Source: Clostridia bacterium
GTDB taxonomy: Bacteria > Bacillota > Dehalobacteriia > UBA7702
DNA: 54,963 bases
Direction: 5' to 3'
Assembly (NCBI GenBank): GCA_051866595.1
Contig: JBJDXI010000061.1
Coordinates: 1 to 54,963 of the forward strand
Shown: positions 1 through 54,963 of the stretch, piece by piece
Layout of the letters: every line of letters starts with the position of its first letter
Numbering within the stretch: position 1 is the stretch's first letter
The notes under the pieces: model-generated
The model's input: the letters and a program-made list of their open reading frames with translations, nothing else
Told to the model about the DNA's origin: nothing
Database searches by the model: none
Translations under genes and position numbers: made by a program

Positions 1-14
1 AAGAAAGGAACGCT

Positions 15-1352
15 ATGAATATTTTACTGATCCAATCCCCCTCCGTGGAGGATCATACCAAAGAACGGGTTTATCCCATCGGCATCGTCATTTTAGCCAC
101 CATCGCAAAGAAAGCCGGTCATTCCATCACCATCATCGACATGAACCTGGAAGATGACAATTACGGCGCGGTCAAAACCCGGGTGGAACAGAAAAGTTTT
201 GACCTCATCGGCATTTCCCTGCGAAACATCGACCCTTTGGCTAACAAAAATGTTTCACTGGTACCGCCCTTCGTCACCGTCATTTCCATGCTCCGGGCGC
301 TTTCTCCCCAGGCGAAGATCATCGTCGGCGGCACCGGATTTTCCCTCTTCGCCCAAGAGCTGATGGAGCTGGCAAAACCGGATTTCGGCCTCATCGGCGA
401 AGGGGAAATCGCCTTTCCCGAGATTCTCAGGACATTTCCGGACATTCCCCGGGATCTGCCGGGATTCTGTTATTTCGACGAATACGGTGTGCTTCACACC
501 AATGCTCCCGAACCGGTCTTTGACCTCAAAGATTATATTTCACCAGACTACCGCCTGCTGCCCCCGGATCGTTACGCGGAAATCAATCAGTACGTTCCCG
601 CCGTGGGGGTGGAGACCCGCCGAGGCTGTCCTTTAAAATGCGCCTACTGTTCCTACCCCATTTTACAGGGGAAAAAGATCCGCTGTCGCCCGGTCAGCGA
701 TATTGTCGATGAAATCGAAAAACTCTACCGGGAATACGACATCCGCCTTTTCCATCTCAACGACCCCGTCGTCAATATGCCGGTGGAGCACCTCGACGGA
801 ATCTGCAAAGAAATTCTCCGCCGGGGCCTTAAAATCCAGTGGACGGGATTCTTCCGGGAAAACACCCTCACCAAGGAGAACGTGGCGCTCTACGCCGAAA
901 GCGGCTGCAACTGCTTCTCCCTCTCACCGGACGGATTATCCCAGAAAGCCCGGGATACGCTGAAAAAGGATCTTTCCGAAGAAGACCTGATTCAGGCCGC
1001 GAAGCTCATCGCCGAAACCGGCGTATGCTCCCTTTATCATTTCATGGTAAACGTTCCCGGCGATAACGGGGAAACCATTGAGGAAAGCAAGCGGATGATC
1101 GACAAAATCTACCGTATCCACGGCAAAAACAAAAGCCTTGGCTACGTAGTATTGAACCATATCCGCCTGCTGCCCCAGACGGAAAGCGCCCGGGCTGCTG
1201 AGGCAGAGGGCGTTCTCGATCACGACCAGAGTTTGCTTTATCCCATTTACTACAACCCCAAGCCTTACCAGAATCTGCGCTATGAACTGGAAACCCAGAG
1301 TCAGCAAAGAAATACCTTCATGTGGTATGGAATCAAGGAGGAAAAATCGTGA
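15..1352 (+). CDS. Cobalamin (B12)-binding-domain radical SAM enzyme (class B rSAM), substrate unknown
   Basis: 445 aa ORF. The N-terminus has a Rossmann-like B12-binding region (LLIQSPS...YPIGIVILATIAKKAGHSITIIDMN), followed by the radical SAM CxxxCxxC motif (RRGCPLKCAYCSYP). A purine-rich stretch, AAGAAAGGA, lies just upstream of the ATG. Confidence 0.8.
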   Translation: MNILLIQSPSVEDHTKERVYPIGIVILATIAKKAGHSITIIDMNLEDDNYGAVKTRVEQKSFDLIGISLRNIDPLANKNVSLVPPFVTVISMLRALSPQAKIIVGGTGFSLFAQELMELAKPDFGLIGEGEIAFPEILRTFPDIPRDLPGFCYFDEYGVLHTNAPEPVFDLKDYISPDYRLLPPDRYAEINQYVPAVGVETRRGCPLKCAYCSYPILQGKKIRCRPVSDIVDEIEKLYREYDIRLFHLNDPVVNMPVEHLDGICKEILRRGLKIQWTGFFRENTLTKENVALYAESGCNCFSLSPDGLSQKARDTLKKDLSEEDLIQAAKLIAETGVCSLYHFMVNVPGDNGETIEESKRMIDKIYRIHGKNKSLGYVVLNHIRLLPQTESARAAEAEGVLDHDQSLLYPIYYNPKPYQNLRYELETQSQQRNTFMWYGIKEEKS

Positions 1353-2884
1353 AACTGTTTTTTCTGGAACATCCCAGAGAAGTCGGAAGCGACTACTGCA
1401 ACGACATTGCCAACACACCGCTGTCTTCCTGTCTGATCATTCCTTCCCTAGCCGGAAACCTGGAAAAAGAACATGAAGTCCGGGTCGGCGACGGTTTTCT
1501 GGGAAAACAATCCTATGAGCAACTGAAAGAGGACATCCTTCGCTTTCAGCCTCAAATCATCGGCATCCACATGATCTATCAATGGGATGAGCACCACCGG
1601 TTAAAAGCGTTTCTTCGGGAAATCGCAACGGAGATCAACGCCGACATCATCGTTTTCGGGTTTTATCCCTCCTTCGCCTATGAAGATCTGTTAACGGCGA
1701 TCCCGGAAATCCGCGGAATCGTCATCGGTGAGCCGGAATCGGCCTTTTTCGCCTTGAGCCAGGGGATTCCGCCGGAAAAAGCCCCCTCCATGGCTTTCAG
1801 GAAAGAAGACGGAACCATCGGCCGCAATCCCATCGAAACCATCAAGGACCTCGATGCTTTAGCCTATCCACGATACAGTGAAGAGCTGATGAACATCGGT
1901 GAGGTCAACATCGAAGGCAGCCGAGGCTGTTACAATCACTGCACCTTCTGCTATATCAACGACTATTACGACAACCACTGCCGCTGGCGCGGTCACAGCA
2001 CCGATTACGTCGTCGGTCTCATCGAGAAAATCATCAAAGAAACCGGGAACCGTCGTTTTTATTTTGTTGACCCCAACTTTTTCGGCCCCGGCAAAAACGG
2101 ACAACGACGGGCCATGAAAATGGCCGCCAAACTGAAACCGCTGAACATCAAATTCGGCATTGAAGCGAGGGTCAACGACATTCATGAAGAAAGTATCAGC
2201 GCATTGGCAGACGCCGGCATGGAAGAAATCCTCATCGGGCTGGAAAGCGGCAGTCAGCGCTGTTTGGACCGCCTGAAAAAGAATACCACCGTAGACCAGA
2301 ATGAACGGGCCCTTTCCATCCTGCGCAAAGCGGGCATTGCGCCGAACATCGGTTTTATTATGTTCCAGCCCGACTCCCGGCCGGAAGACATCCGCACCAA
2401 TTTTTCCTTCCTCCGGCGCAATCACCTGCTGGAAGATGTAAAAATCACCGCCAATCTGCTCTACCATAACCAGATCCTGCTCCAGGGCTCTCAATGCTAC
2501 CGTGAAGTGGAAAATCTCCCCACACCCAAACCTTACCACATCGTCCTGCCCTATAAAAACGAAAACGTGGGACAGCTGGCGTCCTTTATGCGGCGTTTCA
2601 CCAACCGGCTGTTTCGGATCATGACGCCGCTGTGGTCTACCTTCTATAAGGAAAATGAAGAGGTGCTTCGGATTTATCAGGAACTCAATCAATTTCTCAC
2701 GGATACTTTTGAGGAAGTCCTTTCCCATGAAGAAACCAAGGGACTTTATAAGGAAGAAGAGCTGGAAACCCTGGCCGGCGAAAAAGAAAGCGTTCTGGAC
2801 GAAATCTGCCAGCGTATCTACACCGCCCTGCCGGAAGACTGGCGGGAACAGGGTCGAATCAAAACCAGCTCGACCTGTTCATAA
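1349..2884 (+). CDS. Second cobalamin-binding-domain radical SAM enzyme, translationally coupled to the first
   Basis: An in-frame GTG at 1349 overlaps the upstream stop codon (GTGA) and sits 7 nt after GGAGG (1337-1341). The track's ATG at 1322 is the alternative start. The CxxxCxxC motif is SRGCYNHCTFCYI. I see no C-terminal SPASM-like Cys cluster. Confidence 0.8.
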   Translation: MKLFFLEHPREVGSDYCNDIANTPLSSCLIIPSLAGNLEKEHEVRVGDGFLGKQSYEQLKEDILRFQPQIIGIHMIYQWDEHHRLKAFLREIATEINADIIVFGFYPSFAYEDLLTAIPEIRGIVIGEPESAFFALSQGIPPEKAPSMAFRKEDGTIGRNPIETIKDLDALAYPRYSEELMNIGEVNIEGSRGCYNHCTFCYINDYYDNHCRWRGHSTDYVVGLIEKIIKETGNRRFYFVDPNFFGPGKNGQRRAMKMAAKLKPLNIKFGIEARVNDIHEESISALADAGMEEILIGLESGSQRCLDRLKKNTTVDQNERALSILRKAGIAPNIGFIMFQPDSRPEDIRTNFSFLRRNHLLEDVKITANLLYHNQILLQGSQCYREVENLPTPKPYHIVLPYKNENVGQLASFMRRFTNRLFRIMTPLWSTFYKENEEVLRIYQELNQFLTDTFEEVLSHEETKGLYKEEELETLAGEKESVLDEICQRIYTALPEDWREQGRIKTSSTCS

Positions 2885-2923
2885 ATACAAACTCATTCTT
2901 TTCCGTATGACGGATCAGGCATA

Positions 2924-2965
2924 GAAGAACCCGATCGAAACCGTAAAGGTCTGATCGGGTTCTTC
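2924..2965. terminator. Bidirectional intrinsic terminator between the convergent rSAM and vWA-SLH genes
   Basis: Perfect 13 bp stem, GAAGAACCCGATC ... GATCGGGTTCTTC, with AT-rich sequence on both flanks. Confidence 0.7.
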
Positions 2966-3021
2966 CTTAATTATATATGGGTTATCTTCTGCCGCGAAAC
3001 GCGCAGATCCCTTATAAGCGC

Positions 3022-5265
3022 TTATTTCTGATCCGTCGCTTCGCTCCAGGTTTTTTCAAGCGCTTCCCAATCGGGATTCGGCAGCATCACCGTCCATACT
3101 TCATAGTTGAAGGTCTGGCCTTCTACCTGCTTATCCGTGCGTTTGTATTCGTGACTGTTGGTGGCTTCCTGTACCGCGGTGTAATACCACGCTTTGGTAT
3201 TGCTGTTATCCGGCCATGTTTTCATATTCGGCAGCATCCCGACGATTTCCGTTTCCCGTTCCAGCACGCGGTTAATCAGACTCATCGCCTCAGCCCGGGT
3301 AATATACTGATCCGGATGGAAGGAACCGTCCTTATACCCTTTCAACCAGCCCGCCGCCGCGGCCTTTTCAATATCCTTTTCAGCCCAGTGTCCGGCCACA
3401 TCGTTAAAAGACGGCGGATTTTCAATTTCCGGTTCATTGTTGAAGCGGTCAAAACGGGCGGCAATGGCGGCCATTTCCGCCCGGGTAATCGGCTGATCGG
3501 GAGCGAAGGTACCGTCTTCATAACCGAAAATAATTTCCGCGTTGGTCATGGTTGAAACGGCGTTGTTGTACCAATCACTGTTTGACACATCGGTATAGTC
3601 ATTGGTCTTGGACCAGAGAACGGTACGGCTCTGATCATCGAGGAGGCGAAAATAAATCGTAGCCACTTCCGCCCGGGTAATGTTTTCCTCAGGGTAAACA
3701 AAGCCATCAGGACGGCCGATGATATAGGCCACATGGTCTTCCTTATTCAGTTGTGGAATCTGATAGGATACCGTCGGTTTCTGAAAATCCTCGGCTTCTC
3801 CCCGGTTTCCCCGGCTGTCTATGGGATAGAGTACCGCCCGGTTATTCGTATACAGACCGTCATACCCCATACTGCCATCTCTGTCGTACGTACCGTAAAT
3901 ACCGATGTCGCTTTGGGGATTGGTGAGCTGAACCTGATAGATCAGCTGAACCGGCTGATCAATGGTAACCGGAACGTTGATTTCCCAGATAAAATGCTCA
4001 TCTACAGTCTCACTGCCGGGGACATAGGTCAGAATAAAATCATAACCGCTGTCGCTTTTCCCAAAGCCATACGTATTCTCATCAATGACTTCTTTATCCG
4101 GTTCAACACCGCCAACGGTCAGTTTCAGCGCGGAGAGATCATTGATCAAATCAAAATTGTAATCATTCCCGCCGTTATCTATTCCATCACCGATGAAATC
4201 CACCACTTTACTGCCGGCATCAAGCAGATAGATCATCTCATTGGCAATTTCGTCAAATGCGGCAACCAGATCGCCTTCCTCACCGCCGTAATTGGGTTTC
4301 GATACTTTATAATAGGAAACACCGGGCTGGGCACCGATCCAGTCGCAGAAATTCTCGCCGTACTGATAGACGGCGTTATTTTTATATTTATCTGTACCGA
4401 AAGCCACCATCTTCACTTGATATCGGCCGAGAATTTCATCCTGAAGATATTTCGCCGTATAATAGGTCGATTTCTGAATATTCGTATATTTATAGCCGTT
4501 ATCAAAGGTTTCCCCGGTATTGCCGTTGGCGTACCAATCGTTGGCATCGGTGTCCCAGTCGGTAATCGCCAAAATCTCTTCCATGCTCATCACCGCGGAA
4601 AGATCATTGTTCGAAGCTTCGGGGTCGGTGCCGGCGGGAAAAGAGGTTTCCGAAACAGGGAACCCATCTTCATCCAGTGTGCGGAAATGGTGGGCGGTTT
4701 TGCACATCGGTTCGCCCTTTTCCATCCAGTAAATGGGAATCCCGTCGCTCATGATCACCATATATTTGTCCGAAGCGGAACCGCTGTCCAGCATCGCTTT
4801 TCCGGCGATGAGCCCCGCCATCATGTTCGTATCCGAGGAAGCCTCAATCTTTTCAATGGCCGTTCTGGCCTCAGTTACCGTAACGAGGCCGCCGGTAAGA
4901 TCGTGGGCCGTCCGATCAAAGGTAACGATGCCGATATGAGTATCCACATTGTTTTTCGCCGCCAGCTCATCACAGATGGCCAAAGACGCTTTTTTGGCTT
5001 CGGCAATATCGAGATCTTTCATACTGCTGGAAACATCCATGACGATGACCACATCAACGGAGGGTTTCTTATCGGCGGCGGGGAGAGAAAGCGTCACCTC
5101 TGATATAAAGTCCTTCAATTCCCCGGCAGTTTTGGATTTGGACACCGTCCATTGCACCGAAGACTCCTTCTCCGCCCCGGAGATTTCACGGGCGGAGACC
5201 GGTACTGAAATTACCGTCAGCACCATACACATTGCCAATAAAACACCGAAAACCTTGTTCCTCAT
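3022..5265 (-). CDS. Secreted von Willebrand factor A domain protein with three C-terminal SLH domains
   Basis: N-terminal signal peptide (MRNKVFGVLLAMCMVLTVISVPVSA). vWA MIDAS motif DxSxS (VIVMDVSSSM). Three C-terminal repeats each carry the SLH-type ITRAE motif (ITRAEVATIYFRLL, ITRAEMAAIAARF, ITRAEAMSLINRVL). Confidence 0.85.
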   Translation of the reverse strand: MRNKVFGVLLAMCMVLTVISVPVSAREISGAEKESSVQWTVSKSKTAGELKDFISEVTLSLPAADKKPSVDVVIVMDVSSSMKDLDIAEAKKASLAICDELAAKNNVDTHIGIVTFDRTAHDLTGGLVTVTEARTAIEKIEASSDTNMMAGLIAGKAMLDSGSASDKYMVIMSDGIPIYWMEKGEPMCKTAHHFRTLDEDGFPVSETSFPAGTDPEASNNDLSAVMSMEEILAITDWDTDANDWYANGNTGETFDNGYKYTNIQKSTYYTAKYLQDEILGRYQVKMVAFGTDKYKNNAVYQYGENFCDWIGAQPGVSYYKVSKPNYGGEEGDLVAAFDEIANEMIYLLDAGSKVVDFIGDGIDNGGNDYNFDLINDLSALKLTVGGVEPDKEVIDENTYGFGKSDSGYDFILTYVPGSETVDEHFIWEINVPVTIDQPVQLIYQVQLTNPQSDIGIYGTYDRDGSMGYDGLYTNNRAVLYPIDSRGNRGEAEDFQKPTVSYQIPQLNKEDHVAYIIGRPDGFVYPEENITRAEVATIYFRLLDDQSRTVLWSKTNDYTDVSNSDWYNNAVSTMTNAEIIFGYEDGTFAPDQPITRAEMAAIAARFDRFNNEPEIENPPSFNDVAGHWAEKDIEKAAAAGWLKGYKDGSFHPDQYITRAEAMSLINRVLERETEIVGMLPNMKTWPDNSNTKAWYYTAVQEATNSHEYKRTDKQVEGQTFNYEVWTVMLPNPDWEALEKTWSEATDQK

Positions 5266-5431
5266 GGGATTTTGTTTCTCCTTTCTGATTTTCCTTTTGT
5301 TTTCCTTGGTTTTGTTTGCAAAAGAATATACTCCACCCTATTATTTTATGCCCAGTACTCCGTCTTATTCTGTTTCTTTATCGCCCCTTCCCGACAGATT
5401 TCTTTATCCGCACGCATATACAAGGAAAAAG

Positions 5432-5470
5432 AAAAGCGCTGTGCCTCCAAAAAGGATGCACAGCGCTTTT
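5432..5470 (-). terminator. Intrinsic terminator-like hairpin in the htpG / vWA-SLH intergenic region
   Basis: 13 bp stem AAAAGCGCTGTGC ... GCACAGCGCTTTT. Read on the minus strand it is followed by TTTTCTTTTTCC. Which transcript it terminates is not clear. Confidence 0.5.
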
Positions 5471-5533
5471 ATGATACAACATCATACACAAAATAACGCA
5501 AACCAACACACTTGCGGAAAAAACGCAAAAAAC

Positions 5534-5562
5534 TTGCAAAAAGCATGCATTTCACGTATAAT
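5534..5562 (+). promoter_or_regulatory. Near-consensus sigma-A promoter with no downstream ORF
   Basis: TTGCAA (5534-5539), an exact 17 nt spacer, then TATAAT (5557-5562). Confidence 0.6.
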
Positions 5563-5568
5563 ATACAA

Positions 5569-5665
5569 GTGCGGTATGAGCGACAGCTCTTGGTTTGGGT
5601 GCTGCTTCACCCGGGCGAACCTCTCATTGGGTGGAAGCTTTGAGAGGATGCCGCATTTTTATTTT
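5569..5665 (+). ncRNA. Candidate small structured RNA of about 95 nt, family unknown
   Basis: It starts about 7 nt after the -10 element. It folds as a four-way junction:
- P1: 5571-5577 with 5648-5654 (one G-U pair)
- P2: GAGC gaca GCUC
- P3: GGGUG/CACCC
- P4: CCUCUCA/UGAGAGG
P4 stacks on P1, and the tail AUUUUUAUUUUGUUUU follows. No plausible plus-strand ORF lies downstream. Confidence 0.45.
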
Positions 5666-5774
5666 GTTTTATCTATTTCCTTGGTCGGAAAACCCGACAA
5701 AAACAGCATACCATATTTTTCCGTACATTTCAAGCCGCTTATAAACAGTACTCCGCAAATTTTTTTAAACAGCA

Positions 5775-5808
5775 GAAGCCCGGTGATCCTATCGAATCAC
5801 CGGGCTTC
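5775..5808 (-). terminator. Probable htpG terminator hairpin
   Basis: 13 bp stem GAAGCCCGGTGAT ... ATCACCGGGCTTC, about 110 nt downstream of the htpG stop. The U-tract is imperfect on both strands. Confidence 0.5.
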
Positions 5809-5916
5809 TTTATAAAAGACGATTTTCTTTTGAAATTCATAGGTAGTTGGTGTTTTTTTGACTTAAGGAGAGTAAAAGATATACATTCGCGGGGAAAACC
5901 GTCTTGAAAACAGGAT

Positions 5917-7800
5917 TTAAGCCATGAGCTTGCAGATCATTTCCGTCAGTTCCACGGGGTTATCCACGGGCATACCGCCGATGAGACGGGCCTGGGCGTA
6001 AAGGATCCGGGCGTATTCGCCCACGGTTTCCTTATCGGTTTCGTACATCGCCTTGAGTTTAGCGGCGATGGGATGATCGGCGTTGATGTCCATATAAATC
6101 TCGGCTCTTACCCCCTGATCCGTGGGCATGGATTTCAAGACCCGTTCCATTTCCAGAGAGATTTTCCCTTCGGAAGTGAGGCAGACCGCGTGATTTTTCA
6201 GCTTATGGGTAAAGCGAACGCCTTTAATGTCGCTACCCACAGCGTCTTTCATGTATTCCAAAAGATCTTTGGAGGCTTCGTTTTCGGTTTTTACCGCTTC
6301 CTTTTCCTCTTCGCTGACGAGGCCGGCGTCATCGGCGCTGACATTCACGAAGCGTTTGTCTTCGTATTCCAGCAGAATCTGGAAGACAAATTCGTCGATG
6401 TTATCGGTGAGGTAAAGGATTTCGTAGCCTTTGGCCTTGGCCGCGTCGGTCTGGGGCAGAAGGTCGATCTTGTTGACATCGGTCCCGCAGGCGTAGTAGA
6501 TCTTTTCCTGATCTTCGGGCATACGGTCACGGTATTCTTTCAGTGTGACCATTTTCTTTTCCGTGGAGGAATAGAAGAGGAGCAGATCTTTAAGCTCTTC
6601 TTTATGAACGCCGAATTCGTCATAAACACCGAATTTCAGCTGAACGCCGAAAATGGAGAAGAATTTTTCATAGGTTTCTCTGTCCTTTTTCAGCATAGTC
6701 TTCAATTCGCTGGTAATCTTCTTATCAATGGCTTTGGCGATAACTTTCAGCTGATGGTCATGCTGGAGCATTTCACGGGAGATGTTCAAAGAAAGATCGG
6801 CGCTGTCCACCAGCCCTTTGACAAAACTGTAATAATCGGGGAGCAGATCGGCGCATTTATCCATGATCAGAACGCCGTTGGCGTAGAGCTGCAAGCCTTT
6901 TTCGTAATCTTTGGTATAGAAATCATAGGGCGCTTTGCCGGGGATATAGAGAAGCGCGTCATAAGTGGCCAGCCCTTCGGTTTTGCTGTGGATCACTTTC
7001 AGCGGTTCGGTATAATCGTAGAATTTATCCTGATAGAACTGCTGATATTCTTCTTTGGTGATTTCGCTTTTGTTCTTGCGCCAGAGGGGAATCATGCTGT
7101 TCAAGGTTTCAGTTTCAATCACCGCTTCGGTTTCGCCGTCCTCACCGCCTTCTACGGGACGATGATGAGTCACATCCATGCGGATGGGATAGCGGACGTA
7201 ATCGGAATATTTCTTCACAAGGTTTTCCACACGGAAGGAGGAGAGGTAATCGCTGTATTTTTCTTCTTCGGTATCTTCTTTGAGATACAGCGTAATTTCG
7301 GTCCCGGCGTTTTCTTTTTCGCAGGGTTCGATGGTATAGCCGTCGGCGCCTTCGGAAGTCCAGCGATAAGCGGTATCGGCACCGAAAGCCTTGCTTTCCA
7401 CCACGATTTTATCGCTGACCATAAAAGCGGAATAGAAGCCCACGCCGAACTGGCCGATGATTTCAATATCTTCCGCTTCGGTATTTTCCTTCTTAAAGGC
7501 CTGGGAACCGCTCTGGGCAATGGTACCGAGGTTGTTTTCCAGTTCATCGGCGGTCATACCGATGCCGTTATCGGAAATTTTAAAGATACGGTCTCCTTCA
7601 TTGAGATCGATGCGAATCTCAAAATCGTCTTTATTCAGACCGACGGTTTCATCGGTAAGGGAACGGAAATAGAGTTTATCAATGGCGTCAGACGCGTTGG
7701 AGATCAGCTCACGGAGAAAAATTTCCTTATGGGTATAAATCGAATTGATCATTAAATCCAATAATTTTTTCGATTCGGCTTTAAATTGTTTCTTTTCCAA
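5917..7800 (-). CDS. htpG: Molecular chaperone HtpG (Hsp90 family)
   Basis: The N-terminus (EKKQFKAESKKLLDLMINSIYTHKEIFLRELISNASDAIDKL) is the Hsp90 ATPase signature, and similarity runs the full length. The likely start is the TTG at 7800, 5 nt after AGGTGA. The track's GTG at 7809 lies inside that SD sequence. Confidence 0.95.
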   Translation of the reverse strand: MEKKQFKAESKKLLDLMINSIYTHKEIFLRELISNASDAIDKLYFRSLTDETVGLNKDDFEIRIDLNEGDRIFKISDNGIGMTADELENNLGTIAQSGSQAFKKENTEAEDIEIIGQFGVGFYSAFMVSDKIVVESKAFGADTAYRWTSEGADGYTIEPCEKENAGTEITLYLKEDTEEEKYSDYLSSFRVENLVKKYSDYVRYPIRMDVTHHRPVEGGEDGETEAVIETETLNSMIPLWRKNKSEITKEEYQQFYQDKFYDYTEPLKVIHSKTEGLATYDALLYIPGKAPYDFYTKDYEKGLQLYANGVLIMDKCADLLPDYYSFVKGLVDSADLSLNISREMLQHDHQLKVIAKAIDKKITSELKTMLKKDRETYEKFFSIFGVQLKFGVYDEFGVHKEELKDLLLFYSSTEKKMVTLKEYRDRMPEDQEKIYYACGTDVNKIDLLPQTDAAKAKGYEILYLTDNIDEFVFQILLEYEDKRFVNVSADDAGLVSEEEKEAVKTENEASKDLLEYMKDAVGSDIKGVRFTHKLKNHAVCLTSEGKISLEMERVLKSMPTDQGVRAEIYMDINADHPIAAKLKAMYETDKETVGEYARILYAQARLIGGMPVDNPVELTEMICKLMA

Positions 7801-7824
7801 AAGAATCACCTGATTTCTAATTTT

Positions 7825-7851
7825 TTAGCACTCACTCTCATCGAGTGCTAA
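7825..7851 (-). promoter_or_regulatory. CIRCE operator (HrcA binding site)
   Basis: TTAGCACTC-N9-GAGTGCTAA, a perfect match to the CIRCE consensus. It lies between the htpG promoter and the RBS. Confidence 0.9.
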
Positions 7852-7855
7852 CAGT

Positions 7856-7884
7856 ATTATAGCGTCTTTGACCTTTCTTGTCAA
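7856..7884 (-). promoter_or_regulatory. Consensus sigma-A promoter of htpG
   Basis: Read on the minus strand: TTGACA (7884-7879), a 17 nt spacer, then TATAAT (7861-7856). Confidence 0.8.
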
Positions 7885-7921
7885 CCGTGTTCGTTTCGCG
7901 CGAAATGATTTTACGGAAAAA

Positions 7922-7951
7922 GAAAACGGACACCGTAACGATGTCCGTTTT
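7922..7951 (-). terminator. Terminator of the SLH/Big_2 gene
   Basis: Stem GAAAACGGACA ... TGTCCGTTTTC, immediately downstream of the stop at 7969. Confidence 0.7.
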
Positions 7952-7968
7952 CAACTTTTACCATCAAA

Positions 7969-9441
7969 TCAATAATTGGTAAAACCAAAATCCTTAATGG
8001 TCACTTTCAGTCCCATATCCTCAAAGAGCCCGTTCAGTTCTCCCAAAATGAAATGTACGTCATCTTCCAGATATTCCGAAAGAAGGTCTTTCATTTCCGT
8101 GCTGGCCATGGCCGGTTCGGAACATTCAAAGGAATCCAGAGGAATCCCGTCAATCTTCATGAAAGCTCCCGTATTCAGCGTCGCTTTACCGACCCAGAAA
8201 ACAGCTTCGTAATCATCTTCAAGAATGATCTGACATTCACACTCTTTCGTTTTGGGATTCGGCACCATCATGGTATAAATACCATAGAGATCCTCGTTAT
8301 TGTAGCTGTCACTTATAAAAGCGATGGCGTCCGACGCCGTATCCAAGGTAATCCCGAAACGGAGTTTCCATTGTTCCCAGGAATCAACGATAATGTAATC
8401 CAATTCGTCTGCCCCGTTGACGGTACCGTGCAGCCGCAGATAATCCACAACATCCTGATAGGGATCGGCCGGTGTTGCCGTAACGGTAACGGCGAGGGAA
8501 GCGGTTTTCCCGTTAAAGGCAGTGCAGGTAATGGTGGCGTTCCCCGGCGCCACACCGGTAATCACGCCCCGGGAGACTTTCGCCACGGATTCATCCGAAG
8601 AAGTCCAGGTCATTTCGGCATAGGCCGTTTTCGGAGAAACCGCCAGATGACCGTCGATAATCAAAACAGAATTTCCCACCGTAACGGAATAGCTGTCCGC
8701 GAGGAATTCCACTTTATCCACAGCGCCGAGGTTCATATAATTCACAGCGAATACCGAAAGCATTTTGGCAACCTGAGCCCGGGTGGTGTTGTTTTTGGGA
8801 CGGAGATAAACACTGTCCCCTTCTTTGTTACCGGTAATGATGTCTTCGGCCATAGCCCACTTAAAGGCAGTCTCCGCGTAATCCGCCACATCACCGCTGT
8901 CGGGAAGAGTCAGCTCTTTCGAAGCGGAAACATCATATTTTTTCATCTGTCCATAGCGGTACAACATCGCCACAAAATCCTGACGGGTAATCTTATCATC
9001 AGGTCCGAACCTACCGTCGGTGTAACCGGCGACAACGCCGACAGACGCCGCCCATTCCACGGCATCGGCAAACCAATCACCAGCGGTCACATCTAAAAAA
9101 GCGCTTTGAAAGGTCACTTCCGGTTCCTTTTCCATGGCGTAGAGCACCCGGGCCACTTCCGCCCGGGTCATTTCACGGTCGGGGCGGAAAGTTCCGTCGG
9201 GATAACCGTTGAACAAGTCATTGGCCGCGGTAAATTCTATATAATTATAGTACCAGAATTTCGGAGCGACATCGGGGAAATAGCCGGCATCGGAAGGCGA
9301 CACCTCCGATGGCGAAGAAGCAAGCCCCACAGGAAGTTCCGCATTGAATACGGCCTCAGTATCGGCGGCAAAAACCGAAACGGAACCCAGCATCAGAAAG
9401 GCGCAGACAACAACGATAAGAAACAATAATTTCTTTTTCAT
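7969..9441 (-). CDS. Secreted protein with N-terminal SLH domains and a bacterial Ig-like (Big_2) domain
   Basis: Signal peptide (MKKKLLFLIVVVCAFLMLGSVSVFA). Three SLH-type repeats (MTRAEVARVLY, ITRQDFVAMLY, TTRAQVAKMLS). A Big_2-like segment (VITGVAPGNATITCTAFNGKTASLAVTV). I do not recognise the C-terminal half. Confidence 0.8.
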   Translation of the reverse strand: MKKKLLFLIVVVCAFLMLGSVSVFAADTEAVFNAELPVGLASSPSEVSPSDAGYFPDVAPKFWYYNYIEFTAANDLFNGYPDGTFRPDREMTRAEVARVLYAMEKEPEVTFQSAFLDVTAGDWFADAVEWAASVGVVAGYTDGRFGPDDKITRQDFVAMLYRYGQMKKYDVSASKELTLPDSGDVADYAETAFKWAMAEDIITGNKEGDSVYLRPKNNTTRAQVAKMLSVFAVNYMNLGAVDKVEFLADSYSVTVGNSVLIIDGHLAVSPKTAYAEMTWTSSDESVAKVSRGVITGVAPGNATITCTAFNGKTASLAVTVTATPADPYQDVVDYLRLHGTVNGADELDYIIVDSWEQWKLRFGITLDTASDAIAFISDSYNNEDLYGIYTMMVPNPKTKECECQIILEDDYEAVFWVGKATLNTGAFMKIDGIPLDSFECSEPAMASTEMKDLLSEYLEDDVHFILGELNGLFEDMGLKVTIKDFGFTNY

Positions 9442-9471
9442 GTTTTCCTTCCCCTTTATTTTGTTGATGTA

Positions 9472-9500
9472 ATTCTATCAAACATTCATTTCAATATCAA
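9472..9500 (-). promoter_or_regulatory. Sigma-A promoter of the SLH/Big_2 gene
   Basis: Read on the minus strand: TTGATA (9500-9495), a 17 nt spacer, then TAGAAT (9477-9472). Confidence 0.6.
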
Positions 9501-9536
9501 GCAGGTATTTTATAAATTTACACCAGCAAAAGAATT

Positions 9537-10727
9537 TCATTTTTTCTTCGGCAGCATTGCCGTACTGCGGTCTAAAATTCCATGGATGGCGCTGATCAGT
9601 ACGCCGTAATTCACCATGGGCACATTCTGGGCCACACAGCACTTGGCCCGATATTTTACTTCCCGCTGATTGAGCATACAGCCGCCGCAGTGCACCACCA
9701 GAGCGTAGGGCGAGAGATCGTCGGGGAATTCCGTGCCGGAACAGGTGGAAAATTCCGGATTCACCCCGGTATACTCCCGGATCCAGCGGGGGATCTTCAC
9801 CGTGCCGATGTCGTTGCACTGACGGTGATGGGTACAACCCTCGGCGATGAGGACTTTATCGCCGTCTTTCAGGCGGGAAAGACCATCCAAACTCTTTAAG
9901 GCCACATCAAGGAACCCCTTGTAGCGGGACATCAGAATGGAAAAGGAAGTCATCGGCACATCGGCGGGGGTTTCCGCCGCCACACGGTCAAAGACCTGAC
10001 TGTCGGTGATCACGATGGCGGGCTTTTTGCCCAAAGACGCCAGAGTCTCTTTGAGTTCCGTTTCTTTGGCCACCACCGCCACGGCGCCGGCTTCGAGAAT
10101 ATCGCGGATCACCTGCTGTTGAGGGAGGATCAGCCGCCCTTTGGGCGCTGCCTTGTCGATGGGGATCACCAGCACGGCGAAATCGCCGGGATTCAGCAAA
10201 TCCCCCACCAGCCGCAATTTCAGCTCATCGGTTTTTGCCAACCGCGCCATCCGCTCCTTCAGCTCATGAATACGGTATTTTTCCACGGCGCTGACATAGA
10301 TTTCATTTTCACCGGCTTCCGGTTCCTCCGTCAGCAGATCGCATTTATTCAGGACGACGATATAGTTGATCTCTTTTTCCTCAAAAAGACGGATCAATTC
10401 CTCATCGGCGGCGGTTTTCCCCACCGAAGCGTCCACCACAAGGACGGCCACATCGGTTTTGTTCAGCACCTGCCGTGTTTTTTTCACCCGGAGCTCGCCC
10501 AAAGTGCCTTCATCGTCAAAGCCCGGGGTGTCGATAATCATCACCGGCCCCAATGGCAAAAGCTCCATGGCCTTATACACCGGATCGGTGGTGGTACCTT
10601 TCACATCGGAAACAATGGCCAGATCCTGGCCGGTCACGGCATTGACCACGCTGGATTTGCCGGCGTTACGCCGGCCGAAGAACCCGATATGCACGCGGTC
10701 GCCGGAAGGTGTGTCATTTAATCCCAT
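9537..10727 (-). CDS. hydF: [FeFe]-hydrogenase maturation GTPase HydF
   Basis: GTPase P-loop (GRRNAGKSS) and the G2 region (GTTTD). The C-terminal cluster-binding motifs are EGCTHH ... HCGGC. GAGGTG RBS. Confidence 0.9.
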   Translation of the reverse strand: MGLNDTPSGDRVHIGFFGRRNAGKSSVVNAVTGQDLAIVSDVKGTTTDPVYKAMELLPLGPVMIIDTPGFDDEGTLGELRVKKTRQVLNKTDVAVLVVDASVGKTAADEELIRLFEEKEINYIVVLNKCDLLTEEPEAGENEIYVSAVEKYRIHELKERMARLAKTDELKLRLVGDLLNPGDFAVLVIPIDKAAPKGRLILPQQQVIRDILEAGAVAVVAKETELKETLASLGKKPAIVITDSQVFDRVAAETPADVPMTSFSILMSRYKGFLDVALKSLDGLSRLKDGDKVLIAEGCTHHRQCNDIGTVKIPRWIREYTGVNPEFSTCSGTEFPDDLSPYALVVHCGGCMLNQREVKYRAKCCVAQNVPMVNYGVLISAIHGILDRSTAMLPKKK

Positions 10728-10740
10728 CGCCTGTCACCTC

Positions 10741-12165
10741 TTAAAAGCGGAAATCCCGCTTGCCGTTTTCAATTTCTTTCAGGTTCCGGGCGGCGATTTC
10801 CCGCGTCTTTTCTCTGGGAATCCGCTGCAATTCCTTTTCAATCAGGGCTTCACCGATTTTCCGTGTTTCCGGAGAGGCGTAGTCCACCAGATATTCTTTC
10901 AACGTCATCAACGCGTTGGGATGACAGCAGTTCAGAATTTTGCCGCTCTTACAGAGGCTCATAAAGCGATCTCCGGTGCGGCCCTCCCGATAACAGGCGG
11001 TGCAGAAGGAAGGAACGTAGTCGAAATCCATCAGCCAGCGGATGACTTCATCCAAGGTACGCTGGTCGGAAACGTCAAATTGTTCCGTTTCGTGGGGACG
11101 TTCTTCCTCACTGTATCCCCCCACCGAGGTGCGGCTGGCGCCGCTGATCTGGGAAACGCCGAGACGAATCACTTTTTCCCGCACCGCCTGGCTTTCCCGG
11201 GTGGAAATAATCATGCCGGTATAGGGCACGGAAATGCGAATCAGCGCGCAGATTTTAGCGAAAATATCATCGCTGATACCGTTATCAAAATCATCGGGAT
11301 TGATGTCGTCGGCCCGTTTCAGACGGGGCACACTGATGGTATGGGGCCCCACGCCGTGGGCGGCTTCCAGATGTTCGGCGTGCATCAGCAGGCCGGCAAA
11401 CTCATACTTATATTTATCCAGACCGAAAAGAACGCCGAGACCTACATCGTCGATGCCGCCTTCCATGGCCCGGTCCATGGCTTCGGTATGATAATTATAA
11501 TCATGCTTGGGGCCGGAGGGATGGAGCTCCGCGTAGCTTTCCTTATGGTAGGTTTCCTGAAACAGAATATAGGTGCCGATACCGGCGTCGTGAAGCTTCT
11601 TGTAATTTTCCACGGTGGTAGCGGCAATATTCACATTGACCCGGCGGATGGCGCCGTTTTTATGCTGAATTCCGTAAATGGTCTCAATGCTTTCCAGAAT
11701 GTATTCAATGGGGTTATTTTTGGGGTCTTCCCCGGCTTCAATGGCCAAGCGCTTGTGTCCCATATCCTGCAAAGCGATAACTTCCCGCCGGATTTCCTCC
11801 TGGGTCAGCTTTTTGCGGGGAATATTCTTGTTCTGGCGGTGATACGGGCAGTACACACAGCCGTTGATGCAGTAATTGGAAAGATACAGCGGCGCGAAAA
11901 TAACGATACGATTGCCGTAATAGGCCATTTTGATCTCTTCGGCCAGATCGTACATCTGCTGTATTTTCGTTTCATCGTCGCAGGCCAGCAAAACCGAGGC
12001 TTCTCTGTGGCTCAACCCTTTATGAAGCCGGGCCTTTTCCAGAATACTGTCGATCAGCGCTATGTTGTCTTTGTTCTTTTCCGCGTAATCCAACGTGTCC
12101 AGAATTTCCTCATGATTGATAAATTCATCGGCACACAAAGATTTGGGGTCATACTTGATACTCAT
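10741..12165 (-). CDS. hydG: [FeFe]-hydrogenase maturase HydG (radical SAM tyrosine lyase)
   Basis: Radical SAM motif CINGCVYC. The extra C-terminal Cys cluster (CTACYREGRTGDRFMSLCKSGKILNCC) distinguishes HydG from ThiH. The gene sits 13 nt upstream of hydF. Confidence 0.9.
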   Translation of the reverse strand: MSIKYDPKSLCADEFINHEEILDTLDYAEKNKDNIALIDSILEKARLHKGLSHREASVLLACDDETKIQQMYDLAEEIKMAYYGNRIVIFAPLYLSNYCINGCVYCPYHRQNKNIPRKKLTQEEIRREVIALQDMGHKRLAIEAGEDPKNNPIEYILESIETIYGIQHKNGAIRRVNVNIAATTVENYKKLHDAGIGTYILFQETYHKESYAELHPSGPKHDYNYHTEAMDRAMEGGIDDVGLGVLFGLDKYKYEFAGLLMHAEHLEAAHGVGPHTISVPRLKRADDINPDDFDNGISDDIFAKICALIRISVPYTGMIISTRESQAVREKVIRLGVSQISGASRTSVGGYSEEERPHETEQFDVSDQRTLDEVIRWLMDFDYVPSFCTACYREGRTGDRFMSLCKSGKILNCCHPNALMTLKEYLVDYASPETRKIGEALIEKELQRIPREKTREIAARNLKEIENGKRDFRF

Positions 12166-12278
12166 AAATACTCTCCTTCCTTCCGGGTCAAAAGATTTCC
12201 CCGTCAGTTCCTTATTTCACGGCCGCCGGTTTTTCGGTACAGCCGATTTTTCCGTTATTCCTTGGTTTCAAAAGGGTC

Positions 12279-12524
12279 TCAGACATGGGAGTAAATCGTC
12301 TTTGCCGTCACCCCCGGCAGGCGGCCGATCTTTCCCGAAAGAGCGTTGATCACATCATTGGGAGCGTCCACGGCGACACTGATAATGCAAACTCCCTTTT
12401 CTTTATAGGGAACGCCCATGCGGCTGATGATATACGCGCTGTAATCATGGAGCACTTCATTGAGTTTCTCCCAGCAATCCGTCTGCTCCACAATCACACC
12501 AATCAAAGCGACTCTTGTTTCCAT
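12279..12524 (-). CDS. TM1266-family putative iron-only hydrogenase system regulator (small ACT/NikR-C-like protein)
   Basis: The 81 aa product starts at METRVALIGVIVEQ, behind a GGAGG RBS. The track ORF runs up to 12677 but would cross a terminator-like hairpin. Its position directly upstream of hydG is typical of this family. Confidence 0.7.
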   Translation of the reverse strand: METRVALIGVIVEQTDCWEKLNEVLHDYSAYIISRMGVPYKEKGVCIISVAVDAPNDVINALSGKIGRLPGVTAKTIYSHV

Positions 12525-12536
12525 CGTCTGCCTCCG

Positions 12537-12561
12537 TAAAAAAAATACGCCGTTCCGGCGC
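12537..12561 (-). terminator. Leader terminator / attenuator hairpin immediately upstream of the hyd operon RBS
   Basis: Read on the minus strand: GCGCCG gaa CGGCGU followed by a U-rich tract (A UUUUUUUU), then ACGGAGG (RBS) and the ATG at 12524. Confidence 0.45.
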
Positions 12562-12690
12562 AGTAAAACAAGGACAATCCCGGTGCGGAAACCTCCGTCA
12601 GAACCCGAAAAATTCTCCTTATACCGTGGTTTTGCGCCTTTCATCTCAATACACCATTTCAATGTCAGAAACCACACTGAATTTGTTTAT

Positions 12691-12699
12691 ATTATAACA
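12691..12699 (-). promoter_or_regulatory. Extended -10 promoter element for the hyd leader
   Basis: Read on the minus strand: TGTTATAAT (TGn + TATAAT). I see no good -35 element. Confidence 0.4.
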
Positions 12700-12731
12700 C
12701 AGAACTTCAAAGAAGAAAAGCCCTTCCCTTT

Positions 12732-12860
12732 TCAGCGCCGGGCCATGGCCGCGCGTTTCCGCCGCCGGTAAGAACTGCGGTTATGGTACTGCCGCGCTAC
12801 GATATAGCGGTCAAGAACGATCAACACCAAAAGAATACCCATCCATAAAAACAGACCCAT
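12732..12860 (-). CDS. Candidate 42 aa small membrane protein (below the ORF-track length cut-off)
   Basis: Product: MGLFLWMGILLVLIVLDRYIVARQYHNRSSYRRRKRAAMARR. That is one hydrophobic helix followed by a strongly basic tail. An AGAAGG RBS lies 7 nt upstream of the ATG, and an extended -10 (TGATACAAT) lies further upstream. Confidence 0.3.
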   Translation of the reverse strand: MGLFLWMGILLVLIVLDRYIVARQYHNRSSYRRRKRAAMARR

Positions 12861-13043
12861 AAAAAGACCTTCTTTCTTATCTGATTACGGTCTGATTGTA
12901 TCATGGGAGATGGGATATTTTTGGTACATACAAAAAAGCAAAAAAAATTATGGCGGCGAAATGGCGGCAGTGGAGATGAATTTTAAGTAACAACCGTTTG
13001 ATAAAAAAGAGCGTCCCAATAAAACGCCTGTTAAAAGCATATA

Positions 13044-13082
13044 GAAAAGCACCCCAATCATCCGCTGTCATGAGGTGCTTTC
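13044..13082 (-). terminator. Probable terminator of the MerR-family gene
   Basis: 8 bp stem AAAGCACC ... GGTGCTTT with a long loop. The minus strand is T-rich after it. Confidence 0.45.
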
Positions 13083-13130
13083 CAAACGGCTCTACTCTCC
13101 ATAAGTAAAATCAAACGGCCGTTATTAACG

Positions 13131-13934
13131 TTATGATGTTTTCACGGGCAAAAACGCGTCGTAGAAATGACACCGCCGGCCTTCGCCGCGAAAAGTAAAA
13201 AGATAGGATACAAACCCCGGTTCCCCGGAAGGGATATAACCGTGTTCTTCGGCGTAAGTCAGAAGCCGCTTCATCGGAATCGGATCATCCAGCGGTTTCT
13301 CACTGCAAAAGGAAGTATATAAAAATCGGCCCACCGGGAGGATACGCATACGCACATCGGAAAATTTCTCATTCAGATAGGAATGATAGCGCTCATCAAT
13401 CATCAGCGATGTTTCCTGATAGACCGGATCTCCGTTATCCACGGAGAACTCACCGCTCCAATAACTCACCGAAAAAAGCGGGGAGTGAATATCCACATCA
13501 CAGTCTTCCTGAAAACCGTTGACGTTGGGATAGTAAAAACAGATCGGCTCATTCCAGGTGATTTCCTTCACCTGGTCCATGATTCCCATGGCTTTCTGAA
13601 CACGCTCCTCAAACGCGATCATCAGATCAAGTTTTTCCTGCTGACGGCGGATCCGCTCTTTAAAATCAGCGATACAGTATTTATAACGCTGATGAATCTC
13701 CCCGGGAGAAGATGAAAAAAGCAGTTCCCGGATCTCATCGGCGTTGGAATCCAGACAATTCCGGTAAAAGGATACGTCGATAAGCTCCAGCAGATCGCCT
13801 CCGCCGTAATAGGAATACCCGTTATCCTCATTCTTTTTCACGGAAATAAGCCCTTTATCCTTGTAATACCGGATAGCGGAGCGGCTGATGCCGAGCAAAT
13901 GGCGAATTTCCGCCGGCGTAAATGTTTTTTTCAC
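13131..13934 (-). CDS. MerR-family transcriptional regulator with a C-terminal effector-binding (GyrI-like) region
   Basis: N-terminal MerR helix-turn-helix (FTPAEIRHLLGISRSAIRYYKDKGLI). GTG start with an AAGGAG RBS. Confidence 0.8.
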   Translation of the reverse strand: MKKTFTPAEIRHLLGISRSAIRYYKDKGLISVKKNEDNGYSYYGGGDLLELIDVSFYRNCLDSNADEIRELLFSSSPGEIHQRYKYCIADFKERIRRQQEKLDLMIAFEERVQKAMGIMDQVKEITWNEPICFYYPNVNGFQEDCDVDIHSPLFSVSYWSGEFSVDNGDPVYQETSLMIDERYHSYLNEKFSDVRMRILPVGRFLYTSFCSEKPLDDPIPMKRLLTYAEEHGYIPSGEPGFVSYLFTFRGEGRRCHFYDAFLPVKTS

Positions 13935-14129
13935 GATACCGTGTCTCCTTCAACGGGGGAGCCTGATCTTTACACACATTATAAACCTGTGCGTAACAAC
14001 CAAGTCAAGTATTTTTTTGTCATTTCACGGCCATTATTTCATAACTTTTTTCAATTTTACAAGGAACGCGGATTTTCAAATTGTCTTTTATTCCATTCCG
14101 TGATAAACTGAAAAAAAGGAGGCGGTGAA

Positions 14130-15125
14130 ATGACGACAGATCCCCCAAAAAAACTGAGTATTCTCTATATATTGGAAATTTTAAAACGGGAAACAAACGA
14201 GGATCATCCCCTGACCCATCAGGAAATTCTTCAGATCTTAAAAAGGGATTATCACATGGAGCTGGAGCGAAAAAGCGTCTCCCGCAACATTCAGGACCTC
14301 ATCGACGCCGGTTACGACATTGTTACCGAAAACGGCTGTTATCTGGCCTCCCGTGATTTTGAATACAGCGAGTTGCGACTGCTCATCGACAGCGTATTGT
14401 TTTCCAAAAACATTCCACGAAAGCAATGCAAAACACTGGTCAACAAGGTGGCTGCGCTGACCGACCGCCATTTCAACGCTCACGTCCGCCACATCACCAC
14501 CATGCCCACGGCGGATACCAACAACCGCCAGATTTTTTATACCATCGAAGTGCTGGACGAGGCCATTTCTCAGGAAAAGAAAGTTTCCTTCTGGTACAAC
14601 GAGTACCATACCGATAAAAAGCTGCACCATAAAAGAGAAAACCGCTATGTTGTAAGCCCCTACCAGATCGCCGCCACCAACGGGCGCTACTATCTGATCT
14701 GCTGTACCGAGGGACACGATAATGTCGCCCATTACCGCATCGATCATATCGACGGCATTGAACTCCTCGAGGAACCGGCCAAAACGATGAAGGAAGTCAA
14801 AGGGCTGGAAAACGGACTGGATCTGCCGAAACATATGGCAGAACATATCTATATGTTCTCCGGCAAGAGCACCCGGGTGATTTTCCGGGCGAAGCTTTCC
14901 GCCGTGGATCAGATCATCGACTGGTTTGGCAGCGACGTCCTCTTTGAAAACGAAACCGAAAGCACGGTGGATGTTTCCGTCCGTGTCAATGAAAACGCCA
15001 TGTTCTGCTGGCTGCTTCAATACGGTATGAGCTGTGAGGTGCTCTACCCTCCGGCCCTCCGGGAAAGAGTCCGGAACGCCGTCAATGACATGGCGAAAAA
15101 ATACGCCGAAGATCCCACATCGTAA
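14130..15125 (+). CDS. WYL-domain transcriptional regulator (wHTH-WYL-WCX architecture)
   Basis: N-terminal winged HTH (LSILYILEILKRETNEDHPLTHQEILQIL...SRNIQDLIDAGYDI). Central WYL-type segment (VSFWYNEYHTDKKLHHKRENRYVVSPYQIAATNGRYYLICC). AGGAGG RBS. Confidence 0.85.
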   Translation: MTTDPPKKLSILYILEILKRETNEDHPLTHQEILQILKRDYHMELERKSVSRNIQDLIDAGYDIVTENGCYLASRDFEYSELRLLIDSVLFSKNIPRKQCKTLVNKVAALTDRHFNAHVRHITTMPTADTNNRQIFYTIEVLDEAISQEKKVSFWYNEYHTDKKLHHKRENRYVVSPYQIAATNGRYYLICCTEGHDNVAHYRIDHIDGIELLEEPAKTMKEVKGLENGLDLPKHMAEHIYMFSGKSTRVIFRAKLSAVDQIIDWFGSDVLFENETESTVDVSVRVNENAMFCWLLQYGMSCEVLYPPALRERVRNAVNDMAKKYAEDPTS

Positions 15126-15184
15126 TTTTCCGCGGCCGTTCCCCGCTCCTTTCCGTGGATTTCCGAAAAATCCCCACATAAATC

Positions 15185-15224
15185 AAACCCGGCAACACGC
15201 TGAACCGCGTCGTCTGCCGGGTTT
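15185..15224. terminator. Shared bidirectional terminator for the WYL gene (+) and the cupin gene (-)
   Basis: Stem AAACCCGGCA ... TGCCGGGTTT, with T-rich sequence after it on both strands. Confidence 0.6.
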
Positions 15225-15240
15225 TCTTCACGGTTTTTGC

Positions 15241-15633
15241 TTAAAGAAGGGCGGGGAAGAATTTGGCAAAGACCATAATGCCTTCTTCGCCGGCGAGAAC
15301 CTGATGAGGTACTTTCGGCCGGAAGATGGTCACGTCGCCGGGAACAACGGCGTATTCTCCGTCACCGTTGATACAGGTACCGCCGCCGCAGATCACTTCA
15401 TGGGTTTCCGTCTGCACATCATGGGTATGTTCCCCGATTTTCTTTCCGGGAGCCACGCGGATCAGATGAAAGCTGAAAGCGCCGCCGCTGTCCGCCGAGG
15501 TCACGATATGTTTCAGTTCCACACCGTCAAAGGCCGCGTGAGCCGTCCAGGGAATATCGGCAAAGGCTTTTTCTCCTTCGGGCAATTTCAACGTTCCGTT
15601 TTCAAACAGATCATAAACTTTTTTTCCTTCCAT
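15241..15633 (-). CDS. Cupin-domain protein
   Basis: The 130 aa product has a cupin-like His/Glu pattern (GEHTHDVQTETHEVICG ... VPGDVTIFRPKVPHQV). GAGGAG RBS. Confidence 0.75.
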   Translation of the reverse strand: MEGKKVYDLFENGTLKLPEGEKAFADIPWTAHAAFDGVELKHIVTSADSGGAFSFHLIRVAPGKKIGEHTHDVQTETHEVICGGGTCINGDGEYAVVPGDVTIFRPKVPHQVLAGEEGIMVFAKFFPALL

Positions 15634-15712
15634 GTTACGTTCTCCTCTCCGGAATTTTCTTTTTTTATTTTAACAAAGAACCTTTCTTCTGTATTGCAAA
15701 ATATTGCATTTT

Positions 15713-17188
15713 CTATGATAAATCCATGGCTTCCAAAGCGCGGTCAATCTCCCGGCGGCGGTCATGGAAAAGCAGTTCTTTATTGTGGGCGAAGTAACCC
15801 TCACAGCCGTAACGGCTGATAAAATCCACCGCGTCCCGGCTCACCGTCAGTTCCGTCACCAGCACCAGCATTTCTTTCCCCTCACCAAAAGCCTCCTCGG
15901 CAAAGGAAAAAACATGGTCGAAAGCTTCTTTTACCCAGCGTATTTCTCCGGCCAGATCGCCGAGATCCTGCTTCAGCGAAGCTTTAACGGCCGCCGGATC
16001 GCCGGTGTACTCCGCCTGTTTCCGGCGCAGAATACATACGGCCCGTTCCAAACCGCTACGTTCCTCTTCTTTCAATGAAGAGGATTTTTTCGCCGCGGCC
16101 AGCTTCCGTTCCATTTCATCGCATTGGGCAGTCAGGGTGGCGTTTCCGTCCTCCGCCGCGGCCGCCGCTTTCACGGCGCCGGCCACAAGGCGCAGAACCC
16201 GTTCTCTTTCGGTAACGACGGAAACTTCCCGCAGAAGAGATGAGAGAATCAGGCCGATCAAACTGATCCGCTCATCAAAGGAGGCGTTCTTCGCTCTCTC
16301 CGTCACCGAAGAATCGGAACTTCCCCTCAAAATCGCGTCGACCTGATAATCGCTGCGGTATTTACGGTAAAGCTCGTAATAAACATAAAAATCCTTGGCG
16401 ATGCGGCGGTTTCGAACATACTGGCCGATAAGCCCTTCCTCCACCTCAATGCCGCAGGCTTCATATTCTTTCATCATTTCCGACAGATCGTCCCAGCCCC
16501 GGGGCGTCACGAAAGACTTACCCTCCACCGTTGTTTCCACGGCGCAGAAATCCCCCCGTTTCACGGAAAGATAGGAAATCACCGCCGGATGCACATTCTG
16601 CTCATAAGCGTATTCTTTCCAGGCTTCAAAATCGGCCTCCACCTCCAGGACTTTCAGACGATCCAGCGTCGCAATATCAAACTCCCGGACGGAGCGGTTG
16701 TATTCCGGCGGATTCCCGGCGGTCACAATGATCCAGCCTTCGGGCAGAGCGTGAGAGCCGAAGGTCTTGAACTGCAAAAACTGGAGCATCGCCGGGGCCA
16801 GTGTTTCCGATACGCAGTTGACCTCATCGAGGAAGAGAATCCCCTCCCGGACGCCGGTGGTTTCCATCATCGCATATACCGAGGCGATGATCTCGCTCAT
16901 GGTATATTCCGAAACGGAAAATTCTTTTCCCCCGTAGTTTTTCTTTACGATATAAGGCAGACCCAGAGCGCTCTGGCGGGTGTGGTGAATCATCGAATAG
17001 GAAACGAGACCAATCCCCAGCTCTCCGGCAATCTGTTCCAAGACGGCGGTTTTGCCCACCCCCGGCGCGCCGAGGAGAAAAACCGGCCGTTGACGCCGGC
17101 GGGGAAAACAATAGGCCCCGTATTCATCTTTCTGCAAATACGCCCGGACGGCGTTTTTGATCTGCTCTTTTGCTTCACGAATATTCAT
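15713..17188 (-). CDS. MoxR-like AAA+ ATPase (AAA_5 type) with a roughly 200 aa helical C-terminal extension
   Basis: Walker A is GAPGVGKT and Walker B is ILFLDEVN. The start is the ATG at 17188 (MNIREAKEQ), behind an AAGGAG RBS and 13 nt after the upstream stop. The track's start at 17245 would overlap the preceding gene. Confidence 0.85.
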   Translation of the reverse strand: MNIREAKEQIKNAVRAYLQKDEYGAYCFPRRRQRPVFLLGAPGVGKTAVLEQIAGELGIGLVSYSMIHHTRQSALGLPYIVKKNYGGKEFSVSEYTMSEIIASVYAMMETTGVREGILFLDEVNCVSETLAPAMLQFLQFKTFGSHALPEGWIIVTAGNPPEYNRSVREFDIATLDRLKVLEVEADFEAWKEYAYEQNVHPAVISYLSVKRGDFCAVETTVEGKSFVTPRGWDDLSEMMKEYEACGIEVEEGLIGQYVRNRRIAKDFYVYYELYRKYRSDYQVDAILRGSSDSSVTERAKNASFDERISLIGLILSSLLREVSVVTERERVLRLVAGAVKAAAAAEDGNATLTAQCDEMERKLAAAKKSSSLKEEERSGLERAVCILRRKQAEYTGDPAAVKASLKQDLGDLAGEIRWVKEAFDHVFSFAEEAFGEGKEMLVLVTELTVSRDAVDFISRYGCEGYFAHNKELLFHDRRREIDRALEAMDLS

Positions 17189-17201
17189 TTTCACGGTCTC
17201 C

Positions 17202-18218
17202 TTAAAAATCATCCAAATCAAAAGCCGCGGCCAGCTGTTCCTCAATGGATCGCTGCTGTACCGTGCGGTGTTTGTATTCCATCAGCGAAACCACGGCTTC
17301 CCGGCAGCGCAGGCGATTCGCCAGCCCGATATAATCATCCACCTTCTCCGGTGAAGGCAGACCCATCCGGTAAAGCCCCTCCAGCGCCGGGATATTCACC
17401 GTTTCCACCGCCAGAGAAAGAACCGCGTCCTCATGCTTTTGTATATAAGCGTCGTACAGGGCCTGTTCTTCCTCGCTGTGGCGTTCTCTCGTTGTCAGAT
17501 AACAAAGCACCAGGATTTTCTGAGCTTCTTCCTCCCACAGCTCCGGCCGGGCATGAGGGATGTAGCCCCTTTCCAGCCGGGGCAAATGGCGGTGACCGAA
17601 AAGATTTTCGGAAATCCGCTCCATGCCATCGGGAAGATTCAGCTCTTTCAGCCCGCCACATTCCCGCAGGGCGTTGCTGCCGATTTTCGTCACGCTTTCG
17701 GGAATCGTCAGCGAACGCAGACCGCCGCAGCACTCAAAAGCGCCCCATTCAATGGTTTCCAATTTCGGAGGCATTTCAATATCCGTCAGATGGCGGCAGC
17801 CATAGAACATCCGGTTGGAGATCACGCGGATCTTCGGCGGCAGGACGATGCGCTTTAAGGCGATACAGCCCCAGAATGCCGCCTCCCCGATCCATTCCGT
17901 TTCATCGGGAAGTTCAAGGGTTTTCAGCGCCGTACAGCCGCTGAAGGCCCGGTAGCCGATTTTTTTCAGGCCGGAAGGAAGTTTCACCTCCGTCAAAGAG
18001 GTACATTCCCGCAAGGCCCACCAGCCCAGTTCCGTCACGGTTTCCGGGAAAGCAATCGATGTCAGCTTTTTCTGTCCCCGAAACAGCGCCTCTCCGATGG
18101 CCGTTACGGTTTTGCCCTTCCATTCCGAGGGCACCGATAAAGCGCCTTCAACCTCGCCGTAAAGATCCGTCAACGTAATACCGGTCTCATTTTTTTCATA
18201 GCCGTAAGACAGGCTCAT
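17202..18218 (-). CDS. Cytoplasmic leucine-rich repeat protein (BspA/LRR_5-type repeats) with a helical C-terminal domain
   Basis: About seven 23-residue repeats of the form xIGxxAFxxCxxLxxIxLPxxL. No signal peptide. The ATG at 18218 overlaps the upstream stop (ATGA), with GAGG 10 nt upstream. An in-frame ATG at 18227 is the alternative start. Confidence 0.8.
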   Translation of the reverse strand: MSLSYGYEKNETGITLTDLYGEVEGALSVPSEWKGKTVTAIGEALFRGQKKLTSIAFPETVTELGWWALRECTSLTEVKLPSGLKKIGYRAFSGCTALKTLELPDETEWIGEAAFWGCIALKRIVLPPKIRVISNRMFYGCRHLTDIEMPPKLETIEWGAFECCGGLRSLTIPESVTKIGSNALRECGGLKELNLPDGMERISENLFGHRHLPRLERGYIPHARPELWEEEAQKILVLCYLTTRERHSEEEQALYDAYIQKHEDAVLSLAVETVNIPALEGLYRMGLPSPEKVDDYIGLANRLRCREAVVSLMEYKHRTVQQRSIEEQLAAAFDLDDF

Positions 18219-19585
18219 AACATCCATACCTCATCACCGTCGAGGACCGCTTTCATGGCCCAGGGCGGAACATTTTTCTGCGCCGGCGTGTCCTCCAAAA
18301 AGATAAACGCCGTTTCGTAGGGAGGTTTCTTCAACGGATACTCACCGTAACCGTCGGTAAAGTAGAGCAGGCCCTTCAAGGACTCAAAATGATGTTTTTC
18401 CACCAGTCCGTTGACGTAGGCAAACACCGGACGAAAATCGGTACCGCCGAAGCCCTTCAGCTCCATTCCCTCCAGATACCCTTCAAAATCCTCCCGGGAG
18501 GTGATCACGGCATCCTCTTGAATTTCCGTATCGCATTGAAGAATATGAACCCGCACCTTCTCAAAAAAGCTCGTTTTCTCCAGAAGAATCTGACAGGTCT
18601 GTTCCAGAAAACGCCGGACCAGCTTCCCCGAAACCGAAGCCGACGTATCTATGGCAATCACAAAATCACGGATTTTCTTTTCCTCCCTGTACTCCAGGGG
18701 TTCAATCAGCGGCATATTCCCATATAATTGCAGACCGTAGGTATAAAAGCAATAATCAAACTCATCCTCGTTGACTTTCAGTGACTCCCCGGAAATGGCG
18801 AAACGTTTCAGAAAAGAACGGTAATCGACTTTTTCTTTCAGTACCAGATCAAGGCATTGCATAAGGGTTCCGGCCTTTTCGCCCCATTCCCGGGAAAAGG
18901 TCTCCATGTCCATCCGCACGGTATGACCGGCCTCCCGCCAATAAACCGCGGCTTTTTCATCGCCCCGCAATGCCCTGCGGCCGCCGCCTTTGCCCGGAAG
19001 TTCCGTTCCGGAAAAATCAACGGTCTCACCGGACAACGGAAAATACCAGGAAGAGTGATCGTCGGCGCGGAAATCCTCGGCCATGGAACAAAGCTCTTCC
19101 TCACTCAGGTCACTTTCCGTCAGATAACGGTAGATCTTCTCCGCCGACAGGAAGCGCACCTTCTTTCGCAGCGTCTCGATGACCGAATCCTGACGGTACT
19201 GCCGTTTGCAGATGAGACCCGTCAGTTCCAGCTCATTGATGACATTTTCCGCGGCGATGTCACAGGCCAGGTCATAGCAAAGTTGATTCACCTCGCCGCC
19301 GCGGAAGGGATGAGCAAAGAGACAGTGCGTCAGCATATGCAGAAGATCCCGGGGAACCCTCTCTTTTTCTTCCCGACTGGAGATTAGAACATGACGTACG
19401 TTGTAGCGGAGGTGTTCACCGTCCACTGCGTAGCTTTCAGGATGACCCTCCACATCCTTCAGACGAAAGAGTGCCGTATCAAGAAAGCGCAGGGGCACCA
19501 GTAATTCACTGCGGGCCAACTTCAGTATTTCCGCCGCCAGAGACGATCCGCTGTTCCGTTGTTCTTTGAGCATTTCACGATCCAT
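18215..19585 (-). CDS. DUF2201-like protein: N-terminal metallopeptidase-like domain (degenerate HExxH) plus C-terminal vWA-like domain
   Basis: The sequence LLHMLTHCLFAHP sits where the family carries HExxH, so the Glu is replaced by Met. The vWA MIDAS motif is DxSxS (VIAIDTSASVSG). AAGGAG RBS. No signal peptide. Confidence 0.8.
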   Translation of the reverse strand: MDREMLKEQRNSGSSLAAEILKLARSELLVPLRFLDTALFRLKDVEGHPESYAVDGEHLRYNVRHVLISSREEKERVPRDLLHMLTHCLFAHPFRGGEVNQLCYDLACDIAAENVINELELTGLICKRQYRQDSVIETLRKKVRFLSAEKIYRYLTESDLSEEELCSMAEDFRADDHSSWYFPLSGETVDFSGTELPGKGGGRRALRGDEKAAVYWREAGHTVRMDMETFSREWGEKAGTLMQCLDLVLKEKVDYRSFLKRFAISGESLKVNEDEFDYCFYTYGLQLYGNMPLIEPLEYREEKKIRDFVIAIDTSASVSGKLVRRFLEQTCQILLEKTSFFEKVRVHILQCDTEIQEDAVITSREDFEGYLEGMELKGFGGTDFRPVFAYVNGLVEKHHFESLKGLLYFTDGYGEYPLKKPPYETAFIFLEDTPAQKNVPPWAMKAVLDGDEVWML

Positions 19586-19605
19586 ACCAATTCTCCTTTG
19601 ATTTC

Positions 19606-19614
19606 ATTATATCA
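19606..19614 (-). promoter_or_regulatory. Extended -10 promoter of the vWA-LRR-AAA operon
   Basis: Read on the minus strand: TGATATAAT, about 20 nt upstream of the RBS. The -35 element is weak. Confidence 0.5.
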
Positions 19615-19764
19615 CAGTTTCGGAAAAAAGACAGAAACGGCGCGAATCAAAAAAGCAAAGGCGAAAAATATTGCCGGTTCTCCCCGAAAAGAAAACCATC
19701 GGAGGTGAACTCAGAAATAAAGAAATAATTTTTATGATAGCAGGCATTTTTCGGCAAAATACAC

Positions 19765-19792
19765 TTGAAATCGACACAATTTGTAGTATGAT
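19765..19792 (+). promoter_or_regulatory. Sigma-A promoter of the O-acylation gene cluster
   Basis: TTGAAA (19765-19770), a 16 nt spacer, then TATGAT (19787-19792). The palindrome AGAAACA-N7-TGTTTCT (19804-19824) follows it. Confidence 0.55.
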
Positions 19793-19859
19793 ATATATAG
19801 ATTAGAAACACAGGAAATGTTTCTGTTTTCACAGAAATTTCAAAAGAAACCAGGAAATA

Positions 19860-20936
19860 ATGAACAACTATCCTCATCGAAAGAAAAACAATTCCAATCG
19901 CAGAAGATCCGTCGGTACCAACCGGAGAGATTCGGAAAGAACTTCTCAAAGAAAAAGGACATCAGCGGAAAAACGACACAATACAGAAGCCTCTCTCTAC
20001 GGCGCGGGAAAAAGAACACGGCAAACCAAACAAGAGCCGCCGCGTTCCCGGTCACGGAAACGCCGGCCTTCCCTTATCCCGCCGGTAACAGGAAAGAGTC
20101 CCCGGAAGAATCCCCAATCCCCGCAGAAAAGAAGCAACCGGCGGCAAAAACGATCCTCCGATCAACCAAAGCTTTTAAGAGGATTGCTTGCCGTCGTATT
20201 TCTCCTCATCATCGCCACCCTCTTTTATCTGGGGATCAGCACCGTCAAAGAACAGAAAACCCTTTCGGATAATATCGCAATTCTCGAGGAAATGGAGAAA
20301 AAAGATCCCGCGGAACTGCTGGCCGCCGAAGTCAAGGGCGGAATTCATGTCACGGATTTTCAGGCCGAACAAAGCAAAATCGTAAACCTGGATCCGACAG
20401 CAGTGGACAAGACCTCTTTGCTGAGGCAATTTAAAAACAAAGTCATCCTCGGTGACTCGTTAGCCAAAGCCTGCACCGGCTACGGTTATCTCAACGATTA
20501 CATCGTTTTCGCGGAGATCGGCGTTTCCCTTACGAATTCCGATGAACTTTTTGAAGCCGCCGAAAGCGCCGCGCCTTCGATGATTTTTCTTTGCTTCGGT
20601 ATCAACGATATTAAATCCTGCGGAGAACGTAGCGATATTTTCATCAAAAATTATACCAAGCGCATTACAGAACTTCAGAAAAGTCTTCCCCACACCGTCA
20701 TCTATGTTCAGGGAATCCTGCCTCCGGCCTCTGTCAAGGCGAACTCTCCTTATCAATACCGTGAAAAATACAATCAGGAACTGGAAAAGATGTGCGATGA
20801 TCTGGGCGTTTACTACTTTAATGCCGACTTTATTTTAGAACAGCTGCCCTCTCTCTATGATGTGGACGGACTTCATCCCAAAGGTGATTTCTATCCCTTA
20901 TGGCTGACGTATCTGGCAGATATTGCGGGGTTATAA
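19860..20936 (+). CDS. Membrane-anchored SGNH/GDSL hydrolase-type esterase or acyltransferase with a long basic N-terminal tail
   Basis: GDS block (VILGDSLAK) and C-terminal DGLHP block. One TM helix (LLAVVFLLIIATLFYLGI) follows about 110 residues rich in Arg, Lys, Ser and Gln. Confidence 0.75.
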   Translation: MNNYPHRKKNNSNRRRSVGTNRRDSERTSQRKRTSAEKRHNTEASLYGAGKRTRQTKQEPPRSRSRKRRPSLIPPVTGKSPRKNPQSPQKRSNRRQKRSSDQPKLLRGLLAVVFLLIIATLFYLGISTVKEQKTLSDNIAILEEMEKKDPAELLAAEVKGGIHVTDFQAEQSKIVNLDPTAVDKTSLLRQFKNKVILGDSLAKACTGYGYLNDYIVFAEIGVSLTNSDELFEAAESAAPSMIFLCFGINDIKSCGERSDIFIKNYTKRITELQKSLPHTVIYVQGILPPASVKANSPYQYREKYNQELEKMCDDLGVYYFNADFILEQLPSLYDVDGLHPKGDFYPLWLTYLADIAGL

Positions 20937-20937
20937 C

Positions 20938-21495
20938 ATGAAAACGGAAACTGATTTTTCGGCACAGCCCGCCGCGGAGCAAAGGCCCGCCCTTTCCCGT
21001 CACGCGGGGCTGTCCAAAACCGATTTTTTCTTTGGAATTATCAAACTGCTTCTACTGGCTTTCCTCATTTTTTATATCGGGATGCTCTTTTCGTCAAATA
21101 CCACAAAAGACGTAAGCATCCATACCATCGAAAAAGTAATGGCACCTTTCGCGGAAGAAGCGGAATTAACACCCGGTGACGCCAACACGATGAAAAGAGA
21201 GTTCTCTCTTGATGCCGGCGCTTACCCCAATGCCATCATTTATTCTTCGGACTCATTGATGGATGTTTCCGAATTTTTCATTGTTAAAGTGGAAGATACA
21301 GAAGAATTTTCCGCACTGGAAACGGCCGTTGGCCTTTATCTGGAGGAACAAATGAAAAAATTCGACGGATACGGAACAAATCAGTACGATCTTTTAAAAC
21401 ACGCCGTCATCACGGAAAAAGGTCCTTACTTTTTCTTCGGCGTTTCCGAACAGGTCGAAAAATGGGAGGAGGCGTTCCTTTCCTGTATTAAATAG
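20938..21495 (+). CDS. Membrane-anchored protein, DUF4358-like
   Basis: The ATG lies 1 nt after the upstream stop. There is one N-terminal TM helix (FFFGIIKLLLLAFLIFYIGMLF). The family assignment comes from my memory of typical MBOAT/DHHW neighbourhoods and has not been verified. Confidence 0.5.
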   Translation: MKTETDFSAQPAAEQRPALSRHAGLSKTDFFFGIIKLLLLAFLIFYIGMLFSSNTTKDVSIHTIEKVMAPFAEEAELTPGDANTMKREFSLDAGAYPNAIIYSSDSLMDVSEFFIVKVEDTEEFSALETAVGLYLEEQMKKFDGYGTNQYDLLKHAVITEKGPYFFFGVSEQVEKWEEAFLSCIK

Positions 21496-21512
21496 AAGGG
21501 AACAATATTACA

Positions 21513-22898
21513 GTGGTTTTCAGCAGTGTTTATTTTTTATTTATATTTCTCCCGGTTGTTCTGCTCCTCTACTTCGCCGCGTCCCCGAAAATGAAAAATC
21601 TGGTGCTTCTGACTGCCAGTATCTTTTTCTACGCCTGGGGAGAACCGGTTTATGTGGTGCTGATGCTGTTCAGCACCGTATTCAACTATGTGATGGGCCG
21701 GGATATTGCCAGGGAAAAACCGGCCGCCGCGAAAAAACGAAGCCTGATATTTGCCGTCATCATCAACCTTCTGATTCTCGGGTTTTTCAAATATTACGGT
21801 TTTTTAGTGGATACGCTCAATGGGATTCTTCCCTTTGATCTGCCTTACCGCGAGCTGCCGCTGCCCATCGGTATTTCTTTCTATACGTTTCAGGCTCTTT
21901 CCTATATCATTGATATTTACCGCGGAAAGATCGAGGTACAGAAAAATATTATCCTTTTCGCCGTCTATATCACCATGTTTCCGCAGCTTGTCGCCGGTCC
22001 CATTGTCAAATATTCGGATATTGGCACGGAGCTGAAAGAAAGAAAAATCACCGCCGACGACATCGGCGAAGGCATTGTCCGCCTCATCATCGGCCTCGGG
22101 AAAAAAGTTCTCCTCGCCAACAATCTGGGGCTTCTCTACACCACCGTCCAGGCCATGCCGGAACGGTCGGTTCTCCTTGCCTGGATCGGAATTATCGCTT
22201 ACACGCTGCAAATCTATTTTGATTTCAGCGGTTATTCGGATATGGCCATCGGCATCGGACGGATGCTGGGTTTCCGTTTCCCGGAAAACTTCCGTTATCC
22301 GTATCTTTCCACGTCAATTTCGGATTTCTGGCGCCGTTGGCATATGACCCTTTCTTACTGGTTCAGAGATTACGTCTATATTCCCCTCGGCGGCAGCCGG
22401 GCCGGAACAGCCCGTCAGATTCGGAACATTCTTATCGTCTGGATGCTGACCGGCCTCTGGCACGGTGCCAGCTGGAATTTTGTTCTTTGGGGGCTGTATT
22501 ACGGTCTCCTTCTGATGCTGGAAAAATTCGTCCTTCGCTCGGTCCTTCCCCATATTCCGGGATTCATCCGGCATATTTACACAATGTTTTTCGTCATCAT
22601 CGGCTGGGTTCTTTTCAGCAACACCGATCTTACCGCCGCTCTGCAATATTTAGGCAGTATGTTCGGCATTGGGGCGGCAGGCTTCGCCGGAGGAGAAACC
22701 TTCTACTACCTGTTGACCCATTTGATTCTCCTCATCGTTTCCATTCTGTGCTGCGCGCCCGCTTTGGGTGAATGGTTTTTCGATCAGGCGGAATACCGGC
22801 CTAAATTTTCCGCCGCCGTACTTATTATGATCTTTGTATTATCCACAGCCTTTTTGGTTTACAGCTCCTATAATCCTTTCCTGTATTTCCGTTTCTAG
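21513..22898 (+). CDS. MBOAT-family membrane-bound O-acyltransferase (AlgI/DltB-like)
   Basis: Polytopic membrane protein. It carries the conserved MBOAT His region (FWRRWHMTLSYWFRDYVYIPLGG ... GLWHGASW). GTG start. Confidence 0.9.
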   Translation: MVFSSVYFLFIFLPVVLLLYFAASPKMKNLVLLTASIFFYAWGEPVYVVLMLFSTVFNYVMGRDIAREKPAAAKKRSLIFAVIINLLILGFFKYYGFLVDTLNGILPFDLPYRELPLPIGISFYTFQALSYIIDIYRGKIEVQKNIILFAVYITMFPQLVAGPIVKYSDIGTELKERKITADDIGEGIVRLIIGLGKKVLLANNLGLLYTTVQAMPERSVLLAWIGIIAYTLQIYFDFSGYSDMAIGIGRMLGFRFPENFRYPYLSTSISDFWRRWHMTLSYWFRDYVYIPLGGSRAGTARQIRNILIVWMLTGLWHGASWNFVLWGLYYGLLLMLEKFVLRSVLPHIPGFIRHIYTMFFVIIGWVLFSNTDLTAALQYLGSMFGIGAAGFAGGETFYYLLTHLILLIVSILCCAPALGEWFFDQAEYRPKFSAAVLIMIFVLSTAFLVYSSYNPFLYFRF

Positions 22899-22912
22899 GA
22901 GGTGAATGTCTT

Positions 22913-24070
22913 TTGAGAATAAAATTCGATTCTTATTCGCAGATCGTTTCCGTTCTGTTGATCGCCATAGTTTTGATTCTTGATCTCATCGGCATTTTTT
23001 CTCCGGACAGGAGTTACTCCTCCTCAGAAAACCGGAATCTGGAATTAAGACCAACCATGACATGGGAAACCATACTTTCCGGACGTTACCAGGAGCGTTA
23101 CGAAGCTTTCACGGAGGATCAGTTTCCCTTCCGCGACGGCTGGATCCAGCTGAAAACCACCACGGACCGACTGACAGGCAAGAAAGAATTCAACGGAATC
23201 TATCTTGGGAAAAACGGCTATCTGATTCAAAATTTCACAGAGCCGAAAAAAGAAGCCGAAGATCAGATGTTCGACGCCGTAAAGGAATTTTCAGAGAATC
23301 ATTCAAAGCTTCGGCAATACGCTTTGATCGCGCCAACGGCAGTTTCGGTTCTCTCGGATAAACTGCCGAAACACGCTCCCGTCGGCGACCAAAACGCCTA
23401 TCTGGATCAGACCGCGAAAAATTTCAGCGAAGCGGGAATCACCGTTATCGATATACGCGAGAATATGAAAGCCGCGGCGAAGGAAAAACAACTTTATTAT
23501 AAAACGGATCATCATTGGACCACAGACGGCGCGTACATCGCTTACCGCGCCTTTGCCAACGCCGCGGATTTAGATGGCAAAAACACGAAATACCGCAGAT
23601 TACAGGTATCGGATTCCTTCTGCGGTATGCTCGCCGCCTCCGGTGGTTTTTCCGAATCAAAAACCGATGATATTTACGTATACCTGCCGAAAGGCAAAGA
23701 AATCAATTACGTCGTCTCCTATGAAGAAGAGCAGGAGAAATCCGCCTCTTTCTACCGCACGGAAAATCTGAATGTCCGGGATCAATACACTCTTTTTCTC
23801 AACGGCAATCACGCGTTGGTCCGGATTACAACAAACGCGGAATCAAAGGATACCCTACTGATCCTGAAAGATTCTTACGCGAACTGCTTCGTTCCCTTTT
23901 TAACCGGAGATTACGCCGAAATCATCTTAGTGGATCCCCGCTACTACGCCGACGATCTGGAAACACTGATCAAAAGCGAACAAGTCACCGATTTGCTGTA
24001 CCTCTACAACGCGAACACATTATCCCAGGACAGCAATTTGGAAACTGTTCTCGGTACAGAAAACGAATAA
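22913..24070 (+). CDS. DHHW-family protein (AlgJ/AlgX-like partner of MBOAT)
   Basis: Signature KTDHHWTTDGAY. N-terminal membrane anchor. The TTG start lies 8 nt after AGGAGGTG. Confidence 0.85.
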   Translation: MRIKFDSYSQIVSVLLIAIVLILDLIGIFSPDRSYSSSENRNLELRPTMTWETILSGRYQERYEAFTEDQFPFRDGWIQLKTTTDRLTGKKEFNGIYLGKNGYLIQNFTEPKKEAEDQMFDAVKEFSENHSKLRQYALIAPTAVSVLSDKLPKHAPVGDQNAYLDQTAKNFSEAGITVIDIRENMKAAAKEKQLYYKTDHHWTTDGAYIAYRAFANAADLDGKNTKYRRLQVSDSFCGMLAASGGFSESKTDDIYVYLPKGKEINYVVSYEEEQEKSASFYRTENLNVRDQYTLFLNGNHALVRITTNAESKDTLLILKDSYANCFVPFLTGDYAEIILVDPRYYADDLETLIKSEQVTDLLYLYNANTLSQDSNLETVLGTENE

Positions 24071-24077
24071 AAAAAAT

Positions 24078-24122
24078 CGCCGAAAGCACATTCACGGATC
24101 ATTTCCGCAGTTCCTTTCGGCG
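24078..24122. terminator. Bidirectional terminator between the convergent DHHW and DD-carboxypeptidase genes
   Basis: Stem CGCCGAAAG ... CTTTCGGCG, with an A-run before it and a T-run after it. Confidence 0.7.
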
Positions 24123-24133
24123 GTTTTTTTATT

Positions 24134-25879
24134 TTATTCTTCTACCGGTTCCGGTTCCGGCTCGGGTTCGGGCTCAGGTTCGGGCTCGGGTTCCGGCAAC
24201 ACACAACGGAAAAGCATCATTGCCGCTTCGGCCCGGGTCGCGTTCCTCTTCGGCCCGAAGAAACCTCCGGGATAACCGCTGATCACTTTCTGTTCCGTAC
24301 AGGCGGCAACGGCTTCCACTGCCCAATCCGCCACCTCCGCGGCATCGGAGAAAGTCAACTCTTTACTGCTTAAAGGATAAGCATAAGCACGGTACAACAG
24401 TGCCGCGATTTCCTGACGGGTAATTTTCTGTTCCGGCGCGAATTGATTGTCACCGACACCGGAAACAATCCCGATTTTTCTCAACGCTGCGATATAAGTA
24501 TCGGCCCAATGGCCTTCGGTATCTTCAAAGCCACTGGATTCTTCCGTCACCGTCACCTTACCGTCCGCAGCCAATTTGCGGCAAAGCAGTGTACTAAATT
24601 CCGCTCTGGTGATGGAATTTTCCGGACGGTACGTACCGTCTGGATAACCGGACAGAATCTTTTTCTTCGCCAATTCCGTAATGGCCTCTTCCGCCCAATG
24701 GCCGTCAATATCCCGGAAAGCGCAGGGTTCCTGATCGCTAAAAGAAAAAGTCCCGGATACGGTATTCTTTGTACCGTCGGGCAGGTTCACAAAGAAGCCC
24801 AGCGTAACGTCACTTCCGGCGTAATCATCCAAAGACAGCGTTTCAGAAAGGGACATTCCGTTATGAAATACTTGTTGCGAGAAGGTTTTCACCGTTTTAC
24901 CGTTGACCGTCCATCCGCCGGAGGCCACAAAACCGTTCCCTGTGACAGAAGCCGTAACGTTCACCGTAAAATCGGCGCCGAGACGAATATCCGCTCTTGA
25001 TCCGGTCATCGTATACACCGCGTTTTTCGCCGCGGCATCGCTTTCCTTGACGCAGGAGAAACCATAATCCAACAGTTTTCGTCCGTCACCGTAGCGGTTG
25101 CCGGATTTCAGCACCACCACAATAAGGCGACGGCCGTTCTGTTTGGCGCTTACCGTCAGGCAGCTGCCGGCGGCGTTGCTGGTGCCGGTTTTCATGCCGT
25201 CCACACCGGCGTAATAGTCACTGCCCAAAAATTTATTGGTATTGTTATAAGTACGCCCTTTAAAAGAAATGCTCTTCAAGGATGTATATTTTAAAATGTC
25301 GGGATGATTTTTCACAAAGGCCGAAGCCAAAATCGCCATGGAACGGGCCGTCACGTAATGGCCCGACATATTCACTCCGGCGCCGTAGGAATTGAGGTAG
25401 TGAGCGTCCATACCGAGACTCTCGGCGGTCTGATTCATCCGGGCGACAAAAGCCGACTCGGAACCACTGATATAATCTCCCATCGAAGCGCAGGCACCAC
25501 AGGCCGAAGGCAGAAGAATCAGTTTCAGCATCGTATCCACGGTATACTGTTCTCCCTTATTCAGCGGCACATTGGAATAACCACCGGTATACGCCACAGC
25601 GGAGCCGTGAGCGGAAATGGTCACCACAGAATCATAGGAAATCCGGCCGGAATCAATATCCTCAAAAATCACATATGCGGTCATCAGTTTGGTCAGACTG
25701 GCCGGCGCCCGCCGCGTATCGGCGTTCTTTTCATAATAAAAGGCGCCGGTATCACCGTCCAGCACAATGGCGGAAGCGGCACTGACATCGGGAGCCGCAG
25801 CGCAAACGCCGACGGATCCACCGCAGACAAAGACCGCGAGAAGCAGAAGCAAACAACATTTTTTGACAAAAGAATTCAT
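24134..25879 (-). CDS. Serine-type D-Ala-D-Ala carboxypeptidase (peptidase S11, PBP5-like) with C-terminal SLH domains and an (EP)n tail
   Basis: Signal peptide. The active-site motifs are SxxK (SLTK) and KTG (GMKTGTS). Three SLH-type repeats (ITRAEFSTLLCR, ITRQEIAALLYR, ATRAEAAMMLFR). The protein ends in PEPEPEPEPEPEPEPEPVEE. Confidence 0.85.
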   Translation of the reverse strand: MNSFVKKCCLLLLLAVFVCGGSVGVCAAAPDVSAASAIVLDGDTGAFYYEKNADTRRAPASLTKLMTAYVIFEDIDSGRISYDSVVTISAHGSAVAYTGGYSNVPLNKGEQYTVDTMLKLILLPSACGACASMGDYISGSESAFVARMNQTAESLGMDAHYLNSYGAGVNMSGHYVTARSMAILASAFVKNHPDILKYTSLKSISFKGRTYNNTNKFLGSDYYAGVDGMKTGTSNAAGSCLTVSAKQNGRRLIVVVLKSGNRYGDGRKLLDYGFSCVKESDAAAKNAVYTMTGSRADIRLGADFTVNVTASVTGNGFVASGGWTVNGKTVKTFSQQVFHNGMSLSETLSLDDYAGSDVTLGFFVNLPDGTKNTVSGTFSFSDQEPCAFRDIDGHWAEEAITELAKKKILSGYPDGTYRPENSITRAEFSTLLCRKLAADGKVTVTEESSGFEDTEGHWADTYIAALRKIGIVSGVGDNQFAPEQKITRQEIAALLYRAYAYPLSSKELTFSDAAEVADWAVEAVAACTEQKVISGYPGGFFGPKRNATRAEAAMMLFRCVLPEPEPEPEPEPEPEPEPVEE

Positions 25880-26016
25880 TGCGGTTCCTCACTCTTACAA
25901 AAGATACGTTTATTATATCATATTTCCAACAAAAGAGAACCGCATTTCTTCAAAAAAGCTATAAAACAAGAAAAACCGCAGAGGAACACTTTTCAAAGTC
26001 CTGAGCGGTTTTTTCT

Positions 26017-27435
26017 CTATAATACGGCAAACAGTGACAACAAACCGATACAAACAGCAAATACAATCAGCAGGAACGGCCAGACAAAGCGGATCCACTG
26101 CACATAGGAAATCCGCGCCATAGCGAGGCCGCCCACAAGGATTGCGCTGGTGGGAGTAATGAGGTTCACCAGTCCCGAAGCCGACTGAAAACTTGTGACA
26201 ATCAACGAAGACGCCACGCCGGAAAATTCCCCCAGCGGTGCCATAATGGGAATGGACAGTGTCGCCAACCCCGAGGAAGAAGGTACCAAAAAAGAGAATA
26301 AAATATAAATTACAAAGGAAAGAATGGTAAACGTTACGGAACCGGCACTTTGCAGCAGGGATTCTCCGGCGTGAAGAATCGTATCGGTAATCATGCCGTT
26401 GTTCATCACCACGGTAATCCCCCGGGAAACGGCGATGATCAGCGCCACGCCCAACAGATCCGCGGCGCCGGCCACAAAGCTGTCGGCGATTTCCCCTTCT
26501 TTCAGACGGTAGAGGATCCCCGCCGCCAGACCGCCGACGAGAAAGAGGGCCGATAATTCCGTAAAGCCCCAGCCCAGCGTCGGCAAAATGGAAACACCCA
26601 GTTCATCGAAGGGAATCACGCCGTAAATCATCACCAGAAAAGTCCCGGCGAAGAGCGCCAGCACCCCTTTGCGTTTTCCCGTTAATTCCGGCGCTTCCTC
26701 GCCGCTTTCCACGGAGAAGTGAGCCGCGTCCACCAGCCGTGTTTCGTAAACCAGAGAACGTTCCGGTGCGTGCTTCACCAGACGGGCATAACGCAGAACA
26801 AAGCCGATGGCCAGCAATTCCAGAAGAATCAACATCATCAGACGTAAGCCGATCCCTTCCCCCAAAGAAATCCCGGCAAAACCCGAGGCGATCCCGGTAG
26901 CGAAAGGGTTCACCGTGGAACCGATCACGCCCATGCCGGCACCGAGAAGAATCACCGCGGCGGCGGTCAGCGTATCATAACCGGCCATCACAAAAACAGG
27001 AATCAACAGAGGATAAAAAGCAATGGTTTCTTCGGCCATGCCGAAAGTCGTGCCGCCGAGGCCGAAAAGGATCATCAATATGGGGATCATCCACATTTCC
27101 TTTCCCTTGAGCAGGCGGACAATATTGAAAATCCCGGCATTGATGGCCCCGGTTTTCATCGTCACACCCAGAAAACCGCCGACGGCAAGAATAAAGAGAC
27201 AAATATCCACGGCGTCGTAAAAGCCGTAAAACGAGGCAAGCAAAATATCGCCGATTCCCTGCGCGTCGGGCTCCACCGTATGATACGTTCCCGATATGGG
27301 CTCGGAATAGCCGCTCGCATCGGTAAAATAATCGTATTGCCCGGCAGGGACGATCCAGGTTGCCGCGGCAACCAGAATAATCAGCAGAAAGAGAATGGAA
27401 TATGCGGTGGGCATATTCCATTTTTTCCTTGTCAA
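26017..27435 (-). CDS. YfcC/DcuC-family transporter, putative arginine/ornithine exchanger of the ADI cluster
   Basis: 472 aa polytopic membrane protein. Its TTG start overlaps the arcB stop (TTGA). The assignment rests on context with arcA and arcB. Confidence 0.75.
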   Translation of the reverse strand: MTRKKWNMPTAYSILFLLIILVAAATWIVPAGQYDYFTDASGYSEPISGTYHTVEPDAQGIGDILLASFYGFYDAVDICLFILAVGGFLGVTMKTGAINAGIFNIVRLLKGKEMWMIPILMILFGLGGTTFGMAEETIAFYPLLIPVFVMAGYDTLTAAAVILLGAGMGVIGSTVNPFATGIASGFAGISLGEGIGLRLMMLILLELLAIGFVLRYARLVKHAPERSLVYETRLVDAAHFSVESGEEAPELTGKRKGVLALFAGTFLVMIYGVIPFDELGVSILPTLGWGFTELSALFLVGGLAAGILYRLKEGEIADSFVAGAADLLGVALIIAVSRGITVVMNNGMITDTILHAGESLLQSAGSVTFTILSFVIYILFSFLVPSSSGLATLSIPIMAPLGEFSGVASSLIVTSFQSASGLVNLITPTSAILVGGLAMARISYVQWIRFVWPFLLIVFAVCIGLLSLFAVL

Positions 27436-28421
27436 ATCATGGCAGTAAGTACCGCTTTAATGGTGTGCATCCGGTTTTCGGCCTCATCGAAAACAACCGA
27501 ATGTTTGCTGCGGAAGACCTCATCGGTGACTTCACGAATGTCATAGCCTTTGTCCATCCATTCTTTGGCCATGGCTGTTTCAAAATCGTGGAACGAAGGC
27601 AGGCAGTGCAGGAAAAGCACATCGGGATTACCGGTAGCTTTCAGCAGATCCATCGTCACTTTAAAGGGCGTGAGCAATTCCACCCGCTCGGGAATTTTAT
27701 CTTCCTCGCCCATGGAAGCCCAGATGTCGCTGTAAATCACATCGGCGTCCTTCACGGCGGAAATATCGTCGGAAATCTCAATCACCGCGCCGGTATCGGC
27801 GGCCACTTCATTGGCGGCGGCCAGAACCTTTTCATCAACTTTCAGCGAAGAGGGACCGTAAGCCACAAAGTGCATCCCCATTTTGGCGCAGCCGTACATC
27901 CATGCGTAGCACATATTATTGCGGATGTCACCGCAGAAAACCACCTTCACCTTAGAGAGAGGTTTGGCGCAGTGCTCTTCAATGGTGAGCATATCCGCTA
28001 AGATCTGAGTGGGATGATCCACATCGGTGAGACCGTTAAAGACAGGAACACCGGAGAATTTCGCCAGATTTTCCACAACCTCCTGATCAAAACCGCGATA
28101 TTCAATGCCGTCAAAGAAACGGCCCAGCACTTTCGCGGTATCTTCCAGGGATTCCTTTTTCCCCATCTGAGAGCTTTTGGAATCGAGGAAAGTCACATGG
28201 GCGCCCTCGTCATGGCAGGCCGTTTCAAAGGCACACCGCGTTCTCGTCGAGGTCTTTTCAAAAAGCAGTACGACATTTTTGCCTTTCAGAAGCGGCTGAT
28301 CATAGATTCCCGCTCTTTTCTTGGCTTTCAGTGTCGCCGCCAGATCCAGCAGATAACGGATTTCCTCAGGGGTGAAATCCATCAATGTCAAAAAGCTTCT
28401 TCCTTTTAAATTCACAGGCAT
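27432..28421 (-). CDS. arcB: Ornithine carbamoyltransferase (catabolic context)
   Basis: Motifs STRTR (FEKTSTRTRCAFE) and HCLP. GGAGG RBS. Confidence 0.9.
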   Translation of the reverse strand: MPVNLKGRSFLTLMDFTPEEIRYLLDLAATLKAKKRAGIYDQPLLKGKNVVLLFEKTSTRTRCAFETACHDEGAHVTFLDSKSSQMGKKESLEDTAKVLGRFFDGIEYRGFDQEVVENLAKFSGVPVFNGLTDVDHPTQILADMLTIEEHCAKPLSKVKVVFCGDIRNNMCYAWMYGCAKMGMHFVAYGPSSLKVDEKVLAAANEVAADTGAVIEISDDISAVKDADVIYSDIWASMGEEDKIPERVELLTPFKVTMDLLKATGNPDVLFLHCLPSFHDFETAMAKEWMDKGYDIREVTDEVFRSKHSVVFDEAENRMHTIKAVLTAMI

Positions 28422-28451
28422 TTATTTTTCCTCCTTATGCTGTTGAGTTTC

Positions 28452-29678
28452 TCACAGATCCGCCCGCACCAAGGGCATACTCATGCAACGCGGGCCACCC
28501 CGTCCCCGGGACAATTCCGAACCGGGAATTTCGTGGATACGGATACCGGCTTCCTGCAAGATCTCATTGGTCACATGATTTCTGGCGTAAACAACCACTT
28601 CTCCCGGGGCGATGGCGAGGGTATTGGAACCGTCGTTCCACTGTTCCCGGGCGGCGTCGATGACGCTGTTGCTGCCACAACAGATCAGCTGAATATCATC
28701 GAGTTCCAGATGTTCCTTTAAAATATCCGCCACGGTGCCGTTCTCAAAACGGATGCGGATTTTACCGTTCTTCCGTTCAATCACGAAAACGTCAATGTCC
28801 TTGAGAATATTGGGATGAATCGTAAATTTATTGTAATCCACCATGGTAAACACGGTATCGAGATGCATAAAAGTACGTTCTTTTGGTATATTGAAAGCCA
28901 GAATTTTCTGAAAATCACTCTCTTCGGAAAGGAGATTATCGGCGAATTTCTCGATGGCGCTTTCGTGGGTACGTTGGGAAATACCAATGGCCACCGTGGT
29001 CCGGCTGAGGATCAGAATATCGCCGCCCTCCAGAGAGGAATCCTCTTCCCTATCATACCATATTTTTGTATTTTTATAAAGGGGGTGATGGGAAAAAATG
29101 TAATCGGCAAAAACCGTTTCTCTTCGGCGGGTCTCCGAAAACATTTTGTGAATGGTCACGCCGTTCCCCACCGAAGCAAAGGGATCTCTCGTGAAATAGA
29201 GATTGGGCATGGGATCCATGACAAAGGGATAATCACTGCGGACGTGGCGGATAAAGTCACTCAGCGTGTGCCCCTCAAACTGCTCCACATCGGATTTTCG
29301 CACCCCGGCCATCATCTGATCGATCATATCCCTTGTGGAAAGGGAAGAAAAGTATTCGGTCATGATCTCTGTTTCCCGAGTGGTGGAGAGGTTCGCCTCT
29401 TTCAGAACATCGTGAATAAAGTTCTTTTTCACCTCTTCATCCAGGATGGATTCCTCCACCAGATCTTCCAGATAAACGACTTCGGCGCCGTGTTTCCGGA
29501 GAAGAGCGGCGAAAGCGTCGTGTTCCTCCCGGGCAACTTTTAAATATGGGATGTCATCAAACAACAAGCGGTCAAGATATTCCGGCATTAAGTTTTCCAA
29601 TTCTCTGCCGGGCCGGTGCAGCATCACTTTTTTCAGCGGCCCGATCTCGGAATGGACATGGATTGGCTGTTTTTCCAA
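28452..29678 (-). CDS. arcA: Arginine deiminase
   Basis: N-terminus HSEIGPLKKVMLHRPGRELENL. C-terminal catalytic Cys region GGPRCMSMPL. The TTG start lies 5 nt after GAGGTG. Confidence 0.95.
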   Translation of the reverse strand: MEKQPIHVHSEIGPLKKVMLHRPGRELENLMPEYLDRLLFDDIPYLKVAREEHDAFAALLRKHGAEVVYLEDLVEESILDEEVKKNFIHDVLKEANLSTTRETEIMTEYFSSLSTRDMIDQMMAGVRKSDVEQFEGHTLSDFIRHVRSDYPFVMDPMPNLYFTRDPFASVGNGVTIHKMFSETRRRETVFADYIFSHHPLYKNTKIWYDREEDSSLEGGDILILSRTTVAIGISQRTHESAIEKFADNLLSEESDFQKILAFNIPKERTFMHLDTVFTMVDYNKFTIHPNILKDIDVFVIERKNGKIRIRFENGTVADILKEHLELDDIQLICCGSNSVIDAAREQWNDGSNTLAIAPGEVVVYARNHVTNEILQEAGIRIHEIPGSELSRGRGGPRCMSMPLVRADL

Positions 29679-29794
29679 AGTGCCACCTCATTTCCTGATT
29701 TTATTCTATTTTGTGAAAAAATGAAAAGGCTATACGATAAAATACAGGAAATTTCTCCCTTGCGAAAAACAAGAAACACTGTTATACTTCATTT

Positions 29795-30079
29795 ATGAAC
29801 AAAAAAGCCGTTTTAAACAAAATTGAATCCTATTTGAACGGAGAAATCAACGCCGAAGATTTTTCCTATGATTTCCCCGTAACCTATTCTTTTTACGCAA
29901 AAAAACTGGATCAGGAAGACCCGGCCTTTTCCGAATTGATGGAAAAGAAAGTCAAAGTTCTCTGCCGCGCATACGATCCCTTTGATTTTTACAACATGGA
30001 GGGAGAAAAAGTTTTCAGCGAGGACGAATTTCGCGCCGGCATCCAATCTCTCTACGAAGAAGCGAAAAAGATGCTTTGA
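29795..30079 (+). CDS. Small acidic hypothetical protein (94 aa)
   Basis: The ORF ends just before a strong terminator. It has no signal peptide and no TM helix. It loosely resembles small immunity-type proteins, but I cannot confirm that. Confidence 0.5.
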   Translation: MNKKAVLNKIESYLNGEINAEDFSYDFPVTYSFYAKKLDQEDPAFSELMEKKVKVLCRAYDPFDFYNMEGEKVFSEDEFRAGIQSLYEEAKKML

Positions 30080-30100
30080 ACCATTTCACAGAAAAAACAG

Positions 30101-30127
30101 CCGCCCGTCGCGAAGACGGGCGGTTTT
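30101..30127 (+). terminator. Intrinsic terminator of the 94 aa ORF
   Basis: CCGCCCGTC gcgaa GACGGGCGG followed by TTTT. Confidence 0.8.
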
Positions 30128-30136
30128 ACTAAAAAA

Positions 30137-30276
30137 ACCTGTCAAAATGATATGCGCCCCAAGATAGAATTTTCTTGAAATTAAAAGGAATGAGCCCGGT
30201 ACAATTCCGAACTCATTCGCATTAAATTTCATATTTACTTTTGTCTAAACTTTGGGGCGCACTTCAAAAGACAGGT
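30137..30276. other. Extended imperfect hairpin of about 140 nt with a large asymmetric central bubble
   Basis: Nested pairings:
- ACCTGTC (30137-43) with GACAGGT (30270-76)
- TGCGCCCCAA (30153-62) with TTGGGGCGCA (30252-61)
- GAAATT (30177-82) with AATTTC (30225-30)
- GAATGAG (30188-94) with CTCATTC (30212-18)
On the minus strand it follows the S8 protease stop directly and ends in TTTTTTT. Confidence 0.5.
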
Positions 30277-30291
30277 CTTTTCCTTTATCGG

Positions 30292-32238
30292 TTATTCTTC
30301 CTCAGGAGAAGCGACGGGTTCCTCTGCCGGCGGCGTTGTCGGCTCTTCCGTCGGAGGCGTTGTCGGTTCCTCCGGAGGGGTCGTCGGCTCTTCCGGAGCA
30401 AGGTTCAAATCATACAGACCGCTGATGATCCGGGCCGTCTCCGCTCTTGTCGCACTGTTCATGGGCCGGAAAACATACCGGTTCGTACCGATCTCATAAC
30501 CTTTGATGATTCCGGCTTTCACCAGGGCGGTAACACCCGGTTTCGCCCAATCTTCAATGGACGCGGCGTCTTCAAACTGAACAGAGATGCTGTCATCCTC
30601 GGGCAGCGTTATTTTTTTATAATCCATATAATAGCGGTACAGCATCGTTACTATTTCCTGACGGCTGATGGGCTGCATCGGGGCAAACTTTTTCTCGCCC
30701 ACACCGAAAACAATCTGATTCTCTTCCGCCCAGACCACGGCTTTTTGATACCAGCTGCCGGCTTCCACATCCACAAAGGAACCGGTTCCGGTTACCGCGG
30801 GCTCGCCTTCCATGCGATAAAGAATTGTGGCGAACATAGCCCGGGTCAATTCCGTTTCAGAACCGAACTGCGTATCGGACATTCCCACCATCAATTGATT
30901 CTTATATACTTTCAGAACGGAGTCATAATACCAGTCGGCCTTGGAAACATCTTCAAAAACATTACCGTCAGCTTTATCGCTCATGGCTTTCAGGAGCTTT
31001 TCGCAGTTGATCAGGCCGTATCCGTAAGAGGTATCATAACCGGGATTTCCCAGATCGGTACAGGTTTTTTTCAGTAAAGCGCTGAATTCCCGGGACGTAA
31101 TATTTTCATCGTAGGAGCGGGCCAGAGCGGCAAGAGACGCCACAAAGGGCGTGGCCAGAGAGGTTCCACTGGTCACACGGTAATAATCATTCCCGTCATA
31201 GATCAGATCATCTCCGTTAGATTCATTGTTAAAAGGATTTCCCAGCGAGAGAACACCAACGCCCGGCGCGCAGCAGTACACCGATGTATTCCGGGCGGAG
31301 AACGAGGCCACCTCACGGTTGGCATCCACCGCGCCGACGCCGATCACACAGTCAAAGGCCGCGGGATACTGCAAAGAGCTTCCCTGAACGGCATTGTTCC
31401 CGGCGGCGGCCACAAGAATGGCTCCGTTGTCATAAGCGTATTCGCAGGCCGATTTCAGCAACGCGATCGTTTCCGGGGAGATTTCCGGATTGGCCGAATC
31501 CACAAGAAAACTCATACTGATGACATCGGCACCATAAACATCTACCGCATCACGGATGGCCTGAGCCACATGGACAATGGAAGCCTTTTTCTCTTTGGCG
31601 GCTTCATCCCAGTAAAAGGTTCGCTGGCTGACAACGGTCACATCCTTGAGCATCCCGGCAATCCCTTTTCCGTTTCCGGAAGTGGCACCGATCAGACCGG
31701 CACAGGACGTCCCGTGAGAAGTACAGTCCGATGTAACATTCACATCTTCTTCTGATTCATCGCTCTTAATATAATCCTTCCCGGATTTAAAATTTTTCTG
31801 AGCGTCTCCATGATTGACGAAAAAACCGGAATCAATCACGCACACCACCACATCTTTGGAACCGGTGGTGTAGTACTTCCAGCAGTTTTCCACATTGACC
31901 ATTTTCAGCGCCCATTGGCGGGAGTAATAGGGATCGTTATAATAAGCGGCGGAGGTTTCCGCGTCACAGAGTGAGGCTGTCCCTGCAGCCCCCACCGAGA
32001 GGACCATGGGATGATCTTTCAACGCCGCGGCGGTATTCTCCTCGGCAATGTAATAAGCGTCCAGCAGATATTCCAAACCATACGCGTCAGCAAAGGACTC
32101 GATTTCGGCGGCGCTGTAATGTTCCGTGTCAAAAACAACGATCCAATCCTCATCGGTTTCGGCGGCAACGCCGACGGAAAAGACCGTCAAAACAAATAAA
32201 GTCAACAATAAAACTAAAATCGTGCTGCGTTTCTTCAT
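30292..32238 (-). CDS. S8-family (subtilisin-like) serine protease with C-terminal SLH domains and a Pro/Thr/Glu repeat tail
   Basis: Catalytic triad contexts are VIDSGF (Asp), HGTSCAG (His) and SGTSLATPFVA (Ser). Signal peptide MKKRSTILVLLLTLFVLTVFSVGVAA. Two or three SLH-type repeats (TRAMFATILYR, ISRQEIVTMLYR, ATRAETARIISG). The tail is EEPTTPPEEPTTPPTEEPTTPP. The start at 32238 has a GAGGAG RBS, whereas the track's start at 32313 lies inside the promoter. Confidence 0.9.
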   Translation of the reverse strand: MKKRSTILVLLLTLFVLTVFSVGVAAETDEDWIVVFDTEHYSAAEIESFADAYGLEYLLDAYYIAEENTAAALKDHPMVLSVGAAGTASLCDAETSAAYYNDPYYSRQWALKMVNVENCWKYYTTGSKDVVVCVIDSGFFVNHGDAQKNFKSGKDYIKSDESEEDVNVTSDCTSHGTSCAGLIGATSGNGKGIAGMLKDVTVVSQRTFYWDEAAKEKKASIVHVAQAIRDAVDVYGADVISMSFLVDSANPEISPETIALLKSACEYAYDNGAILVAAAGNNAVQGSSLQYPAAFDCVIGVGAVDANREVASFSARNTSVYCCAPGVGVLSLGNPFNNESNGDDLIYDGNDYYRVTSGTSLATPFVASLAALARSYDENITSREFSALLKKTCTDLGNPGYDTSYGYGLINCEKLLKAMSDKADGNVFEDVSKADWYYDSVLKVYKNQLMVGMSDTQFGSETELTRAMFATILYRMEGEPAVTGTGSFVDVEAGSWYQKAVVWAEENQIVFGVGEKKFAPMQPISRQEIVTMLYRYYMDYKKITLPEDDSISVQFEDAASIEDWAKPGVTALVKAGIIKGYEIGTNRYVFRPMNSATRAETARIISGLYDLNLAPEEPTTPPEEPTTPPTEEPTTPPAEEPVASPEEE

Positions 32239-32284
32239 TTTACTCCTCACATACCTGCTATATTTATATAATGTCTTATTTTTT

Positions 32285-32313
32285 ATTATAAGGGAATCCC
32301 TGAACACTGTCAA
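32285..32313 (-). promoter_or_regulatory. Consensus sigma-A promoter of the S8 protease gene
   Basis: Read on the minus strand: TTGACA (32313-32308), a 17 nt spacer, then TATAAT (32290-32285). Confidence 0.8.
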
Positions 32314-32422
32314 GGAAGTTCCCGCTGAAAATCAACGAAAACACCGATAAAGCACCTGCTATACAATGGACCTACACGGAACCTTCATAACCGCAGTCAA
32401 AGCCAAGCCACCCGGCGTACAA

Positions 32423-32452
32423 AAAAGCCGCATCCTGAAGGATGCGGCTTTT
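32423..32452 (-). terminator. Terminator of the xpt / BMP-ABC operon
   Basis: AAAAGCCGCATCC tgaa GGATGCGGCTTTT, with a T-run after it on the minus strand. Confidence 0.8.
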
Positions 32453-32462
32453 GCAAACGGAT

Positions 32463-33449
32463 TTATCGCTCTTCGCGATAATAGTTCACACTGAGATAAG
32501 CCGGTTCGGCGCTGTTTTTCTTTTTCCGCGCCGATTCAATGGCGAGAATCAAAGCGGTAATCAGGAAAGGCAGCAGCTGGTAGAATTCATTGGGAATCGC
32601 GGAAAGCCAACCCAATACCGTGGGGAAAGCGTCGGCCAGATTTCCTTTCCAGGCCATCAGCACGTTGAACATTCCAAAGAAGAAAGAACCGAAGATCGCT
32701 TTCAGCGGATTCCAGTTGGCAAAAATTACGAGAGCCACGGCAATCCAGCCCATGCCGTTGATCCAGGATTCATTCCAGGAACCGACATTGGTGACAAAAG
32801 CCATGTAACAGCCACCGATACCGCAGATACCGCCGCCGATGACGATATTGAGGTATTTGGCCCGGTTGACGTTGACGCCGGAAGCGTCGGCGGCGCCGGG
32901 ATTTTCACCTACGGCCCGGACACGAAGCCCGGTTTTGGTTCTTAAAATATAAGCCCAACAAACGATGGCCACCACGATACCGAGGTAAACGAAAATATTG
33001 TAAGAGAACAGGAGACGCCCCAGATAGGGAATATCACGAAGCAGGGGAATCCCATTATCAGCCACAATCCACTGAAGATGAGGCGAAGCGGACAGACTGG
33101 GGAAGGTGCCGGCATTCGTCAGCATACGACCGATGAAAAGGTAAACACCGTCGCCGAAAATCGTCAGGGCGAGACCGGTAACGGTCTGGTTCGTCTGGAA
33201 CGTTACGGTAAGTACCGCATAGATCAGCGCGCAGAGAGCCGCCGCGGCAAAGGATGCCAGCAGCGCCACGATGAGACTGTCGGCGAAACAGCCGAGACAA
33301 TAGCCGCAGATGGCGCCGACGGCCATCATCCCTTCCACACCAAGGTTCAGGTTCCCGGCCCGTTCCGAAAGGATTTCGCCGGTGGTGGCAAAGAGCAAAG
33401 GAGTACCCATACGGATCGCGTAATAAAGGAAACCAATCAGGACTGCCAT
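32463..33449 (-). CDS. ABC transporter permease (BMP/nucleoside-type importer, second permease)
   Basis: 328 aa polytopic protein. Its ATG directly abuts the upstream stop codon (TAAATG). Confidence 0.85.
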   Translation of the reverse strand: MAVLIGFLYYAIRMGTPLLFATTGEILSERAGNLNLGVEGMMAVGAICGYCLGCFADSLIVALLASFAAAALCALIYAVLTVTFQTNQTVTGLALTIFGDGVYLFIGRMLTNAGTFPSLSASPHLQWIVADNGIPLLRDIPYLGRLLFSYNIFVYLGIVVAIVCWAYILRTKTGLRVRAVGENPGAADASGVNVNRAKYLNIVIGGGICGIGGCYMAFVTNVGSWNESWINGMGWIAVALVIFANWNPLKAIFGSFFFGMFNVLMAWKGNLADAFPTVLGWLSAIPNEFYQLLPFLITALILAIESARKKKNSAEPAYLSVNYYREER

Positions 33450-36185
33450 TTATTTATCCTCCTTTCTCTGTTTGCGAAAGTTGAAGGTTACTTTGTAGCG
33501 GATAAAGAAATCCGCGGCGAGAATCGTAAAGAGAATGATCCCTTCCAGAATATCCGAGGCTGAAGAAGAAATGGTAAAGGTACTTTCACAGACCGCGGCC
33601 CCTTTCTGAAGAATCGCCAGAAGGAAGGAAACAATCAAAATACCGAAAGCGTTAAGCTTCGCGAGCCAGGCCACAATAATCCCGGTAAAGCCCACGTTGG
33701 CGGCGATGCCGTCACTGAGCATATGCCCGGTGGCGGAGCCTGTAACCTGAAGCATCCCGGCCACACCGATGGTGGCAGCGGAAAGGAACATCGTTCTCAG
33801 AACGACACGGTTCACATTCATCCCGGCGTAACGCGCCGTATTTTTGCTGTCCCCAACAACGCTGATTTCATAGCCTTGTTTGGAACGGGTGAAATAAATC
33901 CAGGTGAAAACAACGAGAAGCAGGAGAATAATCAGGGAAATATCAATCTGCACACCGGCAATGTTCAGCTGAGGCTGCCAGGCGCCTTCGGGGAGGGTAC
34001 GGAAATCCGGGCGCAGTACCGCGCCGGTATCGCTGAGGCGCCGGAAGAACATCGTGTTTTTCAGATACGTCAGAAAATAGAAGGCGATGTAGTTCAGCAT
34101 CAGCGTCATCAGCGTTTCATTGGTATTGAATTTTACTTTAAGTACCGCGGGGATCAGGCCGAAAAGGCCGCCGGCCAAGGCGCCGGCCAGAAAAGCCAGG
34201 GGCAGAACGACAATGGCGGGAAGGGTATCCCCCAGGGCCAGCCCCACCGTGGCGGCGCCGATGGCACCCATGATGAACTGACCGTTACCGCCGATGTTCC
34301 AAAACCGCATTTTAAAGGCAAAGGCAATACCGATAGCGGTGATGGCCAGCGGAATCAGAATACGGATAAAACCTCTCAAATAAATGGCGTTTTCAAAACA
34401 GCCCACCACCATGGTGCCGTAATAAGAGAAGGGATTGACACCCATAAAAGCCACAAGGATGCCCCCCAGCACCAGGGAAATGGCAATGGCCGCCATATAG
34501 TAAAGGAAGCTCTGTTTTTTCGTCAGTGTATCCCGTTTGGACAGATGAATCGGCGGTTCATGAACCGTTTTCTTTTTCTTCGGCTCAGCTTTCTGCTTTT
34601 TCCGTTCATCAAAGTCCACCTTGATGTCCACATGATCGAGGGCTTCGTATTCCTCCTCATCCTCGCTTTTTTCCGACAGCGCGTCGGTCATCAGCAAGCC
34701 GAGATAGGCTTTGTCCACCTCTTTGGCGTCGACAATGCCGGTGACTTTCCCGTGGCAGAGCACCATGATCTTATCGCAGAGCTCCAGCATCACATCGAGG
34801 TCTTCCCCGACAAAGAGGATACCGACACCGCGTTTTTTCTGTTCGTTCAACGTATCGTAAATCACATAAGAGGAGTTGATATCGAGACCGCGGACGGGAT
34901 ACGCCGTAATAATCACCGTGGGATCGGCATCGATTTCACGGCCGAGGAGAACTTTCTGCACATTCCCGCCGGAAAGCTGGCGCACCGGCGTTTCCGTTCC
35001 AGGGGTAACAACTTCCAGATCGTGAATAACCTTTTCCGCCGTTTCTCTGGCTTTTTTACGATCCACCAGAGGCCCCTTGGCGTTGTTGTAATTTTTGAGC
35101 ATCATATTATCGGTAATGCTCAGGGAAGCGGCAAGGCCCATCCCCAGACGGTCTTCGGGAATAAAGCTCATGCTGATGCCGCGCTTGATGATTTCCTGAG
35201 GCGAATTGCCTTCAATATGCTCGCCTTTATATAAAATCGACCCGGATTCAATGGGAACCAGTCCGGCCAGAGCCTCACAGAGCTCTTTCTGACCGCAGCC
35301 GGAAACACCGGCCACACCGAGGATTTCCCCTTTGCGGATGGCAAAGGAAATATCATCGATGGCCTTGGCTCCTTCCTCATTGAGGATGGAAAGATGTTCC
35401 ACTTCCATCAGGGTTTCGTTGAATTCACATTCAGGACGGTCGATGGACAGCTCCACCGTGCGGCCCACCATCATATTGGTAAGTTCCGCCGCGTTGGTTT
35501 CCGAAGTTTCCACCGTACCGATGGATTTCCCTTTTCTTAAAATCGTCACCCTGTCGCTGAGTTCCAAAACCTCATTGAGTTTATGGGTAATGATAATAAT
35601 GGAATAGCCGGCGCGACTCATTTTCCGCAGAATGGCAAAGAGCTTCTGGGTTTCCTGATGGGTCAGAACCGCCGTGGGTTCATCGAGAATCAGGATGCCC
35701 GCGCCGTAATAAAGCACTTTTAAAATTTCAATAGTCTGTTTTTCCGAAACGGACATATCGGAAACGTATTTTTCCGGATGGATTTCAAAACCGAAATCAT
35801 CTCCGATACGGCGGATCTTTTCAAACCGTTCTTTTTTGAGGAAGAAATCCTTATCCTCCTCATTGCCGATCCAGATATTATCGGCGGCGGTAAAGTTTTC
35901 CACCAGTTTAAAATGCTGATGAACCATGCCGATGCCGAGGTTTTTGGAATCCTCCGGCGAATTAATGGAGACCAGTTCACCGTTGACATAAATTTCACCG
36001 CTGTCCGGTTTGTAGATCCCGGAGAGCATATTCATCAGTGTCGTTTTTCCGGAACCGTTTTCCCCCAATAATGCCAAAATCTCCCCTTTGCGCAAAGAGA
36101 GATCAATATGGTCATTGGCGACAACCGACCCGAAACATTTCGTAATACCTTGCAGTGATATTGCAATCGTATCTTTTTCAGCCAT
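33450..36185 (-). CDS. Fused ABC transporter protein: tandem ATP-binding cassettes plus permease domain
   Basis: First Walker A is GENGSGKTT and the first signature is SVSEKQ. The second cassette has GVSGCGQKE and LSGGNVQK. A charged linker (EKSEDEEEYEALDHVDIKVDFDERKKQKAEPKKKK) follows, and then about 350 aa of permease. The start at 36185 gives MAEKDTIAISLQG. Confidence 0.85.
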   Translation of the reverse strand: MAEKDTIAISLQGITKCFGSVVANDHIDLSLRKGEILALLGENGSGKTTLMNMLSGIYKPDSGEIYVNGELVSINSPEDSKNLGIGMVHQHFKLVENFTAADNIWIGNEEDKDFFLKKERFEKIRRIGDDFGFEIHPEKYVSDMSVSEKQTIEILKVLYYGAGILILDEPTAVLTHQETQKLFAILRKMSRAGYSIIIITHKLNEVLELSDRVTILRKGKSIGTVETSETNAAELTNMMVGRTVELSIDRPECEFNETLMEVEHLSILNEEGAKAIDDISFAIRKGEILGVAGVSGCGQKELCEALAGLVPIESGSILYKGEHIEGNSPQEIIKRGISMSFIPEDRLGMGLAASLSITDNMMLKNYNNAKGPLVDRKKARETAEKVIHDLEVVTPGTETPVRQLSGGNVQKVLLGREIDADPTVIITAYPVRGLDINSSYVIYDTLNEQKKRGVGILFVGEDLDVMLELCDKIMVLCHGKVTGIVDAKEVDKAYLGLLMTDALSEKSEDEEEYEALDHVDIKVDFDERKKQKAEPKKKKTVHEPPIHLSKRDTLTKKQSFLYYMAAIAISLVLGGILVAFMGVNPFSYYGTMVVGCFENAIYLRGFIRILIPLAITAIGIAFAFKMRFWNIGGNGQFIMGAIGAATVGLALGDTLPAIVVLPLAFLAGALAGGLFGLIPAVLKVKFNTNETLMTLMLNYIAFYFLTYLKNTMFFRRLSDTGAVLRPDFRTLPEGAWQPQLNIAGVQIDISLIILLLLVVFTWIYFTRSKQGYEISVVGDSKNTARYAGMNVNRVVLRTMFLSAATIGVAGMLQVTGSATGHMLSDGIAANVGFTGIIVAWLAKLNAFGILIVSFLLAILQKGAAVCESTFTISSSASDILEGIILFTILAADFFIRYKVTFNFRKQRKEDK

Positions 36186-36370
36186 GGTTTTACCTTTCCC
36201 AAACAGCGATTGATTAACAACAGAAAGAGGCCGCAATGAAAGAAAATGCATTTTTTGGCAGACGTTTTTCACATTTGTCCAAAAATGCAGCCTTAATTGA
36301 CAACCTCCGGTAAGCATAAACAAAAGAAGCGAAGGAGTGCCCGAAGGCACTCCTCCGTTCCGTCAATTCA

Positions 36371-37564
36371 TTATTTCAGTTCCACGCCTTTTACAAAGTA
36401 GTTCATGGAGCCTTTGATCACGTCGTCACCAACGGATTCGCCGCCGGCTTTTACGATCACATTGCCTTCGCTGTCCACGAGGTCCGCGTCGGTAAGAACG
36501 AGTTCACCGTTTTCATCGAAGGAAACTTTCACGCCGGTGAATACATCCCAGGAGCCGTCAATGATGATTTCTCTGACAGCGTCGATTTTTTCCTGAGTGC
36601 CTTCGGCGCAGTTATCGGTGAGAGGAGCGACATCGACAAAACCTTCTTTGAGGCCGCCGTAGTAGTTGCCCATTTCAGCCCAGGTGCCGTCGATCACAGC
36701 CTGTACGGCGGTGGTGTAATATACATTCCAGTTCCATACGGCGGAGGTCAGGTTCGCTTTGGGAGCGTCAGCGGACATATCGGAGTTGTAACCGATGCTG
36801 TAAACACCGGCTTTTTCAGCGGCGAGCTGAGGATTGGCGGTATCGCAGTGCTGAGCGATGACATCGCAGCCGGCTTCAATTAAAGCTTCAGCATAAGCGG
36901 TTTCATTGGCAGGGTCAAACCAGGAGTTCAAGGATTTCACATAGACAACAGCGTCGGGATTGACGGACTGTACGCCGAGAGCAAAAGCGTTGATCCCGGA
37001 GCATGTTTCGGCCAATTCGGTGCCGTAAGCGGCAACGTAACCGATTTTATTGGTTTCGGTTTTCAGGCCGGCAGCGATACCGGAGAGGTAACGGGCCTGA
37101 TAGATGCGGCCGAAATAGTTGTTGAAGTTCACATCGTTGGACATATAGCCGGTTGCGTGGGAGAAGTAAATATCGGGATATTCTTCTGCCAATTCGGAAG
37201 TGGTTTCCATATAACCGTAGCTGGTGGTGAAGATGACGTTGCAGTCCTGAGCGATGCAATCTTCAATGGCGGTGCGGATCGCGTTGGAATCGGAGTCGCT
37301 GATGTTCAGAACACGGAAGATCTGATCATCGGAGAGACCGAGTTCTTCCTGCATACCGACGATGCCTTGGTCATGCATGTAGGAATAGCCGGTACCATCG
37401 GCGGGATCACCGATATGCACAACACCGACTTTAATTTCTTCTACAGGAATACCGGCAGCGGCGGTATCGTCTGTAGCGGCTTCTTCATTGCTGCCGCAGG
37501 CCGCAAAAGCAAATACGACCATCAGAGCAAGAAGGACAACGAGAAGTGCTTTTGTCTTTTTCAT
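36371..37564 (-). CDS. BMP-family (PnrA/Med-like) ABC substrate-binding lipoprotein
   Basis: Lipoprotein signal with a lipobox (VFAFAACGS). BMP-like sequence runs the full length. Confidence 0.9.
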   Translation of the reverse strand: MKKTKALLVVLLALMVVFAFAACGSNEEAATDDTAAAGIPVEEIKVGVVHIGDPADGTGYSYMHDQGIVGMQEELGLSDDQIFRVLNISDSDSNAIRTAIEDCIAQDCNVIFTTSYGYMETTSELAEEYPDIYFSHATGYMSNDVNFNNYFGRIYQARYLSGIAAGLKTETNKIGYVAAYGTELAETCSGINAFALGVQSVNPDAVVYVKSLNSWFDPANETAYAEALIEAGCDVIAQHCDTANPQLAAEKAGVYSIGYNSDMSADAPKANLTSAVWNWNVYYTTAVQAVIDGTWAEMGNYYGGLKEGFVDVAPLTDNCAEGTQEKIDAVREIIIDGSWDVFTGVKVSFDENGELVLTDADLVDSEGNVIVKAGGESVGDDVIKGSMNYFVKGVELK

Positions 37565-37624
37565 TTTTTCCTCCAGAAAAAGTTTTTAATATTTATAAGG
37601 CTATGTTGCCCTATACACATATCA

Positions 37625-38206
37625 TCATTCTTCACGGAAACAGATCTCACCGGTAAGGGCGTCCATGCCGTCGACAATGGCCATGGATTCCAGATGAACA
37701 CCGTCTTCCCGGAGTTTTTTGCCGCCGTCCTGAAAACCCTTTTCAATGGCGATGGCCACACCGGCCAGTTTTGCCCCGGCCTGTTCCACAATGGCCATCA
37801 ACCCCCGGACGGCGTTGCCGTTGGCGAGAAAATCATCCACAATCAGTACGACATCCTCATCGTTCAGGTAATCTTTTGAAATACGGATGTCATAAACACA
37901 ACCGTGGGTAAAAGATTCCACGGGAGCGGAATAAACCGAAGCCCCGAGATTTTTCGTCTGGGATTTTTTCGCGAAGATCATCGGGCAGTCCAAAGCCTGG
38001 GCCACGGGAAACGCGATGGCGATACCGCTGGCTTCCACCGTCAGAACTTTGGTGACGCCGTCCGAAGAAAAACGCCGGGCAATCTCCTTTCCCAGAGAGG
38101 ACATAAAGGCAACATCAATCTGGTGATTCAAAAAGCTGTCCACTTTGAGAATATTGCCGGCGAACACTTTACCGTCTTTCTTGATTTTTTCCTGAAGCAA
38201 CTCCAC
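37625..38206 (-). CDS. xpt: Xanthine phosphoribosyltransferase
   Basis: N-terminus ELLQEKIKKDGKVFAGNILKVDSFLNHQID. PRPP-binding motif VVLIVDDFLANGNA. The GTG at 38206 lies 5 nt after GAGGTG. The ATGs at 38224 and 38236 are alternative starts. Confidence 0.9.
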   Translation of the reverse strand: MELLQEKIKKDGKVFAGNILKVDSFLNHQIDVAFMSSLGKEIARRFSSDGVTKVLTVEASGIAIAFPVAQALDCPMIFAKKSQTKNLGASVYSAPVESFTHGCVYDIRISKDYLNDEDVVLIVDDFLANGNAVRGLMAIVEQAGAKLAGVAIAIEKGFQDGGKKLREDGVHLESMAIVDGMDALTGEICFREE

Positions 38207-38446
38207 GATCGCACCTCGAAACATAAAAAGATACAATTATTTTACTATGTCCACCCGCAAAATTCAATAGCAATTCCCCAAAATCTACAAAATTTTTATA
38301 CCAGAATAAGGGATTTCAATAAAATTTCGTAAAACCGCCGTTCTGTAAAATCCCAGCAACAAAGGGATCGAAAAAAAGAAAGACGCCCTTTGGCTCTCCC
38401 CGCGGCCGCCGGACGACGCAGCAAACGGGAAGACCACGAGAAAAGA

Positions 38447-38477
38447 CGGAAGGCCGGCGTTTTCCGCCGGCCTTCCG
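38447..38477 (-). terminator. Terminator of the manA-like gene
   Basis: 12-13 bp GC-rich stem GGAAGGCCGGCG ttttc CGCCGGCCTTCC, with T-rich sequence after it on the minus strand. Confidence 0.8.
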
Positions 38478-38501
38478 ACCCGTTAAAAAATACGGTTTCC
38501 T

Positions 38502-39359
38502 TCAAAAAAGTTCCTTCAGACACAGAATGTAGCCATGGCCCTCCCAGAGGGAGCGCGCCCCTTCCCCGGCAAAGAAACAGTCTCCGGCGGAAAAAGGTTC
38601 ACCGTTGCAAAAGCCGGAACCGTCGAGTATCAGATAAGCGCCGGGTTCCCTTTCTTTCCGACAGAAACCGCCCCGGAAAGCGATGGGTTCCGGATCAAAG
38701 GAAACGCCGCTTCCCGCCGGAAACAGCGGACACGGACCGAGAACGCCCCGAACAAGCTCTTTTTCTGAAAAATTCATAACGGAAAAGGCCTCTTCCCTGC
38801 GAAGTTCACGGCCCCGGCCGTAATCCTCCAGACGAAAAGTCACATCACAGTTATGCTGAATCTCATAAAAAGCGACGCCTCCGGCGCCGTGAACAGTGCC
38901 GCCGGGAATGAAAAGAACATCGCCTTCCGACACCGGTACCGGATTCATCAATGAAAGAAGGTTCCCTTCTTCACAGCGGCGTCGGCACAATTTTTCAGAT
39001 ACGCCGGGACGGAATCCGATATACACTTCGGCATCGGCGTAAACGTGATCAATGAGCCAAAGTTCATCTTTGCCTTTTTCCTTTCCGTCTTTCGCGGGAT
39101 GCACCTGCAAGGAAAGAGGTTCCGCCGCGTCGATGGCCTTTACCAGCAGGGAAAGGCGGCGATTCCCATACCCCAGCCGGGAAAGAAAAGCAGAAAAGAG
39201 CGTACCGTCTTCAAGGGTACAGGGCGCCTCCTCCCGGTCGGAAAGAAGATAGGCTTCTCCTGTCTGAAACCCGCCGTAACGCCGGTCCAGCCGTTTCCCC
39301 GCCCAGATCTTTTCTTTTAAATAGGGCGTTAATTTCCACACGCCGCCGTATTCATTCAC
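38502..39359 (-). CDS. manA: Class I mannose-6-phosphate isomerase-like protein
   Basis: Motifs KEKIWAGKRL, LSLQVHP, ELWL and IPGGTVHGAGG. The GTG at 39359 lies 7 nt after GGGAGG. The track start at 39452 would add about 30 atypical residues. Confidence 0.7.
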   Translation of the reverse strand: MNEYGGVWKLTPYLKEKIWAGKRLDRRYGGFQTGEAYLLSDREEAPCTLEDGTLFSAFLSRLGYGNRRLSLLVKAIDAAEPLSLQVHPAKDGKEKGKDELWLIDHVYADAEVYIGFRPGVSEKLCRRRCEEGNLLSLMNPVPVSEGDVLFIPGGTVHGAGGVAFYEIQHNCDVTFRLEDYGRGRELRREEAFSVMNFSEKELVRGVLGPCPLFPAGSGVSFDPEPIAFRGGFCRKEREPGAYLILDGSGFCNGEPFSAGDCFFAGEGARSLWEGHGYILCLKELF

Positions 39360-39509
39360 AAAACCGCCTCCCGCATCGTTTTTATCCAAATATATGCGGG
39401 AAAACAGAAAAAAATCTGCGCCGTGAATAAGAAAAGGGCTTTTCCCTGCCATCAGAATCCGGCGGCTAACGCTGAAGACGCGATGTCGGGAAACGCCCTC
39501 TTTATTCTC

Positions 39510-41162
39510 TTAATACGGGAAACGCAGCACAAAAACGGTGCCCTCTCCCACTTCACTGCTCATCTCGATGGAGGCGCCGTGATACTGGGCCGCGTGTTTG
39601 ACGATGGAAAGACCCAGACCGGTACCGCCGGTTTCTTTGGAATGGCTCTTATCCACACGGTAAAAACGTTCATAGACACGACTTCGGTGTTCCTCGGGAA
39701 TACCGATACCGGTATCCGCCACTGACAGCACCGCGCAGGTTTTGTCGTTCTTTACCGAAACCGTCACTTTACCACCGTCTTTATTGTAAATCAGCGCGTT
39801 GTCACAAAGGTTGTAAATAATCTCGCTGAGCAGACGGCGCACGCCGCGAATCACCGTGGATTCACCTTCCAATTCCAGGGAAATGCTCCTCGTTTCCGCT
39901 TTGGATTTCAGGGTTTTGAGGGTTTCTTCGGCCAAAGCGTAAAGATCCACATCCTCCGCCGGCAGTTCTCCGCCTTCATCCAGCTGGGAAAGACGGATAA
40001 TATCGTCAATCAGCACCATGAGCCGCTCGGCTTCGGAACGGATATGGCCGATAAAACGGGGCATATCCTCTTTTTTCACCAGATTGTTTTCCATCAGCTC
40101 CGCGCTGCCCATAATGGCTTGAAGGGGTGATTTCAGCTCATGGGAAACATTGGCGGTAAATTCCCGTCGCTGCTGTTCCGCGTTGCTTTCTTCCGTCACA
40201 TCAAAAGCCAGAAGTACCGCGCCGCTGATCTCACCCTCCCGGAAGATGGTATTCGTCTTGATCTGATATTTCCCACCGTTCCGCTCCAGAAGTACTTCGC
40301 CGTGGTGACCGTTGAGCGCCGATTTCACCACATTCTGCAAAGCCAGAGATCGATCCACCAGCAGAAAATCTTTACCGACACATTGACTGCCGGTGTCAAA
40401 GAGTTCCTTGGCCGCCCGGTTGATGCTCAGCACCTCCCCTTTGACATTCAGGAGAACAAGCCCTTCGCTCATCCGGTCGGTGACCATGGTAAATTCATCC
40501 TGTTTCCGTTCCAGTTCTTTTTTCTGGAAATCAATCTGGCGGTGCTGACGCTCCATCCGGGTCAACAGTGGCGAAAGTTCATCGTAAACGTCATTTTCCA
40601 GGGGATGATCCAGATCAATGGTGTTCATCGGTTCCACAATCCGCTTGGCCACGTTATGGGCCAACAGCAGTGAAAGGACGAGACCGATCAAAAAAACGAT
40701 GAGAATCGGCTGGATCATACCGAGAAGCAGGGACAATACCGTATACTGGGTCACGGAGACGCGAAGCACCGTGCCGTCATCCATAGACACGGCCCGGTAA
40801 AGGGTTTTCGTGGAGAGCGTGGTGGAATAGCGTTCGCTTTCCCCCACACCGGCCTGGCGGGCTTCCTTCACTTCCTCACGGGAGCTGTGATTTTCCATTT
40901 CCGCAGGATTCGCCTCACTGTCAAAGAGCACCGTCCCGTCTTTGTCAATCCAGGTGATGCGGTAATCATTGGAATTCACGCTTTCCAGATAATCCATACC
41001 GCCCATCACCACGCCACGGACAGCCAGATCCGTCTGATCCGCCAGCTTGCTCTGCTGAACCGACGAAAAGTAATCGTACATCACCAGCATGATAATGCCC
41101 AGGCAGGAGAGAAACACCACCATGGCGACGATAAATATCGAACGAAATATTTTCTTTGTCAT
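39510..41162 (-). CDS. phoR: Phosphate-regulon sensor histidine kinase (PhoR-like)
   Basis: Two N-terminal TM segments. H-box FTANVSHELKSPL. HATPase G-boxes (DTGIGIP, GGTGLGLSIV). It is the last gene of the pst-phoU operon. Confidence 0.85.
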   Translation of the reverse strand: MTKKIFRSIFIVAMVVFLSCLGIIMLVMYDYFSSVQQSKLADQTDLAVRGVVMGGMDYLESVNSNDYRITWIDKDGTVLFDSEANPAEMENHSSREEVKEARQAGVGESERYSTTLSTKTLYRAVSMDDGTVLRVSVTQYTVLSLLLGMIQPILIVFLIGLVLSLLLAHNVAKRIVEPMNTIDLDHPLENDVYDELSPLLTRMERQHRQIDFQKKELERKQDEFTMVTDRMSEGLVLLNVKGEVLSINRAAKELFDTGSQCVGKDFLLVDRSLALQNVVKSALNGHHGEVLLERNGGKYQIKTNTIFREGEISGAVLLAFDVTEESNAEQQRREFTANVSHELKSPLQAIMGSAELMENNLVKKEDMPRFIGHIRSEAERLMVLIDDIIRLSQLDEGGELPAEDVDLYALAEETLKTLKSKAETRSISLELEGESTVIRGVRRLLSEIIYNLCDNALIYNKDGGKVTVSVKNDKTCAVLSVADTGIGIPEEHRSRVYERFYRVDKSHSKETGGTGLGLSIVKHAAQYHGASIEMSSEVGEGTVFVLRFPY

Positions 41163-41833
41163 CCTTTTTCCTCCAGACGATAACCGACACCCCGCACCGT
41201 TTGGATCATCTCGCCGTCATGTCCCAGTTTCTGGCGGAGGGACCGGATATGCACATCCACAGTACGGGTTTCACCGTCATAGTCCACGCCCCACACATCG
41301 GAAAGCAGGCGATCCCGGGTAAAAACCATCCCCGGACGGGTCAGAAAGAGGCGCAGCATCTCAAATTCCTTCAGCGTCAGCTCCACTCTTTCACCACGGA
41401 CCGTCACGGTATGTTCATCCAGATTCATCACAAAAGCGGCGTAACGCAGAACGTTGACTTCTCTTTTCGGCGCGGAGCGGCGCAGAACCGCTTTGACCCG
41501 GGCCACCATTTCCATCATCCCGAAGGGTTTTACCAGATAATCATCGGCCCCCAGATCCAGGCTGTTGATCTTATCGTATTCCATGCCTTTGGCCGTGGCC
41601 ATAATCACCGGCAGGTTTCTTGTGGCCGGCGTCGCTTTCAGCCGTTTCAGCAGAGAAACACCGTCCTCGCCGGGAAGCATCACATCGAGGATCACCAAAT
41701 CCGGCATTTCATCCGACAGCGCCTCAAAAAAAGCGGCACCGTCGCTGAAACCCCGGGCCTCAAATCCGGTGGAGCACAATGTATAGACCTCAATATCACG
41801 GATGCTCTCATCATCTTCCACACAGTAAATCAA
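41159..41833 (-). CDS. phoP: OmpR-family response regulator (PhoP/PhoB-like)
   Basis: Receiver domain (DLVILDVMLPGEDG) plus a winged-helix output domain (RTVDVHIRSLRQKL ... VRGVGYRL). Its stop overlaps the phoR start. Confidence 0.85.
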   Translation of the reverse strand: MIYCVEDDESIRDIEVYTLCSTGFEARGFSDGAAFFEALSDEMPDLVILDVMLPGEDGVSLLKRLKATPATRNLPVIMATAKGMEYDKINSLDLGADDYLVKPFGMMEMVARVKAVLRRSAPKREVNVLRYAAFVMNLDEHTVTVRGERVELTLKEFEMLRLFLTRPGMVFTRDRLLSDVWGVDYDGETRTVDVHIRSLRQKLGHDGEMIQTVRGVGYRLEEKG

Positions 41834-41834
41834 G

Positions 41835-42485
41835 TTATTCGCCTCCTCTGTGGATGCCGGTAATGGAAAAACTCACCCACTCCGCCAGGTTTTCCGCGTG
41901 ATCGCCGATGCGCTCGAAATACTTGGCCACCATCAGCAGATCCACGGCGTATTCGCCGTCTTCGGGATGGGATACGATCCAATCAATCAGATAACGCTTT
42001 ACTTTATCGAAAAGGTCATCCACCACATCGTCCTCGGCCAGCACACGCTCAACAGATTCCCGATCGCCCTTGACGAAAGCGTCCACGCTGTCGGTGACCA
42101 TGGTAGTGGTGGCTCTGGCCATCTGATAGATATAATCGGTTTCTCCGATGGGGTGTTCCTTTAAATAACCGATCATCTCCGCAATATCCGCGGCCTGATC
42201 ACCGATGCGTTCCATATCGGTAATCATTTTCAGCGCGGCGGAAATCTGACGAAGATCCTTCGCCACCGGCTGCTGCTGAAGCAAAAGACGAAGGCAGCGT
42301 GTTTCAATGCTGCTTTCCATCTGATCGATTTCCCGGTCCAGAGGCGCCACTTTTTCGGCCAGTGTCTCATCTCCGTCCACCAGCGCCCGGGCCACCAGGG
42401 AGATCGCTTCCTCGCAGAGGGATCCCATTTCCAGCAATTCTTTATTCAATGCAGATAATTGTTCATCAAATCGGCTTCTCATCAT
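41835..42485 (-). CDS. phoU: Phosphate signalling complex protein PhoU
   Basis: Two PhoU repeats with ERIGD motifs ([11 protein letters not shown] and [11 protein letters not shown]). Confidence 0.9.
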
Positions 42486-43234
42486 CCAAACCTCCCGGTA
42501 ATGTAATCTTCGGTGCGTTTATCTTCGGGCTGAGAGAACAGATGTTCCGTATCGCCGTATTCGATCAGTTCACCCATATAGAAGAACGCGGTCACATCGG
42601 AAATACGCGCCGCCTGCTGCATATTATGGGTAACTATAATGATAGTATAACGGTTTTTCAGATCCATCGCAAGTTCTTCGATCTTCATGGTGGAAATCGG
42701 ATCCAGCGCGCTGGTAGGTTCGTCCATCAGCAAGATTTCCGGTTCCACCGCCAAAGCCCGGGCAATACAGAGACGCTGCTGCTGGCCGCCGGAAAGCCCC
42801 AGAGCCGATTTTTTCAGCCGATCTTTCACTTCATCCCAGATGGCGGCATTTTTCAGCGAGGTTTCCACAATCTCATCGAGCTTCGCTTTATTCTTGACGC
42901 CATGGGTCCGGGGACCGTAAGCCACATTATCATAGATGCTCATGGGAAAGGGATTCGGTTTCTGAAAAACCATCCCAATATCCCGGCGAAGTTCATTGAC
43001 ATCAATACCCGAGGCAAAAATATCCGTATCGCGGTAGAGCACTTCCCCTTTGATTTTTACCGAGGGCACCAGATCATTCATGCGGTTCAATGTTTTCAGA
43101 AAAGTGGATTTCCCGCAGCCCGAGGGGCCGATCAGCGCGGTGATGCTTTTTTCGGGAATTTCAATGTTAATATCTTTCAAGGCATGGTTCATGCCATACC
43201 ATAAATTCAACTGATTCGCGGTAATAATATTCAT
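42482..43234 (-). CDS. pstB: Phosphate ABC transporter ATP-binding protein PstB
   Basis: Walker [13 protein letters not shown] signature LSGGQQQRL and Walker [13 protein letters not shown]. Confidence 0.95.
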
Positions 43235-44097
43235 AAATTCTTCCTCCGTTTAAAGTACTTACCGACAAGCAAAGCCGCGACATTGATGAGCATCGTCAGC
43301 ACCATCAGAATGGCGGCGATGGCGAAAGCCACACCGAATTCCCCCTGCTCCTTAGCGTAGACATAGAGGGCAACGGTGAGGGTCGCGCCGGCACTGTTGA
43401 GACCGGAGACAAAACCGTTCAGCGTGTGGGCAAATCCGGCGGTAAAGAGAAGCGCCGCCGATTCCCCGAGAATACGTCCCACCGAAAGGATGCAGCCGGT
43501 GATGATGCCGTCAACGGAACCGGGAAGAACCACGGTGCGGACCACTCTCCATTTGCCCGCACCCAGCCCAAAGGCGCCTTCCCGGTAACTTTGCGGCACG
43601 GTTTTCAGACTTTCCTGGGTCGTCCGGATCACCGTGGGCAGATTCATGATAACCAGCGTCAGCGCGCCGGCCAGAAGCGAAGTCTGCAATCCCATGAACT
43701 GGCAGAAAAAGAGCATACCCACGAGACCGTAGATAATCGAGGGAATTCCCGAAAGGGTCTCCGCCGCGTACTCAATTACCGCCACAAGACGGGGATGAGA
43801 AGCATATTCCGTGAGATAAATCGCGGCGCCGACGCCGAGAGGAAGAACAAACACAAGGGCCGCGATGACAATATAAAAGGTATTTAAAATATCCGGCAGG
43901 ATCCCGATGTTTCCCGACAGATAACTGGGTTCTGTGGAAAGCAGTTTCCATGTGATATGGGGAATCCCTTTGACCAGGACATATACTATCAGAAAGATCA
44001 CAAGACCGCAGGTAAGAGCGGTCGCCAGTCCCATGAGTCCCCTCATCAGGACGGCATAGGCTTTTCTTTTTTTGGAAAATGTTTTTTCAATCATCAT
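43231..44097 (-). CDS. pstA: Phosphate ABC transporter permease PstA
   Basis: Polytopic permease with an EAA-like loop ([22 protein letters not shown]). It overlaps both neighbouring genes by 4 nt. Confidence 0.9.
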
Positions 44098-44975
44098 GAT
44101 TTCTCCTTACTGCCCTTCAATAGTAAATTCAATGTCGCGTTGATCAGCATGATAAAGAGAAACAGCACAAGGGCGATGGAGAAAAGAGCTTCCCTCTGCA
44201 AACCGGCGGAATAAGACATTTCCGAAGCCACCGCCGTTGTGAGGAAGCGGACACTCTGAAAGAGAGAAGGCATATTCGCCGCGTTCCCGGCGACCATCAT
44301 CACGGCCATGGCTTCGCCGATGGCCCGGCCGACCCCGAGAACAACCGCGGCGGCAATGCCACTTTTCGCCGCCGGAACGGAAACGCGGAAAAAGGTTTCC
44401 ACCGGCGTCGCGCCCAGTGCGAGGGAGGCGTCTTCGTATTCCGGAGGAACGGCGTCCAACGCCGTCATGGATACCTTCACGATGGAGGGAAGGATCATTA
44501 CCGCCAGTACGATAATGGAGGCAAGCAGGCCTGCGCCATCGGGAACATTGAAAAGGATCCGGATGGAGGGAACCAGCACCAGCATACCGACAAGACCGTA
44601 AACGACCGAGGGAATACCGGCAAGAAGGCCGATGGCCGGTTCAAGAACCGCTTTTACCTTTCGGGGAGCGGCTTTTGAAAGATAAACGGCGGTCAGGAAT
44701 CCAATGGGCACACCGATCACGATAGCGCCGGCAGTCCCATATACACTGGTCAGAATAAAGGGTAAGATACCAAAAGAAGGTTCCGCCGCTGTGGAAGCCC
44801 AGGTTTTACCGAGGAGGAAGTCGAAAAGCCCGATTTCCCGGATGGCCGGAATCCCCGAAATGACAAGGTATACCGTAATCAGCAGAACACTGCCGACGGC
44901 AACGAGACCCAGCAGAAGGAAGACACCGTGAATCAGAGTCTCCAAGATTTGTTTTGAATTACGCTTTTTTTTCAT
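44094..44975 (-). CDS. pstC: Phosphate ABC transporter permease PstC
   Basis: Polytopic permease (ALDAVPPEYEDASLALGATPVETF), sitting between pstS and pstA. Confidence 0.9.
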   Translation of the reverse strand: MKKKRNSKQILETLIHGVFLLLGLVAVGSVLLITVYLVISGIPAIREIGLFDFLLGKTWASTAAEPSFGILPFILTSVYGTAGAIVIGVPIGFLTAVYLSKAAPRKVKAVLEPAIGLLAGIPSVVYGLVGMLVLVPSIRILFNVPDGAGLLASIIVLAVMILPSIVKVSMTALDAVPPEYEDASLALGATPVETFFRVSVPAAKSGIAAAVVLGVGRAIGEAMAVMMVAGNAANMPSLFQSVRFLTTAVASEMSYSAGLQREALFSIALVLFLFIMLINATLNLLLKGSKEKS

Positions 44976-45021
44976 ATCCCCGTACCTTTCCTTTCACAGC
45001 GATCGAAAACCGTTGCCGCGA

Positions 45022-45879
45022 TTATTGATTCGCGGCAACGGCACCGGCGGCGGCGATAATTTCAGCCGCGTCGGCGGAAGTGATGTAGTCGAAGAACCCC
45101 TGAGCCGTTTCGGAAAGGGCTTCATCGGTTTTGGTTACGAGAACGAAGGGACGCTGTACCACATAGCTGCCGTCTTTTACGGTGTCTTCCGTCGGTGTTA
45201 CGCCGTTTACTTTGACGATTTTCACGGAATCATCCACGGAAGCCAGGGAAGCGTAGCCGATGGCGTTGGGATTCTGGGAAACGGTGGTAATGACGTCACC
45301 GGTGGAGGTCAGTTCCTGACGGTACTGGCATTTGTCTTCGGTTTCGGTGATGGATTCAAAACCGTCACGGGTACCGCTGCCGGCTTCACGGCCGATGAGA
45401 ACGATTTCACCGTCTTCACCGCCGAGATCTTTCCAGTTGGTAATTTCACCGGTGTAAATGGCGGCGATGTCTTCCAGTGTAAGGTCTTCCACACCGTTGG
45501 CGGGGTTCACAATGACGGCGATGCCATCGTAGGCGAGAACGGTTTCCGTGAGACCCGAGGCTTTTTCCTCATCGGTCAAAGCACGGCTGGAAAGGCCGAT
45601 GTCGCAGCGGCCTTCGGAAACAGCGGTGATCCCGCTGCCGGAACCGGTGGGATTGTAGGTGAAGTTCACATCGGGATTGGCCGTGGTGTAAGCTTCGCCG
45701 AGGGAACCGATGACTTTTTCCATGGAAGTGGAACCGTCGGTAGAAACACTGCCGCTGACAGAGCTTTCTTCCGTCGCGTCACCGGAATTACCGCAGGCCG
45801 TCAACGCCATGCCAAAACAGGCGGCGACCATACCAATGGCCAGAATCTTCTTCATTTTGTTAAGAATACTCTTTTTCAT
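45022..45879 (-). CDS. pstS: Phosphate-binding lipoprotein PstS
   Basis: Lipobox (GMALTACGN). PstS-type motifs (GSGSGI and REAGSGTR). Confidence 0.9.
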   Translation of the reverse strand: MKKSILNKMKKILAIGMVAACFGMALTACGNSGDATEESSVSGSVSTDGSTSMEKVIGSLGEAYTTANPDVNFTYNPTGSGSGITAVSEGRCDIGLSSRALTDEEKASGLTETVLAYDGIAVIVNPANGVEDLTLEDIAAIYTGEITNWKDLGGEDGEIVLIGREAGSGTRDGFESITETEDKCQYRQELTSTGDVITTVSQNPNAIGYASLASVDDSVKIVKVNGVTPTEDTVKDGSYVVQRPFVLVTKTDEALSETAQGFFDYITSADAAEIIAAAGAVAANQ

Positions 45880-45936
45880 ACTTTTTCCTCTTTTCTTTTT
45901 ATGTTATATTTTACGTCTATAATCCTAAATAATGCA

Positions 45937-45976
45937 GGTAAAATCGAAAAGAGGGCTTTTGTAAAATCCATGTAAA
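45937..45976 (-). promoter_or_regulatory. Pho-box-like direct repeats upstream of pstS
   Basis: Read on the minus strand: TTTACA-N5-TTTACA (45976-45960), with a third copy, TTTACC, about two helical turns downstream (45942-45937). This matches the Firmicute PhoP TT(A/T/C)ACA repeat logic. Confidence 0.5.
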
Positions 45977-45993
45977 GTGAAAAAAGATATAGA

Positions 45994-46022
45994 AAACCTG
46001 TCCCGGATTCCGGGACAGGTTT
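45994..46022 (-). terminator. Terminator of the LCP gene
   Basis: 13 bp stem AAACCTGTCCCGG att CCGGGACAGGTTT. Confidence 0.8.
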
Positions 46023-46089
46023 CTGATTTTTCAATCGTATAACGACACAGGGACAAAAGAAAGAAATCAAATTCCTTTCCCTGTATCTT

Positions 46090-47307
46090 TTATTCTCCGT
46101 AAACAATGGTATGCAGCCGGGCCGCCGCCGCGTCCAGATTATAATGCCAGTACCAAACACCGTCGGCATCCTTTCCGCCCCAAAGATCCGTTTCATACTG
46201 AATATCGGGAATGGTGTAACGCTCCATCTCAAAATTCCGCAGAGCAATGGGCATCAGTTTCAAAACATCAAAAGAACTCAGCGACGTATCGACGATGGCG
46301 GCGAACCGATGGATAAACCGGGGATATTCCCAGATCCCCATATTTTTTACAGAAGCGAAAATTCCGTTCAGCACTTCCTGCTGCCGGTCGGTGCGAGCGT
46401 TATCCGAATCGAGACTGCGGATCCGGGAAAAGCTGATGGCCTGATGACCATCGAGAACCACAGTACCGGAGCTTTCCAGATGTGGCGAACCGGGAAAATC
46501 CTCGTCCAGCATCCGGTTGATCTCATTTTTCTCCGCCTCGGAAATTTCCAGCGTCACCCCGCCGACGGCATCGACAATATCGGAGAGCTGATTGAAGTTT
46601 ACCGTCACAAACTCTTTGACATCCAGTTTAAAAACCTGATTGATGGTTTTCACCGCCAGCTCCGGGCCGCCGTAAGCGTAAGCGTGATTCAGCTTCGTTT
46701 CGCCGTACCCCTCAATAGGCACTTTGCTGTCTCTCAGAAGCGACGTCATTTTCACATCACCACGAAAGATGTCCACCGTTAAAATCATCATGGCGTCACT
46801 GCGGCCGGTATCGCTATCATCCCGGGTATCTACGCCGAAAAAGGCAATATTCGTCACACCGAATTTACCGCTTTCCGAAATTCCCAGCGACGCGTCGTCT
46901 TTGGGAAGCGGGTGGGAATTGAGATTTCCCGTGACATAAAACCAGAATCCGCCCAAAATAAGAATCACAACGGCAAGAACCGTCCAAAGCGGTTTCAACC
47001 GGTGTTCCCTTCGGGGTTTCCGCTCCTTTTGCGGCTTTTCCGGAGGAAAGGCTTTGGTGCCCTTCTTTTTCCGAAAAATGGAATCTTCCATATATAAACC
47101 GCCGTTGTAATCATTTTGCTGCTCTTCCCGGGGAACGGCGCGAACCGCCCGGCGGCGGGCCGGTTCCTCGGACGGACGGCCACCGACAATCCGGGGATCA
47201 TCAAAAACCGAGTCGCTTTTCGTCACTTTCGGCCGGCGCGGCGCGGCTTTTTTCCCCATACCTGCCGTCTGATTCTGTTTACGATTATAATCTTTTTCTC
47301 TGTACAT
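46090..47307 (-). CDS. LCP-family (LytR-CpsA-Psr) cell-wall polymer phosphotransferase with a basic N-terminal tail
   Basis: One TM helix (LWTVLAVVILILGGFWFYV). LCP motifs (GRSDAMMILTVD and LNHAYAYGG). Confidence 0.85.
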   Translation of the reverse strand: MYREKDYNRKQNQTAGMGKKAAPRRPKVTKSDSVFDDPRIVGGRPSEEPARRRAVRAVPREEQQNDYNGGLYMEDSIFRKKKGTKAFPPEKPQKERKPRREHRLKPLWTVLAVVILILGGFWFYVTGNLNSHPLPKDDASLGISESGKFGVTNIAFFGVDTRDDSDTGRSDAMMILTVDIFRGDVKMTSLLRDSKVPIEGYGETKLNHAYAYGGPELAVKTINQVFKLDVKEFVTVNFNQLSDIVDAVGGVTLEISEAEKNEINRMLDEDFPGSPHLESSGTVVLDGHQAISFSRIRSLDSDNARTDRQQEVLNGIFASVKNMGIWEYPRFIHRFAAIVDTSLSSFDVLKLMPIALRNFEMERYTIPDIQYETDLWGGKDADGVWYWHYNLDAAAARLHTIVYGE

Positions 47308-47335
47308 AAAAATATCCAGTCATGTTTTTTTTGCT

Positions 47336-47363
47336 ATTATACCATATTCACATTTTTATGCAA
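47336..47363 (-). promoter_or_regulatory. Sigma-A promoter of the LCP gene
   Basis: Read on the minus strand: TTGCAT, a 16 nt spacer, then TGgTATAAT (extended -10). Confidence 0.6.
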
Positions 47364-47392
47364 ACCTCTTCCCATGGATTCACCGTAAAAAC

Positions 47393-47417
47393 AAAAAATG
47401 CGAAGCAATGCTTCGCA
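47393..47417 (-). terminator. Terminator of spoVT
   Basis: GCGAAGC aat GCTTCGC, with a T-run after it on the minus strand. Confidence 0.65.
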
Positions 47418-47453
47418 AAATCAAAGAAAAAAATACATATTGGAATTGAAATT

Positions 47454-48017
47454 TCATTGTTCCAGCTGTTTGGCCAGAAAACCGGCGGCGGTTTCCGCCA
47501 GTTTTTGTTCGGTCTCCCCCATGGTCACATGACGCTCCCGGGAACAGATAATGACGCTTCCCACCACATCGCCGCCGGGGATGATCGGCGCGATACAGAA
47601 ACAGCTGAGATCACTGCGGAGTTCATCGGCGACGAGGGCGAGATCCTCCCGACCGAGGTCATCGTAAACCCGATTCATCAGCAGTGTGCGCCGTTCCTCC
47701 ATGACTTTTTCCACGGTGGGTCCGATGTGACGGTGAAGAAATTCTTTCCGGGAGCCGCCGCTGACGGCGATGATCTCATCACGGTCGGTAATCAGCACCG
47801 TTGTCTGGAGCGTATGGCTCAGCGCCTCGGCGTATTCCCGGGCGAAATCGCTCAGCGCCGTGATGGGCGAATACTTTTTCAGAATCACATCCCCTTCCCG
47901 ATCCACAAAGATCTCCAGGGGATCTCCCTCTTTAATCCGCATGGTGCGGCGGATTTCCTTGGGAATCACGACCCGGCCGAGGTCATCAATCCTTCTTACG
48001 ATTCCGGTTGCTTTCAT
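47454..48017 (-). CDS. spoVT: Stage V sporulation protein T (AbrB-family regulator)
   Basis: The N-terminal SpoVT/AbrB swapped-hairpin domain is MKATGIVRRIDDLGRVVIPKEIRRTMRIKEGDPLEIF. A GAF-like C-terminal domain follows. Confidence 0.9.
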   Translation of the reverse strand: MKATGIVRRIDDLGRVVIPKEIRRTMRIKEGDPLEIFVDREGDVILKKYSPITALSDFAREYAEALSHTLQTTVLITDRDEIIAVSGGSRKEFLHRHIGPTVEKVMEERRTLLMNRVYDDLGREDLALVADELRSDLSCFCIAPIIPGGDVVGSVIICSRERHVTMGETEQKLAETAAGFLAKQLEQ

Positions 48018-48087
48018 ATATAAATTCCTCCGTTTGCCTTTTCGGTTTCATGCCGGTAGTATCTGTAAACGGAGGAATTTTTATACC

Positions 48088-49068
48088 TTATTTCTTTCCG
48101 CGGACAATCTGATGAGCGATGCCCATCACCGCCGCGAAGAGCACCCCGGCCACAGGCCAGACAATCCAGCTGGTGTCCCAGTTGTCAAAAACAAAGCTGA
48201 TACCGAGATAAATGGCGGTGACGGTGCACCAGTAAATCCCAGGGAAAAAGGAGAGTTTTTTATTGGTTTCCTTTTCTTCTTTCGTATAGGCCTCTTCCTG
48301 CAAAAGTTTTTGATACGAGCCCCAGATCATCCCCGTGCGGATGAAAAGATGAACCGCCACGGAAATCATCAACAGGAGAAGAGCAACGGTGCAGAGAATC
48401 ACCAGATCAAACATCTCCAGACAAGCCGCAATCAACAGCGGAATGACACTGAGAATACAGAGGGCCACACCGAGGGCGATGCAAAGGCGGTAACGGCCTT
48501 CATCGGCCTGTTTTCTCTTTTCCACGATTCCCCTCACACCGTAGGCCAGGGCGATTTCTTCTTTTTCCAGATATTCATAAGGTGAAAGCTTCATGCCGTT
48601 GAGGATCAGAACGGTCACCGCGCCGGCCACCATCAGAAACAGCGCCGCGAGACCGATACCCGCCGCCGCGCCTTCGGAGAGGTACGCCGTAAACTCCGCG
48701 ATACCGCCGAGGAGGATCAGGGCCACCGGAGAGAGAATCAGGGCCGAAACAGCCCAGGCAAACCGGGGCGACACTTTCCGCACCAGATCCATATAAACAT
48801 TGGCCTGTTCCACATCGACGAAACGCGCCGTTTCTACCGGCACTTCCGTTTCCGAGGGAAGAGCGTCCTCGATTTCATCTTTCAGCAAGTAATCGGTGCT
48901 GACACCGAAAAGTTCGCTCATTTTCAGAATTTTTTCCAGATCGGGAATAGAAAGCCCCGATTCCCATTTGGATACCGACTGACGGGAAACGTTCAGCTGT
49001 TCCCCGAGCTGTTCCTGAGACCAACCGTTTTTCTTTCTTAATTGTATGATTTTATCCGCTAATATCAT
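48088..49068 (-). CDS. XRE-family helix-turn-helix protein with a multi-pass membrane domain
   Basis: HTH_3 domain (LRKKNGWSQEQLGEQLNVSRQSVSKWESG) followed by about six TM helices. The start at 49068 sits behind a GAAGGAAAG RBS. Confidence 0.8.
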   Translation of the reverse strand: MILADKIIQLRKKNGWSQEQLGEQLNVSRQSVSKWESGLSIPDLEKILKMSELFGVSTDYLLKDEIEDALPSETEVPVETARFVDVEQANVYMDLVRKVSPRFAWAVSALILSPVALILLGGIAEFTAYLSEGAAAGIGLAALFLMVAGAVTVLILNGMKLSPYEYLEKEEIALAYGVRGIVEKRKQADEGRYRLCIALGVALCILSVIPLLIAACLEMFDLVILCTVALLLLMISVAVHLFIRTGMIWGSYQKLLQEEAYTKEEKETNKKLSFFPGIYWCTVTAIYLGISFVFDNWDTSWIVWPVAGVLFAAVMGIAHQIVRGKK

Positions 49069-49220
49069 CTTTATCTTTCCTTCTCTTTCAAAAATGGATG
49101 CACGATATCGTGATTTCAATATAGCATGAACCTTTGCCACCGGCTACCAACTCGCCTTGGAAATTTGTCAACCGCCGGTTGCAGACCGCATGGAACAGGC
49201 ATTTACAGAAAAACTTTCCG

Positions 49221-50417
49221 TTACAGTTCCACTTTCAGACGGCGCAGCAATCCCCAGAGACAGAGAATCAGCACCAGACAGGTGAGGAAAATCCAAAAGA
49301 GGCCGTCAATGTAATTGCCCCAGGAAAGGGTGGCCACCACCGTCCCCAGGGTACCGATAACGGAAGTGGCGAAACTGCTCAGCGCCGAGGCGGCACCGGA
49401 GGTATCTTCATGCTGATTCAGCAAAAGCACCATTCCTAAAGGTCTTGAAATCCCTTCGGCATAGGTATAGGGAATGAAAACGAGAAGCAGAATCAGGGGA
49501 CTGATTTTCCCGAAGAGGCCGACGCCGGCGGTGGTTAAAGCCAGAAAGAGAAAACAGAGCTTCAAAACGGTTTTCCCTTTCAGCCGCTTATCCAGAAACA
49601 GATAGACAAAAGGCGCGGTAAAAGAAATGATACAGATACCGCCGTAAAAAAGGCTGTACTGAAGATAGCTCATTTCAAAATAATTCATACAGATATAAGA
49701 ACATACCGCTACGAAACCGAAGAAAGGAACACAGATCAGGGAAATGACGGAGAGCAAAACCGAAAAATTCTGGTCCTTCGCCACATAGACAAGTCCTTTC
49801 ATCGCCGGCAGAACACCGCCGTGAACCCGCCGTTCCGGCGGCAGTGTTTCCGGCAGAATCAGCGCCAGCAAAAAACAGAAGGTACCCAAAATGCCGAGAG
49901 CCGCCATGACCCAGCGCCAATTGCCCACCATCAGCATAAAAGAGCCTAAAAACGGAGCCACCACCGGCCCCAGCACAATCACCGACTGGATCACCGCCAT
50001 GGATTTCTGAAAGAGGTCCGCTTCCAGATAGTCTTTGACCATGGCCATGGTTACCGCCGTGATGATCCCCGCGCCGAAGGCCGCGCCGCCCCGGCAGAAG
50101 ATCAGCGTATAGACATCGGGAGCCAGGGCACAGCCAAAACCGAACAAAGCGAATAAAGCGACCCCCGACAGAAGCATCGGTTTCCGTCCGAATTTATCGC
50201 TCAAAGGGCCGCCGATGAGCACACTGAAGGCGCTTACGATAAAGTAAATCGAAAGGGCCATATTCAGCGTGGCGGCGCCGGTGTGAAAATATTCCAGAAT
50301 CTGGGGCTGAGCCGGCAAAAACATATCGCAGGCCATCCAGTCCACCGCCATGATAAAGGTAATCATCGTCACAAATAAAACCGGATTCATCAAATCCTTC
50401 TTTTTTGCCATTTCCAT
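49221..50417 (-). CDS. MFS transporter (Bcr/CflA-like drug efflux type)
   Basis: The hydrophobicity pattern suggests twelve TM segments. MFS loop motif GPLSDKFGRKP. The start at 50417 lies about 5 nt after GGGAGG. Confidence 0.85.
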   Translation of the reverse strand: MEMAKKKDLMNPVLFVTMITFIMAVDWMACDMFLPAQPQILEYFHTGAATLNMALSIYFIVSAFSVLIGGPLSDKFGRKPMLLSGVALFALFGFGCALAPDVYTLIFCRGGAAFGAGIITAVTMAMVKDYLEADLFQKSMAVIQSVIVLGPVVAPFLGSFMLMVGNWRWVMAALGILGTFCFLLALILPETLPPERRVHGGVLPAMKGLVYVAKDQNFSVLLSVISLICVPFFGFVAVCSYICMNYFEMSYLQYSLFYGGICIISFTAPFVYLFLDKRLKGKTVLKLCFLFLALTTAGVGLFGKISPLILLLVFIPYTYAEGISRPLGMVLLLNQHEDTSGAASALSSFATSVIGTLGTVVATLSWGNYIDGLFWIFLTCLVLILCLWGLLRRLKVEL

Positions 50418-50506
50418 TTTTTCCTCCCTTTCGCGTAACATTTATTATACCATGTATATAAACCGACATCAATTTCTTTTCCGTTTCCCGGCTCTTTAAA
50501 AAATCC

Positions 50507-50535
50507 TTACATTCCCTCTTTTTTTGTGATATAAT
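50507..50535 (+). promoter_or_regulatory. Sigma-A promoter of the CarD-like gene
   Basis: TTACAT (50507-50512), a 17 nt spacer, then TATAAT (50530-50535), preceded by TGa (extended -10). Confidence 0.6.
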
Positions 50536-50624
50536 AATGAAAAAAGTATTCTGAGAAACCGCTCTGTACCGCAATTTGCGTACCGGATGCGCAGACATCG
50601 AATATCCGGAAAGAGGGAAAATAA

Positions 50625-51125
50625 ATGTATCAAGTCGATGATGTCGTTGTATACGGACTTCACGGCGTTTGCCGTATCACACAGATCGAACCAAAAATTT
50701 TCGCAGGAGAAGAGCATCTTTACTACACGATGAAACCGGTTTTTGACGACCGAAGCACCTTTTTTATCCCCGCGGAAAATGAGCTTTCCGCAAGGAAATT
50801 GCGTCCTCTCCTTTCCCCTCAGGAAATTAAAGAGCTGATCCGCTCCATTCCGACTCAGAAAATCATCGGGATCACCGATGAAAAACACCGCAAAGAAACG
50901 TATCAGCAGATCATTGAAAGCGGCGACCGCGGAGAGATTATGCGGCTCGTAAAAACACTCCATAAACGAAAAGAAGCCCAGCAGAAAGCGGGAAAGAAAC
51001 AGCACCTGATCGATGAGCGCTTTTTAAAAGAAGCGGAAACGGTGCTCGGTGATGAATTCGCTTATGTTCTGAATCTGGACCGTACAAGCATCGCGTCCTA
51101 TATTAAAGAAGAGCTGGGCGAATAA
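50625..51125 (+). CDS. CarD/CdnL-family RNA polymerase-binding transcription factor
   Basis: N-terminal CarD_CdnL_TRCF-like domain (YQVDDVVVYGLHGVCRITQIE). Confidence 0.8.
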   Translation: MYQVDDVVVYGLHGVCRITQIEPKIFAGEEHLYYTMKPVFDDRSTFFIPAENELSARKLRPLLSPQEIKELIRSIPTQKIIGITDEKHRKETYQQIIESGDRGEIMRLVKTLHKRKEAQQKAGKKQHLIDERFLKEAETVLGDEFAYVLNLDRTSIASYIKEELGE

Positions 51126-51136
51126 AAGGAATAATC

Positions 51137-51166
51137 AAAAGGACATGACAAACGTCATGTCCTTTT
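51137..51166. terminator. Bidirectional terminator between the convergent CarD-like gene and rpoN
   Basis: AAAAGGACATGAC aaac GTCATGTCCTTTT followed by TT. Confidence 0.8.
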
Positions 51167-51216
51167 TTGTCTATAAAAATAAATTCAATCATCGGATTCC
51201 GGTACCAAAATTTCAA

Positions 51217-52563
51217 TCAATACCGTTTCCGTTTACCCGCCACGGGAATACCCATCTGTTCCCGGTATTTCGCCACGGTGCGGCGGGAAATTTCAATTCC
51301 TTTTTTCTTTAATAATTCCATCAGTTCCCCGTCTTTCAGGGGATGAGCCGAATCCTCGGCGTCGATCAGCGCTTTCATCTGTTTTTTGATGCCCAGCGTA
51401 TTTGTATCAGACCCCGAAGAGACCCCTTTGGGGAAGAAGTATTTAAAAGAGAAGAGACCACGGGGCGTCTGTATATATTTGTTGCTGACCACCCGGGAAA
51501 CCGTTGATTCATGAACACCGATTTCATCGGCAATATCTTTGAGATTCAACGGCACCGGATATTCCGCCGCTTCGTTAAAGAATGCCGACTGGAATTTCAG
51601 AATGGCGTTTACCGTATCATAGATGGTTTTCCGGCGCTGTTCAATGGTTTTCAGCACCCATACCGCCGCGTTGAACTTCTCTTTGAGATAATCCTCGGTG
51701 GAAGCGTCCATCTGCATACCGGTTTTCAACAGATTCTGATAATAATCATTGACGAGAATTTTCGGCACATCCCATTCATTGAGGATAATCTGCCATTCAC
51801 CGTCGATTTTTTTCACCGTCACATCCGGTGAAACATATTCCACATGACTGCCGCCACCCCAGGACTGACCGGGCCGGGGATCCAGGGAACGAATCATTTC
51901 CACCAGCTCCGTTACGGTTTCCACCGGCAGTTTCATCTGCTTGGCGATCATGGGAACGCGGTTGGCGCCGACCATGTCCAGATAATCGTGAATGATCCGT
52001 TTTAAATCATTGTAATGAGGATTTTCCTTATCCAGCTGTAAAATCAGGCAATCCTGCAAGTTCACACAGCAAACACCGGCGGGATCGAAACGCCGGATCA
52101 TCTCCATGACTTCCGCGATTTCCGCCGGGGGCAGATGAAGCTCAGCGGCAATGGTACCGGGAAGGGTCAGCAGATAGCCGTTATCATCGATATACGAAAG
52201 GATGTATTTCCCAATCTTCCGCTGATGATCCGAAAGCGGCAGAATATTCAGCTGAAACAAAAGATACTCATAGAGACTGTTATACGCTTCTGTCCGGGCC
52301 TCGTAAGTAAAAGGCTCTTCACGGTTTACCGTATAGCTCCGGCTGCCTTCGGAATAATCATTCCGCATGGAAGCGAAAAGCTCTTCTTCTTTGGAAGGAG
52401 ACGGCGATTCGTCCATTTCCAGCATGGGGTTTTCCTCCAGCTGTTCCCGGACAAACTGTTGTAATTCCAAAACAGGCATGGTCAATAGATCAATGGCCTG
52501 CCGAAGCTCGGTAGTCATCACCAATTTCTGAAGTTGTTTTAATTCGAGATTTATTCCTGACAC
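51217..52563 (-). CDS. rpoN: RNA polymerase sigma-54 factor
   Basis: Region I (LELKQLQKLVMTTELRQAIDLL) and the C-terminal RpoN box (RRTVAKYREQMGI). The GTG at 52563 lies after AGGTGA. The track start at 52596 is the alternative. Confidence 0.9.
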   Translation of the reverse strand: MSGINLELKQLQKLVMTTELRQAIDLLTMPVLELQQFVREQLEENPMLEMDESPSPSKEEELFASMRNDYSEGSRSYTVNREEPFTYEARTEAYNSLYEYLLFQLNILPLSDHQRKIGKYILSYIDDNGYLLTLPGTIAAELHLPPAEIAEVMEMIRRFDPAGVCCVNLQDCLILQLDKENPHYNDLKRIIHDYLDMVGANRVPMIAKQMKLPVETVTELVEMIRSLDPRPGQSWGGGSHVEYVSPDVTVKKIDGEWQIILNEWDVPKILVNDYYQNLLKTGMQMDASTEDYLKEKFNAAVWVLKTIEQRRKTIYDTVNAILKFQSAFFNEAAEYPVPLNLKDIADEIGVHESTVSRVVSNKYIQTPRGLFSFKYFFPKGVSSGSDTNTLGIKKQMKALIDAEDSAHPLKDGELMELLKKKGIEISRRTVAKYREQMGIPVAGKRKRY

Positions 52564-52753
52564 GTTATCACCTGCTTTATTACGCAACAGCCGCACGTAA
52601 CAAACGTTTCAAATTTTGCTTCTCTCCAATGAACCCACGATACCTCAAAAAAACAAATCTCTTTTCCGCGCGTTTTTACATAAAAAAACAGGAATGAGAA
52701 CCACTTCATTCACTTCCGTAAAATATCGTCGCGAGCTTCCTTTTTCTGACATT

Positions 52754-52782
52754 ATTCTATCAGAAATCACGAAAAGTGTCAA
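52754..52782 (-). promoter_or_regulatory. Sigma-A promoter upstream of rpoN (leader of about 185 nt)
   Basis: Read on the minus strand: TTGACA (52782-52777), a 17 nt spacer, then TAGAAT (52759-52754). Confidence 0.7.
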
Positions 52783-52829
52783 TGAAACCGCAGGAGAAGA
52801 CAGGACCATCTTTTTCCATCCGAAACGAT

Positions 52830-52869
52830 AAAACAGCCGCGCGGATCTCTTTTTACGCGCGGCTGTTTT
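52830..52869 (-). terminator. Terminator downstream of the BCCT gene
   Basis: 14 bp stem AAAACAGCCGCGCG ... CGCGCGGCTGTTTT. A second, weaker hairpin lies at about 52926-52963. Confidence 0.7.
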
Positions 52870-53025
52870 TGAAAATGGAGAGTAAGAGACTATGACCGGA
52901 AAACCGATCATTTCAGAAGAGATATAGAACGGCACAAACACAGATCAAGTAACGTACCGTTCTATTATTTTGTTCAGAAAGGAAGAAGGGAGTCCTCCTA
53001 AACAAAAGATTTGTCAAAACAACAT

Positions 53026-54519
53026 TCATTCAGCCCGAAGCGCTTTTAATAACGCCGCCGCCATGATAAAACAAATAAAAATCATGGGGAACGCTGAAAG
53101 AATAGCAGCGGATTGCAGCGCCGTCAGACCGCCGGCAAAGAGAAGTACCGCCGCGACCAGACCTTCGGAAACACCCCAGAAAATTTTCAGGGAATTGGGC
53201 GGATTCTGTACGCCTTTGGCGGTCATCATCGCGCAGACAAAAGTAGAAGAATTGGCGGAAGTAATGAAAAAGACAGAAATCAGAATCACGGCGATAAACG
53301 AGGTCAGCTTAGCCAGGGAAAACTGTTCCAGCAGCGCGAAAAGAGCGTAAGAAATATTTTCACTCATAGCGTCACCGATGGCTGTGACACCGGACATATC
53401 CAGATAAATAGCGTTCCCGCCCATAATGGAAATGAAAAGAACACTTAAAAACATGGGACAAATCAACGCGCCTAAAATAAACTCACGAATCGTGCGGCCT
53501 TTGGAAATACGGGCGATAAAACCGCCGACAAAAGGACCCCAGGAAATCCACCAGGCCCAGTAAAAAATGGTCCAGCCATTGATCCAGCCGCCGCTCTCCC
53601 CAAAGGGATCCGTCCAGAAGCTGGAGGAAATCAGATGCGTAACATACTGTCCGAAAGAATCCACTATAAAATTCAGAATGAAAATCACGGGGCCGGAAAA
53701 GAAAATAAACAGAAGCAAAACCGCCATAATTGCCATATTGATATTGCTTAAGGTTTTGATCCCCTTCTCAATCCCGCTGACAGAGGAAGCCACAAACAAT
53801 ACAGTGGCAACGGCGATGATCCCGAACAAAACAACATTGGTATAGGGGATTCCGAAAGCATAAAAGAGACCGCTGTTAATCTGCATAGCGCCTAAACCCA
53901 AAGAAGTCGCGACCCCGAAAACAGTGGCGAATACCGCCAGAACATCAATAATACTGCCCCAAACACCTTGGGAACGTTTCTCTCCGATCACCGGTGAAAC
54001 ACAGCTGCTCAAAAGGGCGGGCTTGCCTTTGCGGAACTGAAAATAGGCCAGGGGCAGGCCGATAATACCATAGCATGCCCAGGGATGAATACCCCAATGC
54101 ATAAAAGAATAGCGCATGGCCAAAGTGGCGGATTCCGCCGTACTGCCGTCGCCATAAGGCGGATTCAGATAATGACTCATCGGTTCCGCCACACTCCAGA
54201 ACACAAGACCGATCCCCATACCGGCAGCAAAGAGCATAAAGAACCAGCTGAGCGTCGAATATTCCGGCCGATCTCCGTCTTTACCCAGACAGATCTTTCC
54301 GTATTTACTGAAAGCGATACAAACAAGGAATCCGATGAAAAAGACAACCGATAAAAGATAGAACCATCCGAAATCCGAGCAAAAAACAGAAAGCAGCCAG
54401 GAAAAAACATCTTCGGCACGGCGAGGTGCCACCGCGGCGAAAAGAACAAAAACCAGACAAAGAAAACCGCCGATATAGAATACCCTTTTATCTATTTTTT
54501 CATGGAATTTTTCAAGCAT
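53026..54519 (-). CDS. BCCT-family betaine/carnitine/choline transporter
   Basis: BCCT signature WTIFYWAWWISWGPFVGGFIARISKGRTIREF. AGGAGA RBS. Confidence 0.9.
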   Translation of the reverse strand: MLEKFHEKIDKRVFYIGGFLCLVFVLFAAVAPRRAEDVFSWLLSVFCSDFGWFYLLSVVFFIGFLVCIAFSKYGKICLGKDGDRPEYSTLSWFFMLFAAGMGIGLVFWSVAEPMSHYLNPPYGDGSTAESATLAMRYSFMHWGIHPWACYGIIGLPLAYFQFRKGKPALLSSCVSPVIGEKRSQGVWGSIIDVLAVFATVFGVATSLGLGAMQINSGLFYAFGIPYTNVVLFGIIAVATVLFVASSVSGIEKGIKTLSNINMAIMAVLLLFIFFSGPVIFILNFIVDSFGQYVTHLISSSFWTDPFGESGGWINGWTIFYWAWWISWGPFVGGFIARISKGRTIREFILGALICPMFLSVLFISIMGGNAIYLDMSGVTAIGDAMSENISYALFALLEQFSLAKLTSFIAVILISVFFITSANSSTFVCAMMTAKGVQNPPNSLKIFWGVSEGLVAAVLLFAGGLTALQSAAILSAFPMIFICFIMAAALLKALRAE

Positions 54520-54537
54520 CGTTTCTTTCTCCTAAGC

Positions 54538-54572
54538 GTCAGAGCGGTGAGGTCTCTCCGCACCGCTCTGAC
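54538..54572 (-). other. Perfect 12 bp hairpin without a U-tract, between the MttB-family gene and the BCCT gene
   Basis: GTCAGAGCGGTG, an 11 nt loop, then CACCGCTCTGAC. It lies about 18 nt upstream of the BCCT RBS. Confidence 0.5.
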
Positions 54573-54608
54573 CCGTTGCAACATCTGCTATATTCAGGAA
54601 AGGATTTT

Positions 54609-54963
54609 TTATTTCGATAATTCGCCGGTTCTTTTCGCGATAAAGGCACAAAGTTCTTTATCCAGTGCTTCGTCAATGGCGGGAGCTTCGTAGGAAGCAA
54701 GGAGGCTCTGCCATTTTTCGTTAGCGACTTCCGCAACGGTCTTGCGGCCTTTGGCGTCCCAATCCTGCCAGTTGCCGCGGTCGGATACATATACATCACG
54801 CTGTTCTTCGCGGCACATGGAGAAGGTGGAAGGCTGATAGAGAAAGTGTCCGCCGGGGCCCACCTGTTTGATGTCATCCATGAGGAATTTTTCTTCGGAG
54901 AAGTCGAAACCTTTGAGGAATTTATTGACAAGACCGGCGATTTCATCGTCGATGATGAATTTT
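54609..54963 (-). CDS. MttB-superfamily methyltransferase, C-terminal fragment (the gene continues beyond the window)
   Basis: The frame stays open to the window edge. Translation reads KFIIDDEIAGLVNKFLKGFDFSEEKFLMDDIKQVGPGGHFLYQPSTF..., which is typical of the C-terminus of trimethylamine/glycine-betaine methyltransferase family proteins. No in-frame stop occurs in the visible part. Confidence 0.8.
   Translation of the reverse strand, partial: KFIIDDEIAGLVNKFLKGFDFSEEKFLMDDIKQVGPGGHFLYQPSTFSMCREEQRDVYVSDRGNWQDWDAKGRKTVAEVANEKWQSLLASYEAPAIDEALDKELCAFIAKRTGELSK

Follow-up and report, generated by a model that had tools for sequence, protein, structure and literature searches.

The window, a 54,963-nt stretch of DNA, carries three neighbouring genes on its minus strand, where all features below also lie unless noted otherwise. 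Gene 1 (18215-19585) encodes a 456-aa DUF2201-type protein whose N-terminal domain is zincin-like and whose C-terminal domain is a vWA, gene 2 (17202-18218) a 338-aa cytoplasmic LRR protein of the BspA-type LRR_5 class, and gene 3 (15713-17188) a 491-aa AAA_5/MoxR-like ATPase. Genes 1 and 2 share an ATGA stop/start overlap (18215-18218), and the 13-nt gap between genes 2 and 3 (17189-17201) carries a GGAGA ribosome-binding site for gene 3; both junctions were read directly in the sequence. The N-termini of gene 2 orthologues read MS/TLSYGYEKN, so we place the LRR start at 18218. Similar 4-nt overlaps occur in relatives of the locus, including L003, L004 and L043. These data show that the vWA, LRR and AAA genes are a translationally coupled unit.

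Transcription signals and flanking genes

The earlier note gave these three open reading frames and their junctions as we find them, and proposed that they are transcribed from a promoter of their own. The extended -10 element TGATATAAT can indeed be read at 19606-19614, with no recognisable -35 box; a generic promoter scan made no call at this position because that box is lacking. The TGnTATAAT motif upstream of the vWA gene is conserved in five orthologous loci (the window, L092, L003, L004 and L007) while the sequence around it has diverged, bearing out the proposed promoter.

The proposal that the operon ends with gene 3 needs revision. A 130-aa Cupin_2 gene (Pfam match; 15241-15633) follows the ATPase gene, and between it and the convergent WYL gene lies a terminator hairpin followed by a U-rich tract (15187-15222), with a predicted RNA folding energy of -30.9 kcal/mol (z = -3.9; 0/200 shuffles fold as well). 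A scan of the interval between the AAA and cupin genes found no terminator-like hairpin. Given a strong terminator after the cupin gene and none before it, the operon probably has four genes, not three, with the cupin co-transcribed with the coupled trio. The cupin slot is also filled in L007/L008 and L092; the gene is missing from L003, L004 and the 80 loci of the wider survey, and is thus lineage-specific.

The convergent gene on the plus strand (14130-15125) encodes a WYL/WCX regulator, with Pfam WYL and WCX matches and hits to PADLOC WYL models. It adjoins the LRR gene in L003, L004-6 and L092, and also in L001/L002, where the vWA and AAA genes are missing; the linkage of WYL and LRR genes extends across the window's clade. 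Outside that clade, few loci (L018, L025, L058 and L074) have a WYL gene close to the module.

Domain content of the three proteins

Pfam detects both DUF2201_N (38.8 bits, cut-off 23.2) and DUF2201 (51.2 bits, cut-off 26.4) in gene 1, which also matches PHROG phrog_1314 (7e-37), has more than 7900 database relatives and shares the overall architecture of phage 'metallopeptidase + VWA-like' proteins. The zincin-like domain (aa 24-262; 18800-19516) keeps H83, H87 and E113, but its HMLTH motif (aa 83-87; 19325-19339) has Met where the catalytic Glu would be. In alignments of 24 and 70 homologues, H83, H87, D109 and E113 never vary, and only hydrophobic residues occur at position 84; HExxH is retained in 22 of 26 distant viral homologues. 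The earlier note had correctly read the Glu as lost in gene 1; judging by the alignments, that loss is a trait of the entire subfamily, not of this protein alone.

Between the two domains lies a near-invariant linker motif, NMPLIEPLEY (aa 290-299; 18689-18718), whose columns P292-Y299 are invariant or at least 90% conserved and which has low pLDDT in the AF2 model of gene 1 (pLDDT 79 overall). The vWA domain that follows (aa 309-448; 18242-18661), matched by Pfam DUF2201, resembles integrin-I and other vWA structures in Foldseek searches. Its MIDAS motif, DTSAS (18635-18649), is completed by T382 and D411, and all five residues (D313, S315, S317, T382 and D411) are invariant in the same two alignments.

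Gene 3 matches Pfam AAA_5 (30.9 bits, cut-off 22) and PHROG phrog_1297 (1.5e-39). Its Walker A (17048-17071) and Walker B (16823-16840) motifs, already noted as intact, are invariant in 25 AAA homologues, together with the sensor-1 Asn and conserved Arg residues; mean column identity over these 25 loci is 67%. At E ≤ 1e-30 the protein has relatives in 559 clusters (50% identity), and among the 150 of these that were listed, most are about 490-515 aa and match over near-full length. The subfamily-specific C-terminal extension (aa 290-491; 15716-16321) consists of a variable, Ala/Glu-rich helical stretch and then a conserved end of about 70 aa, and it aligns in nearly all full-length relatives.

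The LRR_5 match of gene 2 is strong (Pfam, E = 3.8e-45), and full-length orthologues of the protein fall into 16 clusters (46-93% identity). Together with the matches above, this gives the four families DUF2201_N, DUF2201, LRR_5 and AAA_5 that were expected of the trio. In the AF2 model (pLDDT 90.5), which matches TpLRR and other LRR_5 structures, the LRR solenoid leads into a C-terminal domain made of helices. The closest solved structures carry cell-surface protein annotation, and the weak NCBIfam matches of the protein are adhesins.

The C-terminal domain, previously described only as helical, holds more than that description conveys. An iterated profile detects an ankyrin-like two-repeat module at aa ~250-319 (ending ...SLMEYKHR; 17262-17471). 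The same module is present in 117 of the 137 LRR ORFs of the related loci and in 16 more non-LRR ORFs; several of the latter adjoin the vWA/AAA pair, and these partners carry DUF6273 or true ankyrin repeats. The module consensus matches Pfam Ank_2 at 4e-4 as well as consensus ankyrin structures. The ankyrin-like two-repeat module is therefore the common feature of nearly all partners.

We also looked for export signals. Gene 2 has no signal-peptide-like or transmembrane segment, and its LRR N-cap starts within about five residues of the protein start. Signal-peptide-like N-termini occur in 4/137 LRR ORFs of the loci compared with 54/102 generic LRR_5 proteins. By these sequence features nearly all LRR proteins of the loci are cytoplasmic, as the earlier note had held for gene 2.

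Linkage and partner turnover across Clostridia

We surveyed 80 loci from species-representative genomes, in which the vWA protein is only 41-50% identical. Both vWA and AAA genes are present in 66 independent loci, and 50 of these (76%) have one to six contiguous, same-strand LRR_5 genes; LRR genes are thus not absent or unlinked in most genomes with the pair. Counting partners with ankyrin repeats or DUF6273, which carry the ankyrin-like module, raises the number of partner-bearing loci to 53/66. In the 14 truncated loci, an LRR gene directly follows the vWA gene in nine. Across 398 kb of distal flank there are 15 LRR genes, as against about 90 within the modules.

The LRR gene had been proposed as an obligatory third partner lying between the vWA and AAA genes. 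The linkage is general, but the rest of this claim does not hold: LRR genes number from zero to six and, in the 50 loci that have them, lie between the pair (28), after it (14) or before it (14), ankyrin or DUF6273 proteins can take their place, and about 20% of loci have no adjoining partner. In one case, an orthologue of the LRR gene of the window lies beside a WYL gene with neither vWA nor AAA.

Among the remaining gene families, none is found in more than 14 loci; the largest non-module family is an ABC ATPase (14/86 loci). The flanks consist of unrelated housekeeping genes, with neither a constant metalloenzyme nor a defence island, in agreement with the earlier remark that no obvious client metalloenzyme adjoins the trio; 4-5 loci have xanthine-dehydrogenase-type genes in their flanks. 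The vWA/AAA subfamily is nearly absent from viral contigs, and distant homologues of the pair are phage-borne. These results show that the module is real, conserved and widespread in gut Clostridia. We found no paper that describes it, and it is apparently undescribed.

Comparing close relatives reveals how differently the components evolve. Between L018 and L025 the vWA and AAA proteins are 93% and 96% identical, whereas LRR genes number one versus six and the best LRR match is 38%. Likewise, in L063/L068 the enzymes are 93% (vWA) and 100% (AAA) identical, and the LRRs are 67-71% identical or have no orthologue; L035 and L075 have zero and three LRR genes. The enzymes are strongly conserved and the partners turn over between close relatives. 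The window's own clade has a single LRR gene evolving no faster than the enzymes (L004/L007: vWA 62%, AAA 65%, LRR 68%), unlike an arms race.

Candidate roles of the repeat proteins

The pairing of a conserved ATPase and vWA protein with fast-changing intracellular LRR proteins is suggestive of a recognition machine driven by ATP. In the likeliest reading, to which we give about an even chance, the repeat proteins are exchangeable adaptors of a remodelling machine formed by vWA and AAA+, which may be directed against foreign proteins in a conflict. The module would then be a self-contained, ATP-driven protein remodeller with three kinds of component: the conserved MoxR-like AAA+ ATPase with its family-specific C-terminal extension; a DUF2201-type co-factor with a complete MIDAS, whose zincin-like N-domain, having metal ligands and no catalytic Glu, may serve as a pseudo-peptidase or peptide clamp; and at least one cytoplasmic repeat protein, in most cases LRR_5 and in others ankyrin or DUF6273. 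Each repeat protein would attach to the machine through its ankyrin-like module and bind a target protein with the variable surface of its LRRs; the MIDAS of the vWA domain and the pseudo-peptidase would hold the complex, and ATP hydrolysis by the AAA+ ring would remodel, release or disassemble it. In the window, a single, stably conserved LRR adaptor would be coupled between the two enzymes, with the cupin co-transcribed and the WYL gene convergent.

This interpretation draws on domain content, coupling here and in relatives, the linkage conserved across loci, the cytoplasmic location of the partners, their common ankyrin-like module and their turnover, as well as on the intact MIDAS and ATPase motifs. 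Since close relatives differ in the number and sequence of their adaptors and hardly at all in the enzymes, the targets are most likely variable, and they are probably foreign proteins from phage or toxins. Against the adaptor role count the lack of an effector domain (nuclease, TIR, active protease or pore) in the module proteins, the lack of PADLOC matches for the vWA and LRR proteins (the AAA protein gives weak IetA matches only), the housekeeping flanks, the partnerless loci, the orthologous LRR gene that persists without an adjoining pair, and the non-arms-race LRR of the window's clade. The interpretation of the earlier note is partly supported as a whole; its 'sensor system' stays interpretive, given the lack of an effector domain, of a defence-island context and of PADLOC matches for the vWA and LRR proteins. 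Because the subfamily is scarce on viral contigs though its distant homologues are phage-borne, the direction of any conflict is ambiguous.

The MoxR-vWA pairs that have been characterised each work on particular client proteins (PMC7159879), and with this precedent the LRR and ankyrin proteins could themselves be clients of a dedicated vWA/AAA chaperone that folds, assembles or recycles solenoid proteins. We consider this a minor possibility, although client and adaptor cannot be told apart by sequence alone. The tight coupling of the operon fits it, the common module could be the handle that the chaperone recognises, and the LRR of the window's clade is conserved like a housekeeping client; yet one conserved pair serves from zero to six very different partners, and the orthologous LRR gene is also found with no such pair beside it. 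On this view the repeat proteins themselves would carry the biological function, for example as parts of a larger cytoplasmic structure.

It is unlikely that the repeat arrays are polyimmunity-type neutralisers that bind competitors' toxins, with vWA/AAA stripping or recycling toxin-immunity complexes. They would then resemble Imm-LRR and Imm-Ank, which belong to polymorphic toxin systems. According to Zhang et al. 2012 (PMC3482391), LRR and ankyrin repeats are among the immunity proteins of heterogeneous polyimmunity loci, which also occur in Firmicutes and usually lack toxin genes; tandem arrays of up to six rapidly turning-over cytoplasmic repeat proteins would suit such a role. But that paper reports no such loci bracketed by a vWA/AAA pair, the conserved neighbours include no toxin cassettes and no SUKH, SuFu or other typical immunity domains, and the LRR gene of the window is a single, conserved one.

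The core pair does belong to the AAA_5 and vWA families and might be an ordinary cofactor-insertion or maturation chaperone like CoxD/E, NorQ/D, CbbQ/O or RavA-ViaA, whose client here would be the cupin or a metalloenzyme encoded elsewhere, the LRR genes being unrelated neighbours. A metal-binding cupin probably co-transcribed here, in L007 and in L092, and the xanthine-dehydrogenase-type genes, lend this some weight; we judge it very unlikely given that no enzyme family is constantly adjacent, that the cupin is missing from most loci and that same-strand LRR linkage far exceeds the flank background.

LRR_5 proteins are classically surface proteins, and ankyrin repeats are typical of cytoplasmic ones. 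That the LRR proteins are BspA-type adhesins leaving the cell by a non-classical route, with vWA/AAA aiding export or anchoring, would accord with their class and with the annotations of their closest structures and NCBIfam matches; it is highly improbable in view of their N-termini (signal-peptide-like in 4/137, compared with 53% of generic LRR_5), the early N-cap, the ankyrin-repeat partners and a module lacking any membrane, sortase, SLH or secretion component. Chance adjacency of merely abundant LRR_5 genes, to which their presence in distal flanks and the varying partner position might point, is largely refuted by a partner density many times higher within the module, same-strand genes often with 4-nt overlaps, the partner-specific ankyrin-like module in common and a trio kept in differing flanking contexts.

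Returning to the exchangeable-adaptor reading, the logic of a vWA-MoxR pair plus a third component has been described (PMC7159879); if the targets are foreign, the module would be one more type of vWA-MoxR ternary system, built on LRR proteins.

Layout of the operon and its neighbourhood

Four genes lie head-to-tail on the minus strand of the window: a vWA gene (18215-19585, 456 aa), an LRR gene (17202-18218, 338 aa), an ATPase gene (15713-17188, 491 aa), and a cupin gene (15241-15633, 130 aa). Pfam assigns DUF2201_N and DUF2201 to the first product, LRR_5 to the second (E = 3.8e-45), AAA_5 to the third, and Cupin_2 to the fourth; all the families that the earlier note expected for the first three genes (PF13203, PF09967, AAA_5, and LRR_5) were matched. 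The sequence also bears out the arrangement described there: the vWA and LRR genes share an ATGA overlap at 18215-18218, the LRR and ATPase genes are separated by a 13-nt gap (17189-17201) that contains GGAGA, and a -10 element, TGATATAAT, lies at 19606-19614, 20 nt 5' of the first ATG, that of the vWA gene. A generic promoter scan makes no call at 19606-19614 because there is no -35 box at this site. The TGnTATAAT upstream of the vWA gene is kept in five orthologous loci despite their diverged surroundings.

The trio had been proposed to form a three-gene operon; the coupling holds, but the extent probably does not. A strong hairpin followed by a U-tract (15187-15222, minus strand; -30.9 kcal/mol, z = -3.9) lies 3' of the cupin gene, between the convergent cupin and WYL genes. 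It is likely a bidirectional terminator, which places the 3' end of the operon beyond the cupin gene and not behind the ATPase gene. RNA folding revealed no comparable hairpin in the ATPase-cupin interval. Together, these observations indicate that the transcription unit probably comprises four genes, vWA-LRR-ATPase-cupin. Beyond the cupin gene, Pfam identifies a convergent WYL/WCX regulator gene and then a MerR-family gene.

On the other side of the operon, an inverted repeat with a 10-bp stem (19675-19698, minus strand) lies in the divergent intergenic region, about 60 nt 5' of the -10 box; this putative operator could serve, for example, the WYL or the MerR regulator. The divergent cluster on the plus strand (19860-24070) encodes GDSL lipase, DUF4358, MBOAT, and DHHW/AlgX-like proteins and resembles a cell-envelope O-acetylation set. 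We rejected a link between the operon and O-acetylation: MBOAT is found in the window and in one other locus only (L054, after the ATPase gene), probably by coincidence. Further along the minus strand (10741-12677) are a HydG-like radical-SAM/BATS gene and a gene for a TM1266-like Fe-only-hydrogenase regulator. HydE/F/G were likewise rejected as clients; they are syntenic only in the window's clade (L001, L003, and L092) and are absent from L004/L007 and from the 80 loci compared below.

The vWA/ATPase pair and its cytoplasmic repeat partner

The vWA protein contains an N-terminal domain and then a vWA domain, with both Pfam families above the gathering threshold (DUF2201_N, 38.8 bits, cut-off 23.2; DUF2201, 51.2 bits, cut-off 26.4). 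Its AF2 model (pLDDT 79) confirms the vWA fold. Foldseek searches of the PDB with this model return generic integrin I and vWA-domain matches, none of which covers the fold of the N-domain, and a PDB sequence search found no solved structure related to the protein; phage 'metallopeptidase + VWA-like' proteins match the model across both domains. The DxSxS...T...D MIDAS motif is complete, with D313, S315, S317, T382, and D411 invariant in 70 homologues, and from these residues and the fold match the MIDAS is predicted to be functional.

The conserved N-terminal zincin-like domain is the sole domain besides the C-terminal vWA. Here the zincin motif reads HMLTH, not HExxH. Position 84, the site of the catalytic Glu, is hydrophobic in all members of the subfamily, while H83, H87, and E113 are invariant, and HExxH is present in 22 of 26 distant viral homologues; we therefore infer a zincin fold in which the metal ligands are kept and the general base is lost. 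The loss of the Glu that the earlier note had seen in this gene is thus real, but it is subfamily-wide and not a peculiarity of the gene. The near-invariant NMPLIEPLEY (18689-18718, minus strand; aa 290-299) belongs to the linker that joins the two domains, where the model has low confidence; it may act as an internal ligand of the MIDAS or as a docking peptide. The family is large: clustered at 90%, its relatives number more than 7900.

The ATPase scores 30.9 bits against AAA_5 (cut-off 22). In a comparison of 25 loci from different families its mean column identity is 67%, and its Walker A (GAPGxGKT), Walker B (ILFLDE), and sensor-1 (N159) motifs are invariant, as are R168 and R177. A conserved insert, SYSMxHHTRQSALGLP, sits in the alignment at the position expected for an H2 insert. 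In the extension of about 200 aa, a hallmark of the subfamily's ATPases, a variable stretch rich in Ala and Glu is combined with a conserved end of about 70 aa. At E <= 1e-30 there are 559 clusters of relatives (50% identity); among the best 150 of these, most are about 490-515 aa long and match over nearly their full length. PDB sequence matches are confined to the P-loop region, the best being Midasin, and precomputed Pfam annotations of the relatives' AAA proteins include weak bpMoxR matches.

In the AF2 model of the LRR protein (pLDDT 90.5), a solenoid with an N-cap precedes a helical domain, and Foldseek matches the model to 4fs7, 4gt6, and 6mlx (TpLRR) at E values of 1e-11 to 1e-9. The LRR_5 crystal structures 4gt6, 4h09, and 4oju, from Faecalibacterium, Eubacterium ventriosum, and Pseudoflavonifractor capillosus, are among its closest structural matches; the PDB title of 4gt6 is that of a cell-surface protein. 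Full-length orthologues form 16 clusters with 46-93% identity. As the earlier note had argued, the protein appears to reside inside the cell: by a crude hydrophobicity measure it has no signal-peptide-like or transmembrane segment, and its N-cap begins no more than five residues from the start codon. With the same measure, signal-peptide-like N-termini were flagged in only 4 of the 137 LRR ORFs of the loci (3%), all of them peripheral, versus 54 of 102 generic LRR_5 proteins (53%). By sequence and fold this is a BspA-type LRR_5 protein, but apparently one without the surface location of the adhesins from which the family takes its name. We considered its acidic C-terminal tail, FDLDDF, as a general MIDAS ligand and discarded the idea; the tail is absent from partners outside the clade.

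Iterated searches of the loci with a profile of the helical domain settle on a module of about 68 residues (consensus ...LAIDNDDLEALQLLAEEGLITAKDIDEYIEYASENGNTECTAFLLEYKN), at about aa 250-319 of the window's LRR protein. This module occurs in 117 of the 137 LRR ORFs and in 16 non-LRR ORFs of the loci, several of them beside the pair. It is ankyrin-like: the consensus matches Pfam Ank_2 (E = 4e-4) and consensus-ankyrin structures. The non-LRR partners that carry it have DUF6273 (L021 and L048) or bona fide ankyrin repeats (L052 and L077). In the DUF6273 partners (L021, 13037-14749; L048, 11318-12823) the module is kept and LRR_5 is missing, and the L021 protein also has zinc ribbons; DUF6273 may be a further recognition domain of the same system.

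Linkage, partner turnover, and models of function

To follow these genes beyond the window, we searched the ORFs of 80 species-representative loci with the window's proteins; the census is hit-based, and the vWA proteins of these loci are only 41-50% identical to the window's. Both the vWA and AAA genes are present in 66 of the 80 loci, where the AAA gene lies 3' of the vWA gene in the same orientation; the remaining loci are mostly on truncated contigs. Contiguous same-strand LRR_5 genes accompany the pair in 50 of these 66 loci (76%), which supports and generalizes the proposal of an uncharacterized NTPase module of three components, one of them an intracellular LRR protein. The idea that the LRR gene is inserted between the other two holds for 28 loci, with one LRR gene in 20 of them and 2-6 in the rest; LRR genes lie directly after the ATPase gene in 14 loci and directly before the vWA gene in 14. 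Arrays of 2-6 LRR genes occur in about 8-9 loci, while the window has one. Among the truncated loci, the vWA gene is immediately followed by an LRR gene in 9 of 14. LRR genes are concentrated in the modules (about 90) compared with the distal flanks (15 in 398 kb).

When non-LRR proteins with the ankyrin-like module are counted, a contiguous partner is found in 53 of the 66 loci. The terms 'obligatory', for the LRR partner, and 'sensor', for the system, are not established. Several loci lacking a contiguous partner have one nearby, convergent in L013 and divergent in L075. In L036, L078, and L087 a corrinoid methyltransferase cluster (13058-18654 in L036) separates the ATPase gene from its partner 5 kb away on the 3' side, a 258-aa LRR gene with the module; this cluster includes two URO-D/MtaA-like genes, a B12-binding protein, and RACo. 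Pfam-less genes of 314-324 aa lie between the vWA and AAA genes in L044 and L065.

The surroundings of the module vary. Neither defence islands nor metalloenzymes, the two kinds of flank that the earlier note had raised, are constant; the flanks are heterogeneous housekeeping genes (ABC ATPase, MatE, xanthine-dehydrogenase-type, FtsH, UvrC, and PNP), and there is no enrichment of defence genes among 115 flanking proteins. Xanthine-dehydrogenase-type neighbours, considered as a CoxDE-like client, were rejected, occurring in 4-5 loci only. In close relatives (including L092, used for the genomic context of the window's vWA protein), the vWA-LRR-AAA order recurs in at least three flanking contexts, with the WYL gene convergent and the cupin gene variable. 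In L001 (8001-10023, GCA_002482535.1) and L002, the LRR orthologue (52% identity) stands intact beside the WYL gene, and neither a vWA nor an AAA gene adjoins them. LRR-WYL adjacency is seen again in L025, L058, and L074.

The Clostridial subfamily is essentially cellular and not phage-borne: a search of the 2.9 million viral contigs of IMG/VR yielded a single close relative. More distant homologues of the pair do occur in large phages. In L009/L010 (7001-13224), a Pfam-less 203-aa gene lies between the vWA and AAA genes, a 611-aa LRR gene lies 0.8 kb 3' of the AAA gene, and the module sits amid SSB, Prim-Pol, RNase H, and SymE genes, a mobile-element-like context. We rejected a prophage or mobile-element origin for the subfamily, given the single close relative in IMG/VR and flanks that are mostly housekeeping genes.

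These results show a self-contained gene module: the AAA+/vWA pair, which is conserved, and a modular family of cytoplasmic repeat proteins with one small module in common. The pair and its repeat-protein family very probably work as one functional unit. When close loci are compared, the enzymes are near identical and the partners differ. L018 and L025 share 93% identity in the vWA protein and 96% in the ATPase, yet have one versus six LRR genes with a best match of 38%; L063 and L068 (vWA 93%, AAA 100%) have LRR proteins that are 67-71% identical or lack an orthologue; in L028 and L038 (90% and 97%) the LRR proteins are 54-55% identical; and L035 and L075 (87% and 91%) have zero versus three LRR genes. 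In the window's clade, in contrast, the single LRR gene changes at the same rate as the enzymes (L004/L007: vWA 62%, AAA 65%, LRR 68%), indicating that the window's locus has a stable partner.

How might such a module work? By analogy with characterized MoxR-vWA pairs (PMC7159879), the ankyrin-like module would be a docking handle, the LRR, ankyrin, or DUF6273 part would bind a target, the MIDAS and the pseudo-peptidase domain would hold the complex, and the ATPase would remodel it. We see about even chances that this adaptor-remodelling mechanism is correct. In the alternative that survives best, the repeat proteins are themselves the clients of a vWA/AAA chaperone. Less likely, the repeat proteins neutralize toxins as Imm-LRR/Imm-Ank proteins do (PMC3482391); no toxin or other immunity domains were seen among the neighbours. 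It is unlikely that the pair matures an unlinked metalloenzyme: no client enzyme is consistently adjacent, and the largest gene family outside the module is found in 14 of the 86 loci. Also unlikely is that the LRR proteins leave the cell by a non-classical route; the rarity of signal-peptide-like N-termini speaks against export, but leaves such a route untouched.

The combination of conserved machinery with recognition subunits that turn over counts for a role against variable, probably foreign, proteins. Against a role in conflict count the lack of an effector domain and of a defence island, and the stable single partner in the window's clade; in PADLOC-DB v2, neither the vWA nor the LRR protein has a match, and the ATPase has only weak IetA matches (E >= 1.6e-4). 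We therefore regard a conflict role as possible but doubtful. Equally tentative is a picture of an innate-immunity-like system in gut Clostridia, in which the NLR-type receptor, ATPase, and adaptor are separate genes: cytoplasmic LRR/ankyrin receptors, encoded in arrays and evolving fast, would recognize phage or toxin proteins, and the ankyrin-like handle would pass these to the vWA/pseudo-peptidase protein and the MoxR-like AAA+ motor, so that targets are neutralized by ATP-driven remodelling with no suicidal effector.

Among gut Clostridia the module is found across the main families (Oscillospiraceae, Lachnospiraceae, Acutalibacteraceae, Anaerovoracaceae, Erysipelotrichaceae, and Peptococcaceae), and the L014 locus belongs to a named strain, Pseudoflavonifractor capillosus An827. 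Should the repeat proteins prove to be exchangeable recognition subunits of an ATP-driven machine, this would give a function to a large group of 'BspA-like' LRR proteins that carry a surface annotation and apparently reside inside the cell, extend the vWA-MoxR ternary concept to Firmicutes with a new third component, provide a case of bacterial LRR-based intracellular recognition unfused to a STAND NTPase, and offer a handle on the unexplained DUF2201/ATPase pairs of large phages.

Comparison with known systems

We found no paper describing this module, although the literature coverage was incomplete and an earlier description is possible; nothing relevant was found on DUF2201 or COG3864, and NCBIfam gave no informative match for the trio. 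The closest parallel is with the vWA-MoxR ternary conflict systems (Kaur, Burroughs, Iyer & Aravind 2020, PMC7159879), in which a MoxR and vWA core is joined by a third component proposed to recognize invaders. Four such components have been defined (VMAP, iSTAND, FtsH, and beta-propeller), effector domains are fused C-terminally to the vWA, and the hosts emphasized are multicellular actinobacteria, cyanobacteria, and similar groups (PMC7159879). Our module shares the MoxR-type AAA+/vWA core, the conserved third component, and variable associates. Unlike in the ternary systems, the third component is a separate cytoplasmic LRR_5/ankyrin (or DUF6273) protein, none of the four types; the vWA lacks a fused effector and carries instead an N-terminal zincin-like domain without its catalytic Glu; and the hosts are gut Clostridia.

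MoxR-vWA pairs also act as client-specific chaperones, including CbbQ/CbbO, NorQ/NorD, CoxD/CoxE, and RavA/ViaA. These too have an AAA_5-type ATPase co-transcribed with a MIDAS-bearing vWA protein, and by analogy a common mechanism is likely, with capture by the vWA protein and then ATP-driven remodelling. They differ from the module, which has no conserved adjacent client enzyme, a vWA of DUF2201 type, and the extension of about 200 aa on its ATPase. The DUF2201 pairs of phages (phrog_1314/phrog_1297) have the same two-domain architecture and partner ATPase family, but they keep HExxH and are only 22-32% identical.

The Imm-LRR/Imm-Ank polyimmunity loci of polymorphic toxin systems (Zhang et al. 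2012, PMC3482391) resemble the module in another respect: they are tandem cytoplasmic LRR/ankyrin arrays without toxin genes that turn over rapidly in Firmicutes. In contrast, the arrays of the module are bracketed by and coupled to the vWA/AAA pair and carry the specific ankyrin-like module, and no SUKH, SuFu, other immunity, or toxin domains were seen in its neighbours. More distant are Midasin/Rea1, of eukaryotic ribosome assembly, and Mg-chelatase (BchI/BchD/BchH), a tetrapyrrole enzyme. In both, a motor of the AAA_5 type is combined with a MIDAS domain, which grips a partner bearing a repeat or adaptor domain, and mechanical removal or remodelling follows; homology is limited to the AAA and vWA domains, making this an analogy of mechanism and not of family. 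On these comparisons, the core of the module is of the vWA-MoxR kind, and what appears new is its LRR/ankyrin-based family of partners in Firmicutes.
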